A program made the translations under genes and the position numbers. From positions 7,626,001-7,690,000 of the forward strand of contig CM102284.1 of assembly GCA_046563655.1 (NCBI GenBank): a stretch of 64,000 nucleotides of DNA, given 5' to 3'. The stretch is from Yuukianura sp. NJ FZ-2021. Its lineage: Eukaryota. The notes under the pieces were generated by a model that was given only the letters and a program-made list of their open reading frames with translations, did no database searches and had not been told where the DNA came from. This document shows, piece after piece, positions 1-64,000 of the stretch (positions within the stretch are counted from its first letter, which is position 1; every line of letters begins with the position of its first letter).

Positions 1-279
1 AAAGTTTGCGAATTTTGCCAATTTCGCAAATCAGGTGCGTCAGCTCTTCTTTCGCACTTTGCAAATTTGTCTAACAAGAACTCGACAAGATTCTCGTGTT
101 TCAGTTGACATCTTCTTCTTTGTCGGCAGAAGAAGATGATCAGCTAATTTGCAAAAAAAAATTTTTTTGCAAACTTTACAATTTGCAAATCACTTCCCTC
201 GTGCGTAAGTTCTTATCACCGTCATCGATTTTTTTCACTTTTGAACAAAAAGTATCACCATAACTGTCTAGTTTGAAAC
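1..279 (-). other. Possible kinase-like N-lobe exons (partial, runs off window start)
   Basis: Joining 279-194 to 143-1 across a 50-nt GT..AG intron gives GFKLDSYGDTFCSKVKKIDDGDKNLRTRE/LIIFFCRQRRRCQLKHENLVEFLL, which resembles kinase subdomains II-IV (VKK, RE, LxHENLV). The intron is short and no start codon was found. Confidence 0.25.
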
Positions 280-3203
280 CTTTTAGGTGTTAAGTTTAAT
301 AGAGATTGATTGACTTGGTGCGTGGAGGTTTAGAAATTGATATTTTGGCACGTTGTCTTTTTTGCACAAGAAGGGTGGGCCCTCAATTTGCAAATTCTGA
401 TAAGTTCATGCATTTTTGATGACCCCAGAACCCTCAAATTCCCAAGAGAATTTTGGTTCTAGAACAGAAGCTTCTAGGTTTTCAATATTTAACAGGACAG
501 GGGACAGAAACGAAGATAACGCCAAATACCCGGGTGACAAAAAATTCGCCAAAATACCCGGGTAAAAATGGCAACATTTTTGCACATAAGGATAAGTACC
601 AAAACAGACATCCGATTCTTCATTGTCTGTCACACCCACTTTTACAGTTCTCTCTTTTTCCTATAGTTTATGTAGCGAAAGACTTTTACTTTTTTCATGA
701 TGTGCGAAAAAAAAAACTGTGCCAATCCGATTACAAGATCTTCGAGATGTGGCAAAAATTTCAGAAAAGGCGAATTTTTTTCTCCAAGACTTTTTTAAGA
801 ACTTACCGCCCGCCCCGTTCCCATAAAAACTTTTTATGCCCATAACACATTTCTTTGAAATTGAAAAGAAAGTTACATTCATTTTTTGAAATTTCAAAAA
901 AGTGAGAAATTTTAAAGATGAAGTCATCTTCTCCTCTTCCTTTGATCTTTTTTAAACCTTGTCTTAACATGTCCAAGTCAATTTCAAGAACTAAATTGAA
1001 ATGGAAGTTTCCAAATGGAATTGGAAGGTCATGGGCAAGGTCAAAGATAAAAACGAGTGACCTCCTAAGCGTCAATCTTGTGTGACCTTTGACCTCTAAA
1101 AGAAGGAAGTGAGTGAAAAGCTGTATTTGTTGAAGTGTTGCTGTATCTTAAGCCTTAAGACATTTGTAAGTAAGTAACTCCCTGGATAATTGCCGTTCTC
1201 TGGTACATAAATCATCATTCTTCTGCCAGTTGAGCAGGCAGACGGACAGACGCTTTATGTCTTGATCTTCCGCATGCAGTCAGCAACGTCCTTGGAGATT
1301 AATTTTTTAGTAAAAAAAATTCAAAATTTCAGCTTTAAAAAAAAACAACAAAAAACAGAAACTGCTCAAACTGAAAACTGAATTAGTAAATAGTCAATGC
1401 TAAAGAAACTGTGACAGAATTACAATTAGACTGAATTTTAAAGAATCAATTTCAAATGGCAGGAAATTAATTTCTGAAAATTTTGAAACTGTCTGACATG
1501 TAAGAGAAGATTCATTTCGTAATCCTTTTTAATTTTCCTTTTAATGTGCAACACTTCATAAAATCTGAACTTTGATGTCTACAATATTGCAAAACTACCC
1601 AAAATTTTCGAAATTTCACATTCAACACATCAGAATTGAAATTAGACAAGTTCTGTTTTCGTTACCTGAAAAAGACTAAAATAAAAAAATTAACGTCTTA
1701 CTCTCACATTCTTCGGCACAGATTTTCCAGAACGTGCCTTTTCACAGTTTTCGAAGCACAAATTTTATTACAGCGACTTTATTACGTTGAGGTCACAGAG
1801 GTCAACTGAATCCAAAGACCTCAGGCAGATGAACTATGCACTGGAATGATTGTGTGAAATTTGGAAAATTGGTTTCAAAATGAATGTAATTGCTGTATGA
1901 AACATTGAATTTCGTTTGATTCCTGTTCTTTTGAACCACAGTGTATAATTACCACTTTTTACAACAGCACTTACAGCACACAATGTTGACACTTGAGGAA
2001 AGTATGACAAACAAGGAAGTTTGTTGACGCAAATTCTAACTTCTTGTGACCGATAATTACTCAATGAATGGATTTTCGGTTGTACCAATGGACTTATTTT
2101 TTCAAATTTCAGTTTTGGAGTGACTTTTTAAAATTTTGCGTCAGAATGCGTCAAAGTCCAAGGCACATGCTTGAATTTTTATGAAATGGAAAATCACTAT
2201 TTTGAAAACTTAACAGCAGAAAGTGGTGAATGGCTGAGCTCTGGAGCTCTACTGTCCTCAATTCCAGAAGTCTCTCAAACGCCCGCACTTTTTAATACTA
2301 GAAGAAGAAAGCAGGCGGGTATTCTAGAGAAGGCAGGCGGGTATCTTCAGTGGGCCAAATGCGGAGAATTCCGTTTTTATGACTACTATAGTAGGCCTAG
2401 CCTAAGTTGAGCCGATTCCGAACTAAAGTTTCAGTTTCACAGGAACTGTGCTGCTATACTGGTAGGAATTTAGCCATTGATTTTTCTATGCCAAAAACTT
2501 ACCCACTAAACTGGATCCCCCTGTGCCTCTCCTGGAAAGAGGAAGTGAGCACAGAGCATTTGAGGAACAAAAGGATCTTCCAAACACGATTTTCATAAAG
2601 TTTTGCGGTTTGCGTTTTTCCAAAAATTTTGAAGTCTTTCAATGTCAAGTGTCTAATGAAGTGATTCGAAAAGTTAGATTTTTGGTCATTAAAAATTTCA
2701 AAAGAGGCTTTGTCCTCACTCAATTTCAAACTTTTTTAATAACAGACTTTTAGAAGAAAAAATCGGAACGTCTAATTAAGTTCTCCCTAAAACAACAATA
2801 AGCTGCAGTTAATGTTCATTGATTGTCCAAATTCATGTTCAAATTAAAGTTAACTTTGTTGAGAGTCGATTGGAGAAGGAGAAGGAGATGGCAGCGATAG
2901 TTAATTATAGTTTGTCTCTTTTTACGAGGAACTTTTCAAATTAAAAAAGAAATCTTGCCTTATACATAGAAATTATCAATTTTTTTGAAATTTTGAATAC
3001 GAAGGTAATGGAGAAAGTGGTTTAAACTGAATTTTTCCATAGGCGAAAGTGGAAGCGGAAGAAAAAAATCAACGAAACCAAAATATTGATTAAGTTGCAT
3101 AAATTATGTTCTATAAATTATTATTATAACGGAATAAAATAATATATATAAATATTTAGTAGTGCGACCATGTAAATAATAATTTAATTCAAAACAGGAA
3201 AAC

Positions 3204-3371
3204 AGTGAGTGTCGGTTTCTAGCAAGTCGCAGTGTGATTTGCGTTGATTTTTGCGTGTCGTGCAGACTGCTATCCAAAAAGTGGACCCTCTCGATTTTGG
3301 CCGGATGCTATGCGGGGATTATGCGGAACAAAAAGGTTCACCTCTTTTTTCAACTTTTTTGTGACGTCACT
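3204..3371 (+). repeat. Dispersed repeat copy A (about 170 bp), probable transposon remnant
   Basis: AGTGAGTGTCGGTT...TGTCGTGCAGACTGC...TATGCGG.GATTATGCGGAACAAAAAGGTTC...TGACGTCACT recurs in reverse complement at 10881-11054. Confidence 0.8.
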
Positions 3372-3486
3372 CACTTCAACTTTGTAACGTCACTCACTTC
3401 AACTTTGTAACGTCACTCACTTCAACTTTGTAACGTCACTCACTTCAACTTTGTAACGTCACTCACTTCAACTTTGTGACGTCACT
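3361..3486 (+). repeat. 23-bp minisatellite, 5 copies plus a partial
   Basis: Unit GT(A/G)ACGTCACTCACTTCAACTTT starts at 3361, 3384, 3407, 3430 and 3453, with a partial at 3476. Confidence 0.95.
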
Positions 3487-3999
3487 TATCTCGGCATTCC
3501 TTTTCTATAAATAACAAGCAGGAAAAAAATTTATTTTTATTTGGCGTCTACTTGTAGCAGCAAAAATTTCGAATTAAAATTGAATCCTGTGCAAGAACTG
3601 ATGCGGGTTTTTGTTTTCAATCTAAATTTTAAAAAACACTGTCAAGTATAACTTTAGTTTTTGAAAAACTCATAAGAAATGAAGGAAAGTTGTTTAGAAC
3701 TGCTTGAATTTCAAAGTTTTCAAGGAATTCCTTTGTCGGATGTGCTTTTATTGTTCTGAAGTGCGTGCGGGTTAGGTTGGCAAATCATTTTATGCAAATA
3801 CTAAAATTCATCATTGCAAAAAGGGGAAATTGCGCTTTCACTTTTCTAATTTAGAGTGAAAGCGGCTTAGTACTAAAAGTAAAGTGAAAGTAAGTAAAAG
3901 ACAAACACCCAAACTAATTAATTCTTGAGACAACTCAGACTTAAAACTTGTCGGGATTACTTTTGAAAAGGTGAGGGGTGACGGGGTCAGAGGTCAAAT

Positions 4000-4414
4000 T
4001 TACTTTCGACCGAATCGGAGATGCCCGTAGTCATCGAAATCTTTAGATTGACGTTTTCCAAACCGCATGTGACCATAGTCATCGTACTGACGCTTCTGCA
4101 ACGTCGCTTCATCGTCAATGAACAGATCATCGTCCTCTGCTGCATTATTGTTGACCTGAGAAATGCAAACAGGATTTAGAAAAAAAAACTTTTTCAATCA
4201 AGTTTTCAAAATTTTAAGAAACTTTTCAAAAAATGTTGTCCACCCCGCCGTTATGCAGGATACGATAGAGTCTGCTAGCTGCTGGACCAAGGACTCTGAC
4301 CTTCTTCGGTAACTGTTGCGCTGAGGTCGCTGATTCTGCGCAGATGAACGGAATTAAAGCAGCGATTGTTGAGACAAACAGGATCGACGCAATCAAACTC
4401 GTTCTGGCCTCCAT
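4000..4414 (-). CDS. SK: Sulfakinin neuropeptide precursor (2 coding exons: 4414-4244, 4155-4000)
   Basis: Signal peptide [26 protein letters not shown], then [31 protein letters not shown]. These are two DYGH(M/L)RFamide peptides with dibasic cleavage sites and amidation glycines. Confidence 0.97.
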
Positions 4415-5298
4415 TTTCAAAAAATTTCTTCCTTTTTCAAAATTTTCAGAATTCTGAAATGAAAAGAAGGTGTTTAGGGTTCAGCGTTTTTAGAAAAACT
4501 AAAGTAAAATATTTAATCCAAACTTACTTTTATATCCAGCGGTGACTTTTTAACACAACCTGCTTTGAATAAGTTAAATCCCTTCAGCGCTTGCTTTTGA
4601 CGCAAAACAAAAGCAAAAATTGGCAATTCCAAAGTATTAGCATAAGAAATTGAAGATGAGTGACAGGTCAGGGAGGGTCACACCGTTGACAAAGAATCTC
4701 ATGGGACATGGACACTTTTTGTGTCCACTTTTCCAGCCCTAGAAGCGTCTTTCCAGCGCTACAAGATTGAATATTCATGGCAGCCATCAAGTGTACAGGC
4801 AACCACAACTGAAAAGTTCCTTGAGGCGCCTTCGCATCTTCCCCCCTGGGGAAAAGTTATGCAAAACCCATTTTTTCCGGCACAACTTTATTCAATTAAG
4901 GGAACCTTCCAGGGCAGCCGTGGTGCGAATGGGAAGCTTTTTGTTTCTATTTTAAGAACACCGCGGCGGTGTTCATTTTGGTGGAAACGAACAAAAGTTT
5001 TCCGGTCGAGAGAGCTTTTAAGCATAGTGCATGTCCAAAGTGGTTGAACAATTCTAATTTACTATTGTTCGACTAGAACGTTACGACAAAATTTACAGAT
5101 CTAAAGCCAAGTAGTGGACAAGAATCGAAATTTTGAAACAATGCAATGTTTTGGTGAAATAATACTTTAGCAAGGAAAAACTAAATGCAATTTGACAGAA
5201 AAGGAGCGCGTTGTTCGGTTTTTGAAGCGTTGACTACTAAAAACAGCGGAATTTGAACTAACATTTGCTAAGTTGAGATGAAATAGAGAGGTAGAAGT

Positions 5299-7320
<2,022 letters not shown>

Positions 7321-7808
7321 GTTAATCAGTAATCGTTATCGATAACAAGAGGAAAAAGCACTGCTGAAAAGTAGAAACGAGAATGTTCCCAACTTCCAGA
7401 AGGAAATGAATCACGCAGAAGTGGGATGAGAGGAACAGGATGAAGTTAATTGACTAATTAATTGAACAATTTAAGTCCCTAATCACAATTTAAAACTTAA
7501 ATTTAAACTTTTTGCTCCAATTAAAAATAAGTTCATGAAATGTTAGTAATGTAAATTCTTCGCCAGCCAAAAAAAAAGTTATTCAGATTAAAATTCTATT
7601 TTTAAAATGATTTTGAATTTCCTTTCCGCCACTGAATAAAAAAAATCTCAGAGTGACACGGGCGTTAACTGCTCTGAATAATTAAAATAATTAACAAAAT
7701 TGTATAAAATCATATAAAAATAATCAAACTATATAAAAAAATATAATATTTTAAATTACATGGTACATAATTGAGATTTATTGGTACGTTTTAACACGTT
7801 TTCAGTTT

Positions 7809-10347
7809 TCAAGGTTTGGCTCCTCCTCCTCCTCCTGAACCTGAAGTGAATCACACAAACCAATTTGTATCATTAATATTTATATTATATAAGTATATTG
7901 TATAAATATATATTTGACCTTACCCCGTCCACGACCTTTGCCCTTGAAAACTGACAAGATCAGGTTTTGACCTCGAGCGCCAGAAGGAGGTCCCTGTTTC
8001 CCCTGAGATCCAGTAGTTCCATAAACTAAGGCGGTGGCAGCTTGAGCCTTTTCGTATGCCGTTGACATGCGAGACCGATGGCGACTTCTTGCTGGAACTC
8101 CAGAGTGTGACATTGTGGATTTTTGACGATCTTGATCTTTATTACGTGCCGGTTCGCTATGAAGTGTTGTTAAGGGGCTGCCACAAGTAGGACGAAAGGG
8201 ACACTCTTCCACATGACGATTAGTGTCCAAATCTAGTTGCTGGAAGGCATCCGTGTCTCGATTGTAAAAGTAGTTAAAGTTGGCCACGATTACTGGAACG
8301 GGCAGGGCAATCGTCAATACTCCGCTAATGGCACAAAGAGCTCCAACAATCCTTCCGGCAAATCCAGTTGGAACCAAGTCACCGTATCCAATTGTTGTCT
8401 AAAATGGTGCAGAAGGTAAGGTTTTAGTTAAACTAAAGTTAACTTAAGTCAAAGTCAATTGTGCAGATTTGGATTACCATTGTGATAATGCCCCACCAAA
8501 AGGCATGTGGGATTGAGTGGAAGACGCGGACGGGTTCATTGAATTCTGCAAAGTACATTGCTGACGAAAACAAAACGATTCCAATGCCGAGAAAGAAAAT
8601 GAGCAGCCCAAGTTCACGCATTGAGGCTTGCAGCGTTTTGCCCAAAATCTTGAGTCCCTTGGAGTGTCTGAAAATGGCAAAGGTCACGGATTATGTCAAA
8701 GGTCAAATTATGAATCAAAAATTTAATTAACCTTGATAATTTGAAAATTCGGAACACTCGAACAAGTCGAATTACTCTTAGAACTGTCAATGTGGATCCC
8801 GGTGTGTTTCCCTTACGCAAACCTAAATTAAAAACAATCAAAATCAATCGTAGTTAACCAAAAATGTAATTCTTACCTGAGTTTGCACTCTGATCTTGTA
8901 CGCCGAAAGCAACGAATTGGAAGAAAAACGGCACAATCGCAACGAGGTCAATGATGTTGAGAATATTTTTGACAAATTTGATTTTGCTTGGTGAAGATAG
9001 AAATCGCATGAGAAGTTCCAGACAAAACCAGAAGACACAAATCGTTTCACAGAGGAAAAAGGAATCCCAGATGCCTTTGCGATTGACGATTCTCAAATCT
9101 CGTGGTTTGTTGAACGCTGGCAGCGTTTCTATGCAAAACAGCAGAATTGAGTAGAGGATGATAAAGATGGAAATTATGGAGACGATGCGCGCTTGTTTTG
9201 AACTCTCAGGGTACTCCAGTAGAAGCCAAATTTTTCGTAGATACTATCAAAATCAAAAATTCAACATTCAATTTTTTTTCAATTCATGAAAAAAAAATGT
9301 CGTACCAAATTTTTTGGCAAAGGTTTGTCATCGTCTTTGACAATTCCTTCATCTTCCAGGTAAGTTTTCATCACGTCTGTACCGAGGTCAAAGAATCGTA
9401 GCTCGTTTTCAAAAATTTTGAAGGGAACACCGGACGGACTAAAATGAAAACGAAATATTTTAGTGAAAAACGTAGTGAAAAATACGCGTCGTTTTTAATC
9501 TGTTTTGTAAACTTACCGGTTGAGGACACCACCACTTTGATAGTAGTACAAAATGGCTTCGAAGCATGTCCGATGTCGATCGAAAAAGTACTCGTTTCGT
9601 TTCGGATCGAAGTAGCGAAGTCGTCGTGTCGGATCACCTGAAATGAAATGGAGATTAGCTGACTGACTGATGATACAAATGATGGACAATACCTAAAAGT
9701 GTGTTTGGAAACTTCTTCAGTGTCCTAGCTTGCGTTTGATACCGATAACCAGAGACATTGATCGTGATGAGATTGCAGTCGTAGCTGTTGTGTACGATTC
9801 CAGGACCACCAACTTTCCGAATGTGGCGCAACAACTGTCGTTTCCGATGGACTGCAGCTTTCTGTCGAACTTGCTCTTCATTCAAATGTGGTTTCGCCTT
9901 GAGTTTGTATGACCACTTCTGGAATCTACCCCACTCTGGCCGGTAAGCTGGAATATACATACAGTCAACGTAGAAGTTCACAAAGTGATGAAACAGTTGC
10001 TTCCAGAAGTGGACAAACGTTTTCTTCGTTCCCGTGCAGGTCAATTCGGCTCGAATCTTGGGCCATTCACGCTTTAACTTTTCACAAACTCCGGTTGGTT
10101 TTTTGGCTACATCGTCTGAGTCTCCAGTACTTCCGGAATGTTGACTTTCTCTACTGTCGCTGGAAGCATTGCTGGCCGCATCATCGTCCGCTTTTTTCGA
10201 TGTTTCTTTTTTGGGAGGTTTATTGTCCCGAAGTTGCTGTTCTACTTGCTCGTGGCCGAACCCGGGTAGTGGGTTTGGATTACGACGGAACCTGTTCCTG
10301 GCTTCGTCATCGTTCTTCTTCTGCCCTTGGGCAGGCTTGCTTGCCAT
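7809..10347 (-). CDS. Shaker/Kv1-family voltage-gated potassium channel, divergent and compact
   Basis: T1 domain ([33 protein letters not shown]), S4 [23 protein letters not shown]4-S5 [16 protein letters not shown], pore WWGIITMTTIGYGD, S6 [20 protein letters not shown]. The last exon [10 protein letters not shown] is inferred. Confidence 0.92.
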
Positions 10348-10880
10348 CCTCGTAGTGCTGCTCCAGAAATCTAGTCAAGCAGAAGTATGAAACATAAGAG
10401 TTGAAGCGGATCGCAGTTCTTTTAAGTACTGACGAGATGATGTGTAAAACGCTAACACGCAAAAACTGGAAGATAACGCTTACGATTATATTACGATTAT
10501 ATACGACTACGATTATATTTTATAGTTACTAGTTTTGCTGTTTTATGTATTAATTGATGACTTACCGAAATTTGATGACAAGAAACTAGGCCAAGCACAG
10601 CTCGTTTCTAGTCCCACTTTGAAAGTACTGTTGCACTGACGACGTTTTCCAAATCCCGTTAGCAATTAAAACCTTTGTCAAATTAATTAATTGCAAGTTA
10701 CAATTAATTAATTAGTTACTAGATACTTGCAAATTGTAATTACATGCGAAATAAGAAATTACTATAAATTGCAAGAATGAGAAGAGAAGAACAAAGAATT
10801 AAATTTTGCAACTTTTCAAATTCAAAAATTTCCCGCCACTGCCTTCCAACGAAAAAGAGTGACGTCAGATTCCTTACATT

Positions 10881-11054
10881 AGTGACGTCATCAAAAAAAT
10901 TTGAAAACAGACGAGAACCTTTTTGTTCCGCATAATCTCCGCATAGGATCAGGCAAAAATCGCGCGGGCTTCCTGTTTGGATAAGCAGTCTGCACGACAT
11001 GCAAAAATCAACACATATGTCTCTTCTGTGACTTTGTAGCAACCGACACTCACT
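10881..11054 (-). repeat. Dispersed repeat copy B (inverted relative to 3204-3371)
   Basis: Reverse complement aligns with 3204-3371 with scattered substitutions and indels. Confidence 0.8.
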
Positions 11055-11594
11055 ATTCTCTTATTTTTGCATTTTGCATCATGAATTCGGCCATTCAATT
11101 ACAGTTGGAAGATTGTGATTGTGAAGCATCGTTTCATCTCAGTAGTCGCAGAAAATTATGCAAAAAAGATCCAGTTTCAAAATTTGGTGGATTCTCGAAA
11201 ATTTTTGAAGTTCTGGGAAAAATCATTTGTTGCCACTACTACTGAGACTAACTAACTCACTACCTGCATACCGTGTAAAAATAAACTTTATTTTTCCGGC
11301 ACTCTTTCCCATTAGAATACACTATAGAGAAAGCGGGGTGTTTGAATTTTAAAAATTTTCAGAAAAAGAGAAGTTTATTTTAGAATTTCTGATTTCAGAA
11401 TCCAGAATCCGGGCAGAGGCAGAGGAACATTCGGTTTTTGGTCACTTGCGGATTGCGGTGTGAATTCGGCAAAAGAGGTAAATCGCTGAGGTCAAGTCAT
11501 AGGTCATTCCTTGAAGAATCCACTCGAATTTAGTCAGGAACAGCTGAGCCGGTTGTAAGTTTTAAATCGATTGTAGATATTTGGAGATTTGGAC

Positions 11595-13521
11595 ATGGCC
11601 GCCCTTCAACCCGCAGCCACTTCTTACATTCGATCAGGATTGGTAAGTACGATTAATTGGAAGTGAACTTTAGAAAGTACACACAGCTGACTGAGTAGTG
11701 AATGCCGAGATTAATGATTCATTTGATTCTGAATAGGTTCTGAGACAGTGTGGACGGACATATGCAGCAGCAGCTGCTCAACCTAAACATGAAGCGGAAG
11801 GTGAAGCCAGGCCAAAGTTCACGTTGATTCCGAGAGAACCCGTGAAGACGACGTGCGTTGGGACTAACATTACGGTGTCGTCCATTGAAACGAACGGGGC
11901 TGTTGCAAGACTTGCTGTGTTTTTTAGGTTAGCAACAATTCATTATCATTACGAATGGAAGAAGTTGTGTCTTTCGTTACTAAAACGCTGTAATTTCTTT
12001 TACTTTAGGGCTGGATCACGCCACGAACCAGAAGGATCCACTGGTGTCGCCCATGCACTTAGGATTTTCGCTGGTCTTGGAACAACTGGAGCTTCCCAGT
12101 TTGGTATTACACGGAATATTCAACACAAGGGAGGCAACCTTGTGTGTACTTCTGGACGAGAGCACACTGGATACATTCTTGAAGCTACTCGAGATAAGAT
12201 GTAAGGCTAAGGCATGCTAATCAATTTCCAGTGATATTCGAGTTGTTTGAACCTCAATATTCTTTATAGTCATGCATTGGAACCGTTTCTGATCGACACC
12301 TCAACGCACCAAGCCTTCAAGCGATGGGAGCTAGGAGATCACTTGTCTCGCTTGAAGCTGGATCGTATTATCCGCCCACCGGAAGTTCGGTTGCTAGAAC
12401 TTCTTCACAAAGCAGCATTTCGGAACGGACTTGGAAATGCAATGTACACTCCGAAGTACATGGTTGGAAAACATACATCCAAAATGGTCAGTCCTTGACA
12501 TTTTTGGCAACATGAGGAATTAGTTAGATAAATTGAAATATTTTTTATCTACTAGCTACAAAACTTCGTGAACGAGAACTTTGGAATCGCCAGCGTCGTT
12601 GCAATTGGGCTGCCGCATGAACAAGTCGTTGAATTTGCTGGACGACTTACCTTACCGAAGAAGAATGCCGAAATTATACCACAGAGGTACTATGGTGGGC
12701 AGATTCGGAAGGAAAGTGCGGGTGACTTTGCGTATGTCGCCTTGGCCGTGGAAGGAAAAGGGTAATAAGCCAGATTCGTTCAAGTTTGGATCTTGCAAGT
12801 CTGAAATTTTAATTGAAATTGACTTTCATTTGCAGATCCAACAATCCAAAGGACATGATTACTGGAGCCGTAATTCACCGAATGTTGGGATCCGGTCCAC
12901 GCATCAAGTATGGAAACATCAAAGGCGCTCTTCACTTGGCTACGCGAACACCTAAGGAAAGTGTTGCTTCTGGATTCAGCGTTAGTTACACCGATGCTGG
13001 TCTCATCGGGGCATACTTGGTGGCTAGTCCATGCTGCATCGAACTTGTAAGTACTTAACTCATTAATCGATTAATCCTGGCCCTTAACGACTCGTAAGTG
13101 CCCAGGCTTCGACAATTTATGGTTCATTTTTGTTTGCAGGCGACAAAGAAAGCGGCTGAGATCCTTCGAGGTGGTGCACTTAGTGAAGACGATCTAAAAC
13201 GAGCAAAATCTGCGCTGAAGACGGACTTGGCTATTGCACTGGACACTGACGAAAGTCAGCTTGAAGACATGGCTCTACAGAGTCTTCATTACAAGAGAGT
13301 TACACCAGTAGAAGAAATCCAAAAAGTAGTAGACAGTGTTACCCTTGCCGATGTTAAGAAGGTACTTTCATGATGCGCTTAAATTCATTGATTTTTCTTA
13401 GTTTCAACTTGAAACTAAATGTTGACTGTTCATTGACTTTCAGATCCTAGGAGGAGGAAAGTTATCCATGGCATCCTATGGACCTATTTCCAAAGTACCC
13501 TACTTGGATGAACTCCAATAA
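11595..13521 (+). CDS. UQCRC2: Cytochrome bc1 complex core protein 2-like (M16 family, non-catalytic), multi-exon
   Basis: Mitochondrial-type presequence (..RQCGRTYAAAAA), RAGSRHE..GVAHALR, GITRNIQ..GG.L..TSGRE, LELLHKAAFRNGLGN, YYGGQIR, SYTDAGL. C-terminus KLSMASYGPISKVPYLDELQ*. Confidence 0.9.
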
Positions 13522-14098
13522 GCAAACAACTTCCAGTGTTTTAGCACTTCAAAACAATGAAACCACTGCCCCACTTTAGAAATCCCAATTTATCTTAGGG
13601 GTTCGGTTGTAAATTCATCAAAATAATAGCCTAATCTTATGCGCAAAATAAACCAAAACTGTTTACTGATACAACAGGCAGAGAACGGTAAACAATCAAC
13701 GTTTTCATTGCATTTTTGAAGTCCTCAGATGTGGAGCCGTCCTAAAATCCATAAAAATGATGACTCAAAGAGTTATAAAAAAGAACTATTAGATTTATAA
13801 TTTAATTGCAGCTTAGCAGTTTCATCATGAAATTAAAAACGCCTATTGCTTTACTCTTTTCCAACTCAACAAGAGAACTTTTTGCTATTTTTGAAAAGTG
13901 CAAGGATGGATGAGATGAGTCATAGAAGACAGCAATTCACGAAACTTGGATTGACGTAATCGTTATCTGCTTCGTGTCTTATTCGTCTCTCGACTCGTGT
14001 ACTTTACCAAATACATAAGGAAGTTGGCCAACAAGTGGGGTTTGTTGGGGATGGGGTTTTATACTTAGTACGTACTGAATTCGTCCAATCGTCCTTCA

Positions 14099-17019
14099 CA
14101 GACCTCGGCAATTTTCGTTCATTTGTCGCTCCGCTTTACTCAGGTCTCGCTCAGAGCGAAAATTGCTGAGCGGAACGGAACGAGCGTCGAGCCATGCTTA
14201 GCGGAGCGATACTGAGCTGAGGGATAGTTTAGAAGGATGAGCGGAGCGGCCGTTGAGCGAAACGATGGTTTGAAAATGGAGATTACCACGTTGCCATGAC
14301 GACGTCATACGAGCATGCGGATCGAAATAAAAACAAAACATTACACTTTTCTTTGTAGGTCAAGGACCTTCGAATTCACTTCAGTTCACTTCTTCAAGTC
14401 TCTCGGAGAGGACAGTCACATCCTCCCATCGCTCTCTTCAATCTCCAAATTCACTGTTTTTTAAATTCTAAAACTAAAAGTACTTCGTCTCATCGCTCGG
14501 ATAATTCAACATGAGTTGCGGAGGCGGACGTGTAAGTTGTCCTTTGACAACTGATTTACTGGAAACATCAACCTGAACCGCAGGAGGGAATCAAAGGAAT
14601 TGCATAAGCATAACGGTTTCTCATTGTAGGTTTTCGGAGGCGGTGCTGGTTGTGGTGGCTGTCCACAACGCAATCCTTGTTGTGTAACATTTTAATTCAT
14701 TCATCTCGCGAGATCATCGTTTATACGAAGTAACGATTTTTGTGTTTTAGCCTCCACCGTGCTGCCCAGCTCCCAGGTTGACTTTGTGCTGTCCCGATCC
14801 TTGTCGACCCTGCTGCAGACCATGCTGTGTAAGTTACTTTTAAGTAGAATTCTTGGTATATTTTGTATTCTAACTTAACTTATAATTGATACAATTTAAT
14901 TTCTGCCTCTTTTGGTAGCCACCAGCTCCACAATGTTGTCCCAGGATGCCCGTCTTCCCGAAAGTTTGCTGCCCTCCACCAGTAAGTGCACATTTCTTAC
15001 GTTAGACGCGACATTCAAAACAAATCTTTTGATGTGTAAAGCGTTAATGAATGCCCTTCTAAATTCTAGTGCTGTGTAAGACCACACATCCAACTTTCGC
15101 TGGTGTTGGAGTACTTGATGAGGAGATTCGATTTTTGAAAGTATTTATTGCGGTTAGCTGTGCATTTGACTTCGCGTTTTTTTTTGTACTTTAGCCGGAT
15201 CCGTGCATTCGTCCTGGACGAAAATGCTTCATTCCTCCACCTTGCTGGTAACTTATTATTGCAAGTTCTTGGAAAATGGCATATCGCCATCCACTGTTCA
15301 TGTCGTTTATCAGATTTGGTTGTGTATCCTAACGTTTTTCTTCAAATTAAAGTCCACCTCCATGCTGCAAGAAGATGTGCCTAGGTGAGTGACTACAGTT
15401 TATGGAATAGATCGTTTCGTTGACTGTATTTTTTAAAGTTTGACCCAAGTTTTGTTTTAAAATTTTCAGTCGTGTCTCCACCGATTTGTCCGCCAAGATG
15501 CTGTCCAAGTATGTTTCTCAATTTAAAGTTATTGGGATGACATTTTGGCAATTTGCAAATCACTCTGTTAACTTGAATCCTTTCTCATTCTGTAGTTCCT
15601 TGTTGTCCGCCGTGTGGACCTGCCCTGGATCGTAAATACTTGAACATAAAGTTACTGTGGCTTTGATTTGAGATTTCAGTTGTCACTAAAAATTTTGGTG
15701 TATTTCCTTAGCCTGCTGCCCACGACCAGATCCAGTTCCATGTTGCCCGGATCGTAAGTTTAACTTTGTAATAAGATTTCCACTTCAAAAACACTTACAT
15801 ATTTTCTTGTATTCCAGCTTGCCGCCGCCGAACAATGAGCTGTTGCATGGATCCTTGTTGTCGTAAGTTTATTAGCAGCAGTGGAATTAAATTCTTAAGG
15901 TTCCTTATTCCGATTTTTTGAACATACAGCACCGCCAGCCATGATCGTGCGACCGATTCGTCACAGCTGCTGTCCTCCGCCGCCAAGAACTGGAAGAAAT
16001 TGCTGTGTAAGTTTTGAGCTTAAGTGGAGCTTAACCGGAATTAATCAGGATAACATAACACATCTAATGAATCGTAAATGAAGGTAACTAATGCTTGATT
16101 TATTTTAAAATAGCCAATTCCTTGCTGCAACCCCTTGCCGCCTGCCTGCATCATTGTGAAGCCATGCATTCCCCGTTGTGAAGGAAGCGATGTCTGCTGT
16201 CCGGTAAGCAATTAAAAATATACAGCATTTTCTCTAATTTAAGCAAAAGAAATAAGCTTTGTCGTTTGACAGCCGCCACCATTGTCATGCCCGGACCCGT
16301 GTGGATGCAGACCATCTTGCTGTGGAGCTGGCGCATGCCCTGTAACGAATCAATTACATTTCTCTTCCCATTTTTGGGAGTTCCATGACTGATCGTCATA
16401 TTTTTATTTATTTGTAGAAACCAATCTGCGTCAGCATAAAAGCCCCCACAAGCTGTTGTCCATCTCCGTGTTGCCCTCCTCCGCAGCCTCCGATGTGCTG
16501 CATTCCGAAGCCATGCTGCCCGGTAATTGACCTCCGAACTACTCAATTCATTCAAGGATTTCTTAATTACTGAATTGGTTTTACATTATTTTACAGCCCA
16601 AGCAAGAGAATAGCTGCTTCGTGTCAGTTACTCCTTGTCCACCGAAGTGCTGCCCCGGACCGTCGTGCTGCTAAGCCAAGGATTAGACGATGAAGACTGA
16701 AGTTACTCAACGCCACATCTACAAAAACATAGCCAAAGCATTTCTAAATTCATAGTCAAGAATCATTGTTCATTAACGTTAGATCTAGCCGAAAATAAAG
16801 TGTAAGAACTGCACTTGCAGTTGTTTTTTTTTAGGAATATCAAAATTCATGGATAATTTTCAGTTTAACTTCTATTATTACATAGGCCAAAACAGTACAA
16901 ATCTAAATTGTTGTAACTTTTACTTGCCAGAGCTGAGCGGAGGGAGGGTTTGCTGTATTACTTTGAGCGGAGCGGAACGGTGTTGGTGGATGACAGAGCG
17001 GAGCGATCGCCGAGGTCTG
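14099..17019. mobile_element. hAT-like non-autonomous element (11-bp TIRs) enclosing the Cys/Pro-rich gene
   Basis: CAGACCTCGGC at 14099-14109 and its exact reverse complement GCCGAGGTCTG at 17009-17019. CGCTCCGCT/GAGCGGAGCG subterminal repeats at about 14128-14260 and 16930-17005. Flanks GTCCTTCA and GTTCTTCT match 6/8. Confidence 0.6.
14511..16674 (+). CDS. Cys/Pro-rich protein, about 295 aa, 16 exons, no signal peptide
   Basis: Exons 14511-14531, 14630-14683, 14751-14828, 14919-14981, 15070-15075, 15195-15247, 15353-15384, 15470-15508, 15596-15631, 15712-15753, 15818-15862, 15930-16006, 16114-16203, 16273-16341, 16418-16522, 16597-16674. All introns are GT-AG, phases are consistent, and the 888-nt frame is open (MSCGGGR...KCCPGPSCC*). 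AATAAA at 16794. Confidence 0.9.
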
Positions 17020-17497
17020 GTTCTTCTTTAGGAGACTAACCAAGTTTCTTCCTTTCATCCTCACTCGCTCTCACTCCAACCAAACTGGTTCATCAGTTCA
17101 GTTCAGTAAACACTCACTTGACAATTGACCTCAAGACAAGTACGCAAAGAGAGGTTTCGAACAAGTAAGTTTTTTAAGTTGATCTTGGTTTGGTAGGTAT
17201 TAATTAAGTACTGTATCCTGAATCCTATTCTTTCAATCACATCATCGCCTCTAACCTAATCATCTGCTTGTAGTTGTATGAGTAATAATAACCACTGAAG
17301 TAAGGGAGAAACAGTAAACGAACGAAGTAATTCTAACAACAATTGGGAATCGGAATTGATTTTAGATTATCGACTTTTAATCAGTTATGCACGATTGTTA
17401 GATTACTCACGATTGCCGTGTAACAATTGTGGTTTATGTTCTGATAAAGTGTTTATTGACCTTTGACTTTGGTATTTACAGGACACGATTTACAAGG

Positions 17498-18094
17498 ATG
17501 GACAAGAAACCAGAAGTTGGATATGGTCAATACGGCGGTGAGATGCCACCACCTTATACAGCAGCGTATGGACAGCCTGGTCCAGTTGGTTTTGAGCCAC
17601 CACCAAACGTAGCTCCAGTTCCACCACCACCAGGTGGATTCGTCAATGCTCAGTCAATGTATGCCCAACAACAGGCCTATGCTGGTCAACAGGCTCCAAC
17701 AGTGCCAGGTTTGTCGAAATTATCTATTCTAAGTATTAATGGTAATCTTGGTAAATTCGTAACCTATTTCCTGTGTCTAGTTGTCCAAGTCGTCCAGTTT
17801 GCCAACTTGAGAAGCCGTTCAACGCGATTGACTTGTCCTGCATGTCGAGCGGATATCAGCACTCGCGTCAGTTACCGTACTGGGCGCTTCACCCATTTGG
17901 CAGCACTTGTGCTTTGCTTTGTGTTTTGCCCGATTTTCTGCATTCCATACTGCATGGAAGAGTGCCAGGATGCTGAACAGTAAGTGTTTAGTCAATTACT
18001 TCCGAACTTGATTTGTTGCGTGTTGATTAACAATTTATTTGTTAACAGCTACTGCCCGAACTGCCAGCAGTTCATCGGAATCTATCGTCGCTAA
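17498..18094 (+). CDS. LITAF-domain protein (3 coding exons: 17498-17708, 17781-17979, 18049-18094)
   Basis: Pro-rich N-terminus with PPPY motif, then CPACRADISTRV, hydrophobic LAALVLCFVFCPIFCIPYC, and HYCPNCQQFIGIYRR*. This is the CxxC..HxCxxC LITAF signature. Confidence 0.93.
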
Positions 18095-18487
18095 GCAACT
18101 TAGAATAAGCGAACAAACGCCCGAAATTGCAGCTTTGCCTTTGACGCAAGTCACACTTTTCCGTTCACAAATTGTACTATGGAATGCGTTATGTTCAACT
18201 GTGTTTTTCACGGTGATACAGAATTCTGGAATGAGATTTTACAGTGAACGTTTACTGTATTTAATTAACTTAAGAATTTCACTCTTCTTTAATAGAGCCC
18301 GCTATTTATTAGAACTTTTCACGTTTCTTAGATCTGTCAAATAAATTATCTTTTTCAAAATCCGCGTCTCGCGTGGTATTTTTGTTCAAATTTTACCGCG
18401 CAGGGTCAGGTAGTTGGAATTTTCGCGAAGGAAAAATGGCGTCTTTGGGAAACGTCCTTGAATGCCCTTGAGAATGTTTCGACCCTT

Positions 18488-18592
18488 CTGATTGGCTGAG
18501 AGGAACAAAGAAACTTGTTTCAAGCATTCTGATTGGTCCTCGAGAACAAAGAAGCTCGTCCCTGATTGGCCGTCTAGGATTTCTTTGTTCTT
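18488..18592. promoter_or_regulatory. Cluster of three CCAAT boxes (as ATTGG) in a degenerate repeat upstream of the filamin-repeat gene
   Basis: CTGATTGG at 18488, 18529 and 18562. The first two are followed by GAACAAAGAA and an inverted TTCTTTGTTC follows the third. The cluster is about 160-260 bp upstream of the ATG at 18747. Confidence 0.5.
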
Positions 18593-18746
18593 GGATGCTG
18601 GGATCTGCAAAAATCTGTTCATTCTCGAATGAGATGTTGAACTGTACGGAACTGCTCCAGAAAATTTCAAGATTTTTTCGAAATTTGATCCTGTTTTTTC
18701 AAAATTTTGGAAATTTTGAACTTCGAAGAGGGATTCTGACGCAGCG

Positions 18747-19809
18747 ATGGCGATGACCCGGGACACTCTTTATGATTCAGCGAACTACTGCGACCAGGAC
18801 CAGAATCAGCGATTTCTCGTCAACAACGAATCGGGCAAGGTACGTAAACGTTTTTACAACGAAATTCTGAAATTATGAAAACATTTTCTGAAATAATCTC
18901 AAAATTTTACTCATTTTACGTTTTGAATTCGTTTCAGGGCTTGTATCCGACACCGCCGCGGTCAACATCTCCAGCAGACTCGTGCCAGGATCCTCCAGCT
19001 CCCGAACTTCAGGAAATCGCTGAACTTGATGAAATCGCTGAACTTCAGGAAATCGCTGAACTCGTGGCCATCCGCCTATCGGATTCCGACATTGGAGTTA
19101 TCCTCCAGGAAATGCAGATTCGTGAGAAAGATTACTCCAGTCTTGCACCGATGGTGGGCGATCGCTGGTTTCAAGGAGAAGGTTTCCCCCTGCCACCTTC
19201 ACCAGAAGTTGACGACGGTTTCTGCGATGGATCCACCAGCTCCGACGACATGTCAACTCCGCCGCTCGCGGTGTCGCCGAAGTTCTTGGATCCCACGGTG
19301 TTCAACTTCCGCGTTGACCCACTGGACTTGCTCCCACCGATGCCTGGCTGCGGTTCTTTTGCTGTGATGGAGTGTGGACTGCTGGGAAGGTTCAAGGTGG
19401 ATCCAAATCGCTTTTCCATCAGGATCTCCACACCATCCGGAGTGCTTCTACGGTGTCAAGTACTGGACATGCGCAACTCCACCGCTTTCGTGTTCATGTC
19501 ACCCGAAGAAGGAATCCATCGTATCTCCGTCTCCTTGAGCGAATTCGTCCACCAGCATATTGACGGGTAAGTTTCCACAAGCTTTTCAATTGACTGAAAA
19601 TTTTGTTATCAAAATCGTTTTTCAAAATTTGGTCAACATTCGTTTGTGTTTTTCGGGAATTAGAGAATCTAACAATTTTTTGTTTGAATTTCAGGAGCCC
19701 CTTCACCATTTACGTCAGGCAGCAACCACGGCTTCTTCCACCAAACTTCGGGATGACCTTTGACCCCAGCAGCAACTACACAACGAAATGGTGTCCGGTG
19801 TGCCCCTGA
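18747..19809 (+). CDS. Orphan protein with acidic/Pro-rich N-region and one filamin-type Ig repeat (exons 18747-18839, 18938-19566, 19695-19809)
   Basis: Phase-compatible GT-AG introns. C-terminal ..ISTPSG..CQVLD..PEEGIHRISV..HIDGSPFTIYV matches the filamin repeat consensus (G.H.I.V...HI.GSPF.V.V). Confidence 0.75.
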
Positions 19810-20559
19810 AGATCTTCAAATCGTCCTTGAAGGAAACATCAGCCAAGTTCATCTATGAAACGGATGAAATGTTCATCTGTAATTAGCTAATTTACTAGCA
19901 GAATTCATTCCGAAATTTTTAATCCAGCGTGAAAGTTTTTTGTTTTTTCGTTCCATTGTTGATCCTTTTTTTTTAAAGTTTATTTGCACGCTAAGATTAA
20001 TTTTTTGTGAAAACGATTTTGTACATTAATTTGTAAATACTTAGGATTTAGCTCGTTTTTGTCATTTTATATTTCATTTTTGTAAAATTTTGACGATTAA
20101 TTTTTGATTGAATACAGACAGATTTTGTTTTTCTCTGCTTCAAATCTCTGTGTGTTTGTGTATCATCATTTCTTGGCATAATCTCAATTTCAATTTTGCA
20201 CGTTTCTTGTTTTTATAAAATTTAAACTTTTCGTTTTTCTAAAATTTCAAATTTTTCTTTTTTTTTCTTCAAAATTTTAAATTTTCATCTTTTCTAAAAT
20301 TTTGAGTAATTCATTTGTTGGTTGGTGACTCTTGGTTGTGTTGTGATTAACGCCATATAAAAAATTAAAATTTTCAACACGTTTGGTGTTGAGAAGGAAT
20401 ATTCTTGTGTAATGTATCCTCCATCTCTGGTAATGTAAATTTTTATTTTGTCTCCAGTCGCCCCTTAAAGAAACCTGTACTGTCTTTTATTAATGTTTAT
20501 ATGGCGTTTGAATTGTGAGACTCAAAATTTTATAAAATTTATAATTTTTATAAATTATA

Positions 20560-20772
20560 CAGTGAGAGGCACGAAAACCTGCACACTTCAAAAGTAGCTT
20601 TTTGTTTATTTTGCTAAATTATGCGGGGGAAATCGGTTCACGAAAAAACCCACAATGAGAGTTTTGTGTCAGATTTAACGTTTTCAACAAAAAGTTACGT
20701 TTTCGCCTCCACAATTTTAGTTGTTACCAGGGAAACAAATTTGGGGTGTGCAGGTTTTCGTGCCCCTCACTG
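20560..20772. mobile_element. Tc1/mariner-type MITE, 213 bp
   Basis: 27-bp TIRs CAGTGAG(A/G)GGCACGAAAACCTGCACAC with one mismatch, TA on both flanks (20558-20559, 20773-20774), no coding capacity. Confidence 0.9.
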
Positions 20773-21058
20773 TATAGTTCCTTCTGCCACACTCCAATTT
20801 ATTTCAATCAAACTAAATCAAAAACTTGTAGTTAATAACTAACTTAAATAATAATAAAATATGTACAATAATAAAATATAAGTATAATGAATGCCCTTAC
20901 AAAAAATTTATTTTCAAAATCTCAAAACGAAATGTAAAACATCCTCTAAAAAACAACTAGGTATCAATTCATTATCGAGCCTACAATAATCAATTGAATA
21001 AAAAACTCAAAAAATAAGAATGCAAACATCAGAACAGTCAGCAGGAACAAAAATATGG

Positions 21059-24000
21059 CTACTTGTTCAGCGTATTCTCGTGGAATTCAATGTCACTTCT
21101 GTCCCACCTTCCGAATCTACAAACTGAAAAAAGAGTTTTCAAGGTTTGAAATTTTGAGTGACACAAATTGAATGACTGTGAGATTGAAGATTTACCGAGT
21201 CATCGTTGCAGTGATTTCTAAAGTGGCGGTTTTGGATCGGAAATTTTCAAAAATTTGGATCAAATCATGCCTGCGCAGGAGCTGAGCAACGTCGAGCGCT
21301 GTTTGACCATAAAGGTTTTGCTTGTCAAGCGACGCTCCATTGTCCAAAAGCCATTCAATCGTTGCTTTCGTATTTGCTTCAACAGCCTAAAATCCATCAA
21401 AATTGTAACTTAGGAGAAAGAAAAGTTGTTTAAATTTTGAAAACTGTTTTTTAAAAAGTGAAACGCACGACATGGAGCGGTGACCGTCCACAAGGATCTT
21501 CAAGGTTGAAACTTGCGCCGGCTAGTAAGAACGATTTGAGCCTTGCAACGTCACCTCGACAAGCAGCCCTATTTTCGGAATCAGCTTCTTAAAAAATTTG
21601 ACTTTTGACCTGTTTTCAAAATTTTGAAAACTTACAGATTGAGTTCGGCTGCTAGTGCTTTTGGTTCGATTGTCAAGTGAGCACCACAACGTCGTAGGAT
21701 TCTGATGACATCGTGACGATCAGATTCCACGGCGTCGCGTAACGGCGAAAATCCACGACCATCGCGAATATGCACAGAAGCTCCTCGTTTCAGCAGGAAT
21801 TCCACAACACGATCATCTCCACACGCCACCGCCAGATCTACAACCACCAAAATTTCAAAATTTGAAAACACATTTCCAAAAATTTCAAAAACTAAGCAAT
21901 TTCCATTTTTTATGGGACCAAACTTACGAAGTGGCGTTCTCCCAAAATAGTCGCAAGTGGAAATCTCTGAGCCCTGGGACAAACCGAAAATCAAAAGCAA
22001 TGAAAATTTTGAAAATGGAGAAAGTGAAATTGAACATTTTGAAAAATGAGAGAAAGTAGAATTGAAAATATGGAAACAGGAAAATTTTGAAAAAGGAGAC
22101 AAATTGAAGTTGAAAATTCGGAAAAAGGAGTGAAATTGAGAATGAGAATTTTGAAAAATGCCAAATTTTACCGATTCTCCAAAGATGGCCGTGAGATTCT
22201 TCTCGCTGTAGTTGTGATCTGTGACCTGCGCGAGGAAGGCGCAGGTCAAGGATCCTCCAAGTACCCTCTGAATCTCTTCGATTTCGTCTGGAAGGGACAT
22301 GCCCAGGGTACTTGCAATCAACCGAACTACTTTGTGGACGAGATCTGAACTTTGACCGATGGACAAAACTTCTGAAGGGTCCAAGATGTGGTCCATGCCA
22401 CCTTGAATAGGATTGTAAGGTCTCCTGGATGAGCACTTCGTCAACTCTCCCTTCAAATTTGTCTGAAGCATCTCTCGCTTCTCTTCCAACGACCAATCAG
22501 AACGTCCCAAAACGTAACTTAGTTTAGTCAGTGCAGCTTCTACAAAGATCAGTTGGACATAACATCATCTTTTCAAAATTTTGAACTTTTTCAAAATTTT
22601 GAAAATGCCTTACCTGGAGTCATGTCAAATCCTGGAATGACTCCATAGATTTGTCCAGTTTCGTAAATGGCAGCAACACTTCCGTGCCCGCACTGCGTGC
22701 AGTTGATGATGAGAATGCCGGCGTGAGCGGCTTTTTCAATTTCCTCCAGCAAATCCTTCCGATTGGTTGGAAAATTTCCTGAACCGTAAGTTTGAAGCAC
22801 CACGCCCATAGTTGGAGGTTGCAAAAACACTCGAACCTAAGTGACAACCAATTTCATAAAAATTTAGTTTTTTTTTTTGAAATTTTGAATTGAAACCTAC
22901 TGCTTCCAGAGTAATGGATGGAAAAATTCTGAGCAGTCCAACGTTTCTGTTAAGTGAAGTGTGAATTTGCAGAGCCGAAATGTCTTTAGGCCTGAAAATG
23001 CTGTTGTAATCCACTGAAATGTTGACAATTTTTATAAGTTAGGTTACATTGCAATATTACACCAGTTTAGCTGAATACATGATGGATCAAACAAGTACCT
23101 CGAATCGAAATTCTGAAAATTAAAATCAGACGTTTCAGAAATTTTACGATTAATTCGAGCAAATTTTAATTTTATGATTCACGAAAATGTCTTACCCCAT
23201 TGTAGCCAAGGGTCCAAAATTTGGAGAGTCAAAACCGCTCAAGCTGTCACAACTCACCTGAAATCAAGCAATTCAAAATTCATTCCATTTTGTCAAAAAT
23301 TTCAGAAACTTTTTTTTTTAATACTTTTGTGATTCGATTTCCTCGAAAAAGTTTGTGTCCAAAGTACACCGTGACTTCAGGAATAACGTAAGATCCTGCC
23401 AGGATAAGAGCTCCTAAAATTTTGAGAAAAAGTCAGTTTTAGATCAAAATTTTGAAAAGTACTGTGAAGTGTTTCGTTTTTTTGAAAACTTATTTTTACA
23501 TACCCAGGAAGTTGTCTCTTCCGTCAGATCTGGATTCAAACAAGGGAATTTGAGATCCAGTGATGACCACGGATTTTCCCAAATGCTCCAGCATGAACGA
23601 CAGAGCAGACGCTGTGTACCTTCAAATCAAAATTTAACAATTAACAGCGATTGTAAAATTTCAAAATTTCAAAAATTCTATTTAGTTTTCAAAGATTTTG
23701 AAAATGTGTTAGTAAATTTTGGTAAACTTACGCCATCGTATCTGTCCCATGCAGAACTACAAAGCCGTCGAATTGTTGATAGTTTTCCTACAAGTTTGAA
23801 AATTCTATAAGTTCAAGTTATCAGAGGTGATACAAAGTTTAAAAATATTCAATATTAAATAATTAAAGTTAATTAGCAATTAATTAAATTTGGAAACACA
23901 CTTTGATGTCCCTTGCAACATGAATCCAGTCATCCATGGTCATATTTGTGCTGTCCAGGAGTGGATCATACTCATAGATTGTATAAACAACTCGGAATTT

Positions 24001-25352
24001 TTCATCATTCATCTCTCTAAACAACAACAACAAATAAATCAAAGTTAATTATAAATTCACAGTTAATTAATTTAAATTAATTCAACATTGTTACTCACGG
24101 AAGCACCAGAGGTCGATGACCTGGCTCATCATCATCTCCAAAACGCAGAAGCGCGTAGTGCTCATCATGCAGATGTGGAAATCTCTTAACTGTTTTCTCC
24201 AAATTGTTTGCCAAAGGAGCTAGTCCTGTTCAAAAATTAACAGTTTTCAAAATTTTAGACACTTTTTGAACAATTTAAAACAAATCAGTCCATTCCTAAA
24301 CAGTTTTTAGTATGCAACTACTAAACCTTTCGACAAGCAACAAGCAAAAAGCTTAAGGAATTCAAGCGGTTTTCAAAATTCTAGAAAACCGTAAGTGGAA
24401 GAAAACGGAACATGCAATTTCATGCAGTGTTAAAAATTAAAAAAAAAACACATGCAATAGTATTATTTTTGGGAGAAAATATTTTTTACACGTGCGGTAA
24501 AATATTTTTTATGCATGCAATAAAATATTTTTCATAGTGGTACGTTTTATTGCGATTTTCTTACACTTGCGTCATGCAGTTAGTACTATTTAATACATTT
24601 ATATTAATATAGATATTAATAATATTAATCTCGTATATCGGCTTATTTCTGTTCAAAAGTTGTACAAAATCTAACCTCCTCGAGTTGACCTCACCATTCC
24701 AATAGTTCCTAAACAAATTAAGGTTAATTATTTTTCGTTTTACTGAAGTTATTTAATTGTAAACTATAAAAACATATAATTATACACAAATATATAATTA
24801 TTGACTCTCACCACCAGTGTAGATGACAAGGACACGTCGTTCCCCCTTTTCCAAGCTGCAGTCATGGAAACTGCTGTTTCTTCTAAGGACTTTGGGGATA
24901 CTTGAAGGGTCAATCTTAGGAAAAGAATTAACTCTGTCCCTGGACTCATATTGTTGTGACACGTCAGATTCTCCAGAGGTCACGCTTGTATTGTCTCCCA
25001 TTGCCCCGCCATTTTCATGACCTTGGTCCTTGTTGCCCTGGACAACCAAGGGCCCTTCGTCAGCATCCTGCTGGTTGCTCTGGACGATCAAGGGCCCTTC
25101 GTCAACCTCATGCTTGACCTTGGCGTCTGAAGTGACCAACCACGTTCTCTGGTACACTGGTAAGGGCCTTCGGTTTTCCAGTTTAGTAATGGAATTGTTA
25201 TTGTCTTCAAAATTCTTCAGTTTTTCCGAAAGATTTTGTGCCAATTTTGTTTCCTGCTTCAAATTCATCTTGATCGTAGAATCTTCTAAGTGTTTCTTAT
25301 CTTTAGTCGCTAGACGTTTGAGAAAGTGGTTCAATTCTGGACAGATCTTCAT
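21059..25352 (-). CDS. ASPG: L-asparaginase / 60-kDa lysophospholipase with C-terminal ankyrin repeats, many exons
   Basis: [79 protein letters not shown], and ankyrins [29 protein letters not shown]. The last exon is uncertain. Confidence 0.92.
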
Positions 25353-26553
25353 CTTCTAAACTGGGCTTTCTGGAAGGGCCCCAATGAACAACTGAATCGA
25401 AAATTTCAGAAAAGACTTTGTCCTGAGCGTCTTAAGTTCTAGAAAATGAAGAATTACTAGGTTAAACTTTCTTCTGGACGCGGAAGGGGGCCCTTCAAGA
25501 CTTGTTTGTTCAAATAAGATTTTAAAATGAGGTCAAACACGAGTTATGTCTGTGTCTCTAGAATTCTCAATAAACTGATGCTGAAACTGAAATCTGAGAC
25601 GAAGTTTGCAAAAAAGTGGAGCAGACAGACACTACTCGTGAGTGAGAAATCAATGAATTTGGCAGCTTACCAAAGAAGATGCTGGAAGCGTTGCAGAAGC
25701 ATGTACTGTTGACCTCTACAAAAGTTGCAAGTTTTTGGCACCTTGCCAGCAGACTTTGCAGAAACGGAGACAGTTGAGCAGCGTCTGATGCTAATCTGGA
25801 CAATTTCGGGAGCTTATAAAGTCAAGGTCTGGAGGGAGGCACTTGCAAATTCCAATTATTGGCAAATAATTGCACTGATTAGCAAACTGGGATTAATTTC
25901 TGCAAGCAGAGCATCCGCCAGCACTTCTTTCTTAAACTTTTCCTCTATTATGCCTAATTTTCATTAAATTGGCCTTCACTTAACTACGCAATTAACCAAT
26001 TGTAATTACATTTCAGCACTTTAAGGGGGTGAGAAGTGGTTGGATGAATGAAGAACTAAAGTTAAACAGTTACTGTTATTACCATTTCAATTCAATAGAA
26101 ATTAAACACTCCTTTTGTTTTAAAATTTCAGTGTTTAAATAAGCGATTGAATGGACTGCGGACTTCACAATTCAAAATCAAGCGTGTCAGTAAGCGATTT
26201 TCAGAAGCCAAAAAATTTTAAGAAGGAGATGGTCATTAACGCCTCATTTGAGACACAAACAATCTCGTTCTTAAAGTTAAATACGCCATAAAATAACGAT
26301 TAACATTTCATCGCGTATGTGGAAGCGTAAGTCACATGACTTGACCTCTGACCTGGCAGAGGGTCTGACCACCTACGCTTGACTCCTGTTTACTCTTCCA
26401 TTGGTCCGCTGCGGAGGGTGTGTAAACAACACGTCATTTTTACAAAAAAAAAAGTTGTGCAAAAACAAATTCTGGAGCTGGAATTGAACAAATGACGCCA
26501 TTGCAAAGGCAAATTATTTGTCTCAAAATCGCAAAACCTAAAATTTCGAAAAT

Positions 26554-28155
26554 AAACTATATAAATTTAATTTATTAAACAGAATTCACAAACACCTGCC
26601 TAGGGCAGGTTGAAAAGGTTTAGAGTATATATTGAGAAAAGTTAGAGGTAAAAAATTTCGTCCAATCCTTTCCCCGGGGGAAGAGTGCCAAGGATTGATG
26701 CGGAGTTGCCACGTTGAATGGCGATGCTAATCCGTTGAAGCAAAAAGTTGGTGGATCGGAGTTCACCGGTGACCTCGGCAAGACGTTGACCAATTGACCT
26801 GATGAGAATTAGTCCTTCGGCTCCGAAGACCCCCGAAGTTTCAACAGCAATGATGGAGACGATGAATTGATGATTTAGGTCTTGATACACTTTGTGTTTC
26901 TGCAATTCAGCCAAAGCGGCAGGATAGCCACTTGAAGAAGAGGAAATGGAGAGGTACGAGTTGGCATAAGTGTCTCGGCAAGTGACGTCCCACACCAAAC
27001 AACGTCCAGTATTCCAAGGAATCAAAGTGATGCCGTCGGGGCGTTTTCCATCAGAACGAGAACAACCTGGAGGTTCTTTCAGGCTAGGGACTCCGGCTGT
27101 TTGAAAGGCTCGAGCAATAATATCGTTGATTGAACCATGTCTTGAGTGTCTTCCTGCACTTTTCGGACAACTCAGCCCGTGGAGACCGTCTTCGTTAACA
27201 GTTGCACCACAGCGACATTTGTGGGGTAGACATAAGTTGGTGCCAAGCCGCAAGGAGCACGAAATTCTGAAGCATTCGTTGGATAGAAGAGTCCCCAGTT
27301 GTGAAGAGGGTAGGGCCTTCAGCCAATCACCGGAATGAGCAGCAGCGGCAGCAATTAGTCTTGCTTTGTCAGTCAAAGTGGTGGAGTTGTTCAGCAGACT
27401 GGTGTAAATTTTCGATGACTTTAATATCTCCCATTCCTTCTGAACTTTGTGATTAGATGGAAAATCAAAATCGTTGGACCATTTGAAAGTTGCTAAGTCG
27501 TACGATGGATCGAAAGGCGATAGGTTACCAGGTAGGAAGGAGGTGATTAGGTCTGCGCAGCTAAAGATTGAAGCCAAAAAACAGAGCGTAGCGCAATCGT
27601 TAGCTTGGCGGATTCCCAAACCCCCTTGCGCCACCGGCAGAGATGTTTGAATCCAGGCATTTTCAGAAAGGCTTATGTTGAGAATTTTTTCCAAAACTTT
27701 ACGAAGAGAATCATCGTAGTCCTTCAGTAGGTCTTCTTCAAGAAATGAAGGTGCGCAGCGAAGGAAGTATGTCAGTCTTGGAATCGAAATTGAAGCTCTT
27801 AGTAAGAAGAAAGCCACGTGAGCCGGAAGAGCTAGCAGCTTAGACGAAAGTCTGTCGAAATCGTCGGTCTTAATCTTCAAAATTCGTCGTCCAGAAGCTT
27901 TGGATAATGGGGCTCCGAGTAGTTCGGCGTCTTCTTCATTGCAGACTCGTATATCAGGTGCGAACGAAAGAAATGAGCTAGTGATGGCTCTGGACTCCAT
28001 TTCATCGCCACCGATGACGATGATCTCACATTTCTGTGTGTTAAGTTGTAGGCCAAAAGATGCTGCGTTGGTGGTGATATGCTGCAGATACTTCAGGACT
28101 GTTTCCGGCTTGTCGGCTATGGTTGCGTCGTCGAGATACCATACGTTAAACTCTG
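26554..28155 (-). mobile_element. 5'-truncated CRE-like non-LTR retrotransposon (RT C-terminal half, Zn-knuckle and restriction-like endonuclease)
   Basis: Open frame 28155-26642 with WYLDD, GLQLN..KCE, LLGAP, SLPV.QGGLG, CRC..HGLSC, RH..IN, RPDG, WDVT, K..VY, AVETSG, QRGN. Candidate TSD AAATTTCGAAAAT at 26541-26553 and 28156-28168. Confidence 0.9.
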
Positions 28156-28923
28156 AAATTTCGAAAATTGTTTTAGATTTTTGAGAAATGAAGATCCGTA
28201 ACGAAGCGAGTCTTCCGGCGGCGGCAGAAATCGCTAAAAACTTGAATATTTTAAAGTTTTGTTGGAAAAAATTCCTTTTTTGTTTTGCTAAACGCCAGTT
28301 GAAAGTTAAACGCATTTAGTCTATGTATTTAATACAAAGGCACAATGTCTAAAATTTTTTATTTTTTATGTGACGTACAAGTTCTTTCGGCATTCTATTT
28401 TCCTCGACGTTTTTATTTAGTTCAGCGTATATTATTGTTGAATTAGTTAAGAAACATTGACTAAATACAATGAAAAAGTTCACGTATGAGTTAATAAACT
28501 TAATGAAACTTAAGCATGTAAAATGTGTGTGAAATTGAAAATTATTTAGTTCATGTTGCAATTTGATTCTTAATTCAATTGAATTGAATGGTAATTGCAA
28601 GATGCTGAGAGTCCAAAGTGTTAAACTTTGTTTTTGAAAAGATTGAATCAAAAATCATTCATATTTGGTCACCACATCATCATTTTTAGCAGACGCAAAA
28701 AATAGCTGTACCGTGTACGCTTGTTATCAGTAACAGAATTGATGATGTTGACATGTTTTGGGTGGCCTGACGAAAGCCAATGACATTCATTTAATATAGG
28801 AAGAGCTTACTATTATTCATACATTCAAGTTGTAAGTTCTAATCGGTTCTAGAAAGGTCAAACGTCAAGGAAAACTTGGTGCTTAAAAGTTGTTTACTTT
28901 TGGAACCTCGTGGACTGGATCAT

Positions 28924-30392
28924 TCAAGAGACAGGGAAGACACGCGTATTGGATTGTTTTCTGGCAAAGTATCTCGCTAGAGCTTCATCAAATGCTGGTC
29001 CAACTGTCCGTTTTTCCCAAATCGACCGCGGAGGAAGCCCAGGGTCTGCTGCTGGTTCAGTTTTCTAAAAAAAATTGCAAAAAAAAAGTTCGAAAAAAGC
29101 TTTTCCCAATGTAAAAAAAACTTTCTAACTCTACAAAAGTTTTGCTTACAATATCAAGGTCAACCTTCATGTCAGGAGTAGGAGAACGGTGGGTCTTAGA
29201 AACATCGCTGCGCGGCAGTTCTACTTCTTCTTTAATAGCCGGGGAATCCGATTCTTCACTGCTGCTTGAATGTTTTCTTCTTCTGCGACGTGAATCCGTC
29301 TCTTCTCTTTCGCGGCGTGAGTCACTGTCTGTTTTTCTATGTCGCGAATCGGTTCTTTCACGCCTATCGCGTGAATCTTCTCTCCTACGTGAATCTAGGT
29401 TTTCACGGATTCGTGAATCAAGTTCTTCCCTGCCGGGTGAATCGCTTTCTTGTCTGCTGGGTGAATCTGGTTCAGATTTAACTTCGGTGGCAATAGGTTG
29501 CGGTTGCTTTTCAAGTTCAGTTTCTTCCGGTTTGTCCACTTGCTGGCGATATAGATGCCGATAGAAACCGCTAAGATCGTTCTGTTTGGTTACATCAACC
29601 AGAGCTACGATAAACAATAAGCAAAATTGTTAGTGAAAAATTAAATTCAGTAGCGTCATGTGTGGTGACAATGACTTTACCATCAAGTTGATCACGACGA
29701 CGTTCTTCCTCCTTTATCCTCTCCAATTCCTCCATTTTCTTTCGATACGCTCCAGTAACAAAGGCTTCCTTGTCTTTGTACATGTCGCCTTCATTTTCTC
29801 TCTCCTTCTGCACCAAACGTTCGTTTCTGGCTTCTTCTTCTTGTTTCCGTTTCTCCGCAGTTTTGAGCAAATTCTCAATGTACTTTGGCTTTCGATCTTT
29901 CTTCTGAGCATCTTTTGAGGTCTCACGCTTTTTCTCCATGTCATCATACAGTTCATCGTATTCGTACACGCTTGGGTCATCTGCAAGCGCCTTCTTGATT
30001 GCTTGGATTGACTGTTTTTGCTGAATACTTCCGTGACTCTGTTTCTGAACAGGAAATGAACATTATGCTATCAATCGGCTGCTTTAATTGCTTCAGCGGA
30101 GAGCACAGTGTGTAACGTACCTTCATTGTCTTTCTAACCCAATCCGTATCTTCATCAACTTCATCGGAATCAGATTCATCGTCGCCAAATACGTTTCGTT
30201 TCCGAGGCGGTGGGGCCTTAGCAGCTTCGTTAGCTTTCGCTTCACGTTCTTTGGCCGGGATAATCAACCCATACCTAAATGAAACAAAGCACCGTAAGTA
30301 TGTCAACCAGTCAACCTCAACATTCAACAATGATTAATCGCATTTAAGATTACAGAATAACTAGTAATAACTTACTTTCCCTTCAAGTCCAT
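28924..30392 (-). CDS. NSRP1: Nuclear speckle splicing regulatory protein 1 (CCDC55)
   Basis: MDLKGK/YGLII, DDPSVYEYDELYDDM, KPKYIENLLKTAEKRK, DKEAFVTGAYRKK, DLSGFYRHL, an R/D/S-rich region, and C-terminal WEKRTVGPAFDEALARYFARK. Confidence 0.92.
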
Positions 30393-31099
30393 CGTAAATA
30401 AAGCCGATACCGGCAAACGTGAATCAATCAAGCTGTTACAGATCTGGAGACGAAACGAAAGGAATTATTACAGCAATAATAGTAACGAAACTAATTAGCA
30501 AACGAAGCTAAATTTAATTGTAATCGATTACTAGCGTGATTTGATTTGTTTATAACAAAAAAGAAAGATAATTTTTGAAAACTTCAAAATTCAAACTCGG
30601 ATTGGCGCCATGTATTTGTTTTGACGGGTTATTCGTAAACATGCAATCACAATAGTGCACACGTTTTAGCGGGATTTTGAATTTGGTATAAAAAAAGTTA
30701 TTTTACCTATTTCATATTTTCGTCAGAAATTTTAAGTTTTTGAATTTTCAACAGTTGAACTTGTTCACTTTTCAAATTAGTAATTTGAAAAAAACTAAAT
30801 CACCTTCTGTTGAAGTAAAAATCATAAGGGCACATTCGGACTCCTGGATTATGGTGTGATTTTGGTAAGAAAACAATCTGGAATTCAGTAATTAACAATA
30901 CGTTCAATTATTAATCGAACTGTTCAACGTAAACATTCAAAAATCTTGCTAAACACTGAGGTCATTAATTCATATGGTTCATATCATTAGGTTTTTGTAT
31001 CACCCGGAGCTGCATCTGGAAAACTGAAACAATTCTGACGGTGACCAACAGAAACGATCCAGAGACAAAGAAAAGCTAGAAGACTATCAATTTATTACG

Positions 31100-33837
<2,738 letters not shown>

Positions 33838-34442
33838 CCCTGCAACTCTGACAACATTTTTAGCCAGTTAAATTTAAATTTTCCTCCAAATCGTTTGTGA
33901 CATACCCAGGTCACCATCAAAGTGATTATGACATATGTCAAACATTTTCTTGTGTCAACTGTTGGTTTTGACTTTGGAGAAGTGTAAAGTTGTCCCTGAC
34001 CTTTGACCTTTGTGTTTGGCGTTTCTGTTTTGTGATAAATTCAAATCCCAAAGTGACTCCCCCGACTTCCAAGGCTTCATTTTTTAGTCGCTCGGCGTTT
34101 AAATCCATAAAAGTACTACTATTGGCATAATTAAGTCTAATTAATTAAAAGTTAGAGTTACTAATTGGGAATTGTAAGCTTCAAGAATTTGTGGGATTGC
34201 GAATTGTCAAAAGATACAAGCACTATCCTATTGAGAATTGGTGCTTGGTGACTGATTTTTAGAAAACCAATTGTATAAGTTCTAAATTATTGAAAATATA
34301 TTTTGTTGATTCGTTGATTAATTATAATATAGTATAATAGGAATTATAATAGTTATAATCAATTATCTTCAGATTAAAGTACCAAAGATTAATTACAAAT
34401 GATTACAACTAATAATAATAGAGGAATTAACAATATTAATTA

Positions 34443-34560
34443 AAACAAGTTGGTTTCTTATTGTTTCAGCTTTACACGCATAGACATTACTTGAGACACG
34501 TCTTCTCAAAAGCGCGGGATAATGGCTGAAATTAGCGTTTGAATAATTTACGTGGTGGGA
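34443..34560 (+). repeat. Short dispersed repeat (second copy at about 44471-44600)
   Basis: AAACAAGTTGG..CTT.TTGTTTC.GC and AAGC.CGGGA.AATGGCTGAAATTAG..TTTGAATAAT are shared by both loci. Confidence 0.65.
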
Positions 34561-34585
34561 GTAGCAGTTACTGGCACAACCCTCG

Positions 34586-35395
34586 TTACCCTCTGAATTT
34601 GTGTGGTTGGAAGTAGCAGTTACTGCACACCACCCTTGTCACCCACTCTGATTTTGAACTGAAGTTTAACATTGGGGGATAGGCAGAAGAGAAGAAAAGT
34701 TGAAAGGAGATTATGCGAAGCAGGAAGGCTACACTCCCTTCCCTATCCTTACCCTCTGAATTTGTGTGGTTGGAGTAGGAGTTACTGCACACCACCCTTG
34801 TCACCCACTCTAACTGAAGTTTAACATTGGGGGATAGGCAGAAGAGAGGAAAAGTTGAAAGGAGATTATGCGAAGCAGGAAGGCTACACTCCCTTCCCTA
34901 TCCTTACCCTCTGAATTTGTGTGGTTGGAGTAGGAGTTACTGCACACCACCCTTGTCACCCACGCTGATTTTGAACTGAAGTTTAACATTGGGGGATAGG
35001 CAGAAGAGAGGAAAAGTTGAAAGGAGATTATGCGAAGCAGGAAGGCTACACTCCCTTCCCTATCCTTACCCTCTGAATTTGTGTGTTTGGAGTAGGAGTT
35101 ACTGCACACCACCCTTGTCACCCACTCTGATTTTGAACTGAAGTTTAACATTGGGGGATAGGCAGAAGACAGGAAAAGTTGCCAGGAGATTATGCGAAGC
35201 AGGAAGGCTACACTCCCTTCCCTATCCTTACCCTCTGAATTTGTGTGGTTGGAGTAGCAGTTACTGCACACCACCCTTGTCACCCACTCTCATTTTGAAC
35301 TAAAGTTTAACATTGGGGAATAGGCACAAGAGAGGAAAAGTTGACAGGAGATTATGCGAAGCAAGAAGGCTCCCTCCCTTTTTTCCTATTCTTTT
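34586..35395. repeat. 162-bp tandem repeat array, about 5 copies
   Basis: Anchor TACTGCACACCACCCTTGTCACCC at 34621, 34783, 34938, 35100 and 35262 (spacings 162, 155, 162, 162). Units are nearly identical. Confidence 0.97.
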
Positions 35396-36064
35396 TCCCA
35401 GCACTTATCCTCCCCATTCAAAAAGCACACAAGAGCAAAACCCCTATCTGCCTCTTCGCTTCGTATAATATCCGATCTTCTTTTCTGCTCTCCCGTCCAT
35501 CTCCAATGTAAAAGACTCTTCTTCAAAAATCTTCAGCTTCTCCATACATTTCTTAAGTAAACTGCGTCCAGGAGTAACATTGTGTCCACCGTACGCGTGA
35601 CCCCTGATGACCCCATGGTCTGGACATCGTTTCTGGACACCGCAACTGGATTGTAACTTTGAAAAGCGTAACTGTAACTGTTTCCAGTGTTTCTTCTGCT
35701 GGTAGCATTCATACGAGTCGCAATTTTTTTAACCCAGTAAGCATAAACTAACATCAGTTAAGGTTTGGTCTAAATCTTAGAATTCCTTTATGAAAAAAAA
35801 AGCCCACTGGCATCTTTTGCTGAAAATAAATACTTTTATTAATATCTCTCAGCTGAAGTTACAGTTAAAGAAAAAATAATTTGGCATTTCGAAAAAAAAT
35901 TGAATTTACTATAATTACGCAAAATTCCGATCAATTCTAAGTAACTTGAATGTAATTCACACGCTACGATTTATACCTTAAGTTTTGTACAGAGAAGAAA
36001 CTAAGTTGAAAAAATTAGGATGAAGAAGTAATTTCGAAATGCTAGTTAGGTTTTGAACATTTTT

Positions 36065-37827
36065 CTAATAGGTGATATCCTCGTAATTGTAAGTATTGTA
36101 GCTGGAGTATTCGTTTCGTTCCGTAGTAGTGGCCCCCTGGAATGGATCACAGATACACTCCGGTTGATTGGGGTTGAACGACATGGCAAAAATGATGAGC
36201 ACAATCACTGGACAGCACACGGAACAGAACAACTTCAAAAGCTTCACTCCAATACGTCGACTGCGCTTCGACGGAATCCAGGATCCTGCATTGGACGACG
36301 ACGAGCCATAACCAGCATGATCGCTGATCCCTTCATCTTCTTCGTCAGTTGAAAAGTGATGTGAAATCTGATCGCTGAATCGCACTTTTCTTTGACCTTG
36401 AGCTGCTCTGCTATTGTTGGATACGTATCGCTCGAAATTTGACTGCGGAAATACTGGACTCAAGGCGTTGACACTTGCTGGTGAGTCGTAAACTTCGGTG
36501 GTGTAGCCAGACGAAGATCCAGACGGTGACGAAACGTTGTTGCTGCTGCTTGTGCTGCTACTGCGTCGTCGCTGTTGACGACTTGCACGATTGAACTTTT
36601 GGGCCAACAGATAACTGTAGACATGGACAACAATTGCCTCACGAGTAATCGGCATATCAAAGTTATCCAAAGCGTCTTTTGGAACTGGAACTACATTGTA
36701 GTGGTCTTGCCTGAAAAATAGCATTAAAAATAAAAAATTTGAAACAGAAAATCGAAAAGATTTCAATTTTTTTTTAAATTACGCTCTTTCAGGGCCCTCT
36801 TTCCAACTGAAAGTTCGAAATCGCCTGAGGTCGACGGAGTATCCAGAACCGAGGTCAAGACAAGAGTATTCAAATGCAAAGTAGCCAGGGGTCACGTGAT
36901 GACTAATTCGTTCCATCAATCGAACGTTTTGGTCCATCACCTACGAAAATTACAAAATTTTAGTAAAAACTTTCAAAAACTTTTCAAAATGTCGAAGAAC
37001 TTACCTCGTGTGAAATCCGGATGATGACAAGAGGTTCTACATCCGGTTGGTCTTGACCTCGTAGTGAATTGAGCATGACCTGAGAGTCACCCATGGAGAC
37101 ATCCATTTGCCTCCCGAGAATGACAAAAATGTCATCACGTTTGATACATGCAGCCAAAATTTGAGCCAACCCGCCACAACCTTTGAGTTTCACAATCCCC
37201 TCCGCCATTTTGTTTTCGCGTTTCCCGTCCACTTCAAATCCAACTTCCGCAGCATCAATTGTGATCGTATCGGAGAGTGAACTGTACACAAACGTCTCTC
37301 CGTAGTTCAATATCCCGTCTGACCTGTAGGCCTGTTCGCAGTGACCCATCAACTGAAAAACAAAACAGAATTTTAAGTTTCTTAACAAAATCTTTTTTTT
37401 TAAAAAAGGACAAACATTTGGTTCTTACCACAATGGAATCCAGCGGAAGTTGGGGAAATGCCTGACAGAGTTTAGCCGAACTTCGGTAAATTGTGTCCAG
37501 AAAGCCCGATTTCGGTATTCCGATCCAGATTTTCCTGTTGCCATTTTTGGCCGTAACGCGCATGTTCCACGACTCTTGGATCAAAGGATCCCGAAGTGTC
37601 CAGAGTGTCCAGGCTCTCGTTTTTGGATTCCAACCTTGACGTCCCATGTAGGTCATCTTTGGCATCGTAGCTGCTTCTAACTTTCGTCCATGTCCATGTT
37701 GTCCATTTCCCCATCCAGGAAATAGTGTTGAGGAATTCCGTTCTGATGATGAAGATGACATGCCAGAGTAAAATTCTTGGCGTTTTAATTGAGGGTAGGA
37801 ATAGTACTCGTCGAACTTTAAGGTCAT
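36065..37827 (-). CDS. Unknown protein, 4 exons, Ser-rich region and C-terminal TM segment
   Basis: Exon ORFs join in phase across short GT-AG introns (..LPLDSIV/LMGHCE..IRISHE/VMDQ..GPERA/QDHYN..). KRSRR is followed by the hydrophobic LLKLFCSVCCPVIVLIIFAMSF. No family recognised. Confidence 0.7.
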
Positions 37828-38591
37828 GCCGGTGACCTCAGAAGAAATGTTAGTGACCTCTAGATTTTGAACTGTTTTTGAGACAGTTTTGTGAAATTTT
37901 GAAAAAAAAACTAGACTACTACTGCTTCTATCTGACTAAAAGTCTAAAGGAAAAATAGAAATGTCGTTCACCTCCTTTTTCTTCAAACTCTAAATTACAG
38001 GTGAGTTCAGGAGGTTTAACGCATTGGATAATTCAATATTTTCGTTTTTAGCCTTGACTGTGTGTTGCTGACATACAAAACTCTATGAAACCAAAAGCTT
38101 CTTCTCCAAAAAGAGTAAAAATTGAGAAAACTAAAGCAAAAGGAGGACAAAATGACAGAAAATAGGCTTATTGATTTCCTTTTCCACAAAAGTTGAGTAA
38201 AAACCTAACAATCCAGAGGCTAAATATTTAAATCAACACACATTCAAAAAGGAACTATCAGTTTATGCGTCGTACTCGTAAGGCATTAAATCTCCTGAAA
38301 TGCAAAGCTCAAAGCACACTTGTCATCGTTTTTGTGTATTCACAACAATGTTAAACTTTGATTTAAAGACTATGCTAAACCTAATCTTGATTTAACTACC
38401 TAAACAGATTAGACTGAAAATTATTGATGGTTTTAGTTTGAACCAACAAAGAGTTAGTACTAACAAGGAATATCTTTGGAATAAAAATAACTTCGAATTT
38501 CAAATTTTGAAATTCAAAATTGGAATTCTAAAACATGAAACTTGAGGGAGACAAAAAGCATTATAGAAGCAGTAGGATAAAAATCGGATAG

Positions 38592-39013
38592 TAGGCAGTT
38601 ATCTGCAGACCACGTATCTTGAAACGTACGTTGTAACGTAACGTATCTTTTTTGAGATACGTGATACGTTTCCCGTATCTTTTTCACCAGTTTTCTGCAA
38701 GCCCCAAAACCAAAAACCGTAACGTCTAGCGCAAGTCCGTTTTGTTTACAAAAAAAAAGATGAAAAGAGTGATTTTCAAATTGCACCTGTTACAGATACA
38801 AAACAAACTTCTAAATGGATTCACACTTTGAACCGGGTGTGATTTGGAATTTAAGATACGTTTACGTCTCCCGTATCTCTCACGTATCTTTTTGATTTTT
38901 ACGTTAACGTAAGTAGATACGTTTACGTATCTCAAGCTCTTCACGTATCTTTTTCGAAAAGATACGTGATACGTTTACGTTTTCAAGATACGTGGGCTGC
39001 AGATAACTGCCTA
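38592..39013. mobile_element. MITE, about 420 bp, 33-bp TIRs with internal ACGTATCT/AGATACGT motifs
   Basis: TAGGCAGTTATCTGCAG(A/C)CCACGTATCTTGAAA at both ends in inverted orientation, and about ten internal ACGTATCT motifs in both orientations. The terminal TA may be the TSD. Confidence 0.88.
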
Positions 39014-39177
39014 GTATAAGATGTTAAGTTGAACTTGAAAGTGAATTCTAGCTTTTGAAATTGGAAAATCAAGTTTTTTCAAAGCATTTTTTTTTTGGAA
39101 ACTTTAGAAAAAAAAAAGTTGAATATTTTTGAAAAAATTGAATTTGTGGTGGTTTACGGTTTTAGAAGATAGTTGCT

Positions 39178-41096
39178 TTACTTCTGTTTCTTGCTGTCTC
39201 CAGCAGCATCCAGAGCTGCCAATCTCTGGAGAAGAGTAGGGTGAGAATGATACCAGGCCGAGTACAGAGGATCCGAAACAGGAAATCCTAAATTGTCTTT
39301 GTTCAACTTGATCAAGGCTCCACAGAGATACTGACGATAGCCCAATTCACGAGCAAAATCGTCTGCTTGAAACTCGAATCGACGGGAGAGGACGTTCATG
39401 AAGTAGCCCATAGCAGTATTGTAGATTTGGAGCAGAAATTGAAGGACGATCATCAGTCCGAGGAGAATTGGCTTCTCTTCGGATCCTTTCGGAAATCCAA
39501 AGGCTTCGTAGATTGTTGGATTTTGATAAAAGAAGGCAAAGAATGCAAAGATGAAGAAGACGTTGACTTGGGAGATGATAATGTTCTGAAGGACGTGGTT
39601 CAACTTCCAGTGTCCAAGTTCATGACCCAGAACAGCCTCAATTTCTTCATCGGAGCATCCTTGCTCAGCTTCTTTCTTCTTGTCTGCTTCGGACTTCTCT
39701 TTTTCTGTTTCTTCCTTGTCTGAACTCTCCTAGTTATCGAACAGAGTAATTAAGTAATTAGTTAGTTTTAGAATTCTTGTTGTACTTTTATGCTAGATGT
39801 CACTCGCTTGTGTAGCTTACTTTGACATATCCCTTGATCAGGGTATCGAAGAGGACGATTCGCTTGTTGTTGAAGAAGCCGTACATCTAGAACAGAAGCA
39901 AAAACGATTAAGTTGTCCTTATTAGTTAAACTACTAAATTGATTGTCAATCTGGTTGATTTACGTATGCATTTGAATGGGCGGAGCGTTTTGATCCTTCC
40001 ACAACAAATAACTTCTTGAGTGGAAAGTTGACTTTTGCAGCTAAATTTTCAATACGTGTCTTCAATGGTCCGTCTCGTAGTGGTGTATACTTGTCGAACA
40101 GTGGAGCAATCGCCACTGGATAGATTGTCATCATGAACAGAAGAACTATGAAGCAGAAGAACCAGAGGTAAACAAAAAAGTACTCTCCGCCAGCCTAAAA
40201 AAAGATTTTGCAAAAGACATCAGAAACAATATTTTCACTTCAGTTTTTCACTCGGCAAAACTACTTTCAGTTAGCTTATAGGTTACTGACCTGGACGATT
40301 TTGATGATAAGGCCAAGAATTGGTGTCATGATTAATATGGTTACTAAATTCTTTTTGATGAAGTCCTTGACGAAGAATCCAAAAGTTTGCTTGTTGAATC
40401 CATGTCTCTCTTCAATCACAAATGTACTGTAGATTGACAGAGGTAGTCCCACGATGTTGTTGAAAATTAAAGCAAGAATGGAAAATGCAATGCTTTGGCC
40501 AATTTCACGATCCCAGGACTCTGGCCAGTAATGGAAGGCGTCCAGCATCGGTCCAGCGAACTGCCAACCGTGGTACAAACCTTCGAAGGAAAGCAACGCC
40601 TGTAAAATTCAAATCCAGATAATCCAGAAATGTAATGTAATCTACTACAAGAAGACAGTTTTTCCATCAAATCTGCGCCAAAATACTTACGGTCAGGACA
40701 AACATTCCGTAAAACTCGGAGAATATGGAGAACGTATTCTTGTCGTATCCATATGCTCGGGCTTTCTCAAACGTCTCTTTATCTAGTGTCGTTCTCAATG
40801 GTGCTGGGATTTCGCTAGAGTTCTTATACACCTTGTTCTGAAAAATCAAAAACCATACCGTCATGTCAAATACTTTTCAAATTAACTTCAACATAAAACT
40901 AAGCTTAACAACGTTGATTACTTACTTGACGTATACAGAGATATAATGCAAAGAAGTACTCCAGCCAAAGACAGGTGATGATTGCCCAGTAGATATGAGA
41001 CGCTGTTACCCACTGGAACATTTCCAAGTTCAACCCTGAACTGGAAGGTACTGGTAACTTTGGCTCGCTCACGACGTTGCCGTGATCTTGCTGCAT
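39178..41096 (-). CDS. ZMPSTE24: CAAX prenyl protease 1 (STE24, M48 metalloprotease)
   Basis: [52 protein letters not shown] zinc motif, [27 protein letters not shown]. Confidence 0.97.
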
Positions 41097-41570
41097 GACT
41101 TTGTTTAATTTAATTACTAATTGACACGACTATCCTCAACGTCCTCCGCCTATTTCTTTCTCCAGCAAGTTGTCCAGGAAGGTCCACAGTCCGGATATGA
41201 TGATATGAATCGTCAGCAGTTGATTGAAAACTGATTAACTGTCACTTTTTCCAGTAACACACAAAAACACAAGTGTTGAATATCGTCCGACTAAAAGCCT
41301 CTCACCCTTTCCTACCGGAATGGAAAAAAGTGACATAGTTGGGCAACATTTTTAAAGGTGCAAATAAATTTGATCATTAATTGAATTAAATTAATTACGA
41401 GTGGACGTTAACTTGTTTAATTTTGAGCAAATCGAAGTTTAATTTGGAATGCAAGTAGATGGACGCAAGAGACTTTTGTTTTTAGAATTTAAAAGCGGAA
41501 CCCCTCTTCTCCCCTTCTTCGCGTCAATCACTTCCGGTAAATCGTTGGAGATTCCGTGTCAGACTAGAGC

Positions 41571-42379
41571 TCACTTCTAAAAACAAAATGAAAGCAATTA
41601 AAATTTATGAATTCCCGAACAAAATTAAGTAAATTAATGAAACAAAGCCTAAATCGTGGAGCTTACCTTATCCTTGCTGTCTTTGTCCTTGTTGAAGAAT
41701 GACGTGATTTTGGCGAAAAAACTGGCAGAGTCCTTCTTCTCCGCCCCTGCTGGGCCTTTGGAAGGGCACTTGGGTTTCATCATCGGACAGTCCTTGACTT
41801 TGACTTCTGGACCCTTGCCTTTCCTGTCGTCAGAACGTCCACAGGAACTGCATTTACCGGATCCCTTGGGATACAAAATCATAAAATGAAAATTCTGATT
41901 TCTAGCTTCATCTTGGCTTAAAATTCGGAGCGTTCTTACCCCCGACCCAGATCCATTCCGACCTGTCTTGGAAATTGGCAGAATGTTGGCCCCAGAAGGA
42001 ACTGGATAGTTCTTTAGCGTTTTCCTTGGTGGATTGCAGAGCCAAGCGGGCTTGCAGTCTCCAGTATTGAAGCATGGCATCGGAGGACACTTTTCCTTTT
42101 CGCAATTGTCCGCTGGAGGCTTGTTGTTGTTACAGCGGTCCTTCAATCCGCCACACTGGAAACGGCAAACGTGTTAGCAATTGAGTTACTAGGAATAGCT
42201 TTTTACATGACTTACAATCATGCTCATGAGACTTCCTTTTCCTTTCGGATCGTCCTATATTCCAAGAAAATTAAAAAATCAAGTTAATCGTTAGTTCTTT
42301 ATCGTTAGAATTAGAAAATTGTGTAAGCAATTACCTTGCCGCTGGTTGCGGATGCCTTGCATGACGGTGGGGCACTCAT
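41571..42379 (-). CDS. Small Cys/Lys/Pro/Gly-rich orphan protein, about 167 aa (exons 42379-42335, 42254-42216, 42155-41940, 41864-41667, 41576-41571)
   Basis: All introns GT-AG and phase 0. Translation: MSAPPSCKASATSGK/DDPKGKGSLMSMI/CGGLKDRC..CEKEKCPPMPC../GSGKCSSC..KDKDSKDK/K*. Confidence 0.7.
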
Positions 42380-43128
42380 GTTGTAGTGTAAATCTGTTGG
42401 AACCGGGAACGTCCAAAAATTCAATCGGTGACCCAAAACGCTGAGAAATTTGGAGAGACGAGGTCAAAGGACACGTCCGTTCTTCAATGACGTCCAGATG
42501 CAACTGATCCAGCCCAAAGCGCCGACGACGTTGCTTCGCTGAAGTTTGACTTTCTGTAAACAAGAAACACACGCAAAGTCAGTCGCCATGGTAACAAACA
42601 TACATATTGCAAATTCAATGAAAAAATGAAAATTGCAATAATTTGCTAAATTATTTAGCAAATTGTCAGTGTTCAGTTTATTTGCAAAAGAAAACCGTTA
42701 CTCTTCCCATTCATTCTTTTAAATGTCTATTGTATGAAGCAATGTTCTGGAATTCCAACAATTTACTACGCTAGTAGTTAAAATTCGAACCGTGCGTAAA
42801 ACGGTAAATTTTTGCGCATGCGAGACACAATGTAAACAAAAACAATCACTCACGATCATACTTTTTCTAGCGGGATTTTGTGTAATTCAAAAAGTGAAAG
42901 TACACATAAAAAACAAGAAATAAAAACGAAAGACGGATAAAAAGAGAGATCGATCAAAATTTTTCAGTTGTTTTTTGCGAATCTTGCGAATCTTACAGGT
43001 TCCCGAATCCCGATTAACAAGAGGCGACAAGTAATCGGAGGTGCACCGAGACATAGACATTATAACCTTTGACCTGCCGAGATTTCTACATTTAAATTCA
43101 CAGGAATCACTCACGATTCACTTGGACG

Positions 43129-43801
43129 ATGTCGGACAAGAAACAAGACAGCCGTAAACACAGCGCTGTTCTGTCCACCATCGCGGCTGTTGGTAAGTCC
43201 CGTCGATTTCTTATTTCTCCAAAATCACAACTTACCTACAAGTATTTGGTAAGTCAATCAGCTGATCAGAAAATACTTGGTATGGATGGCTTAATGGCTT
43301 AATGAATAATTAATGCATAATGATAACGAATAATGAATTCAAATACTTCATTAAATTTATCTTAAATTGGTAGGAATCGGAGCCATTGCAGCAGCAGGGG
43401 CGTTCTTCGTAGGAAAAGCACTGGGTGAAGAAGAGACTGAAGCAAGATTGAAAGCTCAGGAGCACTACCAGCAGCAGCGTCAACAGCAGCAGCAGTTTCA
43501 ACAGCAGCAGCGTCGAGCTCCTACACAAACCCGAGTCACTGATCAGCACAGTGCTGAATTGACTGAAGATGAAGACGAAGTGGATCCAAAGCAAGCTCAA
43601 GCTGGAGGCCTTGAACATGAATGTATCATCTGCATGTCAGACTTTGAAGAATTGAAACGTCGCGATATCGAAATTCACACCACCCCGTGCGGCCATCTTT
43701 TCTGTGGTGCTTGTATCAGTCGATGTCTCCAACGTAAAAACGAGTGTCCTACCTGCAAGCAAGTTGTTTTGCCTGGACAAACTCTCCGCGTTTTCCTCTA
43801 A
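43129..43801 (+). CDS. Small RING-HC (C3HC4) E3 ligase-like protein with N-terminal hydrophobic segment and Gln-rich region (exons 43129-43192, 43374-43801)
   Basis: MSDKKQDSRKHSAVLSTIAAVG/IGAIAAAGAFFVGKALG, then CIICM..TPCGHLFCGACI..CPTC..RVFL*. Confidence 0.88.
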
Positions 43802-43859
43802 AAACCTTCATTTCAATTACATTATTAACTACTTTTTGTGATGTCAAAAGTCAAACTAT

Positions 43860-44259
43860 ACTCGGCTCTTTAATCTGCCATCCTCTGATGCCCGTTATTT
43901 TCGCAAAAAGTGCAAAATAAACAAAGAATCTCCCGTGGTTTCCGAAATTTCAAAAAGGGTTAAAATTACACCGGAGTTACCCGATGTAACCACCTCCGCA
44001 ATTACATTTATTTATCTTTATTTTAATTTTATTTCTGGAATTCAAATAATAATGAAAATAATAACTAATTCCTTGGAACCTTGGAAGTAAAATTAAAATA
44101 AAGATAAATAAATGTAATTGCGGAGGTGGTTACATCGGGTAACTCCGGTGTAATTTTAACCCTTTTTGAAATTTCGGAAACCACGGGAGATTCTTTGTTT
44201 ATTTTGCACTTTTTGCGAAAATAACGGGCATCAGAGGATGGCAGATTAAAGAGCCGAGT
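43860..44259. mobile_element. Foldback element / perfect long inverted repeat (172-bp arms, 56-bp spacer)
   Basis: 43860-44031 is the reverse complement of 44088-44259. TAT directly flanks both sides (43857-43859, 44260-44262), a possible 3-bp TSD. Confidence 0.92.
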
Positions 44260-45126
44260 TATAAAGTGTTGAGATTTTCATCCGATTACTTAAATCTTAG
44301 TCCAAGCTTTACCAAGCTGAAACTTAATATAATAGTAGTACTTAATCGGATGACGGATCGTTTGATTTCGATTTCACGTAGCGGTCTAATTTGCTGAATT
44401 CTATAAGAATCTAAAATGCTCGCGTCAAACTTCATTTAGATTAATAATTAATGCGTTTATCAATAAAAAAAAACAAGTTGGCTTGTTGTTTCGGCATGAT
44501 AAACGGACAAAACCGAAGACGATACTCCATCAGAAGCACGGGAAAATGGCTGAAATTAGGATTTGAATAATAATTGACGTTAAACTTAATACGTGGCAGT
44601 CATAATTAATAAAGTGTGATGAAAACTCATTCGCGATTTCAGTAAGTTTCCTTACGATTCAATTAAAATTTCAAATCATGTGTATTGTACATGTTAGGGT
44701 AAATACTGTTTTACGAGAGGTCAACTACAACATTTCAGACAGGATAAGTCCAATTAATAATTATGTACATATAAATTGACACACTTAACATCAATTAACG
44801 CCTCTCAAACAAATGCTGGAGTATTTTTTAGAAGCAATGCATTACGGATCCAAAAACGAAAAAAGAGAAAACGCTACTTCAAATTCTAACCCAAATTAAC
44901 CATAATAGTAAATTGCTTATTTCATGCCTCTCATAATTAAACTGTTTAAATAAGAAATTATAATCTACACACTAACCTTTACATGATTTAAATGTTTTTA
45001 AAAATAATAAACTTTAAAATACCTCAACTAAAAAGAAACACAATTTTTGTAAACCTAAAAACTGGGAACCTGCGGTTTAAACAACAGTTATTTCTTAACC
45101 CACGAAAACGTTTTTGTGATGACAAT

Positions 45127-48100
45127 TTAGTACCCGCCTTGTGGATTTGGGTTATAATGCATCTGTTGTTGACCCGGTCCACGCATTCCCATTTGGTGTT
45201 GCTGCTGCATCATCATCTGCTGTCTCATGCGTTGCTGCGGTCCTTGACCCATCATGCCGGGTTGCTGTTGACCTTGGGTCATCATGCCTTGTTGCCCCTG
45301 ACCCATCATTCCAGGTTGTTGCTGACCTTGACCCATCATTCCAGGCTGCTGCTGACCCATCATTCCAGGTTGTTGTTGACCTTGCCCCATCATGCCAGCT
45401 TGCTGTTGACCCATCATGCCCGGTTGCTGACCTTGCCCCATCATTCCAGATTGCGGTTGGCCTTGCCCCATCATTCCAGATTGCTGTTGGCCTTGACCCA
45501 TCATTCCAGATTGCTGTTGACCCTGATTCATTATTCCAGGTTGCTGCTGACCTTGGCCCATCATCACTTGTTGCTGTGCCCCTTGACCCATCATTCCTGC
45601 TTGCTGCCCCATTTGATTCATTCCACCCATCCCTTGCTGAACTCCGACCATTTGACCCGGTTGACCTTGCCCCATTTGTCCTAAAAATTATAAAATACAT
45701 CAGTATATTACATATTATATAGTACATATGTATTAAAATTTAGTAATGTGTAATTTAGTAACTGATGTGTAATTGTGATAACTCACCTTGCCCTTGAACC
45801 ATTTGACCTTGCATTTGACCCGTCATATTCCCTTGTGACATTTGACCCGGCATGTTGGGTCTCCCGTAAGCCGCTTGCATAGGCCCGCCCATCCCTTGCT
45901 GTTGTTGTGGTCCTCCTTGCATGAACTGTGCATTTCCCCTTGGTCCCATCGGTCTATTTCCTGCTCCCCCGAAATTCATGTCCTGTTGACCCGGTCCACG
46001 GGGCCCGCCCATCATCTGCATTTGACCTGGTTGTTGTTGTGGATTCATCATAGGTCCAGCTCCTTGTTGGACAGGGACAAGACCAGGAGTCGGCTGTTGC
46101 CCAGGGCCCATTCCTCCCATGCCCGCTTGATTGTTGTAACCATAATTCTGGTTCATTCCTAACAAAACATAATGCTTCTTTTAGAAAATCCAGTTCCAGA
46201 TCCAATTCTTAAAAATGAGGAAGTTAGAAGAACGCTAAAAACGTTAGTAAAAACGTAATTATTTGCTAGATACCCTGAGATTGTTGCATTTGTTGCTGTT
46301 GTTGTTGCATCATGGCAGCATTCGGCGGTCCTGCTTGGAATCCAGCTTGTCCAGGATTGGGCATTTGCCCTGGCGGAGGTTGTTGCTGACCACCGGGACC
46401 CTTCAACTGTTGACGAAGAATTCCAGGACCATGTCTAGGCCCTGCACCTCCAGGGCCCCCCGGAGGCCCTTGAGGAAACTGTTGAAACTGGTTTGGCCCA
46501 CCAGGAGGTACAGTTCGAGCTCTTAGGAGATTGTGCAGTGCTGCTTTTGGTGATTGGTTTATCCTGGGTCCAGGCGGCACTATAAAACAAAACAAGGTTT
46601 TCAAAAGTTTTTCACAAATTGTTAAATAATTTCAAAATTTTGAATTTTGAGTTACCTTGACCAGGTTGTGGTGGATAGTAAGGTTGTTGCGGAGGTTGTT
46701 GTTGTGGTGGCTGCTGCTGGGGCTGTCCATTGTAACCCCATTGGGGTGGTCCACCTTGATAGTTTGGCGGCGGCGGTTGATTTCCAGTCGGTCCTCCGGC
46801 CATTGGATTGTGCGGTCCACCAGGAAACTGTCCGCTCTGAATTTCATCATTTACAACTTTCATTTAGAATATCATTTAGAAATTGAGAATTTAGATTTCC
46901 GAATCTAAAATGCAACTTAAATGCAGAAGTTTTCATTTCCTAAGTTCAAAATCTAGAGAATTAACAAAAGAATGGCTTACTCCAAGTTGGGTTCCAATCG
47001 CAGGCGGATTTTGAATTGGAACATGCTGCTGCTGCTGTTGTTGCTGTTGAGCTTGCGCGGCAGCTGCTTGTGCCTGGGCTATTTTCTGTTGTTCCTGTTG
47101 CGCCTTCGTGAGTCGTTTCTTCCTGGGTAGTTTCGGTTTTGTCACTTTCGGAATCGGACCTCTCGGGCTCTGATCCGACATCATGGAAATAGGAGTGTCC
47201 GGTTTCAGATTAATTTCTTCTCGAATGTGAACTTCCGGTTTGAGGTCAATTTCTTCCGGTGGAAGAGGAACTGGTTCTAAAAAGTGCGTAAATGGTTTGA
47301 CCATGTTATGCGTATGAAACTTATTGAGACGATGAGCTTCTTCATAGCGAAGTGGCTTGCGTTCCATCTTGACAGCTCCGAACCACGACCATGACAGCGG
47401 AGCTGGATGTCGCTGACATTCCAGAATTTCCCAAGGACTTACTCGCTGTTTCTCCCAAACTTGAAGGCCCTAGTAAAGAGTAAAACCATCTTTAAATTTA
47501 AAACAAGTAAGAGCACTGGAAAATGGGGAAATCGCTGATTCTGGACAAAAAGCATGAAAAAGACATAGCATCTTTGGATAGAACGAAATTTTGAGAAAGT
47601 ATTTTGAAATTTACTCACCGGCTTTTTGTCAACATATTCAAAAGACTGGACACGATTCCCTTTGGAGTCGACAATAGTTGACGTCGACTGCGTGACAACA
47701 ATTTCCGCAAAAACTCTTGAAAATGGGAGGAGTTGACGCAGGGGTTTGATTGATTCTGAATCTCTATCGGTTAATTCCTTCTTCAATTTCTTGATTAAGT
47801 TCAAATTCTGTTTTCTGACTTCCTCCACACGATCACCAGCTTCTGTCACTTGAGTCGAGTGGACCAACGCTGTCACCATGTCCACAACGGTGAAGAAAAC
47901 GTCACTGAAAAGTTAATCAAAGCATATGTCAATATTATACCAGACAAAATTCAGTTCGAGATTTGTCATTGATGGCACAAACAAAACAATGATATGGTTT
48001 CTGAGTTCCGTTCAACCAATCAACGGGCAGCATTCAAAACCTGACAGAATCCAGCTCGACCAATTAAAATCGATGGTTGGAATGAAAAATCTGCAAACCT

Positions 48101-51100
48101 GTTTGTATTCAAGTCCACTACCGAGTGTGTTACCAACTGCGTAAGCACTACTGCCCACTCTGCTGTCGCTTGAGTACTTCTCTGGACAGCATCAAACATT
48201 CCTCCGACCAGACTCAGACGCAGTCGCAAAGCATCTCTGAGCGTCTCCGTCTTTCCTTCAGCATCCTGTTAAAAAAAATCAACTTTAAAAATTTTAATAG
48301 TTCCACTTGATGATTGTTTTTGTTTTCAGAATTCTTTACAGCTTCTTTTGCAAATTGAAGGAGTTGCGTAAACTGAGTAAGGAGACTCTGCAGCAAAGTT
48401 TCCCTTTGCTCATCTTGACCTCGAAGACAAGTCAGAATCAGCGCAAGGAACGGAAGGTGTGAATGGAGTCCTGTTCCAGAAGCTTTCTTCGGAGCCGTTT
48501 TCGGCCACAGTGTACTTTCCAACACATTTCCTGTAAAAGTTTAAAAAAAAGTTAGTTTCTTTTGTATTAGAGAACAATGATTTGATTCATTGATTTTCGA
48601 AATGATTCTCTTACCAGCATGTCGCAAAACTCGTCCTTGGACTTGCGTTGACAGTTTCTCAATCAGTGGAGCCACAAGCCACGCTGATGCTGCGGAGATT
48701 CCACGTCCTTCACTTTCCTTCTTCTCCGGCGGTACTCCACGGTCTCCCGAAGTACTTCTTACGTTATGGTAGTTCGGCGGTGTCTTGGCAATTGAATCTT
48801 GTCCTTTCTTACCCGACCGCGGACTTTTTCCTGGAGCTGGAGACGGTGTAGCTGAATGTGGAACGACATACTCTTGACCTGGGAGAGAAATAACAAATGA
48901 TATTTTTCATTACACATTGCATATGAAAACATAATCTAAAACTCTCAACTCAAATACATGTGTTTCTTACCAGCTTCTTCCCCTAGATGAAACACTTCTA
49001 ACGCAGAACGTGCGACAGTATCAAGCCATGCTTGATAATCTGCAGAATTATTAGCAAGTTGTCTATTTTGCAGCGTCAGGGCCACTCTGGCTTCTCGGAG
49101 ATTCCATTGATCTAGTCTTTCCATAATGATTCTTGGAACTTGTGTTCTTGGTTCCAGGGCTTCATCTGGAATCATCAGTTCTGGATAACAAATTAGGTGC
49201 AGAAGACGCTGAGCTTGTTTGGTTGACACAATTGGATCCAGCAGCATATCTTCTTGACACAGCTCAACTGGATCTCGCAAACAGCGTTGACGCACCCACG
49301 GTTCCGCACACATTTGCTGAAGAGCGCTCAACGCAAAACTAGCCAAAGTTCTTGGTTCAACCCTAAAAAAAACAAACAATGAATTTCGAAATCTTAAATC
49401 TTGGAATTTCAACTTAAATTCTAAGAAATAAATTTTTAGTTCAAAAATTACCGAATTGACTCATTTCGCTCAAGTGGAAGGACATCCGAAGTGCCTAAAA
49501 TGTGAGAAATAGAAAGCTCCCCTGGTGGCATTCCTGGTCTCTGCTCTCGTCTTCGTTCATTGGCTATGGCAGTATCAGCTAACAGAAGCATCGCTTTGAA
49601 TGCTGCCAAAACTGCTCCGAAAGTGATTCCCGAATGTGTAGCCGAAAGTAGCCGACGATCTGAACTAAGTTTTAAAATACTCGGCTGCAGGTTGGGATTC
49701 ATGACATCTTGTGTTTTGAATAAACTAAGCAGGAGGTAGCAAGTAAGTCGAGCTCCCGCTTCCGTGTCGGTGTCTCTTGGTCCGCGTGACTCGTTCCAGG
49801 CTTTGAGTAGCGACGGAATAACCACTTTGACGACAATGTCTTGAAGAGTAAAACACTGACGAGCAACCAACATGGCAGTGAGAGTGGCCAAACTGGAATG
49901 AATACTCAAATGCTTCACGTCAATCTCTGCTAAAACGTCGGCGTAAACAGCGACATGTCGTGATGGACTGCATAAAGATAGGAGAACACCTAACCATTCG
50001 GATGACAAAGTAGGACAAACGGCTGTCACTGAAAAGCAAAAAAAAAAATCAAAATTTTGAAAAAACAACTAATAAAGGAATTTTTGGTTTTGTGATTTCG
50101 AAAACTTACTTTCAGCACAAAGTGAAGCCAAATCGTTCAGTCTTTCAGCATCAGCTTCGTTGCAAATACTCAGAATTGCATTGGAGACAAAGCTATAGCG
50201 ACAATTTCCGCTTTCATTTAGTTGTCTGATGATCATCGGATCCACCTAGAAAAAATCCAATGTTTTCGCTGTACCTTAATGTTTTTTTTTAAGTTACTTC
50301 GAGGTTGACACGACCAACTTTCTCTAAAAAAAAATCGTACCTTGCGTCGTGGATTGTCCAGACACTGCGTCATGAACGAATGGTTGAATCCATAATTTGA
50401 TTCCAGCGTCGGTTGAGTCACCAAGCACAGTGAAGTTCTCAGTTTGGCAGCAATCGGGTTCAGAAATTCCGTAAAAACTTTGGAACGTAGAAAATTGCAA
50501 CTTGCATGGAGATCCGTTAGATACGCCAAAGTACAACGTTCAGCCGATGTGCACTCCAGTGGATTCGTAAATCGACGCATAATTCGTATAACGCCTTCCC
50601 AAGCCTCTGTTGTCAGTTCCGGATCCACTAAAATCAAACATTAAAAAAAAACTTCATTTTTGAAATTGTGATGTTTTTGAATTTCGTGTCTTACACAAAA
50701 GTGAGCAGTGATATCTTCTTAAAATTGCAACAACTTGCATCTGAAGTGCAGTGATGTATGATGCAGTAATCGGACTTCCTCTTAGGATCAACTGAGCCTC
50801 AACTTCTGGAAGTTCTCGTAAAATTTGCACAGTAGTTTCAATAATTCCCATAACATTGAGTCCAACTTCCATCAATTCGGTGAGGAACGTGATATGTTCA
50901 ACTGTTGGCAAACAGCTACTGCGTCCTAAAAACAAACCAATTTTTATCAAAAACTTTGTCAAAAACCAAAATTTTTGAAAAACTTTGAAATTTTTGAAAG
51001 TTTACCTCCACCAAAAGACGACAGCATTTCAAGTACAGTTGAGGCCGTGGACGAAGTGAGTGCATGTTGGTCAAAAAACGGAAGTCCCATGAACTTGCTC

Positions 51101-54100
51101 TGCAAACTCTCCAGTGAGATTTCATTTTTCGAGTGTTTTTTCACTCTACTGCCGTCGGCTATATCGTAACAAAACTTTTTTGTAAAAAGTTTGGTCAAAT
51201 CCTTCGAAATTTTTTTCACAACATGTTTCGATTCATCTCTCGCTCGTCCCACTCCATACAGCAGAATATGACGCTGATTAGCTTCGTGTTGGTAAGCTTC
51301 GTCTTGTGGCAGCGGAAAATGTGTCACATACAACCGATGTCTTGATTGTCTCACCACTTCGCCTGGCGGAGTCCCACCAATTGTGTTGTGATTCGGTGTC
51401 CCACCGGGCCCACCGCTTCGTGGCCCACCAATTGAGTCTGACTGGCTATTCGAGTTGCTACTGGGTGGTTGATGACTAGATTGCATTCCAGAGAATCCTG
51501 GAACATTTTCTTCCTTGGGTGAATCAATCTGATCCATGTTTTCTTGTTGTTCTTGAGTGATATGACGAAGGATTCTATCCAGATCGTCGTCAATGTTGTC
51601 CATTCGATCATCATAGTCTTGGTGACGATGAAGAGTTTCTTGGAGCCTCGGTAGAGGCTGAAAAAGTGGTCCACCTCCACGCATGCTATTATTTCCATCG
51701 TCCATGAGATCGTGATGAGGAGTAGCTCCTGGAGTTACAGTTGACGATACAGAAGCAGGAGTCATTGGACCAGCATGGGAACCTGGACCTTGTCCAGGAG
51801 TTGCTACTGACTGCATTTGGGCCATTCCGGATTGTCCAGACGGTGGAAGTGGAGGTGGTGGAAATGCGGACAAGTCTCCACGAGCAACCAATGTACACAG
51901 ATAAGTATCGTGAGAGAAGATTTCATGTCGAATTAGAGCCGCAAATAGGTGGACGAGCGATGAAAATTTGACTTTGCTGCTGATGGTCGTATCATCTGAA
52001 ATATTTTTCCAAAAAAAGTTACTTGAAATCTTCAACTTAATTTGAAGCTTCGATTTCTGAAATTTTTATTTTCAAAGTTTCAAAATTCTTACCGAGTGTA
52101 GGAGCATCAGTGTCCAAGTACTTGAACAGCAAATTGTGATAAATTGGAAGACCTGTGTAGCCTTCACTCTCATCATCATCTGCAATGCCATTTCCATTAG
52201 AATTTGTATTTCCTGAACTGCTTTCCTGAATTCCATTGGCTCCTTGTGACTCACTGCCGCTATTCGTGTCTGTCCCGTTCGTCGTTATTTCATCTCCTGA
52301 CGTGCTTTCATTCTTGCTATTTTCTGTACTGTTGCTATTTTGCTGTCCATTGGATCCGTTACTTGCTTCTCCTTGATCATGAACTGATGTGACTAAATGC
52401 TGTCGATGTTCCAGTAGTCGTGCAACTACTAGTGCTCTGTAGTCTCCCGAACGTTGAAGTCCAACTGCCCACTGGCAAAGTAGCAGGACAATTGGAGCGT
52501 CGTTTTCTGCTGGATTTTCTCTACAAATCGGTGTACTTGCGAATATACTTCTGTACAATGTTTCGATGCAATTGGAATTTTCTACTTTGTCGAACGAGTA
52601 GAGGTCAAGTGCTTCCAGTGCTGCTAAGACTTTTTGCAAAGTTGGTCCTGAAAGATGCAAAAATTCAAAATTAAGAGATCAAAATTCAAAAAGAAACATT
52701 TTGCTTCGTGTTTATGTAAATTTTCATTTATATTTCAAAATCTTGTATCTCACCAGCTGACGATTGTTGCCACTCTTCACAAGCCCATTTAGCCTCTACG
52801 GCTCTACTTCGTAATCGAATTTGTTCTTCAATTGAGCGCAGTTGTAGACGTATAATTGGATTGTTAGCTCTCGGAGGCATGGGAAGTGCTGATGGTGACA
52901 CGGCTATAAGATCCAGTGGACTTCCAGGAGGAAGAGTGGTTCGTGTATTTTCACTGGAACCGTAGTTGGGTGATCCAGGAGCAGAGAAATTATTTCCATT
53001 GAAGACCATTGCCGTAGGACACTCCACCACGATAACTTGAAGTGCACTGACCAGAGTTAGAATTGTACTGCGATGAAACGGACAGTGGAGATGTTCGAGG
53101 AGTGTTGCAGGAGGGTGAATCGGAGCTGTAAAGCTGCTTGGAGCTTCCATTTCGGCAAACAAGGGAGAAAGTCTTTTAGCTGCTAAGTGAGCCAAGCGAC
53201 GTGCTAATAACTCTGACTGGGCAATATCTGGAATGAACGCGAGCAAAAGCGGAACTAAGGCTTTCCAGCCACCGTCTTCTAAACTTTTCATTCGGTCACA
53301 TGCATCGATTATCCACTGGAGCCAATCAAATCGGTCTATCAGCCCTTCCTAGAAAAATTACAATAAAGTCAGAATTTTGTACGACTTTTTGTTCGAAACG
53401 TTCTAAAAACGTTGTCTCTTACTTCGTATAAATGCTTGGCAAAGTCGGTACAGTATTGCCACTGGCGAAGGCTGACGTTACCATCTTCTGGAGTAGGAGT
53501 TGAACCGACAGCGGAACTTGTATGTGTTGGAGTCAAAGCTGATCCGCCAATGCTTGAATTTGACCCTGGATTGCTATTTGACCCCAGAAGAGACCCGTTT
53601 CCACCGTTGTGCCAATCGGATAACCGCAGCAGTATGTCCTTGAGACTTCGCAAAAGCGAAACAGTCCATTCTATAAAAAAAAAAGAGAAATGATATGCTG
53701 ATGCTTGACGGATTTCTGTTTTCATAAGTTAAAACTCACCTTGTGTTGGATCAGGCATTTGGCGCTTTTTGGTCTTAGCTTCTGAAATGGCAGAGTTATA
53801 ACTGGCAGTCATTTTGAGGAACCAAGCAGCTCGAAGCATTGGAACTTCATGGTCAGCCAATGTCAAGAAAATCTCCTCCCTCTTGTTGAAAATCGGAACA
53901 CGTTTTGCGAGTGGAGCAAGAGACTTGGTCCCAGCCAAGTCCTTCATGAACATATCTACAACATGCTTGAGTCTTGGAGTCACCGGCCAAAAGTTGTCTT
54001 TGGTATTCACTTGTAACCGACGTTTTCCGGTGTCTGGTAAGGCGTTGAGCTCCGCCTTCTTGGCAATCGTCCCATTGATAAACGTACCAAGCTACAAATT

Positions 54101-54411
54101 GAACAAAATTAGAAATTGTAAGAGTTGAGAAACGCTTGGCTGTCTGATTTTACCTTCGTCGCACTCAGAGTACTAATGTTTTTAGCTGTTCCGAATTCAT
54201 CCGACAGTTGAGGTATATGCGAGAATCCTTGTTTGACATTTATCGCTGTCAGCTCATCCTGAAATGCAAAGACAGACAATTCAACCAACGCAAGTCAAGG
54301 AATGTAAAACATTTTACACACCTCGCGCTGCTTAGCCTCTTGCGGATACACATCTGGAGGACCGAGTCGTGCCCTCTTCAAGGGTCTCTTCTCATACGAA
54401 AATCCGGCCAT
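45127..54411 (-). CDS. MED12: Mediator subunit 12 (kohtalo), many exons
   Basis: N-terminus [104 protein letters not shown], and a Q/G/M/P-rich C-terminus. Confidence 0.97.
45240..45675 (-). repeat. Coding tandem repeat (about 24-30 bp units) encoding (GQ)GQQQ(P/S)GMM in the last MED12 exon
   Basis: Repeated TGACCCATCATTCCAG(G/A)TTGCTG on the + strand. The translation is a run of [10 protein letters not shown] units. Confidence 0.9.
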
Positions 54412-55153
54412 TGAATCTGCAAAATCAACAAAATTCGTAGAAATTGGCAGACAAATGGAAACAGAAACATAACAATATAACCAAAAGTAGTATGACAGTT
54501 TACCTCTGAAACTCATGATAAACTTTTCATTCTGGAACTCCTACAGCTAATGTCCATTTCCTCATCGATCGTTCCTCATTTTAACCTGAATTTAATCCGA
54601 CTTCAGCTACAACACAGAGAGATAACACGATAACAGAAGTCTTGCCAGTATCGTATGAAACAGAAACAGGAAATTCAGCGATTACTTCACAGGGATTACT
54701 TCAGCTCTTCTTGGAAAAATTAACTGAATCCTTGAATTTGTAGCTCTAATAAAACAAAAGATTAAAACCATTAAAATCAAATCAACAAATCAATTCAAAT
54801 TGTTAATTACTTTAAGCTAAATTGATTCTTACCGGAACTTTTAGGTGTTATTGCTACTTTCCTTGATGTACTTTTAGCTACAGCTGACCATAATTAAAAT
54901 GTGCTAAGAAGCCTATGTGGAACTACCTATAAGAATTTAGTTTTTATAACACAACAACAACATGGAATGATAAAAAGTGAAGTGATGATGAGAGCCAGCT
55001 GAAGCTAAATGAAAATGATAAAAACCACTTTTACTTTTTAGAGCAAAGATTTTAGAGCAAAACAAAACGCCAGCCATAAAACTTCTCCTCTTTTCACATG
55101 CTAAGAGTAGGCCCCCTTATCTTTTTTTTTCATTGGCTTTTTGACATTGACAT

Positions 55154-55171
55154 TTCAAATCTCGGCGCCAA
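55154..55171 (-). promoter_or_regulatory. CDE/E2F-CHR-like element between MED12 and the aminopeptidase
   Basis: The minus strand reads TTGGCGCC-GAGA-TTTGAA, an E2F-type core with a 4-nt spacer and the CHR hexamer. Confidence 0.4.
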
Positions 55172-55720
55172 TTTTTTTTCGAAATTAAGGTGAAGGACGC
55201 CACTTAGTTTTTCCTATGCTCATGAAATAACACTTCAGCTTCGTCATTTTTAAAATTTTCTAAAACGACGGTTAGATAGAAATCGTGATAAGGCATTTTT
55301 TTCAAAATTTTTAGTTAAATTTTAGAAATTTTTTAATTAAAATATGATTGTGAGACGATACGTTTATGTTTCAATTTTTGAGCATATTGACTTTCCACGC
55401 AGAATTGGCAAGAATTTGGGTGAAAATGAAATTTAATTTTTTGCAATGATTTTCTAACATTCCGAATTTCAATTGTTTGAAAATGCTTGTTTTAAGTAAC
55501 GGATTGACATATCGGTCATCTTCTACGTCAACGTTTTTTCAATGACTTTTGGGATTAAGTTTTTATCAAAATTTAAATTCTTCAGAGATGAAAACGATAA
55601 AGTTGATTACAGAAGTGGAAGATTAAATGGTTCCATTTTTCGGGAAATCCAGTGACATCCAGCATCAGTTAGACACTGGGAGTAGTCCAGAACGGCAAAA
55701 TTTTTTAAAATTTTTAAAAA

Positions 55721-58700
55721 ATGTTTCGATCCGAAATGTTTTTCGGTTTTTTAATTGTTGTCGCTTTTGCAGCGACATTGACCGGGTCATCAGCTCCGTT
55801 TGGGCTTCCAGCAGATCTTAGTTCTTCAGAACCAGAATTTTTGCGTCCGTTAAGTTCAATTGAACTGCTGAATCGCTTAGATGGGAACGTTGTTCCGACT
55901 AATTACGTTTTGAAAATTACTCCAATTATTGAGGGTGGTGCTGAGGCTGAAATTTTTACTGCTCCTGGAGAAGTTAAGATAACTGTTGATTGTATCACTG
56001 CTACAACTACAGTTAAACTTAACGCTAAAAACATCGAGTTCACCAAAGAAGATGTCACGGTCAGTACTTTCTTAAGTTTAGCACACGCAATCTTTACTCT
56101 AACTAGAGCATTCCCTGCCAAAAACAAAAATTTAGCGTCATTTTAAGAGTTGTGTTCTGCTGATTTTTTTTTCTAAAGATCGTTGATAGTGACGACATTC
56201 CGGTTGCCGTTGATTCAATTTCGAACGATCAAGAAACGACAGAAACCGTGACACTTAACGTTCCTGCTGGACTCGTTGCTGGCAGTACTTACGAAATTAC
56301 AATCAACTTTGTATCTCAAGTCAACGACGGTACGTCCGGTCTCTACCGGTCATCATACGACCTTGAAAATGGCGAAACAAAGTGAGTCTGCGCAAAACAA
56401 GGCTTTTCTTTAAGGTTTCAAACATTATTCCAAAATTTTCTCATTTCTTTTCAACTTTTTTCTCTTGAAGGTATTTGGCGACAACGCAATTTGAACAGAC
56501 CGGTGCACGATATGCATTTCCGTGTTTCGACGAACCGGCACTTCGAGCGACCTTTGACATTCGAATTGGACGTAACCGGGAAATGGTTGGGTACCACACA
56601 TTGTCAAACATGCCGAAATCCGATCCACAACCGACACCAGAAGAGCCAGTTCCAGGGTACGGTTTACCGTTTCGGTTTACCGAATCCGAAACACTTGAAA
56701 AGTCAAGGCCACTAGTATGATGTCATTTGAAGACAATGTGTGATGTGTTCTTTTGTAGGTTGGAGGGCTACTTCTATGATTACTTTCAACAAACGCCGCC
56801 CATGTCAACGTATCTTATCGCAATCATTGTGTCCGATTTCACCTCTGTCATTGCTGCAAATGATGCTCTTGTTACAGTAAACTGCAATTAATCTTAAAAT
56901 TATGTTCAAAATTGGTTTTTTCAAAAAAGTCAATTTTTGGATTTAAAATTTTTTTTTGTTGACCTAGGTATGGGGTCCAAGTAATCGAATGATCCATCCT
57001 GTAACGGGTATTAACAATGGAAAATATGCTGCCGATGCTGCTTCCAGAATACAAAGTTTTTTCAAAAGCTATTTCAAACATGCTGACGTTCCAGAAGATC
57101 TCACCATCAAATTGGATTCTGCAGCCATTCCAGACTTTTCTCCTGGTACAACTTGAAACAATTTTAGGAAGAAATGTTCAAATTTTTGAATTTTTGAACC
57201 GTTTCAAAATTTTTGTTTAGGTGCAATGGAAAACTGGGGTTTGAATACTTACCGCCTGTCCAGACTTCTGTTTGTTGAAGATGACATGACGCGACAAGAG
57301 CTTTGGTCTATTGCTGCTGTTCTGGCTCACGAAATTGCACATCAGTGGTTTGGAAACATAGTCACCATTAAGTGGTGGAATGACTACTATCTCAAGGAAG
57401 GATTCGTACGTTTCAAAATTTCAAAAAATTAAAAAAATTCGAAATTCAGAAAATATTACCATTTTTGAATTCCAGGCAAGGTATTTGCAATTCCTGGGCG
57501 TGGCCGGAACAGACACGACTTTTGATGCTTTGGATCGAATTCCTGTTGACACGATACAGAAGGCAATGCTATTCGATGTCACTCCAGCCACTCATCCAAT
57601 TTGGGAAGATGTCACTGATGTCGCTGGAGACCAAAATTCTCGAATCATTTACGAAAAGGCAGCGTCTGTTATTCGTATGATGGAAGGATTCCTGAACGAA
57701 GTGCGTGATCCAGTTGACTCCAACGGTGCAACGGACACAGTGCTGCGGCGAGCTCTTGTCAGATACTTAGCAACACAGTAAGATCGATCTAAAAAAAAAC
57801 CAAATGAGCAAAGTTTTTTGAAATTGCTTCCAAATTTACATTCGAAATTTCAAAATTTTGTTTTTGAAAATTAGCAACGATGCGGGGTATGCCACTCAAG
57901 AAGATTTGTACGCCGCTTTGCAAGCAGAAGTGGACGCGTCGGATGTCCAACTGGATAAGTCAATCAAGGAAATCATGGATACTTGGACAACACAATCAGG
58001 ATACCCGCTTGTCCGTGTTTCCAGTATTTCTAGTACCATAATGTATGTTTCACAGGTTGGTGTTAAGTTAATGTTAAAGTTACTTTTAGTTTTAGTTAAG
58101 TTAACTTAGCATAGTTAATTAGCTTTTGTTCTCCAGGAAAAATATGTTGCGGATATCAACGTGAGAAATGCTGGAGTGGAGGCAGCATTTTGGGAGATTC
58201 CGATATCATATGTAACGCAAAAAGAAATCGCCGGAGAAGAGGAGAATCCTGGAGCACTTCCAGAAAACTACCGACCGGCTAACTGGCTCGGTGTGGACAA
58301 AACTATCACTTCCGTGGAAGCGGATACTTCTGGATGGATCCTGGTCAATCCAGAAGCTAAAGGTAAAATTCCTTGAAAAATTTTCATAAATTGTGAAATA
58401 TTGTGATAAATTATAAAGAATTATGCCGAATTATAGAACTTAAAAAATTATAGAAAGAAAATGTAGAAATTATCAAAATCATAGAAATTACAGAAAAATT
58501 ATAAAACATTATAGCAATTATAAACATAAAGAATTATAGAAATTATAAAAATCATACAAGTTATAAAAATTATGAAAATTATAAAAATTATAACCTTTAA
58601 TTATTTTTAGCCTATTATCGAGTGCTCTACGATAAGGACTTATACGACAAGCTGTTGCTGCAATTCAATGGACAGAATCCAGACCACAGTGTAATTCCAG

Positions 58701-61486
58701 TTGCTAGTCGAAGCCAACTGCTGGACGATTACTTCAACTTTGCATTCGACCGTAATTAACTATTTAAGCGATTCCTGTAAATTAGTAATATAATATTATA
58801 ATATAACAATAATATTATATTTTTTATGTTTAGGTTATGAGGACATTGAACGTGCACTTGAACTGACCAATTACTTGGACAGAGAAACGGAACGCTCAGT
58901 ATGGATCACTGCCATGACCCACTTTCGCAAAATCTACAATCACATGCGCAATCCTGGCAGTGTTCACTTCGACGCATTGAAGGTACCGCTCAATTCTAAA
59001 AATTTCGGTGCTTGTTCTAAAAATCGTTTTTTAAATATGTTTAGAACCACTTGATTGCCAAAATCCGACAGCAGTTTGTGCTCTTAACCAATTTGAACAC
59101 GTATACTTCGGTACAGTTGATGCTCAAAAGCATTTTGATGGAGTGGATGTGCATGCTTGACACTCAGGAATGCACGGACGAAACGACTGCTGTTCTGGAT
59201 CCGTGGGAATCCGATCCACCAGAACGGTAATGACGGAGTGTCGGTTTCGGTTTCGGAACATCGGTTTTCTAGATTTTTTTTTGAATCTTTCAGAACACAT
59301 TTGTACGCGGACATCATGTTTTCGGCATTCTGTCGCGGCTATGAAGAAGAAGCAACAGCACAACCATGGCGGCAACTCATTCACGACAGATATGAACCGA
59401 AATTAGTTGTACCGACCAATTACAATGCTTGGCTGTACAGAGCCAGAGGATGTCACCCTGATGCTACTACACTTCCAGGGTAAGTTTCAGCCGCCATGTT
59501 ACGCACTTCAAATTTTATAAATTTTTTGAAAATTTTGAAAATTACAACAAATACTGGCAATTTTAGGTTGCTGATGGGCACTATTGACCAAATGACGGAC
59601 GATCCCAGAGATCACCGGAAAAGCCTCATTGACCAAATCGCAGGACGCACGGACGGATTCACATCTGTCATGGCATTCCTCAACAATATGGAAAACACCC
59701 AACTTATCATTTCGGAGTAAGATTGAAATTTCTAAAATTTTAGGAAACAATTATGCGGCTGGGACGTAGAAGGGCGACTTTCGTGTTTACTCCAATATTT
59801 TCCCGTCGCCTTGGCGATTTTTCGAAAAATTCACCACTTTAAGGGCTGTTCACACTTTGCCTTTATGTACTCCGATTTTTTGTCGCAGAGTTTTGTTTAT
59901 ATTTTTTTTAATGTACGTACTGAATTTTAACGCGCATTGTTTGCGATATCATCGGAAGAAACAAAATTTCGCGGATAGATATGCGGATACCTATTAACAC
60001 GTGAAAACATCACTCCAGTGGATAGCGTAATCACACGTGAAAATGTCCTTCCCGAACCCGTCGGACGACAGAAATCACAGATGTGATGTGATTCACATGT
60101 AAAAATTACTGCAGGAATCACCCACGAATCTCGCAGTTGGTAATGCGTAAGAAAAAAAACCGCAGCCGCCACTAGAGTACGTGAAAAAACTCCCATCAGC
60201 GAGCATCGCAGTTGCACGCAAACAAGTTGGCCATTTAGGCGAGAATTCGAATGTAAAATTCTCATGCGCTGCTGTCGCCTTGTTAAGTGAAAACATAATG
60301 ACAATATAAAACCGCATATTACGTGGACACAAGCACACAGCTGACACTTTCCGCATACGATTGCAATATTTGGCGCTGCATATTTTTCACGTTGAATTTC
60401 CGTTGCGAGTAGGCGTGCGGTTTCGATGAGTTTCTGTGAGATTTCAGCTGCGATGTTTACATGCGGTTTCAGCTGCGATTTTCATATGCGGGTATCAGTT
60501 TCAATTTTGACGTGCGCTGTTTAGGTCCGATTTCAGCTGAGGCTTAGTTGCGATTTTAAAGTGCGATTTAGGTTACAATTTTGATCTGTGATTTCAGCTG
60601 CGATATTCACGTGCGATTTCAGCGTCAATTTTTACTTGTGAATGTGATTACAGTTGTAACGTCTATGTGCGATTTCAGCGACGAGTAGGACTGTACCACA
60701 TTATACTACCATTGCAATTTGTATTGTGTGACAAACCGATCCAATTTTACGCTCGCAGCGAAAGTCGACAGAAATTGAAATTTTTGACTTATTGTTATTT
60801 AAACATTATTTCTAGAATTCAACGAGTAGTGACTTTTCTACACTATTTGATGGAGATGATAATATTAAGCCAATAATGGTTTAAATTATATTATTTGTAC
60901 ATTAACATCATTATCATTATTATTAATTTATTATTATGAGATATAATATTATAAACCAATTCGCGTTCGCCATCTGCTGTGAATATTATTAGCGTTGAAT
61001 TGCGCTCACGAGTTCATTGTGTGCACCACCCTTTATATTTTGAAATTTTGTCCAAAATCGCCACGGAAAATCGAAAAAAAGATGTAAACACCAAACTCCC
61101 CCTTCTACGTCCCAACTGCACAATTTTTCGAAACTTTTTGAAAAAATGTTTTTCAATTACTACATGGAAATCATTTTTTTAGACTTGGTGACGACACGAT
61201 TAGTGCCGCAATTGCAACGCTGAGCACCCACGCAAGCACGGCGGAGCAACAGGCTGAGGTAAGCGTCTCGACTTTTAAAATTTTTTAAATTTTGAAATTT
61301 TTTGAAAACTGTTCTGTAAACTTGAAATTGTAGGTTCAAGCCTACTACGATTTGATGACAGGAGTGCTTCCTGAAAATATTTTAACGTCCATCAACTCTT
61401 CAATTGCTGCAATTCAATTGAACAGAGACTGGAATACTGAATTTGGTTACCGTGTTGGGTGCTACCTTGATCCAACAACTTGTTAA
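55721..61486 (+). CDS. Aminopeptidase N-like M1 metallopeptidase, many exons
   Basis: N-terminal hydrophobic signal, [49 protein letters not shown] zinc ligands, [29 protein letters not shown]. Ends ..GCYLDPTTC*. Confidence 0.93.
58385..58595. repeat. Degenerate about 9-bp AT-rich intronic tandem repeat (AATTATA(A/G)A)n
   Basis: Repeated AATTATAAA/AATTATAGA-like units fill an aminopeptidase intron. Confidence 0.8.
59753..61121. mobile_element. Degenerate non-autonomous DNA transposon (about 1.37 kb) in an aminopeptidase intron
   Basis: Imperfect TIRs of about 100 bp starting (A/G)TGC(G/A)G(C/T)TGGGACGTAGAAGGG, AATT on both flanks, and internal TGCGATTTCAGC repeats at about 60420-60680. It expands the intron to about 1.46 kb. 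Confidence 0.75.
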
Positions 61487-62336
61487 TCCTTCCGCACTCT
61501 AGATCATAATTGCAGCAATTACAGTTAAATTACTAATTGAAAATTAAAATTCACATTTCGGTTTTCGTGTTTTAATAATTTGCAATAACTTTAAATTTTA
61601 ACAACAAAAGCTTTTGCGAATGCTTTTTAAGGACTACGATTAAGGCGTTCTATTTAAATGTTTTTGTGTAAATTAGAAATTGTATCACGATTTACCAAAA
61701 CTTTTAAAACTAATAACGATCTAAATGACATAGATATTTTTTGCATAACATTTCAGCAAATTGGGAATTTTTCGCGAATTGTAAGCGTGAAAGTATAGTG
61801 AGAGGATTGGGAAATCCAAGGAATTTGCCCAAAGTTAATTTTAGCACAGTGATAAAAGTTTGCAAAATTTCGCACAAACAAAAACTGTGACGTGGTTTCC
61901 GGTGCTAAAAATCCATTTTAGACAAACAAGGACTGTGACACTGTGCAATTACGCAACAGCAACTCTAAATTTAACTTCGTTCTTAAAGTTAAGCTGACGA
62001 CAAACCTAACGTGACCTTTGACCTCCACCGCATGACTAATCCAGAAAAACTTCAAGTCCAGTCATAAACTTATAATTAACACGTTGACCTCTCAAAGTGT
62101 TAAAGTTTAACAGATATTAGAGAGGTCAAGTTCGAAAATGAATGCTAAACCATTACGTGCTATCTACTCACATCAATTGACTAACTAATTAGCTAACTAA
62201 TGTTAATTAACTAATGTGAACATGTAAAAACTAGTTTCAGTTTGCTATTTAGCAGGAGACGTTTGATCTATATGCTACACGGTCAACTAAAAACTAACTA
62301 AAGGTACTTGTTTGATGTGAATTTTAAAACTTTCAC

Positions 62337-64000
62337 TCAGACTATTGCATTCTGATTTGAAGTTGAAGTTGATCTGCTGGAGGCTGGAATATGCACGGCT
62401 GGAAGGTCAACATGTCCAGCGATAACGCTGTTGGGAGGGGCATGAGGAGCCACTTCGGCTGATCCGTCGTCAGTATCACTCAGAGTATCCATGTCAGCCG
62501 GATCGAGGTTTATAGCCGCAGCATGTTCCAGCCCCCTAGCTCCTCCTCCTCCAGCCGCTTGCAAATCACGGGGTAAGCTAGTTGACCTTCCAGCAAAGCT
62601 TGACGCTTGAAGCGATGGCACCGGAGCACGGGATCCTTGAGGCACTTCTGTGCTTTGCCCAAAACTACTCGAACCGTGCACTTCGGCTAAAACCGGAAGA
62701 CTCCGGAGACTGCGACTCCTTTGCTCATCTGAGTCAGTACTGCTAATGGAAGAACTGTCTGTGGAAGTGGCGGGGTCTTGACCTTGAGCATGGGCACGGT
62801 GTGACTGTTGACCTCTACGCCCTTGCTGGTGAAGTAGGGGATGCCGACGTATTCGAAAGAGACTGTCCTAGAATGTGCAATTTTTTAGAATTTTGAAAAA
62901 ATTTTGAAAAAAAAATAGATTCTGATTGATCTTTGACTCACTCCTTGCTGAACAAATGTACTGCTACTGCTGGATGCTGGATTGGGATTTGCAGTAGGAT
63001 TTCGCAACAACGGTGTTCGTTCATCCTCAGAGTCTGAATCTGAATCGCTAAAACGTTCTTCTGCCAAGATGATTTTCCTCTTGCATACTGGACATACTCG
63101 GCGATTCTTCGTCAGCCACGGATCAATACATACCGAATGATAGCCATGCGAGCAGGGTAGTACTCTGACTTTGTCTTGCTCAATGAAATCTTCAAGGCAG
63201 ACAGCACAAGTCTAAAAGTAAAAGTTACAAGTAAATCCTGCCAGCCCAGCATTTTATACAAATAGTAAAGGCTTGAAATCCTACTTCATATGGATCGCCT
63301 TTGGTCCATCTTGTAATAGGCAGCTTCTTTAACATTGAGCTCGGCAGTTTCCTTCTACGACTTCTCCGGCGTTCCTGTAGCCATCTTGTCACTTGCTGCC
63401 ACACCTATAAAAAATGAAAATTTTGAAATCACCTTGAAATGTTGAAAATGTGATCGTGATGTCAAATTTTAACACTAAAAAACCTCTCTCGCCACTATGT
63501 TATGAAAAAAAAGTTAACGAATTTGGCATCACGATCTTGTGCAGTTAATAGGAAGTATTTGTTAGCTGATGGTGTACATACGAGACGAACCATGAAAAGC
63601 AGCATTATCACGAAACACACGGAGACTACGATTGCAAATGGATAGATGTAGCCAGAAAACGAAAAGTCATCTTCAATTTTCAAGACAAACTCGAAATTGG
63701 ATGCAGTAATTGAATAGTTGTCTCTGAGTAGATGACCATTGTACTCTCCAACGAAGGCAGCGTAAATGACTAATCGTTCTGCATCCTTCACCGTCATCGG
63801 CTCCGTTCTAAAAATGTACAAATACGCAATGTTTTAAAACTGATACAAGATCATTAGTTCAAATTGTTTTAGAAGCGGTGTTTTCTAACCTGTTCGACCC
63901 GACGTTATGAATGATGATGGCACTGTAGCCCATATTTTGAGCATTTTCTATCTTAGTCTGAAAGTCACAGTCGAATCTTTGGGCTATCAGGATCCAGTTC
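62337..64000 (-). CDS. RNF13: PA-TM-RING-H2 E3 ligase of the RNF13/RNF167 (godzilla) type, 5' end outside window
   Basis: PA domain (LIAQRFDCDFQTKIENAQNMGYSAIIIHNVGS), TM YIYPFAIVVSVCFVIMLLFM, RING-H2 CAVCLEDF..LPCSHGYHSVCIDPWLTKNRRVCPVCKR, then SDSDSEDERTPLL. Confidence 0.9.

Follow-up and report, generated by a model that had tools for sequence, protein, structure and literature searches.

A predicted multi-exon Cys/Pro-rich gene between two related transposon-like segments in a springtail: two insertions or one gene-carrying element?

Genes of the locus

The DNA analysed here, which we refer to as the window, is a stretch of 64 kb from Yuukianura sp. In it a UQCRC2-like gene, a Cys/Pro-rich gene and a LITAF-like gene follow one another on the plus strand, separated by spacers of about 710 bp (UQCRC2-Cys/Pro) and about 275 bp (Cys/Pro-LITAF). 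The visible coding part of the UQCRC2-like neighbour lies at 11737-13522, with a stop near 13520 and an AATAAA at 13647. It hosts a Peptidase_M16 domain (Pfam, 11737-12201) and its best named match is 'Cytochrome b-c1 complex subunit 2'. The best UQCRC2 matches reach 61% (an unnamed JGI protein) and 47% (Orchesella dallaii), and housekeeping proteins of the nearest annotated relatives show 47-71% identity. The LITAF-like downstream neighbour (17093-18094) has an ATG near 17498 and a zf-LITAF-like domain at 17402-17980 (Pfam). TCAGT is the arthropod-type initiator consensus; three copies occupy 17093-17107, 74 bp beyond the right terminus described below, and the LITAF-like gene probably starts near 17093.

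The Cys/Pro-rich gene has its coding region at 14511-16674 on the plus strand, which our splice model divides into 16 exons encoding a predicted protein of 295 aa. The model runs from an ATG at 14511 to a stop at 16672-16674, with 15 introns that are all GT-AG and 64-119 bp in length. The smallest modelled exon has 6 nt (15070-15075), and the reading frame is open only after splicing. The model was predicted from sequence alone and favoured Cys and Pro codons by design; the resulting protein is 29.5% Pro and 25.1% Cys, with CCP-type repeats. Downstream of the stop, the sole AATAAA in 16675-17019 is a poly(A) signal at 16794-16799 (plus strand). Upstream of the gene, a sequence scan gives a palindrome, TGACGACGTCA (14297-14307), which we take to resemble a CRE, and a plus-strand TCAGT at 14381-14385 that is the only such pentamer between the left repeat segment and the ATG. 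This is a candidate arthropod-type initiator, and the gene probably starts near 14381. An initial annotation of this DNA had placed a complete Cys/Pro gene with a poly(A) signal between two transposon ends, and the predicted 16-exon model and the AATAAA at 16794 agree with this.

The searches for homologues of this gene used single contiguous exons as queries, not the spliced protein. The 35-aa exon had 0 matches among 1.84 billion protein representatives, Pfam gave 0 families on six exons, and a 51-aa frame (exon 15 with intron read-through), compared with longer proteins only, yielded two candidates, none of which scored. The Atlas holds composition-level look-alikes at 0.85 or below, the nearest for one exon being 'keratin-associated protein 5-8-like' at 0.85, short of the 0.9 at which a match becomes more than a lead. 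As the queries are short and of low complexity, these blank searches are weak evidence. In composition the predicted protein is like the keratin-associated proteins, with 25% Cys, 29.5% Pro and CCP-type repeats. Sperm mitochondrial capsule and sperm tail proteins are also Cys/Pro-rich, a likeness by composition only. However, Pfam on six exons and the two protein searches assigned it to no sequence family.

No paralogue or parental copy of the Cys/Pro gene was found by tblastn in the 64 kb, i.e. in 14 kb upstream and 47 kb downstream. Ten of the 61 tblastn segments match outside the gene, all at 45.1-46.5 kb, and this apparent paralogue was rejected as the antisense of a Gln/Gly/Met-rich repeat adjoining Med12. 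The window was also scanned for transposase families with Pfam. None was found in 126 of its 199 reading frames of at least 75 aa, the other 73 having been dropped from the scan as alternative-frame overlaps.

Termini, subterminal motifs and flanks

The sequence CAGACCTCGGC lies at 14099-14109 on the plus strand, and its reverse complement occupies 17009-17019; with up to one mismatch allowed, the window has no further match. If one mismatch is accepted, the inverted repeat becomes 14 nt long, which gives a left terminal inverted repeat at 14099-14112 (plus strand) and a right one at 17006-17019 (minus strand), as found by inverted-repeat pairing and the terminus search. The initial annotation had the right terminal sequence correct, while its coordinate, 17019, is the end and not the start of the terminus. 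Consensus hAT termini have a YARNG-type start. The terminus here begins CAGAC, of which the first four positions fit this consensus and the fifth (C, not G) does not.

Just inside both termini we find clusters of the short motif GAGCGGAGCG. With up to one mismatch it has 11 matches in the window, nine of which fall within 14127-14248 and 16930-17005, all within 150 bp of the termini; the remaining two, at 27584 and 39978, stand single. Shuffled sequences averaged 1.0 matches and never had more than 4, with 0 of 100 reaching 11. Repeated short subterminal motifs near both ends are a feature of hAT elements, and a binding role for those found here is putative.

The 8-bp sequences flanking the termini are a candidate target-site duplication: GTCCTTCA on the left (14091-14098) and GTTCTTCT on the right (17020-17027) match at 6/8 positions. 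A match this good or better is found in 432 of 61063 8-mer pairs of equal spacing (0.7%), and in 7 of 993 and 3 of 991 local controls (0.3-0.8%). When flank lengths of 2-11 bp are compared, 8 bp is the best; 11 bp gives 6/11 and the others 0-3 matches. The flank match is imperfect, whereas the termini are identical at 11/11 positions. The hAT target-site consensus is nTnnnnAn; both flanks have the T at position 2 but carry C at position 7. Direct sequence checks uphold the termini, the GAGCGGAGCG-type subterminal repeats and the 6/8 flanks that had been reported at the outset.

An 11-bp inverted repeat with 6/8 flanks is, on its own, not rare in this window. There are 344 perfect inverted-repeat pairs of at least 11 bp that lie 100-5000 bp apart, six of which have 8-bp flanks matching at 6/8 or better, and one or more such pairs turned up in 9 of 30 shuffled windows. 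We judge the terminus pair to be real because of the motif clusters and the significant segment-to-segment alignments described below. Judging from their sequence, both ends belong to one TIR-transposon family with subterminal repeats and are homologous to each other.

Two related repeat segments

The left repeat segment (14099-14272, plus strand) consists of the terminus, a minus-strand GAGCGGAGCG-type motif at 14127-14136 identified by the motif search, a hairpin spacer and then a run of plus-strand units. Unit alignment places these as D (14167-14182), S (14199-14210), X (14211-14237) and D' (14238-14253). In the right repeat segment (16928-17019, plus strand), delimited by motif and alignment searches, every motif is on the plus strand; unit X comes first (about 16932), then D (16964-16979) and S (16996-17007), and last the terminus. 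Counting motifs, the left segment has a single minus-strand copy followed by three plus-strand ones, and all five in the right segment are plus-strand; the arrays have a periodicity of about 71 bp. In its inner half the left segment is thus polarised like a right end.

The two segments are directly alignable. A local alignment of 14167-14210 with 16964-17007 scores 31 (shuffles 15.2 +/- 2.6, with 0 of 300 reaching it), and unit D matches at 15/16 positions and unit S at 11/12. An inverted alignment between the segments scores 23, again reached by 0 of 300 shuffles. The nhmmer matches are weak both ways (14171-14254 against right-segment positions 6-84, E = 0.45; reciprocal E = 0.8). Homology between the two segments is thereby shown, and so are how each is built and where it lies with respect to the genes. 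D' closes the left array and X opens the right one; joined together, the two would make up an almost continuous periodic D-S-X array.

The left segment holds internal inverted repeats. As DNA it folds with -31.9 kcal/mol (z = -2.15, matched by 4 of 200 shuffles), its own two ends pairing with each other. The right segment is without a hairpin (z = +1.51, matched by 190 of 200 shuffles). In sequence, the left segment looks like a whole small MITE with its inner end decayed or truncated, and the right segment looks like the right half of a MITE.

Neither segment has an inverted-repeat pair of termini of its own. The best ungapped match for an inner terminus is 7/11 in the left segment and 8/11, at 16928, in the right, and 596 of 1890 random 280-bp blocks contain a match of 8/11 or better. 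In gapped tests, 399 of 862 and 757 of 814 control blocks scored at least as high. The candidate inner termini had been thought poor from the start, and both kinds of score bear this out, being at chance level. Nor does either segment have a good target-site duplication of its own: if the left one ends at 14272, its flanks (GTCCTTCA and AAAATGGA) match at 2/8 positions, and if the right one starts at 16928, its flanks match at 4/8.

Further copies were sought in the 64-kb window with blastn-short (word size 7) and nhmmer --max and none was found; a terminus with up to two mismatches and a nearby motif likewise gave nothing beyond the two segments. No Rfam family matches 13500-17600 at E up to 1, and Tandem Repeats Finder leaves the motif arrays uncalled at a score of 50. 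One combined terminus and motif match among bacterial and archaeal genomes lies in a Polyangiales MAG of 71-78% GC and was discarded as a chance match. The periodic arrays suggested a foldback-type element, which was rejected: 9-bp flanks match at 3/9 and the end arrays are direct, not inverted.

Two insertions or one element

We lean towards two separate MITE insertions on either side of a resident Cys/Pro gene, a tentative reading to which we give somewhat less than an even chance. On this view a single non-autonomous TIR transposon (MITE) family would have contributed both ends as separate copies: the left one (14099-14272) would be almost complete apart from a decayed inner end, and the right one (16928-17019) would be a right half. 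Members of this family would have an 11-14-bp terminus beginning CAG and, inside it, a periodic GAGCGGAGCG-type array repeating about every 71 bp. Ac transposase binds AAACGG repeats, and by analogy the GAGCGGAGCG-type motifs are putative binding sites that a transposase may recognize. Two short promoter-proximal spacers that follow one another, UQCRC2-Cys/Pro and Cys/Pro-LITAF, would each have received, or retained, one copy in a compact springtail-like genome. The Cys/Pro gene would be a resident of the locus that only appears enclosed, insertions persisting in spacers and spacers alternating with genes. The two segments would thus have been inserted independently, and the 6/8 flank similarity would have arisen by chance, possibly aided by a target-site preference.

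We favour two insertions because of the motif polarity of the left segment, its direct colinearity with the right segment and its hairpin. Their position argues the same way, since both segments sit in short spacers upstream of candidate initiators, the left (14099-14272) before the TCAGT at 14381 and the right (16928-17019) before that at 17093. The spacers are so short that any pair of spacer insertions within 3 kb of each other would have a single complete gene between them. Terminal inverted repeats with 6/8 flanks also occur in six of the 344 inverted-repeat pairs of the window, as noted above. Finally, the gene has no paralogue in the 64 kb, compared with the 56.9% of animal Pack-TIRs that lie within 15 kb of their parent (PMC8277862).

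Several observations count against two insertions. The outer flanks match at 6/8 at exactly the hAT length, as do 0.7% of control pairs. The inner termini are at chance level and the outer ones perfect, so both copies would need to have lost their inner ends. If the left segment is a whole MITE reaching 14272, it lacks a duplication, its flanks matching at 2/8. The joined arrays nearly continue D-S-X, as if a single element had broken inside its array. The family is also not visibly dense, with two copies in 64 kb.

A single gene-carrying element of 2921 bp is a possibility that we rate at about one in three. Slightly more doubtful is the fuller claim of a hAT-like non-autonomous springtail element that carries an intact 16-exon gene complete with promoter and poly(A) signal, as a composite or a gap-repair-filled MITE. 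One element is supported by the 6/8 flank match and by the lack of an inner terminus above chance, and the flank match is the one piece of evidence specific to it. From this match we obtain a back-of-envelope likelihood ratio of about 7, given 11/11 termini beside a 25%-diverged duplication, and a target-site preference would lower it further. The internal, non-transposon sequence would be 2655 bp (14273-16927), with the common 11-nt terminus on both flanking pieces. Given a hairpin-like left segment whose inner half is colinear with the right one, however, the layout is that of a whole small MITE beside half a MITE, which argues against one simple element.

How could such an element arise? 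One unlikely route is a composite transposon (macrotransposon), in which two defective MITEs and the gene moved as a 2921-bp unit into the UQCRC2-LITAF spacer. The donor MITEs would have kept only their outer good termini, which a hAT-type transposase would have used, leaving one 8-bp duplication. This agrees with perfect outer and chance-level inner termini, with the 6/8 outer flanks and with a hairpin-like left segment that lacks a duplication (2/8). A cargo of exactly one complete gene is what two spacer insertions at the donor locus would lead us to expect. Moreover, excising the 2921 bp with one flank copy brings the CCAAT at 14085 to about 80 bp upstream of the LITAF TCAGT cluster, a usual distance from CCAAT to initiator. 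Two-terminus transposition by nearby hAT elements is reported for maize Ac/Ds (PMC4270019, PMC9910405). Against this, the prior is low, and no fixed animal event of such kind was found in the literature. A duplication diverged at 2/8 positions sits uneasily beside 11/11 termini, which we estimate would, at such a divergence, escape mismatch with a probability of roughly 0.06. In addition, the 64-kb window holds no second copy or donor locus, and hAT is a candidate superfamily assignment.

The other route, which we consider less probable again, is a single-copy Pack-TIR made by gap filling. Here the UQCRC2-LITAF spacer would have contained one MITE, about 290 bp long and flanked by one 8-bp duplication, which broke inside its array; repair would then have copied about 2.65 kb from the Cys/Pro gene elsewhere into the gap. 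The 6/8 flanks and the lack of inner termini fit this, as do the arrays: joining D-S-X-D' on the left to X-D-S on the right leaves them short of only about one S unit. Animal Pack-TIRs are mostly single-copy, have lost little of the transposon (median 4.6%) and tend to have internal, possibly fragile, breakpoints (PMC8277862). But a filler of 2.65 kb taken at random would seldom include an entire 2.4-kb transcription unit plus promoter and poly(A) signal, by our estimate in a few per cent of cases. The parental copy is also absent from the 14 kb upstream and 47 kb downstream, against the 56.9% within 15 kb in that survey (PMC8277862), and the left segment shows signs of self-completeness.

It is very improbable that these are not transposon ends at all and that the GAGCGGAGCG arrays are homologous promoter modules, e.g. 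zinc-finger factor sites, of two adjacent co-oriented genes: both plus-strand arrays do have the same orientation, about 90-215 bp upstream of the downstream gene's TCAGT, but the two arrays have their 11-14-nt inverted termini on opposite sides, as in transposon ends, not in the same place with respect to each gene, and no other candidate promoter region of the window has a motif cluster, the matches at 27584 and 39978 being single.

Comparison with known systems

The choice between these readings matters for what the locus can teach us. One element would mean the relocation or duplication by a DNA transposon of a complete, functional multi-exon gene in an arthropod. It would be a whole-gene Pack-type element, where the known animal Pack-TIRs mostly carry fragments, and a concrete case for how whole genes move individually between loci. 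Two insertions, the reading we prefer, would be ordinary MITE build-up in the promoter-proximal spacers of a compact genome, and the value of the locus would be limited to a new MITE family and a candidate transposase-binding motif.

The initial annotation overstated the novelty of a Pack-type element in an animal, since a 2021 survey (Tan et al.) catalogued 370 Pack-TIRs in 100 animal genomes, 208 of them associated with hAT, the commonest class. Most of these elements are single-copy, their origin is explained by gap filling, and the largest human example is 3585 bp; the insect reference genomes that the survey covered yielded no Pack-TIR. A Pack-TIR is defined there by 100-5000 bp of internal sequence between two terminal-covering pieces of the same TIR element, termini matching the family consensus, and a unique parental copy of at least 90% identity without transposon flanks. 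The present locus, if it is one element, would be like the animal Pack-TIRs in having 100-5000 bp of non-transposon sequence between two related pieces (PMC8277862 throughout).

Comparisons also come from maize. The Ds2/Ds-like elements (Ac/Ds, hAT) are alike in their 11-bp termini and subterminal motifs, and have 8-bp duplications and unrelated filler DNA (PMC3260210). Ds filler DNA is occasionally copied from genes, and the Ac subterminal motifs are transposase-binding sites (PMC3260210). However, the Ds filler consists of gene fragments (e.g. two exons), whereas here there is a complete 16-exon gene with promoter and poly(A) signal (PMC3260210). The motif and terminus sequences are unrelated to those of Ds, and the candidate duplication here matches at only 6/8. 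The alternative transposition and macrotransposons of maize Ac/fAc were observed experimentally with an active transposase, and here are only a possible history. A hAT of Pseudocercospora fijiensis with a captured histone H3 gene carries a host gene sequence as cargo, but that cargo was amplified, whereas the window holds one intact copy (PMC6710886).

Termini, flanks and subterminal motifs

The 11-nt terminus CAGACCTCGGC lies at 14099-14109 and its reverse complement at 17009-17019. A search of the 64-kb window that tolerated one mismatch found no further copy, and the inverted repeat reaches 14 nt if one mismatch is accepted. For the motif GAGCGGAGCG, with at most one mismatch, the window contains 11 matches, a count reached in none of 100 shuffles (mean 1.0); nine of them cluster just inside the two termini, no more than about 150 bp away. 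The outer 8-bp flanks, GTCCTTCA and GTTCTTCT, are identical at 6/8 positions; among lengths of 2 to 11 the 8-bp comparison matches best, with length 11 giving 6/11. Perfect inverted-repeat pairs of at least 11 bp, 100-5000 bp apart, number 344 in the window, and in six the 8-bp flanks agree at 6/8 or better. At least one pair with such flanks appeared in 9/30 shuffled windows. Taken alone, the inverted repeat with its 6/8 flanks is not above chance. The sequence observations of the initial annotation (inverted termini, subterminal motifs, 6/8 flanks, the enclosed gene and its neighbours) are all borne out.

Anatomy of the two segments

The pieces that carry the termini are a left segment at about 14099-14272 and a right segment at about 16928-17019. 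Aligned directly, 14099-14280 and 16915-17019 score 31 (shuffles 15.2 +/- 2.6), and in inverted orientation 23 (shuffles 14.1 +/- 2.1), scores that 0/300 shuffles reach in either case. Lying beyond all shuffles in both orientations, these alignments place the segments in one repeat family with a common terminus and, together with the motif clusters, indicate that the pair of ends is real. The same evidence, with 300 shuffles for each alignment, supports the transposon-end identity that had been proposed for both segments.

The left segment has a single minus-strand motif at 14127, followed by plus-strand motifs at 14168, 14199 and 14239; the five in the right segment are all on the plus strand. 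The plus-strand parts share the units D (14167-14182 and 16964-16979, 15/16 identical), S (14199-14210 and 16996-17007, 11/12) and X (14211-14237 and about 16932-16955). The units run D-S-X-D' in the left segment and X-D-S-terminus in the right; D recurs as D' after 71 nt, which makes the array periodic. In direct orientation, nhmmer weakly aligns the whole right segment with 14171-14254 (E = 0.45; reciprocal 0.8). Folded as single-stranded DNA, the left segment forms a hairpin in which its two ends pair with each other (-31.9 kcal/mol, z = -2.15, equalled by 4/200 shuffles); the right segment has no such fold (z = +1.51). Because of the motif orientation, the unit order and a hairpin found only on the left, the left segment appears to be organised as a complete small MITE would be, and the right segment as a right half.

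We sought an inner terminus above chance in both segments and found none. On the left the best ungapped match is 7/11, on the right 8/11 (at 16928), and 596/1890 random 280-bp blocks hold a match of at least 8/11; the candidate inner termini had already been described as poor. In gapped tests the control blocks were equal or better in 399/862 and 757/814 cases. On visual inspection, 14256-14272 looks like an S unit with the final six bases of the terminus after it, given a 6-nt deletion; the likeness was noticed post hoc, and we estimate it as borderline (about 0.04-0.17). Neither segment has an 8-bp duplication of its own (flanks 2/8 left, 4/8 right).

One element or two

The initial annotation proposed 14099-17019 as a candidate Pack-type element. 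We tentatively favour two separate insertions flanking a resident gene, the Cys/Pro-rich gene between the segments, and consider a single gene-carrying element somewhat less likely. Upstream, the UQCRC2-like gene has its stop near 13520 and an AATAAA at 13647; the downstream neighbour is a LITAF-like gene. The pentamer TCAGT, a candidate arthropod-type initiator, occurs only once between the left segment and the ATG of the Cys/Pro gene, at 14381, and three times at 17093-17107, between the right terminus (74 bp away) and the LITAF 5′ exon. If TCAGT marks initiators, the two segments occupy spacers close to promoters, about 710 and 275 bp long. Where a genome is this compact and insertions are kept only in spacers, two of them 3 kb apart must enclose exactly one complete gene. 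That a gene is enclosed entire, together with its promoter and poly(A) signal, is expected under independent insertion and would be rare under random-breakpoint capture, so that the complete cargo counts against one element.

A single mobile or filled unit spanning both ends is possible; as a composite it seems unlikely, and as a gap-filled element a little more so. The outer flanks match at 6/8, a level that 432 of 61063 equally spaced pairs reach (local controls 7/993 and 3/991), the outer termini are perfect while inner ones are absent, the left segment lacks its own duplication, and the left and right arrays would join nearly in phase. A CCAAT box lies at 14085-14089, 10 bp outside the left terminus. 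With 14099-17019 and one flank copy removed, some 80 bp would separate it from the LITAF TCAGT cluster downstream, a weak hint at a single insertion into the LITAF promoter. However, the left segment appears self-contained, given its hairpin and nhmmer alignment, and the window holds no Cys/Pro paralogue. The duplication would also have diverged at 2/8 positions beside termini identical at 11/11, and we therefore estimate a joint likelihood only about 7-fold in favour of a true duplication over chance. Some insect hAT elements prefer targets beginning with GT; such a preference in this family would lower that figure. Same-family fragment pairs are far commoner than true Pack-TIRs, which are put at about 2 per 10,000 TIR elements in animals (PMC8277862). 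The last reading, that the GAGCGGAGCG-type arrays are promoter modules and not a transposon, is highly improbable. A small share of the probability falls to none of these readings.

Gene-carrying TIR elements in animals were already described before this locus. One survey gives 370 Pack-TIRs in 100 genomes, 208 of them hAT-associated, mostly single-copy and ascribed to gap filling, and reports none in the insect reference genomes it examined (PMC8277862). Accounts also exist of maize hAT elements with gene-derived filler (PMC3260210), of a fungal hAT element with a captured histone H3 (PMC6710886) and of transposition in maize via the termini of two nearby hAT elements (PMC4270019, PMC9910405). 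One element here, if true, would be notable for a complete multi-exon gene as cargo in an arthropod.

Superfamily and mechanism

The family is hAT-like in its CAG-starting terminus, subterminal repeats and candidate 8-bp duplication. Its membership of the superfamily is putative and unproven, since the hAT target pattern nTnnnnAn is broken in the flanks at position 7 and 8-bp duplications are also made by P-type elements. Among the 126 of 199 window reading frames scanned, no transposase was found. Under every transposon reading the family would be a non-autonomous TIR element. A transposase supplied in trans would recognise the 11-14-nt termini and the periodic GAGCGGAGCG-type motifs, by analogy with Ds, whose 11-bp termini and AAACGG repeats are described as being used by Ac transposase (PMC3260210).

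The Cys/Pro gene and its neighbourhood

Our splice model was built by dynamic programming over GT-AG introns, with a reward for Cys and Pro codons, and predicts a coding region at 14511-16674 with 16 exons and 295 aa (29.5% Pro, 25.1% Cys); an AATAAA lies at 16794. The model includes a 6-nt micro-exon at 15070-15075, two Cys codons between AG and GT; the frame is preserved if it is skipped, giving 15 or 16 exons for the gene. Single short exons as queries, a weak test, detected neither a Pfam family nor a homologue; one exon has a composition-level likeness to keratin-associated proteins (0.85). No N-terminal hydrophobic stretch is evident in the translated model. Judging from composition, we would guess, with low confidence, at a disulphide-cross-linked structural protein. 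The perfect palindrome TGACGACGTCA, which resembles a CRE, lies at 14297-14307, some 80 bp ahead of the candidate start site.

The tblastn search for paralogues in the window placed 10/61 segments outside the gene, all antisense to a Gln-rich repeat, and we rejected these matches, at 45.1-46.5 kb, as spurious products of antisense frames. The minus-strand region 45127-46863 carries long Gln/Gly/Met/Pro-rich repeats with a 30/54-bp period, adjoins Med12 exons and is probably Med12's Gln-rich tail.

The window is gene-dense and ordinary in content, with genes for a succinyl-CoA ligase-like ATP-grasp protein, a Kv channel, UQCRC2, LITAF, asparaginase/ankyrin, NSRP1, a Sel1-repeat protein, a CAAX protease, RING proteins, Med12 and an M1 aminopeptidase. 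The UQCRC2-like gene encodes a Peptidase_M16 domain, and its best named match is 'Cytochrome b-c1 complex subunit 2' of the springtail Orchesella dallaii (47%). A Zmpste24-like frame matches best, among named proteins, those of Allacma fusca (71%) and Folsomia candida (67%), both springtails, and next that of a damselfly (62%). Judging from these matches, the window probably derives from a springtail. At 18491-18569 there are three ATTGG (inverted CCAAT) boxes, each inside CTGATTGG and 33-41 bp apart, upstream of an unannotated plus-strand frame (18848-19567) with no Pfam family; the trio suggests a promoter under the control of CCAAT-box factors. An uninterrupted minus-strand frame of 557 aa at 26645-28315 likewise has no Pfam family. 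Tandem repeats occur at 3358-3486 (23 bp, 5.6 copies, 98% identity, in a region without a Pfam match), at 22001-22158 (AT-rich, 32/48-bp, in the asparaginase/ankyrin gene region and probably intronic) and at 34586-35380 (162 bp, 5.0 copies, 94% identity), the last overlapping a minus-strand frame with a weak DUF5731 match.

Follow-up and report, generated by a model that had tools for sequence, protein, structure and literature searches.

An apparently intact, stand-alone protein-coding gene was predicted in the window, a 64,000-nt stretch of contig CM102284.1 of Yuukianura sp. NJ FZ-2021. It comprises 16 exons on the + strand (14511–16674), which splice into an 888-nt coding sequence for a Cys- and Pro-rich protein of 295 amino acids. 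An uninterrupted frame leads from the ATG through all 16 exons to the TAA. The features of the locus are given below, with the exons taken from the model re-derived from coordinates.

14381–14387, + strand: Initiator-like element TCAGTTC, judged against the Initiator (Inr) consensus, with the putative transcription start at A 14383
14383–14510, + strand: putative 5′UTR by sequence inspection, 128 nt, ATG-free, with start context CAAC-ATG
14410–14415, + strand: DPE-like GGACAG at +28 to +33 of the putative start
14511–14531, + strand: exon 1, coding part, 21 nt, with the start codon and donor GTAAGT
14630–14683, + strand: exon 2, 54 nt, phase 0-0
14751–14828, + strand: exon 3, 78 nt, phase 0-0
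14919–14981, + strand: exon 4, 63 nt, phase 0-0
15070–15075, + strand: exon 5, a 6-nt micro-exon encoding Cys-Cys, with good acceptor (TTCTAG) and good donor (GTAAGA)
15195–15247, + strand: exon 6, 53 nt, phase 0-2
15353–15384, + strand: exon 7, 32 nt, phase 2-1; its acceptor (ATTAAAG) is the weakest of the gene
15470–15508, + strand: exon 8, 39 nt, phase 1-1
15596–15631, + strand: exon 9, 36 nt, phase 1-1
15712–15753, + strand: exon 10, 42 nt, phase 1-1
15818–15862, + strand: exon 11, 45 nt, phase 1-1
15930–16006, + strand: exon 12, 77 nt, phase 1-0, bringing the phase back to 0
16114–16203, + strand: exon 13, 90 nt, phase 0-0
16273–16341, + strand: exon 14, 69 nt, phase 0-0
16418–16522, + strand: exon 15, 105 nt, phase 0-0, the longest exon
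16597–16674, + strand: exon 16, coding part with the TAA stop, 78 nt
16794–16799, + strand: AATAAA polyadenylation signal found by motif search, beginning 120 nt past the stop

Gene anatomy and composition can be read directly from the DNA. Exon lengths range from 6 to 105 nt with a mean of 55.5 nt, and the coding sequence carries one intron per 59 nt. Eleven of the 14 internal exons are divisible by three (binomial P of at least 11 of 14 at p = 1/3, 6.9e-4), with exons 2–5 and 13–15 in phase 0-0 and exons 8–11 in phase 1-1. These symmetric internal exons together account for 627 of 888 nt (70.6%) of the coding sequence, while those of 36 nt or less, one of 6 nt and one of 36 nt, account for 42 nt (4.7%). 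The initial annotation had described 16 exons forming an 888-nt frame with about 74 Cys and 87 Pro, an exon size limit of 105 nt, and the same symmetric exons in the same phase blocks; the counts proved exact on re-derivation from the coordinates, and the size limit and phases were reproduced. Its statement that the gene is invisible to the ORF track also holds. The longest in-frame ORF at the locus has at most 51 codons, and the sole stop-to-stop ORF of at least 110 amino acids over the locus is antisense (16151–16585), with no Pfam family reaching its cut-off.

All 15 introns are of the GT..AG type and 64–119 nt long. Their donors resemble GTAAGT, and their YAG acceptors are rich in pyrimidines. 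The G+C content is 0.581 in the exons versus 0.321 in the introns. Retention of any one intron would bring in an in-frame stop or a frame shift. Exon 5, whose flanking introns measure 88 and 119 nt, is the predicted exon with the least certainty in the model, and its inclusion completes a CCPPPCC heptad. Exon 7 escaped the first automatic exon chaining because of its purine-rich acceptor. With many alternative open exon chains arising from other splice sites in the automatic chaining, an open frame by itself is no evidence in this composition.

All 26 TGYTGY hexamers at the locus fall completely within predicted exons and are read in frame after splicing, and none occurs in the 1276 nt of introns; a 27th Cys-Cys pair arises at the exon 6/7 junction. 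TGYTGY density is 29.3 per kb in the exons versus 2.2 per kb in the remaining + strand of the window. The CC-x3-CC heptad is present seven times in the protein. Five copies are assembled only by splicing, at junctions 2/3, 4/5, 6/7, 8/9 and 12/13, and the other two are found inside exons 11 and 15. The ranking of Pro codons resembles that in conserved ORFs of the window. Cys codon choice is unlike that of the reference ORFs (TGC 59% versus 25%, the reference holding only 36 Cys codons). No tandem or long direct repeats were found at the DNA level beneath the repetitive protein.

The predicted exons are bordered by putative transcription signals. The Initiator-like element is the sole + strand match to TCAGTY in 14201–14520, and no TATA box is present. 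The DPE-like element fits the DPE consensus RGWYV(T), and its spacing to the putative start is canonical. The CAAC-ATG context agrees with the start consensus. An in-frame TAA lies 9 nt upstream of the start codon, with no AG between the two. Downstream, the polyadenylation signal is the sole AATAAA or ATTAAA in 16675–17000. The TCAGT-type initiator, the DPE and the short introns together suggest an arthropod-like gene. An upstream Peptidase_M16 gene ends at about 13520, leaving only about 0.7–0.9 kb of intergenic DNA; the Cys/Pro gene lies between it and a LITAF neighbor. Inspection by eye of the Peptidase_M16 gene gave two introns of about 80–95 nt. In the neighboring MED12, exons measure 560 nt or more and about 100 nt separate the HSPs. 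A search with a MED12 exon gave five fragments, the best at 68% identity, and no taxonomic placement. Intron lengths in the neighboring genes are thus similar to those of the Cys/Pro gene, and their exons are far longer.

A 14-nt inverted pair (14099–14112 and 17006–17019) flanks the gene, as do clusters of GAGCGGARCG. A mobile-element origin of the gene was considered and rejected: neither the inverted pair nor the clusters recur elsewhere in the window, and blastn gave no extended similarity between the two flanks. The GAGCGGARCG clusters are read as putative promoter-proximal motifs.

The 295-amino acid product contains 74 Cys (25%) and 87 Pro (29.5%), which together exceed half of the residues. 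Trp and Tyr are absent, whilst His occurs once and Phe four times. CC occurs 27 times, CCP 20 times, PCC 14 times and CPP 12 times, with a single C-x-C and a single CGP; seven of the 26 CC-to-CC intervals equal 5. The product is about 31 kDa and mildly basic, with a Gly/Cys-rich N-terminus. On Kyte-Doolittle hydropathy, which was the only measure used, 15-residue means peak at 1.29, and the N-terminal 30 residues have an average of about 0. By this measure the N-terminus is not hydrophobic and nothing resembling a transmembrane stretch was seen, in agreement with the earlier claim that the protein has no signal peptide. Two copies of the motif CCPIPCC are identical at 19 of 21 nt, one being split by a phase-1 intron and the other by a phase-0 intron. 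This difference in phase within near-identical copies disfavors simple exon duplication as the source of all introns.

Relatives were sought with queries that were single exons of at most 51 amino acids and of low complexity, so that the negative results are weak ones. No Pfam family, the keratin high-sulfur families included, was found at E ≤ 1 for six single exons and two exon-containing ORFs. Exon 15 (35 amino acids) gave no match at E ≤ 0.001 by phmmer against 1.84 billion representatives, a search made with a short low-complexity query. The same exon as a 51-amino acid stop-to-stop ORF (region 1–40), again short and of low complexity, gave two candidates among longer proteins, neither significant. 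An alignment of 14 exon translations, likewise a short low-complexity query, gave 1536 candidates with none at E ≤ 0.001, and among metagenome contigs 592 pattern matches to such a query gave none that was confirmed. Exon 13 had no usable match in the protein atlas. The nearest language-model clusters to exon 15 were KAP 5-8-like (0.84), KAP 3-1-like (0.79) and a small Cys/Gly repeat protein (0.79); all of these scores are below 0.9 and serve as leads only, and the KAP-like clusters are chordate. No second CCP-dense locus or tandem paralogue was found in the 64 kb window, where the density of CCP coding is high only at 14–16 kb. Searches of an open-access library listed no relevant description of an arthropod Cys/Pro micro-exon or sperm protein.

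The explanation that we favor, with about even confidence, is that this is a real and intact gene, constitutively spliced, whose product is a cytoplasmic cross-linking protein with vicinal cysteines. Transcription would run from about 14383 to just beyond 16799, and the 15 short introns would be removed by intron definition, most likely with constitutive inclusion of all 16 exons. As described in PMC9225289, introns under 200–250 nt are spliced by intron definition: a donor is paired across the intron with the acceptor nearest to it. Constitutive inclusion is favored because all introns of the gene, at 64–119 nt, fall in this size class. The product would present its 27 vicinal Cys-Cys pairs, with proline-rich spacers between them, in a cytoplasmic protein without a signal peptide. 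From the composition and from analogous proteins, we infer that proline may hold the chain extended and unfolded and that vicinal cysteines may pair poorly with each other. Since both would leave thiols free to link between molecules, the exposed thiol pairs could harden an intracellular structure through intermolecular bonds, either disulfides or zinc bridges. The keratin-associated proteins (KAPs) of hair, the mammalian sperm mitochondria-associated cysteine-rich protein (SMCP, of the mitochondrial capsule) and the Drosophila Mst(3)CGP sperm-tail proteins presumably share this working mode, as analogues and not as homologues. It is the composition that suggests the function, and the analogy leaves the gene architecture unexplained. 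Our guess is that the male germ line would be the most likely site of the predicted product. No sequence feature points specifically to testis.

The comparisons with known proteins differ in how far they extend. Like the ultra-high-sulfur KAPs (e.g., the KAP5 type), the product has very high Cys content, a 5-residue CC period and no signal peptide, and a disulfide cross-linking mechanism is presumed to be shared. KAP genes are intronless and form tandem arrays in mammals, whereas the Cys/Pro gene has 16 exons and stands as the only CCP-dense locus of the window. The resemblance to KAPs is compositional and serves as a lead, homology being no part of the claim. Like SMCP, the product is Cys- and Pro-rich, cytoplasmic and basic and has PCCPP-type motifs. 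SMCP, in which such motifs are also typical, is shorter than 295 amino acids and restricted to mammals, with an essentially unsplit coding region. The arthropod Mst(3)CGP proteins (Mst84D, Mst87F, Mst98C) are small-residue, Cys-rich intracellular sperm-tail proteins, and the Gly/Cys-rich N-terminus and intracellular nature of the product recall them. However, their defining Cys-Gly-Pro repeat is missing, and their gene architecture is very different. The KAP, SMCP and Mst(3)CGP families are all intron-poor. The Mst(3)CGP element TCE is given in PMC3439415 as the 12-nt ACATCNAAATTT at +28 of the transcript. No match to it with two or fewer mismatches was found in 13592–15023. A look-alike noted by eye at 14443–14452 (8 of 10 positions) was rejected, as it lies at +61 and not at +28.

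Chelation of Zn, Cu or Cd by the 74 thiols, as in a metallothionein-like protein, in place of structural cross-linking, is unlikely. Such a role would suit the 25% Cys, the near absence of aromatic residues and His, and the cytosolic nature of the product. Metallothioneins, however, carry their Cys in C-x-C and C-x-x-C clusters, whereas here it occurs mostly as CC doublets, and 29.5% Pro and a length of 295 amino acids are atypical of that family. The metal response element (MRE) consensus TGCRCNC is also absent from both strands of 13781–14511, its density across the window being 0.30 per kb. The initial annotation had likened the product to sperm structural proteins of the SMCP or Mst84D/Mst87F type, to KAPs, or to metal-binding proteins. 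The compositional likeness stands; metal binding is disfavored by the missing MRE and the single C-x-C, and an Mst84D/Mst87F affinity by the single CGP and the missing TCE.

A second rival keeps the gene but replaces constitutive splicing with variation of the kind seen in micro-exon genes (MEGs), the phase-compatible blocks 2–5 and 13–15 (phase 0) and 8–11 (phase 1) being skipped combinatorially to give Cys/Pro proteins of varied length. The 11 of 14 symmetric internal exons, an excess over the 1/3 null (P = 6.9e-4), would permit this. Exon edges also share one grammar (..CC/P.., ..P/P.., the slash marking the junction), so that legal motifs would re-form after most skips. Symmetric exons are what allows skipping in schistosome MEGs, as described in PMC4015677 and PMC5825161. 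Like those genes, the Cys/Pro gene has many very short exons and encodes a repetitive, probably unstructured product. According to PMC5825161, about 80% of the coding region of schistosome MEGs consists of symmetric exons of 6–36 bp, and their products are almost always secreted or membrane-anchored. By comparison, internal symmetric exons of that size make up the 42 of 888 nt noted above, most exons are 39–105 nt, the introns are short and arthropod-like, and hydropathy indicates neither a hydrophobic N-terminus nor a signal peptide. The schistosome likeness drawn in the initial annotation thus fails as an assignment to that class. Introns of 64–119 nt with strong sites would be spliced by intron definition with nearest-site pairing, which disfavors skipping, and duplication of a repeat-unit exon would also leave symmetric exons without any alternative splicing. 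Combinatorial skipping is accordingly judged improbable. An independent, non-flatworm micro-exon gene of arthropod type for an intracellular ultra-high Cys/Pro protein, in which the same cassette blocks are skipped and so tune cross-linker length and thiol valency, is very unlikely. Under that reading the product is possibly the long-unidentified proline-rich, disulfide-insoluble component of insect sperm, for which crystallomitin (PMC2111423; PMC6388916) is the comparison.

We also consider it decidedly unlikely that the locus is not functional, being silent or decaying, or that the model is wrong in part, for example with exon 5 or 7 unused and a truncation or frame shift as the result. Such a reading would fit the failure to find relatives with short exon queries, the poor acceptor of exon 7, and the few stops that C/T-rich low-complexity DNA has in any frame, with its many alternative open chains. 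It would not explain why 16 composition-matched segments each have consensus borders and share a single frame. Fourteen exons contain whole in-frame CC dicodons, for which a chance frame match would be about (1/3)^13. The sharp G+C step between exons and introns, the equality of motifs across junctions with those inside exons, and the complete set of promoter, start and polyadenylation signals also argue for a functional gene.

Most improbable is a secreted or extracellular matrix protein (of eggshell, cuticle or silk type) with an overlooked upstream signal-peptide exon: many Cys- or Pro-rich structural proteins of invertebrates are secreted and exon 2, beginning in phase 0, could in principle take another first exon, but the Inr/DPE promoter lies directly upstream of exon 1, no AG lies in the 9 nt that separate the in-frame TAA from the ATG, and the 0.7–0.9 kb of intergenic DNA beyond the upstream gene showed no candidate exon on a non-systematic look.

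Returning to the constitutively spliced intracellular cross-linker, its gene would be missed by ORF-based and homology-based annotation because it has no in-frame ORF longer than 51 codons, no Pfam match and no detectable relatives. If expressed, it would mark a blind spot common to both kinds of annotation. Its architecture, with introns at the density given above and neighborhood exons ten times longer, is unlike that of all analogous cross-linkers. The 6-nt exon, with introns of 88 and 119 nt on its two sides, makes the locus a compact natural test case for intron-definition splicing of very small exons, and the CCPIPCC copies with different intron phases bear on intron gain in repeat proteins. 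If expressed, the gene would also encode a convergent, non-mammalian counterpart of the ultra-high-sulfur and proline cross-linker proteins.

The Cys/Pro gene, a predicted 16-exon gene on the + strand, was rebuilt from its exon coordinates after reading window 14000–17200. Its exon lengths are as follows.

Exons 1–8, + strand, in order: 21, 54, 78, 63, 6, 53, 32 and 39 nt
Exons 9–16, + strand, in order: 36, 42, 45, 77, 90, 69, 105 and 78 nt

The spliced frame (888 nt) runs from an ATG at 14511 to a TAA ending at 16674 and encodes 295 amino acids, including 74 Cys (25%), 87 Pro (29.5%), 27 CC and 20 CCP, with a single His and neither Trp nor Tyr. The initial annotation had given 16 exons, an 888-nt frame, about 74 Cys and about 87 Pro, and every figure was recovered. 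Its description of exon symmetry also held: 11 of the 14 internal exons are multiples of 3, in blocks of phase 0-0 (exons 2–5 and 13–15) and phase 1-1 (exons 8–11), and the frame shifts between blocks are carried by exons 6, 7 and 12 (53, 32 and 77 nt). This excess of symmetric exons is significant (P = 6.9e-4, null of 1 in 3). The truly unusual feature of the gene is its intron density, one per 59 coding nucleotides.

The gene model is more than chance on several independent counts. GT..AG borders are present in all 15 introns (64–119 nt), with GTAAGT-like donors and pyrimidine-rich YAG acceptors, except for the purine-rich acceptor of exon 7. The G+C content is 0.581 in exons and falls to 0.321 in introns, with the step exactly at the predicted boundaries. 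All 26 TGYTGY sequences (Cys-Cys dicodons) in 14511–16674 fall entirely inside predicted exons, where they are in the spliced frame, and none occurs in the 1276 nt of introns; their density is 29.3 per kb in the exons versus 2.2 per kb in the rest of the + strand. As read from the per-exon peptides, these dicodons occur in 14 exons, so their frames would agree by chance with a probability of roughly (1/3)^13. The 27th CC is made by the exon 6/7 junction. The CC-x3-CC heptad is present in seven copies (three CCPPPCC, two CCPIPCC, one CCMDPCC and one CCPSPCC). Two are contiguous, inside exons 11 and 15, and five exist only in the spliced form, at junctions 2/3, 4/5, 6/7, 8/9 and 12/13. Splice junctions thus recreate a heptad that is also encoded contiguously, and this lends support even to exon 5, with its 6 nt, and to the 6/7 junction. 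If any one intron is retained, the frame either shifts or meets an in-frame stop. The open frame alone is little proof, since many alternative open exon chains are possible in this stop-poor composition. Overall, we are confident that the gene is real.

The two CCPIPCC copies are identical at 19 of 21 nt, and the introns that split them differ in phase and in position within the motif: phase 1 at exon 8/9, phase 0 at exon 12/13. Not all introns were therefore inherited by duplicating one exon-intron unit, and some appear to have been gained, or to have slid, after the repeats formed.

The symmetric exons had been proposed to be skipped combinatorially, as in the schistosome micro-exon genes (MEGs). 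The exon phases and junction grammar do permit such skips, but the interpretation is unsupported. Below 200–250 nt, splice sites are described as paired across the intron, with the nearest sites preferred (PMC9225289). All introns here are far under this limit, which predicts constitutive inclusion of the exons and would allow a 6-nt exon to be tolerated. Duplication of a repeat unit is equally expected to give symmetric exons. In the cited descriptions, MEGs are defined by secretion and by symmetric 6–36-bp exons that make up about 80% of the CDS (PMC5825161; PMC4015677). The Cys/Pro gene differs in two of the three criteria checked, with 4.7% of its CDS in small symmetric exons and no signal peptide seen. 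Membership of the MEGs does not hold, and MEG-like skipping is unlikely.

No hydrophobic N-terminus or membrane-like segment was found in the product, in agreement with the initial annotation, which had noted no signal peptide; the product should thus be cytoplasmic. With a computed pI of 8.5, it is mildly basic (29 Arg+Lys versus 10 Asp+Glu). Its cysteines are almost all in vicinal pairs (27 CC versus one C-x-C), separated by proline-rich spacers of 2–22 residues, and the CC-to-CC step is 5 residues in 7 of 26 intervals. There are no tandem or long direct repeats at the DNA level under this pattern, so it does not come from recent DNA duplication. A thiol cross-linking mechanism has analogues in hair keratin-associated proteins (KAPs), in the Mst(3)CGP sperm-tail proteins and in SMCP, a protein of the sperm mitochondrial capsule. 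By analogy, the best-supported mechanism for the product is multivalent thiol cross-linking along an extended chain stiffened by proline, which would harden an intracellular structure via intermolecular disulfide or zinc bridges. We put the chance that this mechanism is right at about even, and the male germ line is a tentative candidate for the site. The composition would also fit a metal binder; this role is improbable, as C-x-C motifs are almost absent, the proline content is very high and no TGCRCNC occurs in the 730 nt 5' of the ATG.

Every outside search for relatives used single-exon or exon-derived, short low-complexity queries, and the negatives are weak. Exon 15 gave no significant match as a 51-aa ORF searched against longer proteins, as a 35-aa query of 1.84 billion representatives, or in metagenome contigs, and neither did an alignment of 14 exon translations. 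Pfam searches of the exons returned no family. In a language-model atlas, the clusters nearest to exon 15 were chordate KAPs (0.84 and 0.79) and, also at 0.79, a small Cys/Gly repeat protein; all are below the 0.9 level and so are leads only. Exon 13 had no match.

KAP genes are intronless and clustered, whereas the Cys/Pro gene has 16 exons and no tandem paralogue in the 64 kb. Pfam searches with exon queries gave no KAP match. Only a single CGP is present, unlike in Mst(3)CGP proteins. The Drosophila TCE is given as ACATCNAAATTT at +28 (PMC3439415), and no match to it with ≤2 mismatches was found in 13592–15023. Window-wide, the same pattern has 107 matches versus 64.8 expected, an excess apparently due to low-complexity repeats of FQKF/FSKF type at ~21.6–23.8 kb and not to promoters; words like TTCAAAATTT occur more often than expected in the window (20–24 kb and elsewhere). 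Insect sperm mitochondrial crystals are described as containing proline-rich polypeptides, SDS-insoluble via disulfides, termed crystallomitin (PMC2111423), and the Drosophila paracrystalline material has been identified as S-Lap proteins (PMC6388916). Any link to the Cys/Pro gene is speculation only.

That the locus is non-functional or the model partly wrong is unlikely, given the consistency of splice sites, G+C step, dicodon frames and junction heptads; a real and intact gene is very probable. Its surroundings contain the following features.

Upstream, ending near 13520: gene with a Peptidase_M16 domain and, by eye, two introns of ~80–95 nt
17402–17983, +: downstream gene for a LITAF-like zinc ribbon (PF10601, E=1.6e-15)
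Other neighbours, genes of ordinary housekeeping type: MED12, Sel1-repeat, Peptidase_M48, RING, Kv channel, and an ATP-grasp succinyl-CoA-ligase-like exon
8279–8392, −: Rfam K_chan_RES, the RNA editing signal of potassium channels, matched over its full length (83.3 bits, gathering score 51), inside a Kv-channel pore/S6 exon (Ion_trans)
26642–28315, −: 557-aa open frame, no Pfam family at E≤0.001; by eye resembles a C-terminal portion of a retroelement ORF
41649–42173, −: 174-aa Cys/Lys/Pro-rich open frame with CPP and KCP motifs and no real Pfam family; may be another low-complexity Cys-rich gene
45127–46631, −: long Gln/Gly/Met-rich low-complexity coding stretch with QQPGMMGQG repeats, several frames open on both strands; presumably the tail, at the C-terminus, of the MED12-like gene that has its conserved part at 47–54 kb

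In 14201–14520, upstream of the Cys/Pro gene, TCAGTY has a single match, at 14381, and no TATA box is present. Taking the A at 14383 as +1, GGACAG lies at +28..+33, which we take to fit a downstream promoter element at canonical spacing. The putative leader of 128 nt contains no ATG and has an in-frame TAA 9 nt 5' of the start (CAAC-ATG). A signal-peptide exon missed upstream is very improbable with the promoter and this stop directly 5' of the start. A single AATAAA begins 120 nt 3' of the stop codon. With its own promoter and polyA signals and separate flanking genes, the locus is a compact self-contained transcription unit of ~2.4 kb. Its intron lengths are like those of the neighbours but its exon lengths are not, averaging 55.5 nt versus at least 560 nt for the aligned MED12 exons. 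Promoter style and short introns suggest an arthropod-like organization.

A perfect (TCAGT)3 tandem lies at 17093–17107, the putative start site of the LITAF-like gene. The 10-mer GAGCGGARCG forms two clusters, at 14127–14264 and 16930–17005, each ~85–255 nt upstream of a TCAGT-type initiator (of the Cys/Pro gene and the LITAF-like gene). With ≤1 mismatch it has 13 matches in the window versus 2.7 expected, 11 of them in the two clusters, and no shuffle reached 13. The clusters could serve both genes as a site for a common promoter-proximal factor, or could form a boundary element; we know of no described motif that matches.

The function proposed for the Cys/Pro product is a reasoned analogy: it may work as the KAPs, SMCP and the Mst(3)CGP proteins do, as an analogue rather than an assigned member of these families. 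With no relatives detected by exon-sized queries, it would be an ultra-high Cys/Pro protein of cross-linker type with an exceptional micro-exon architecture.
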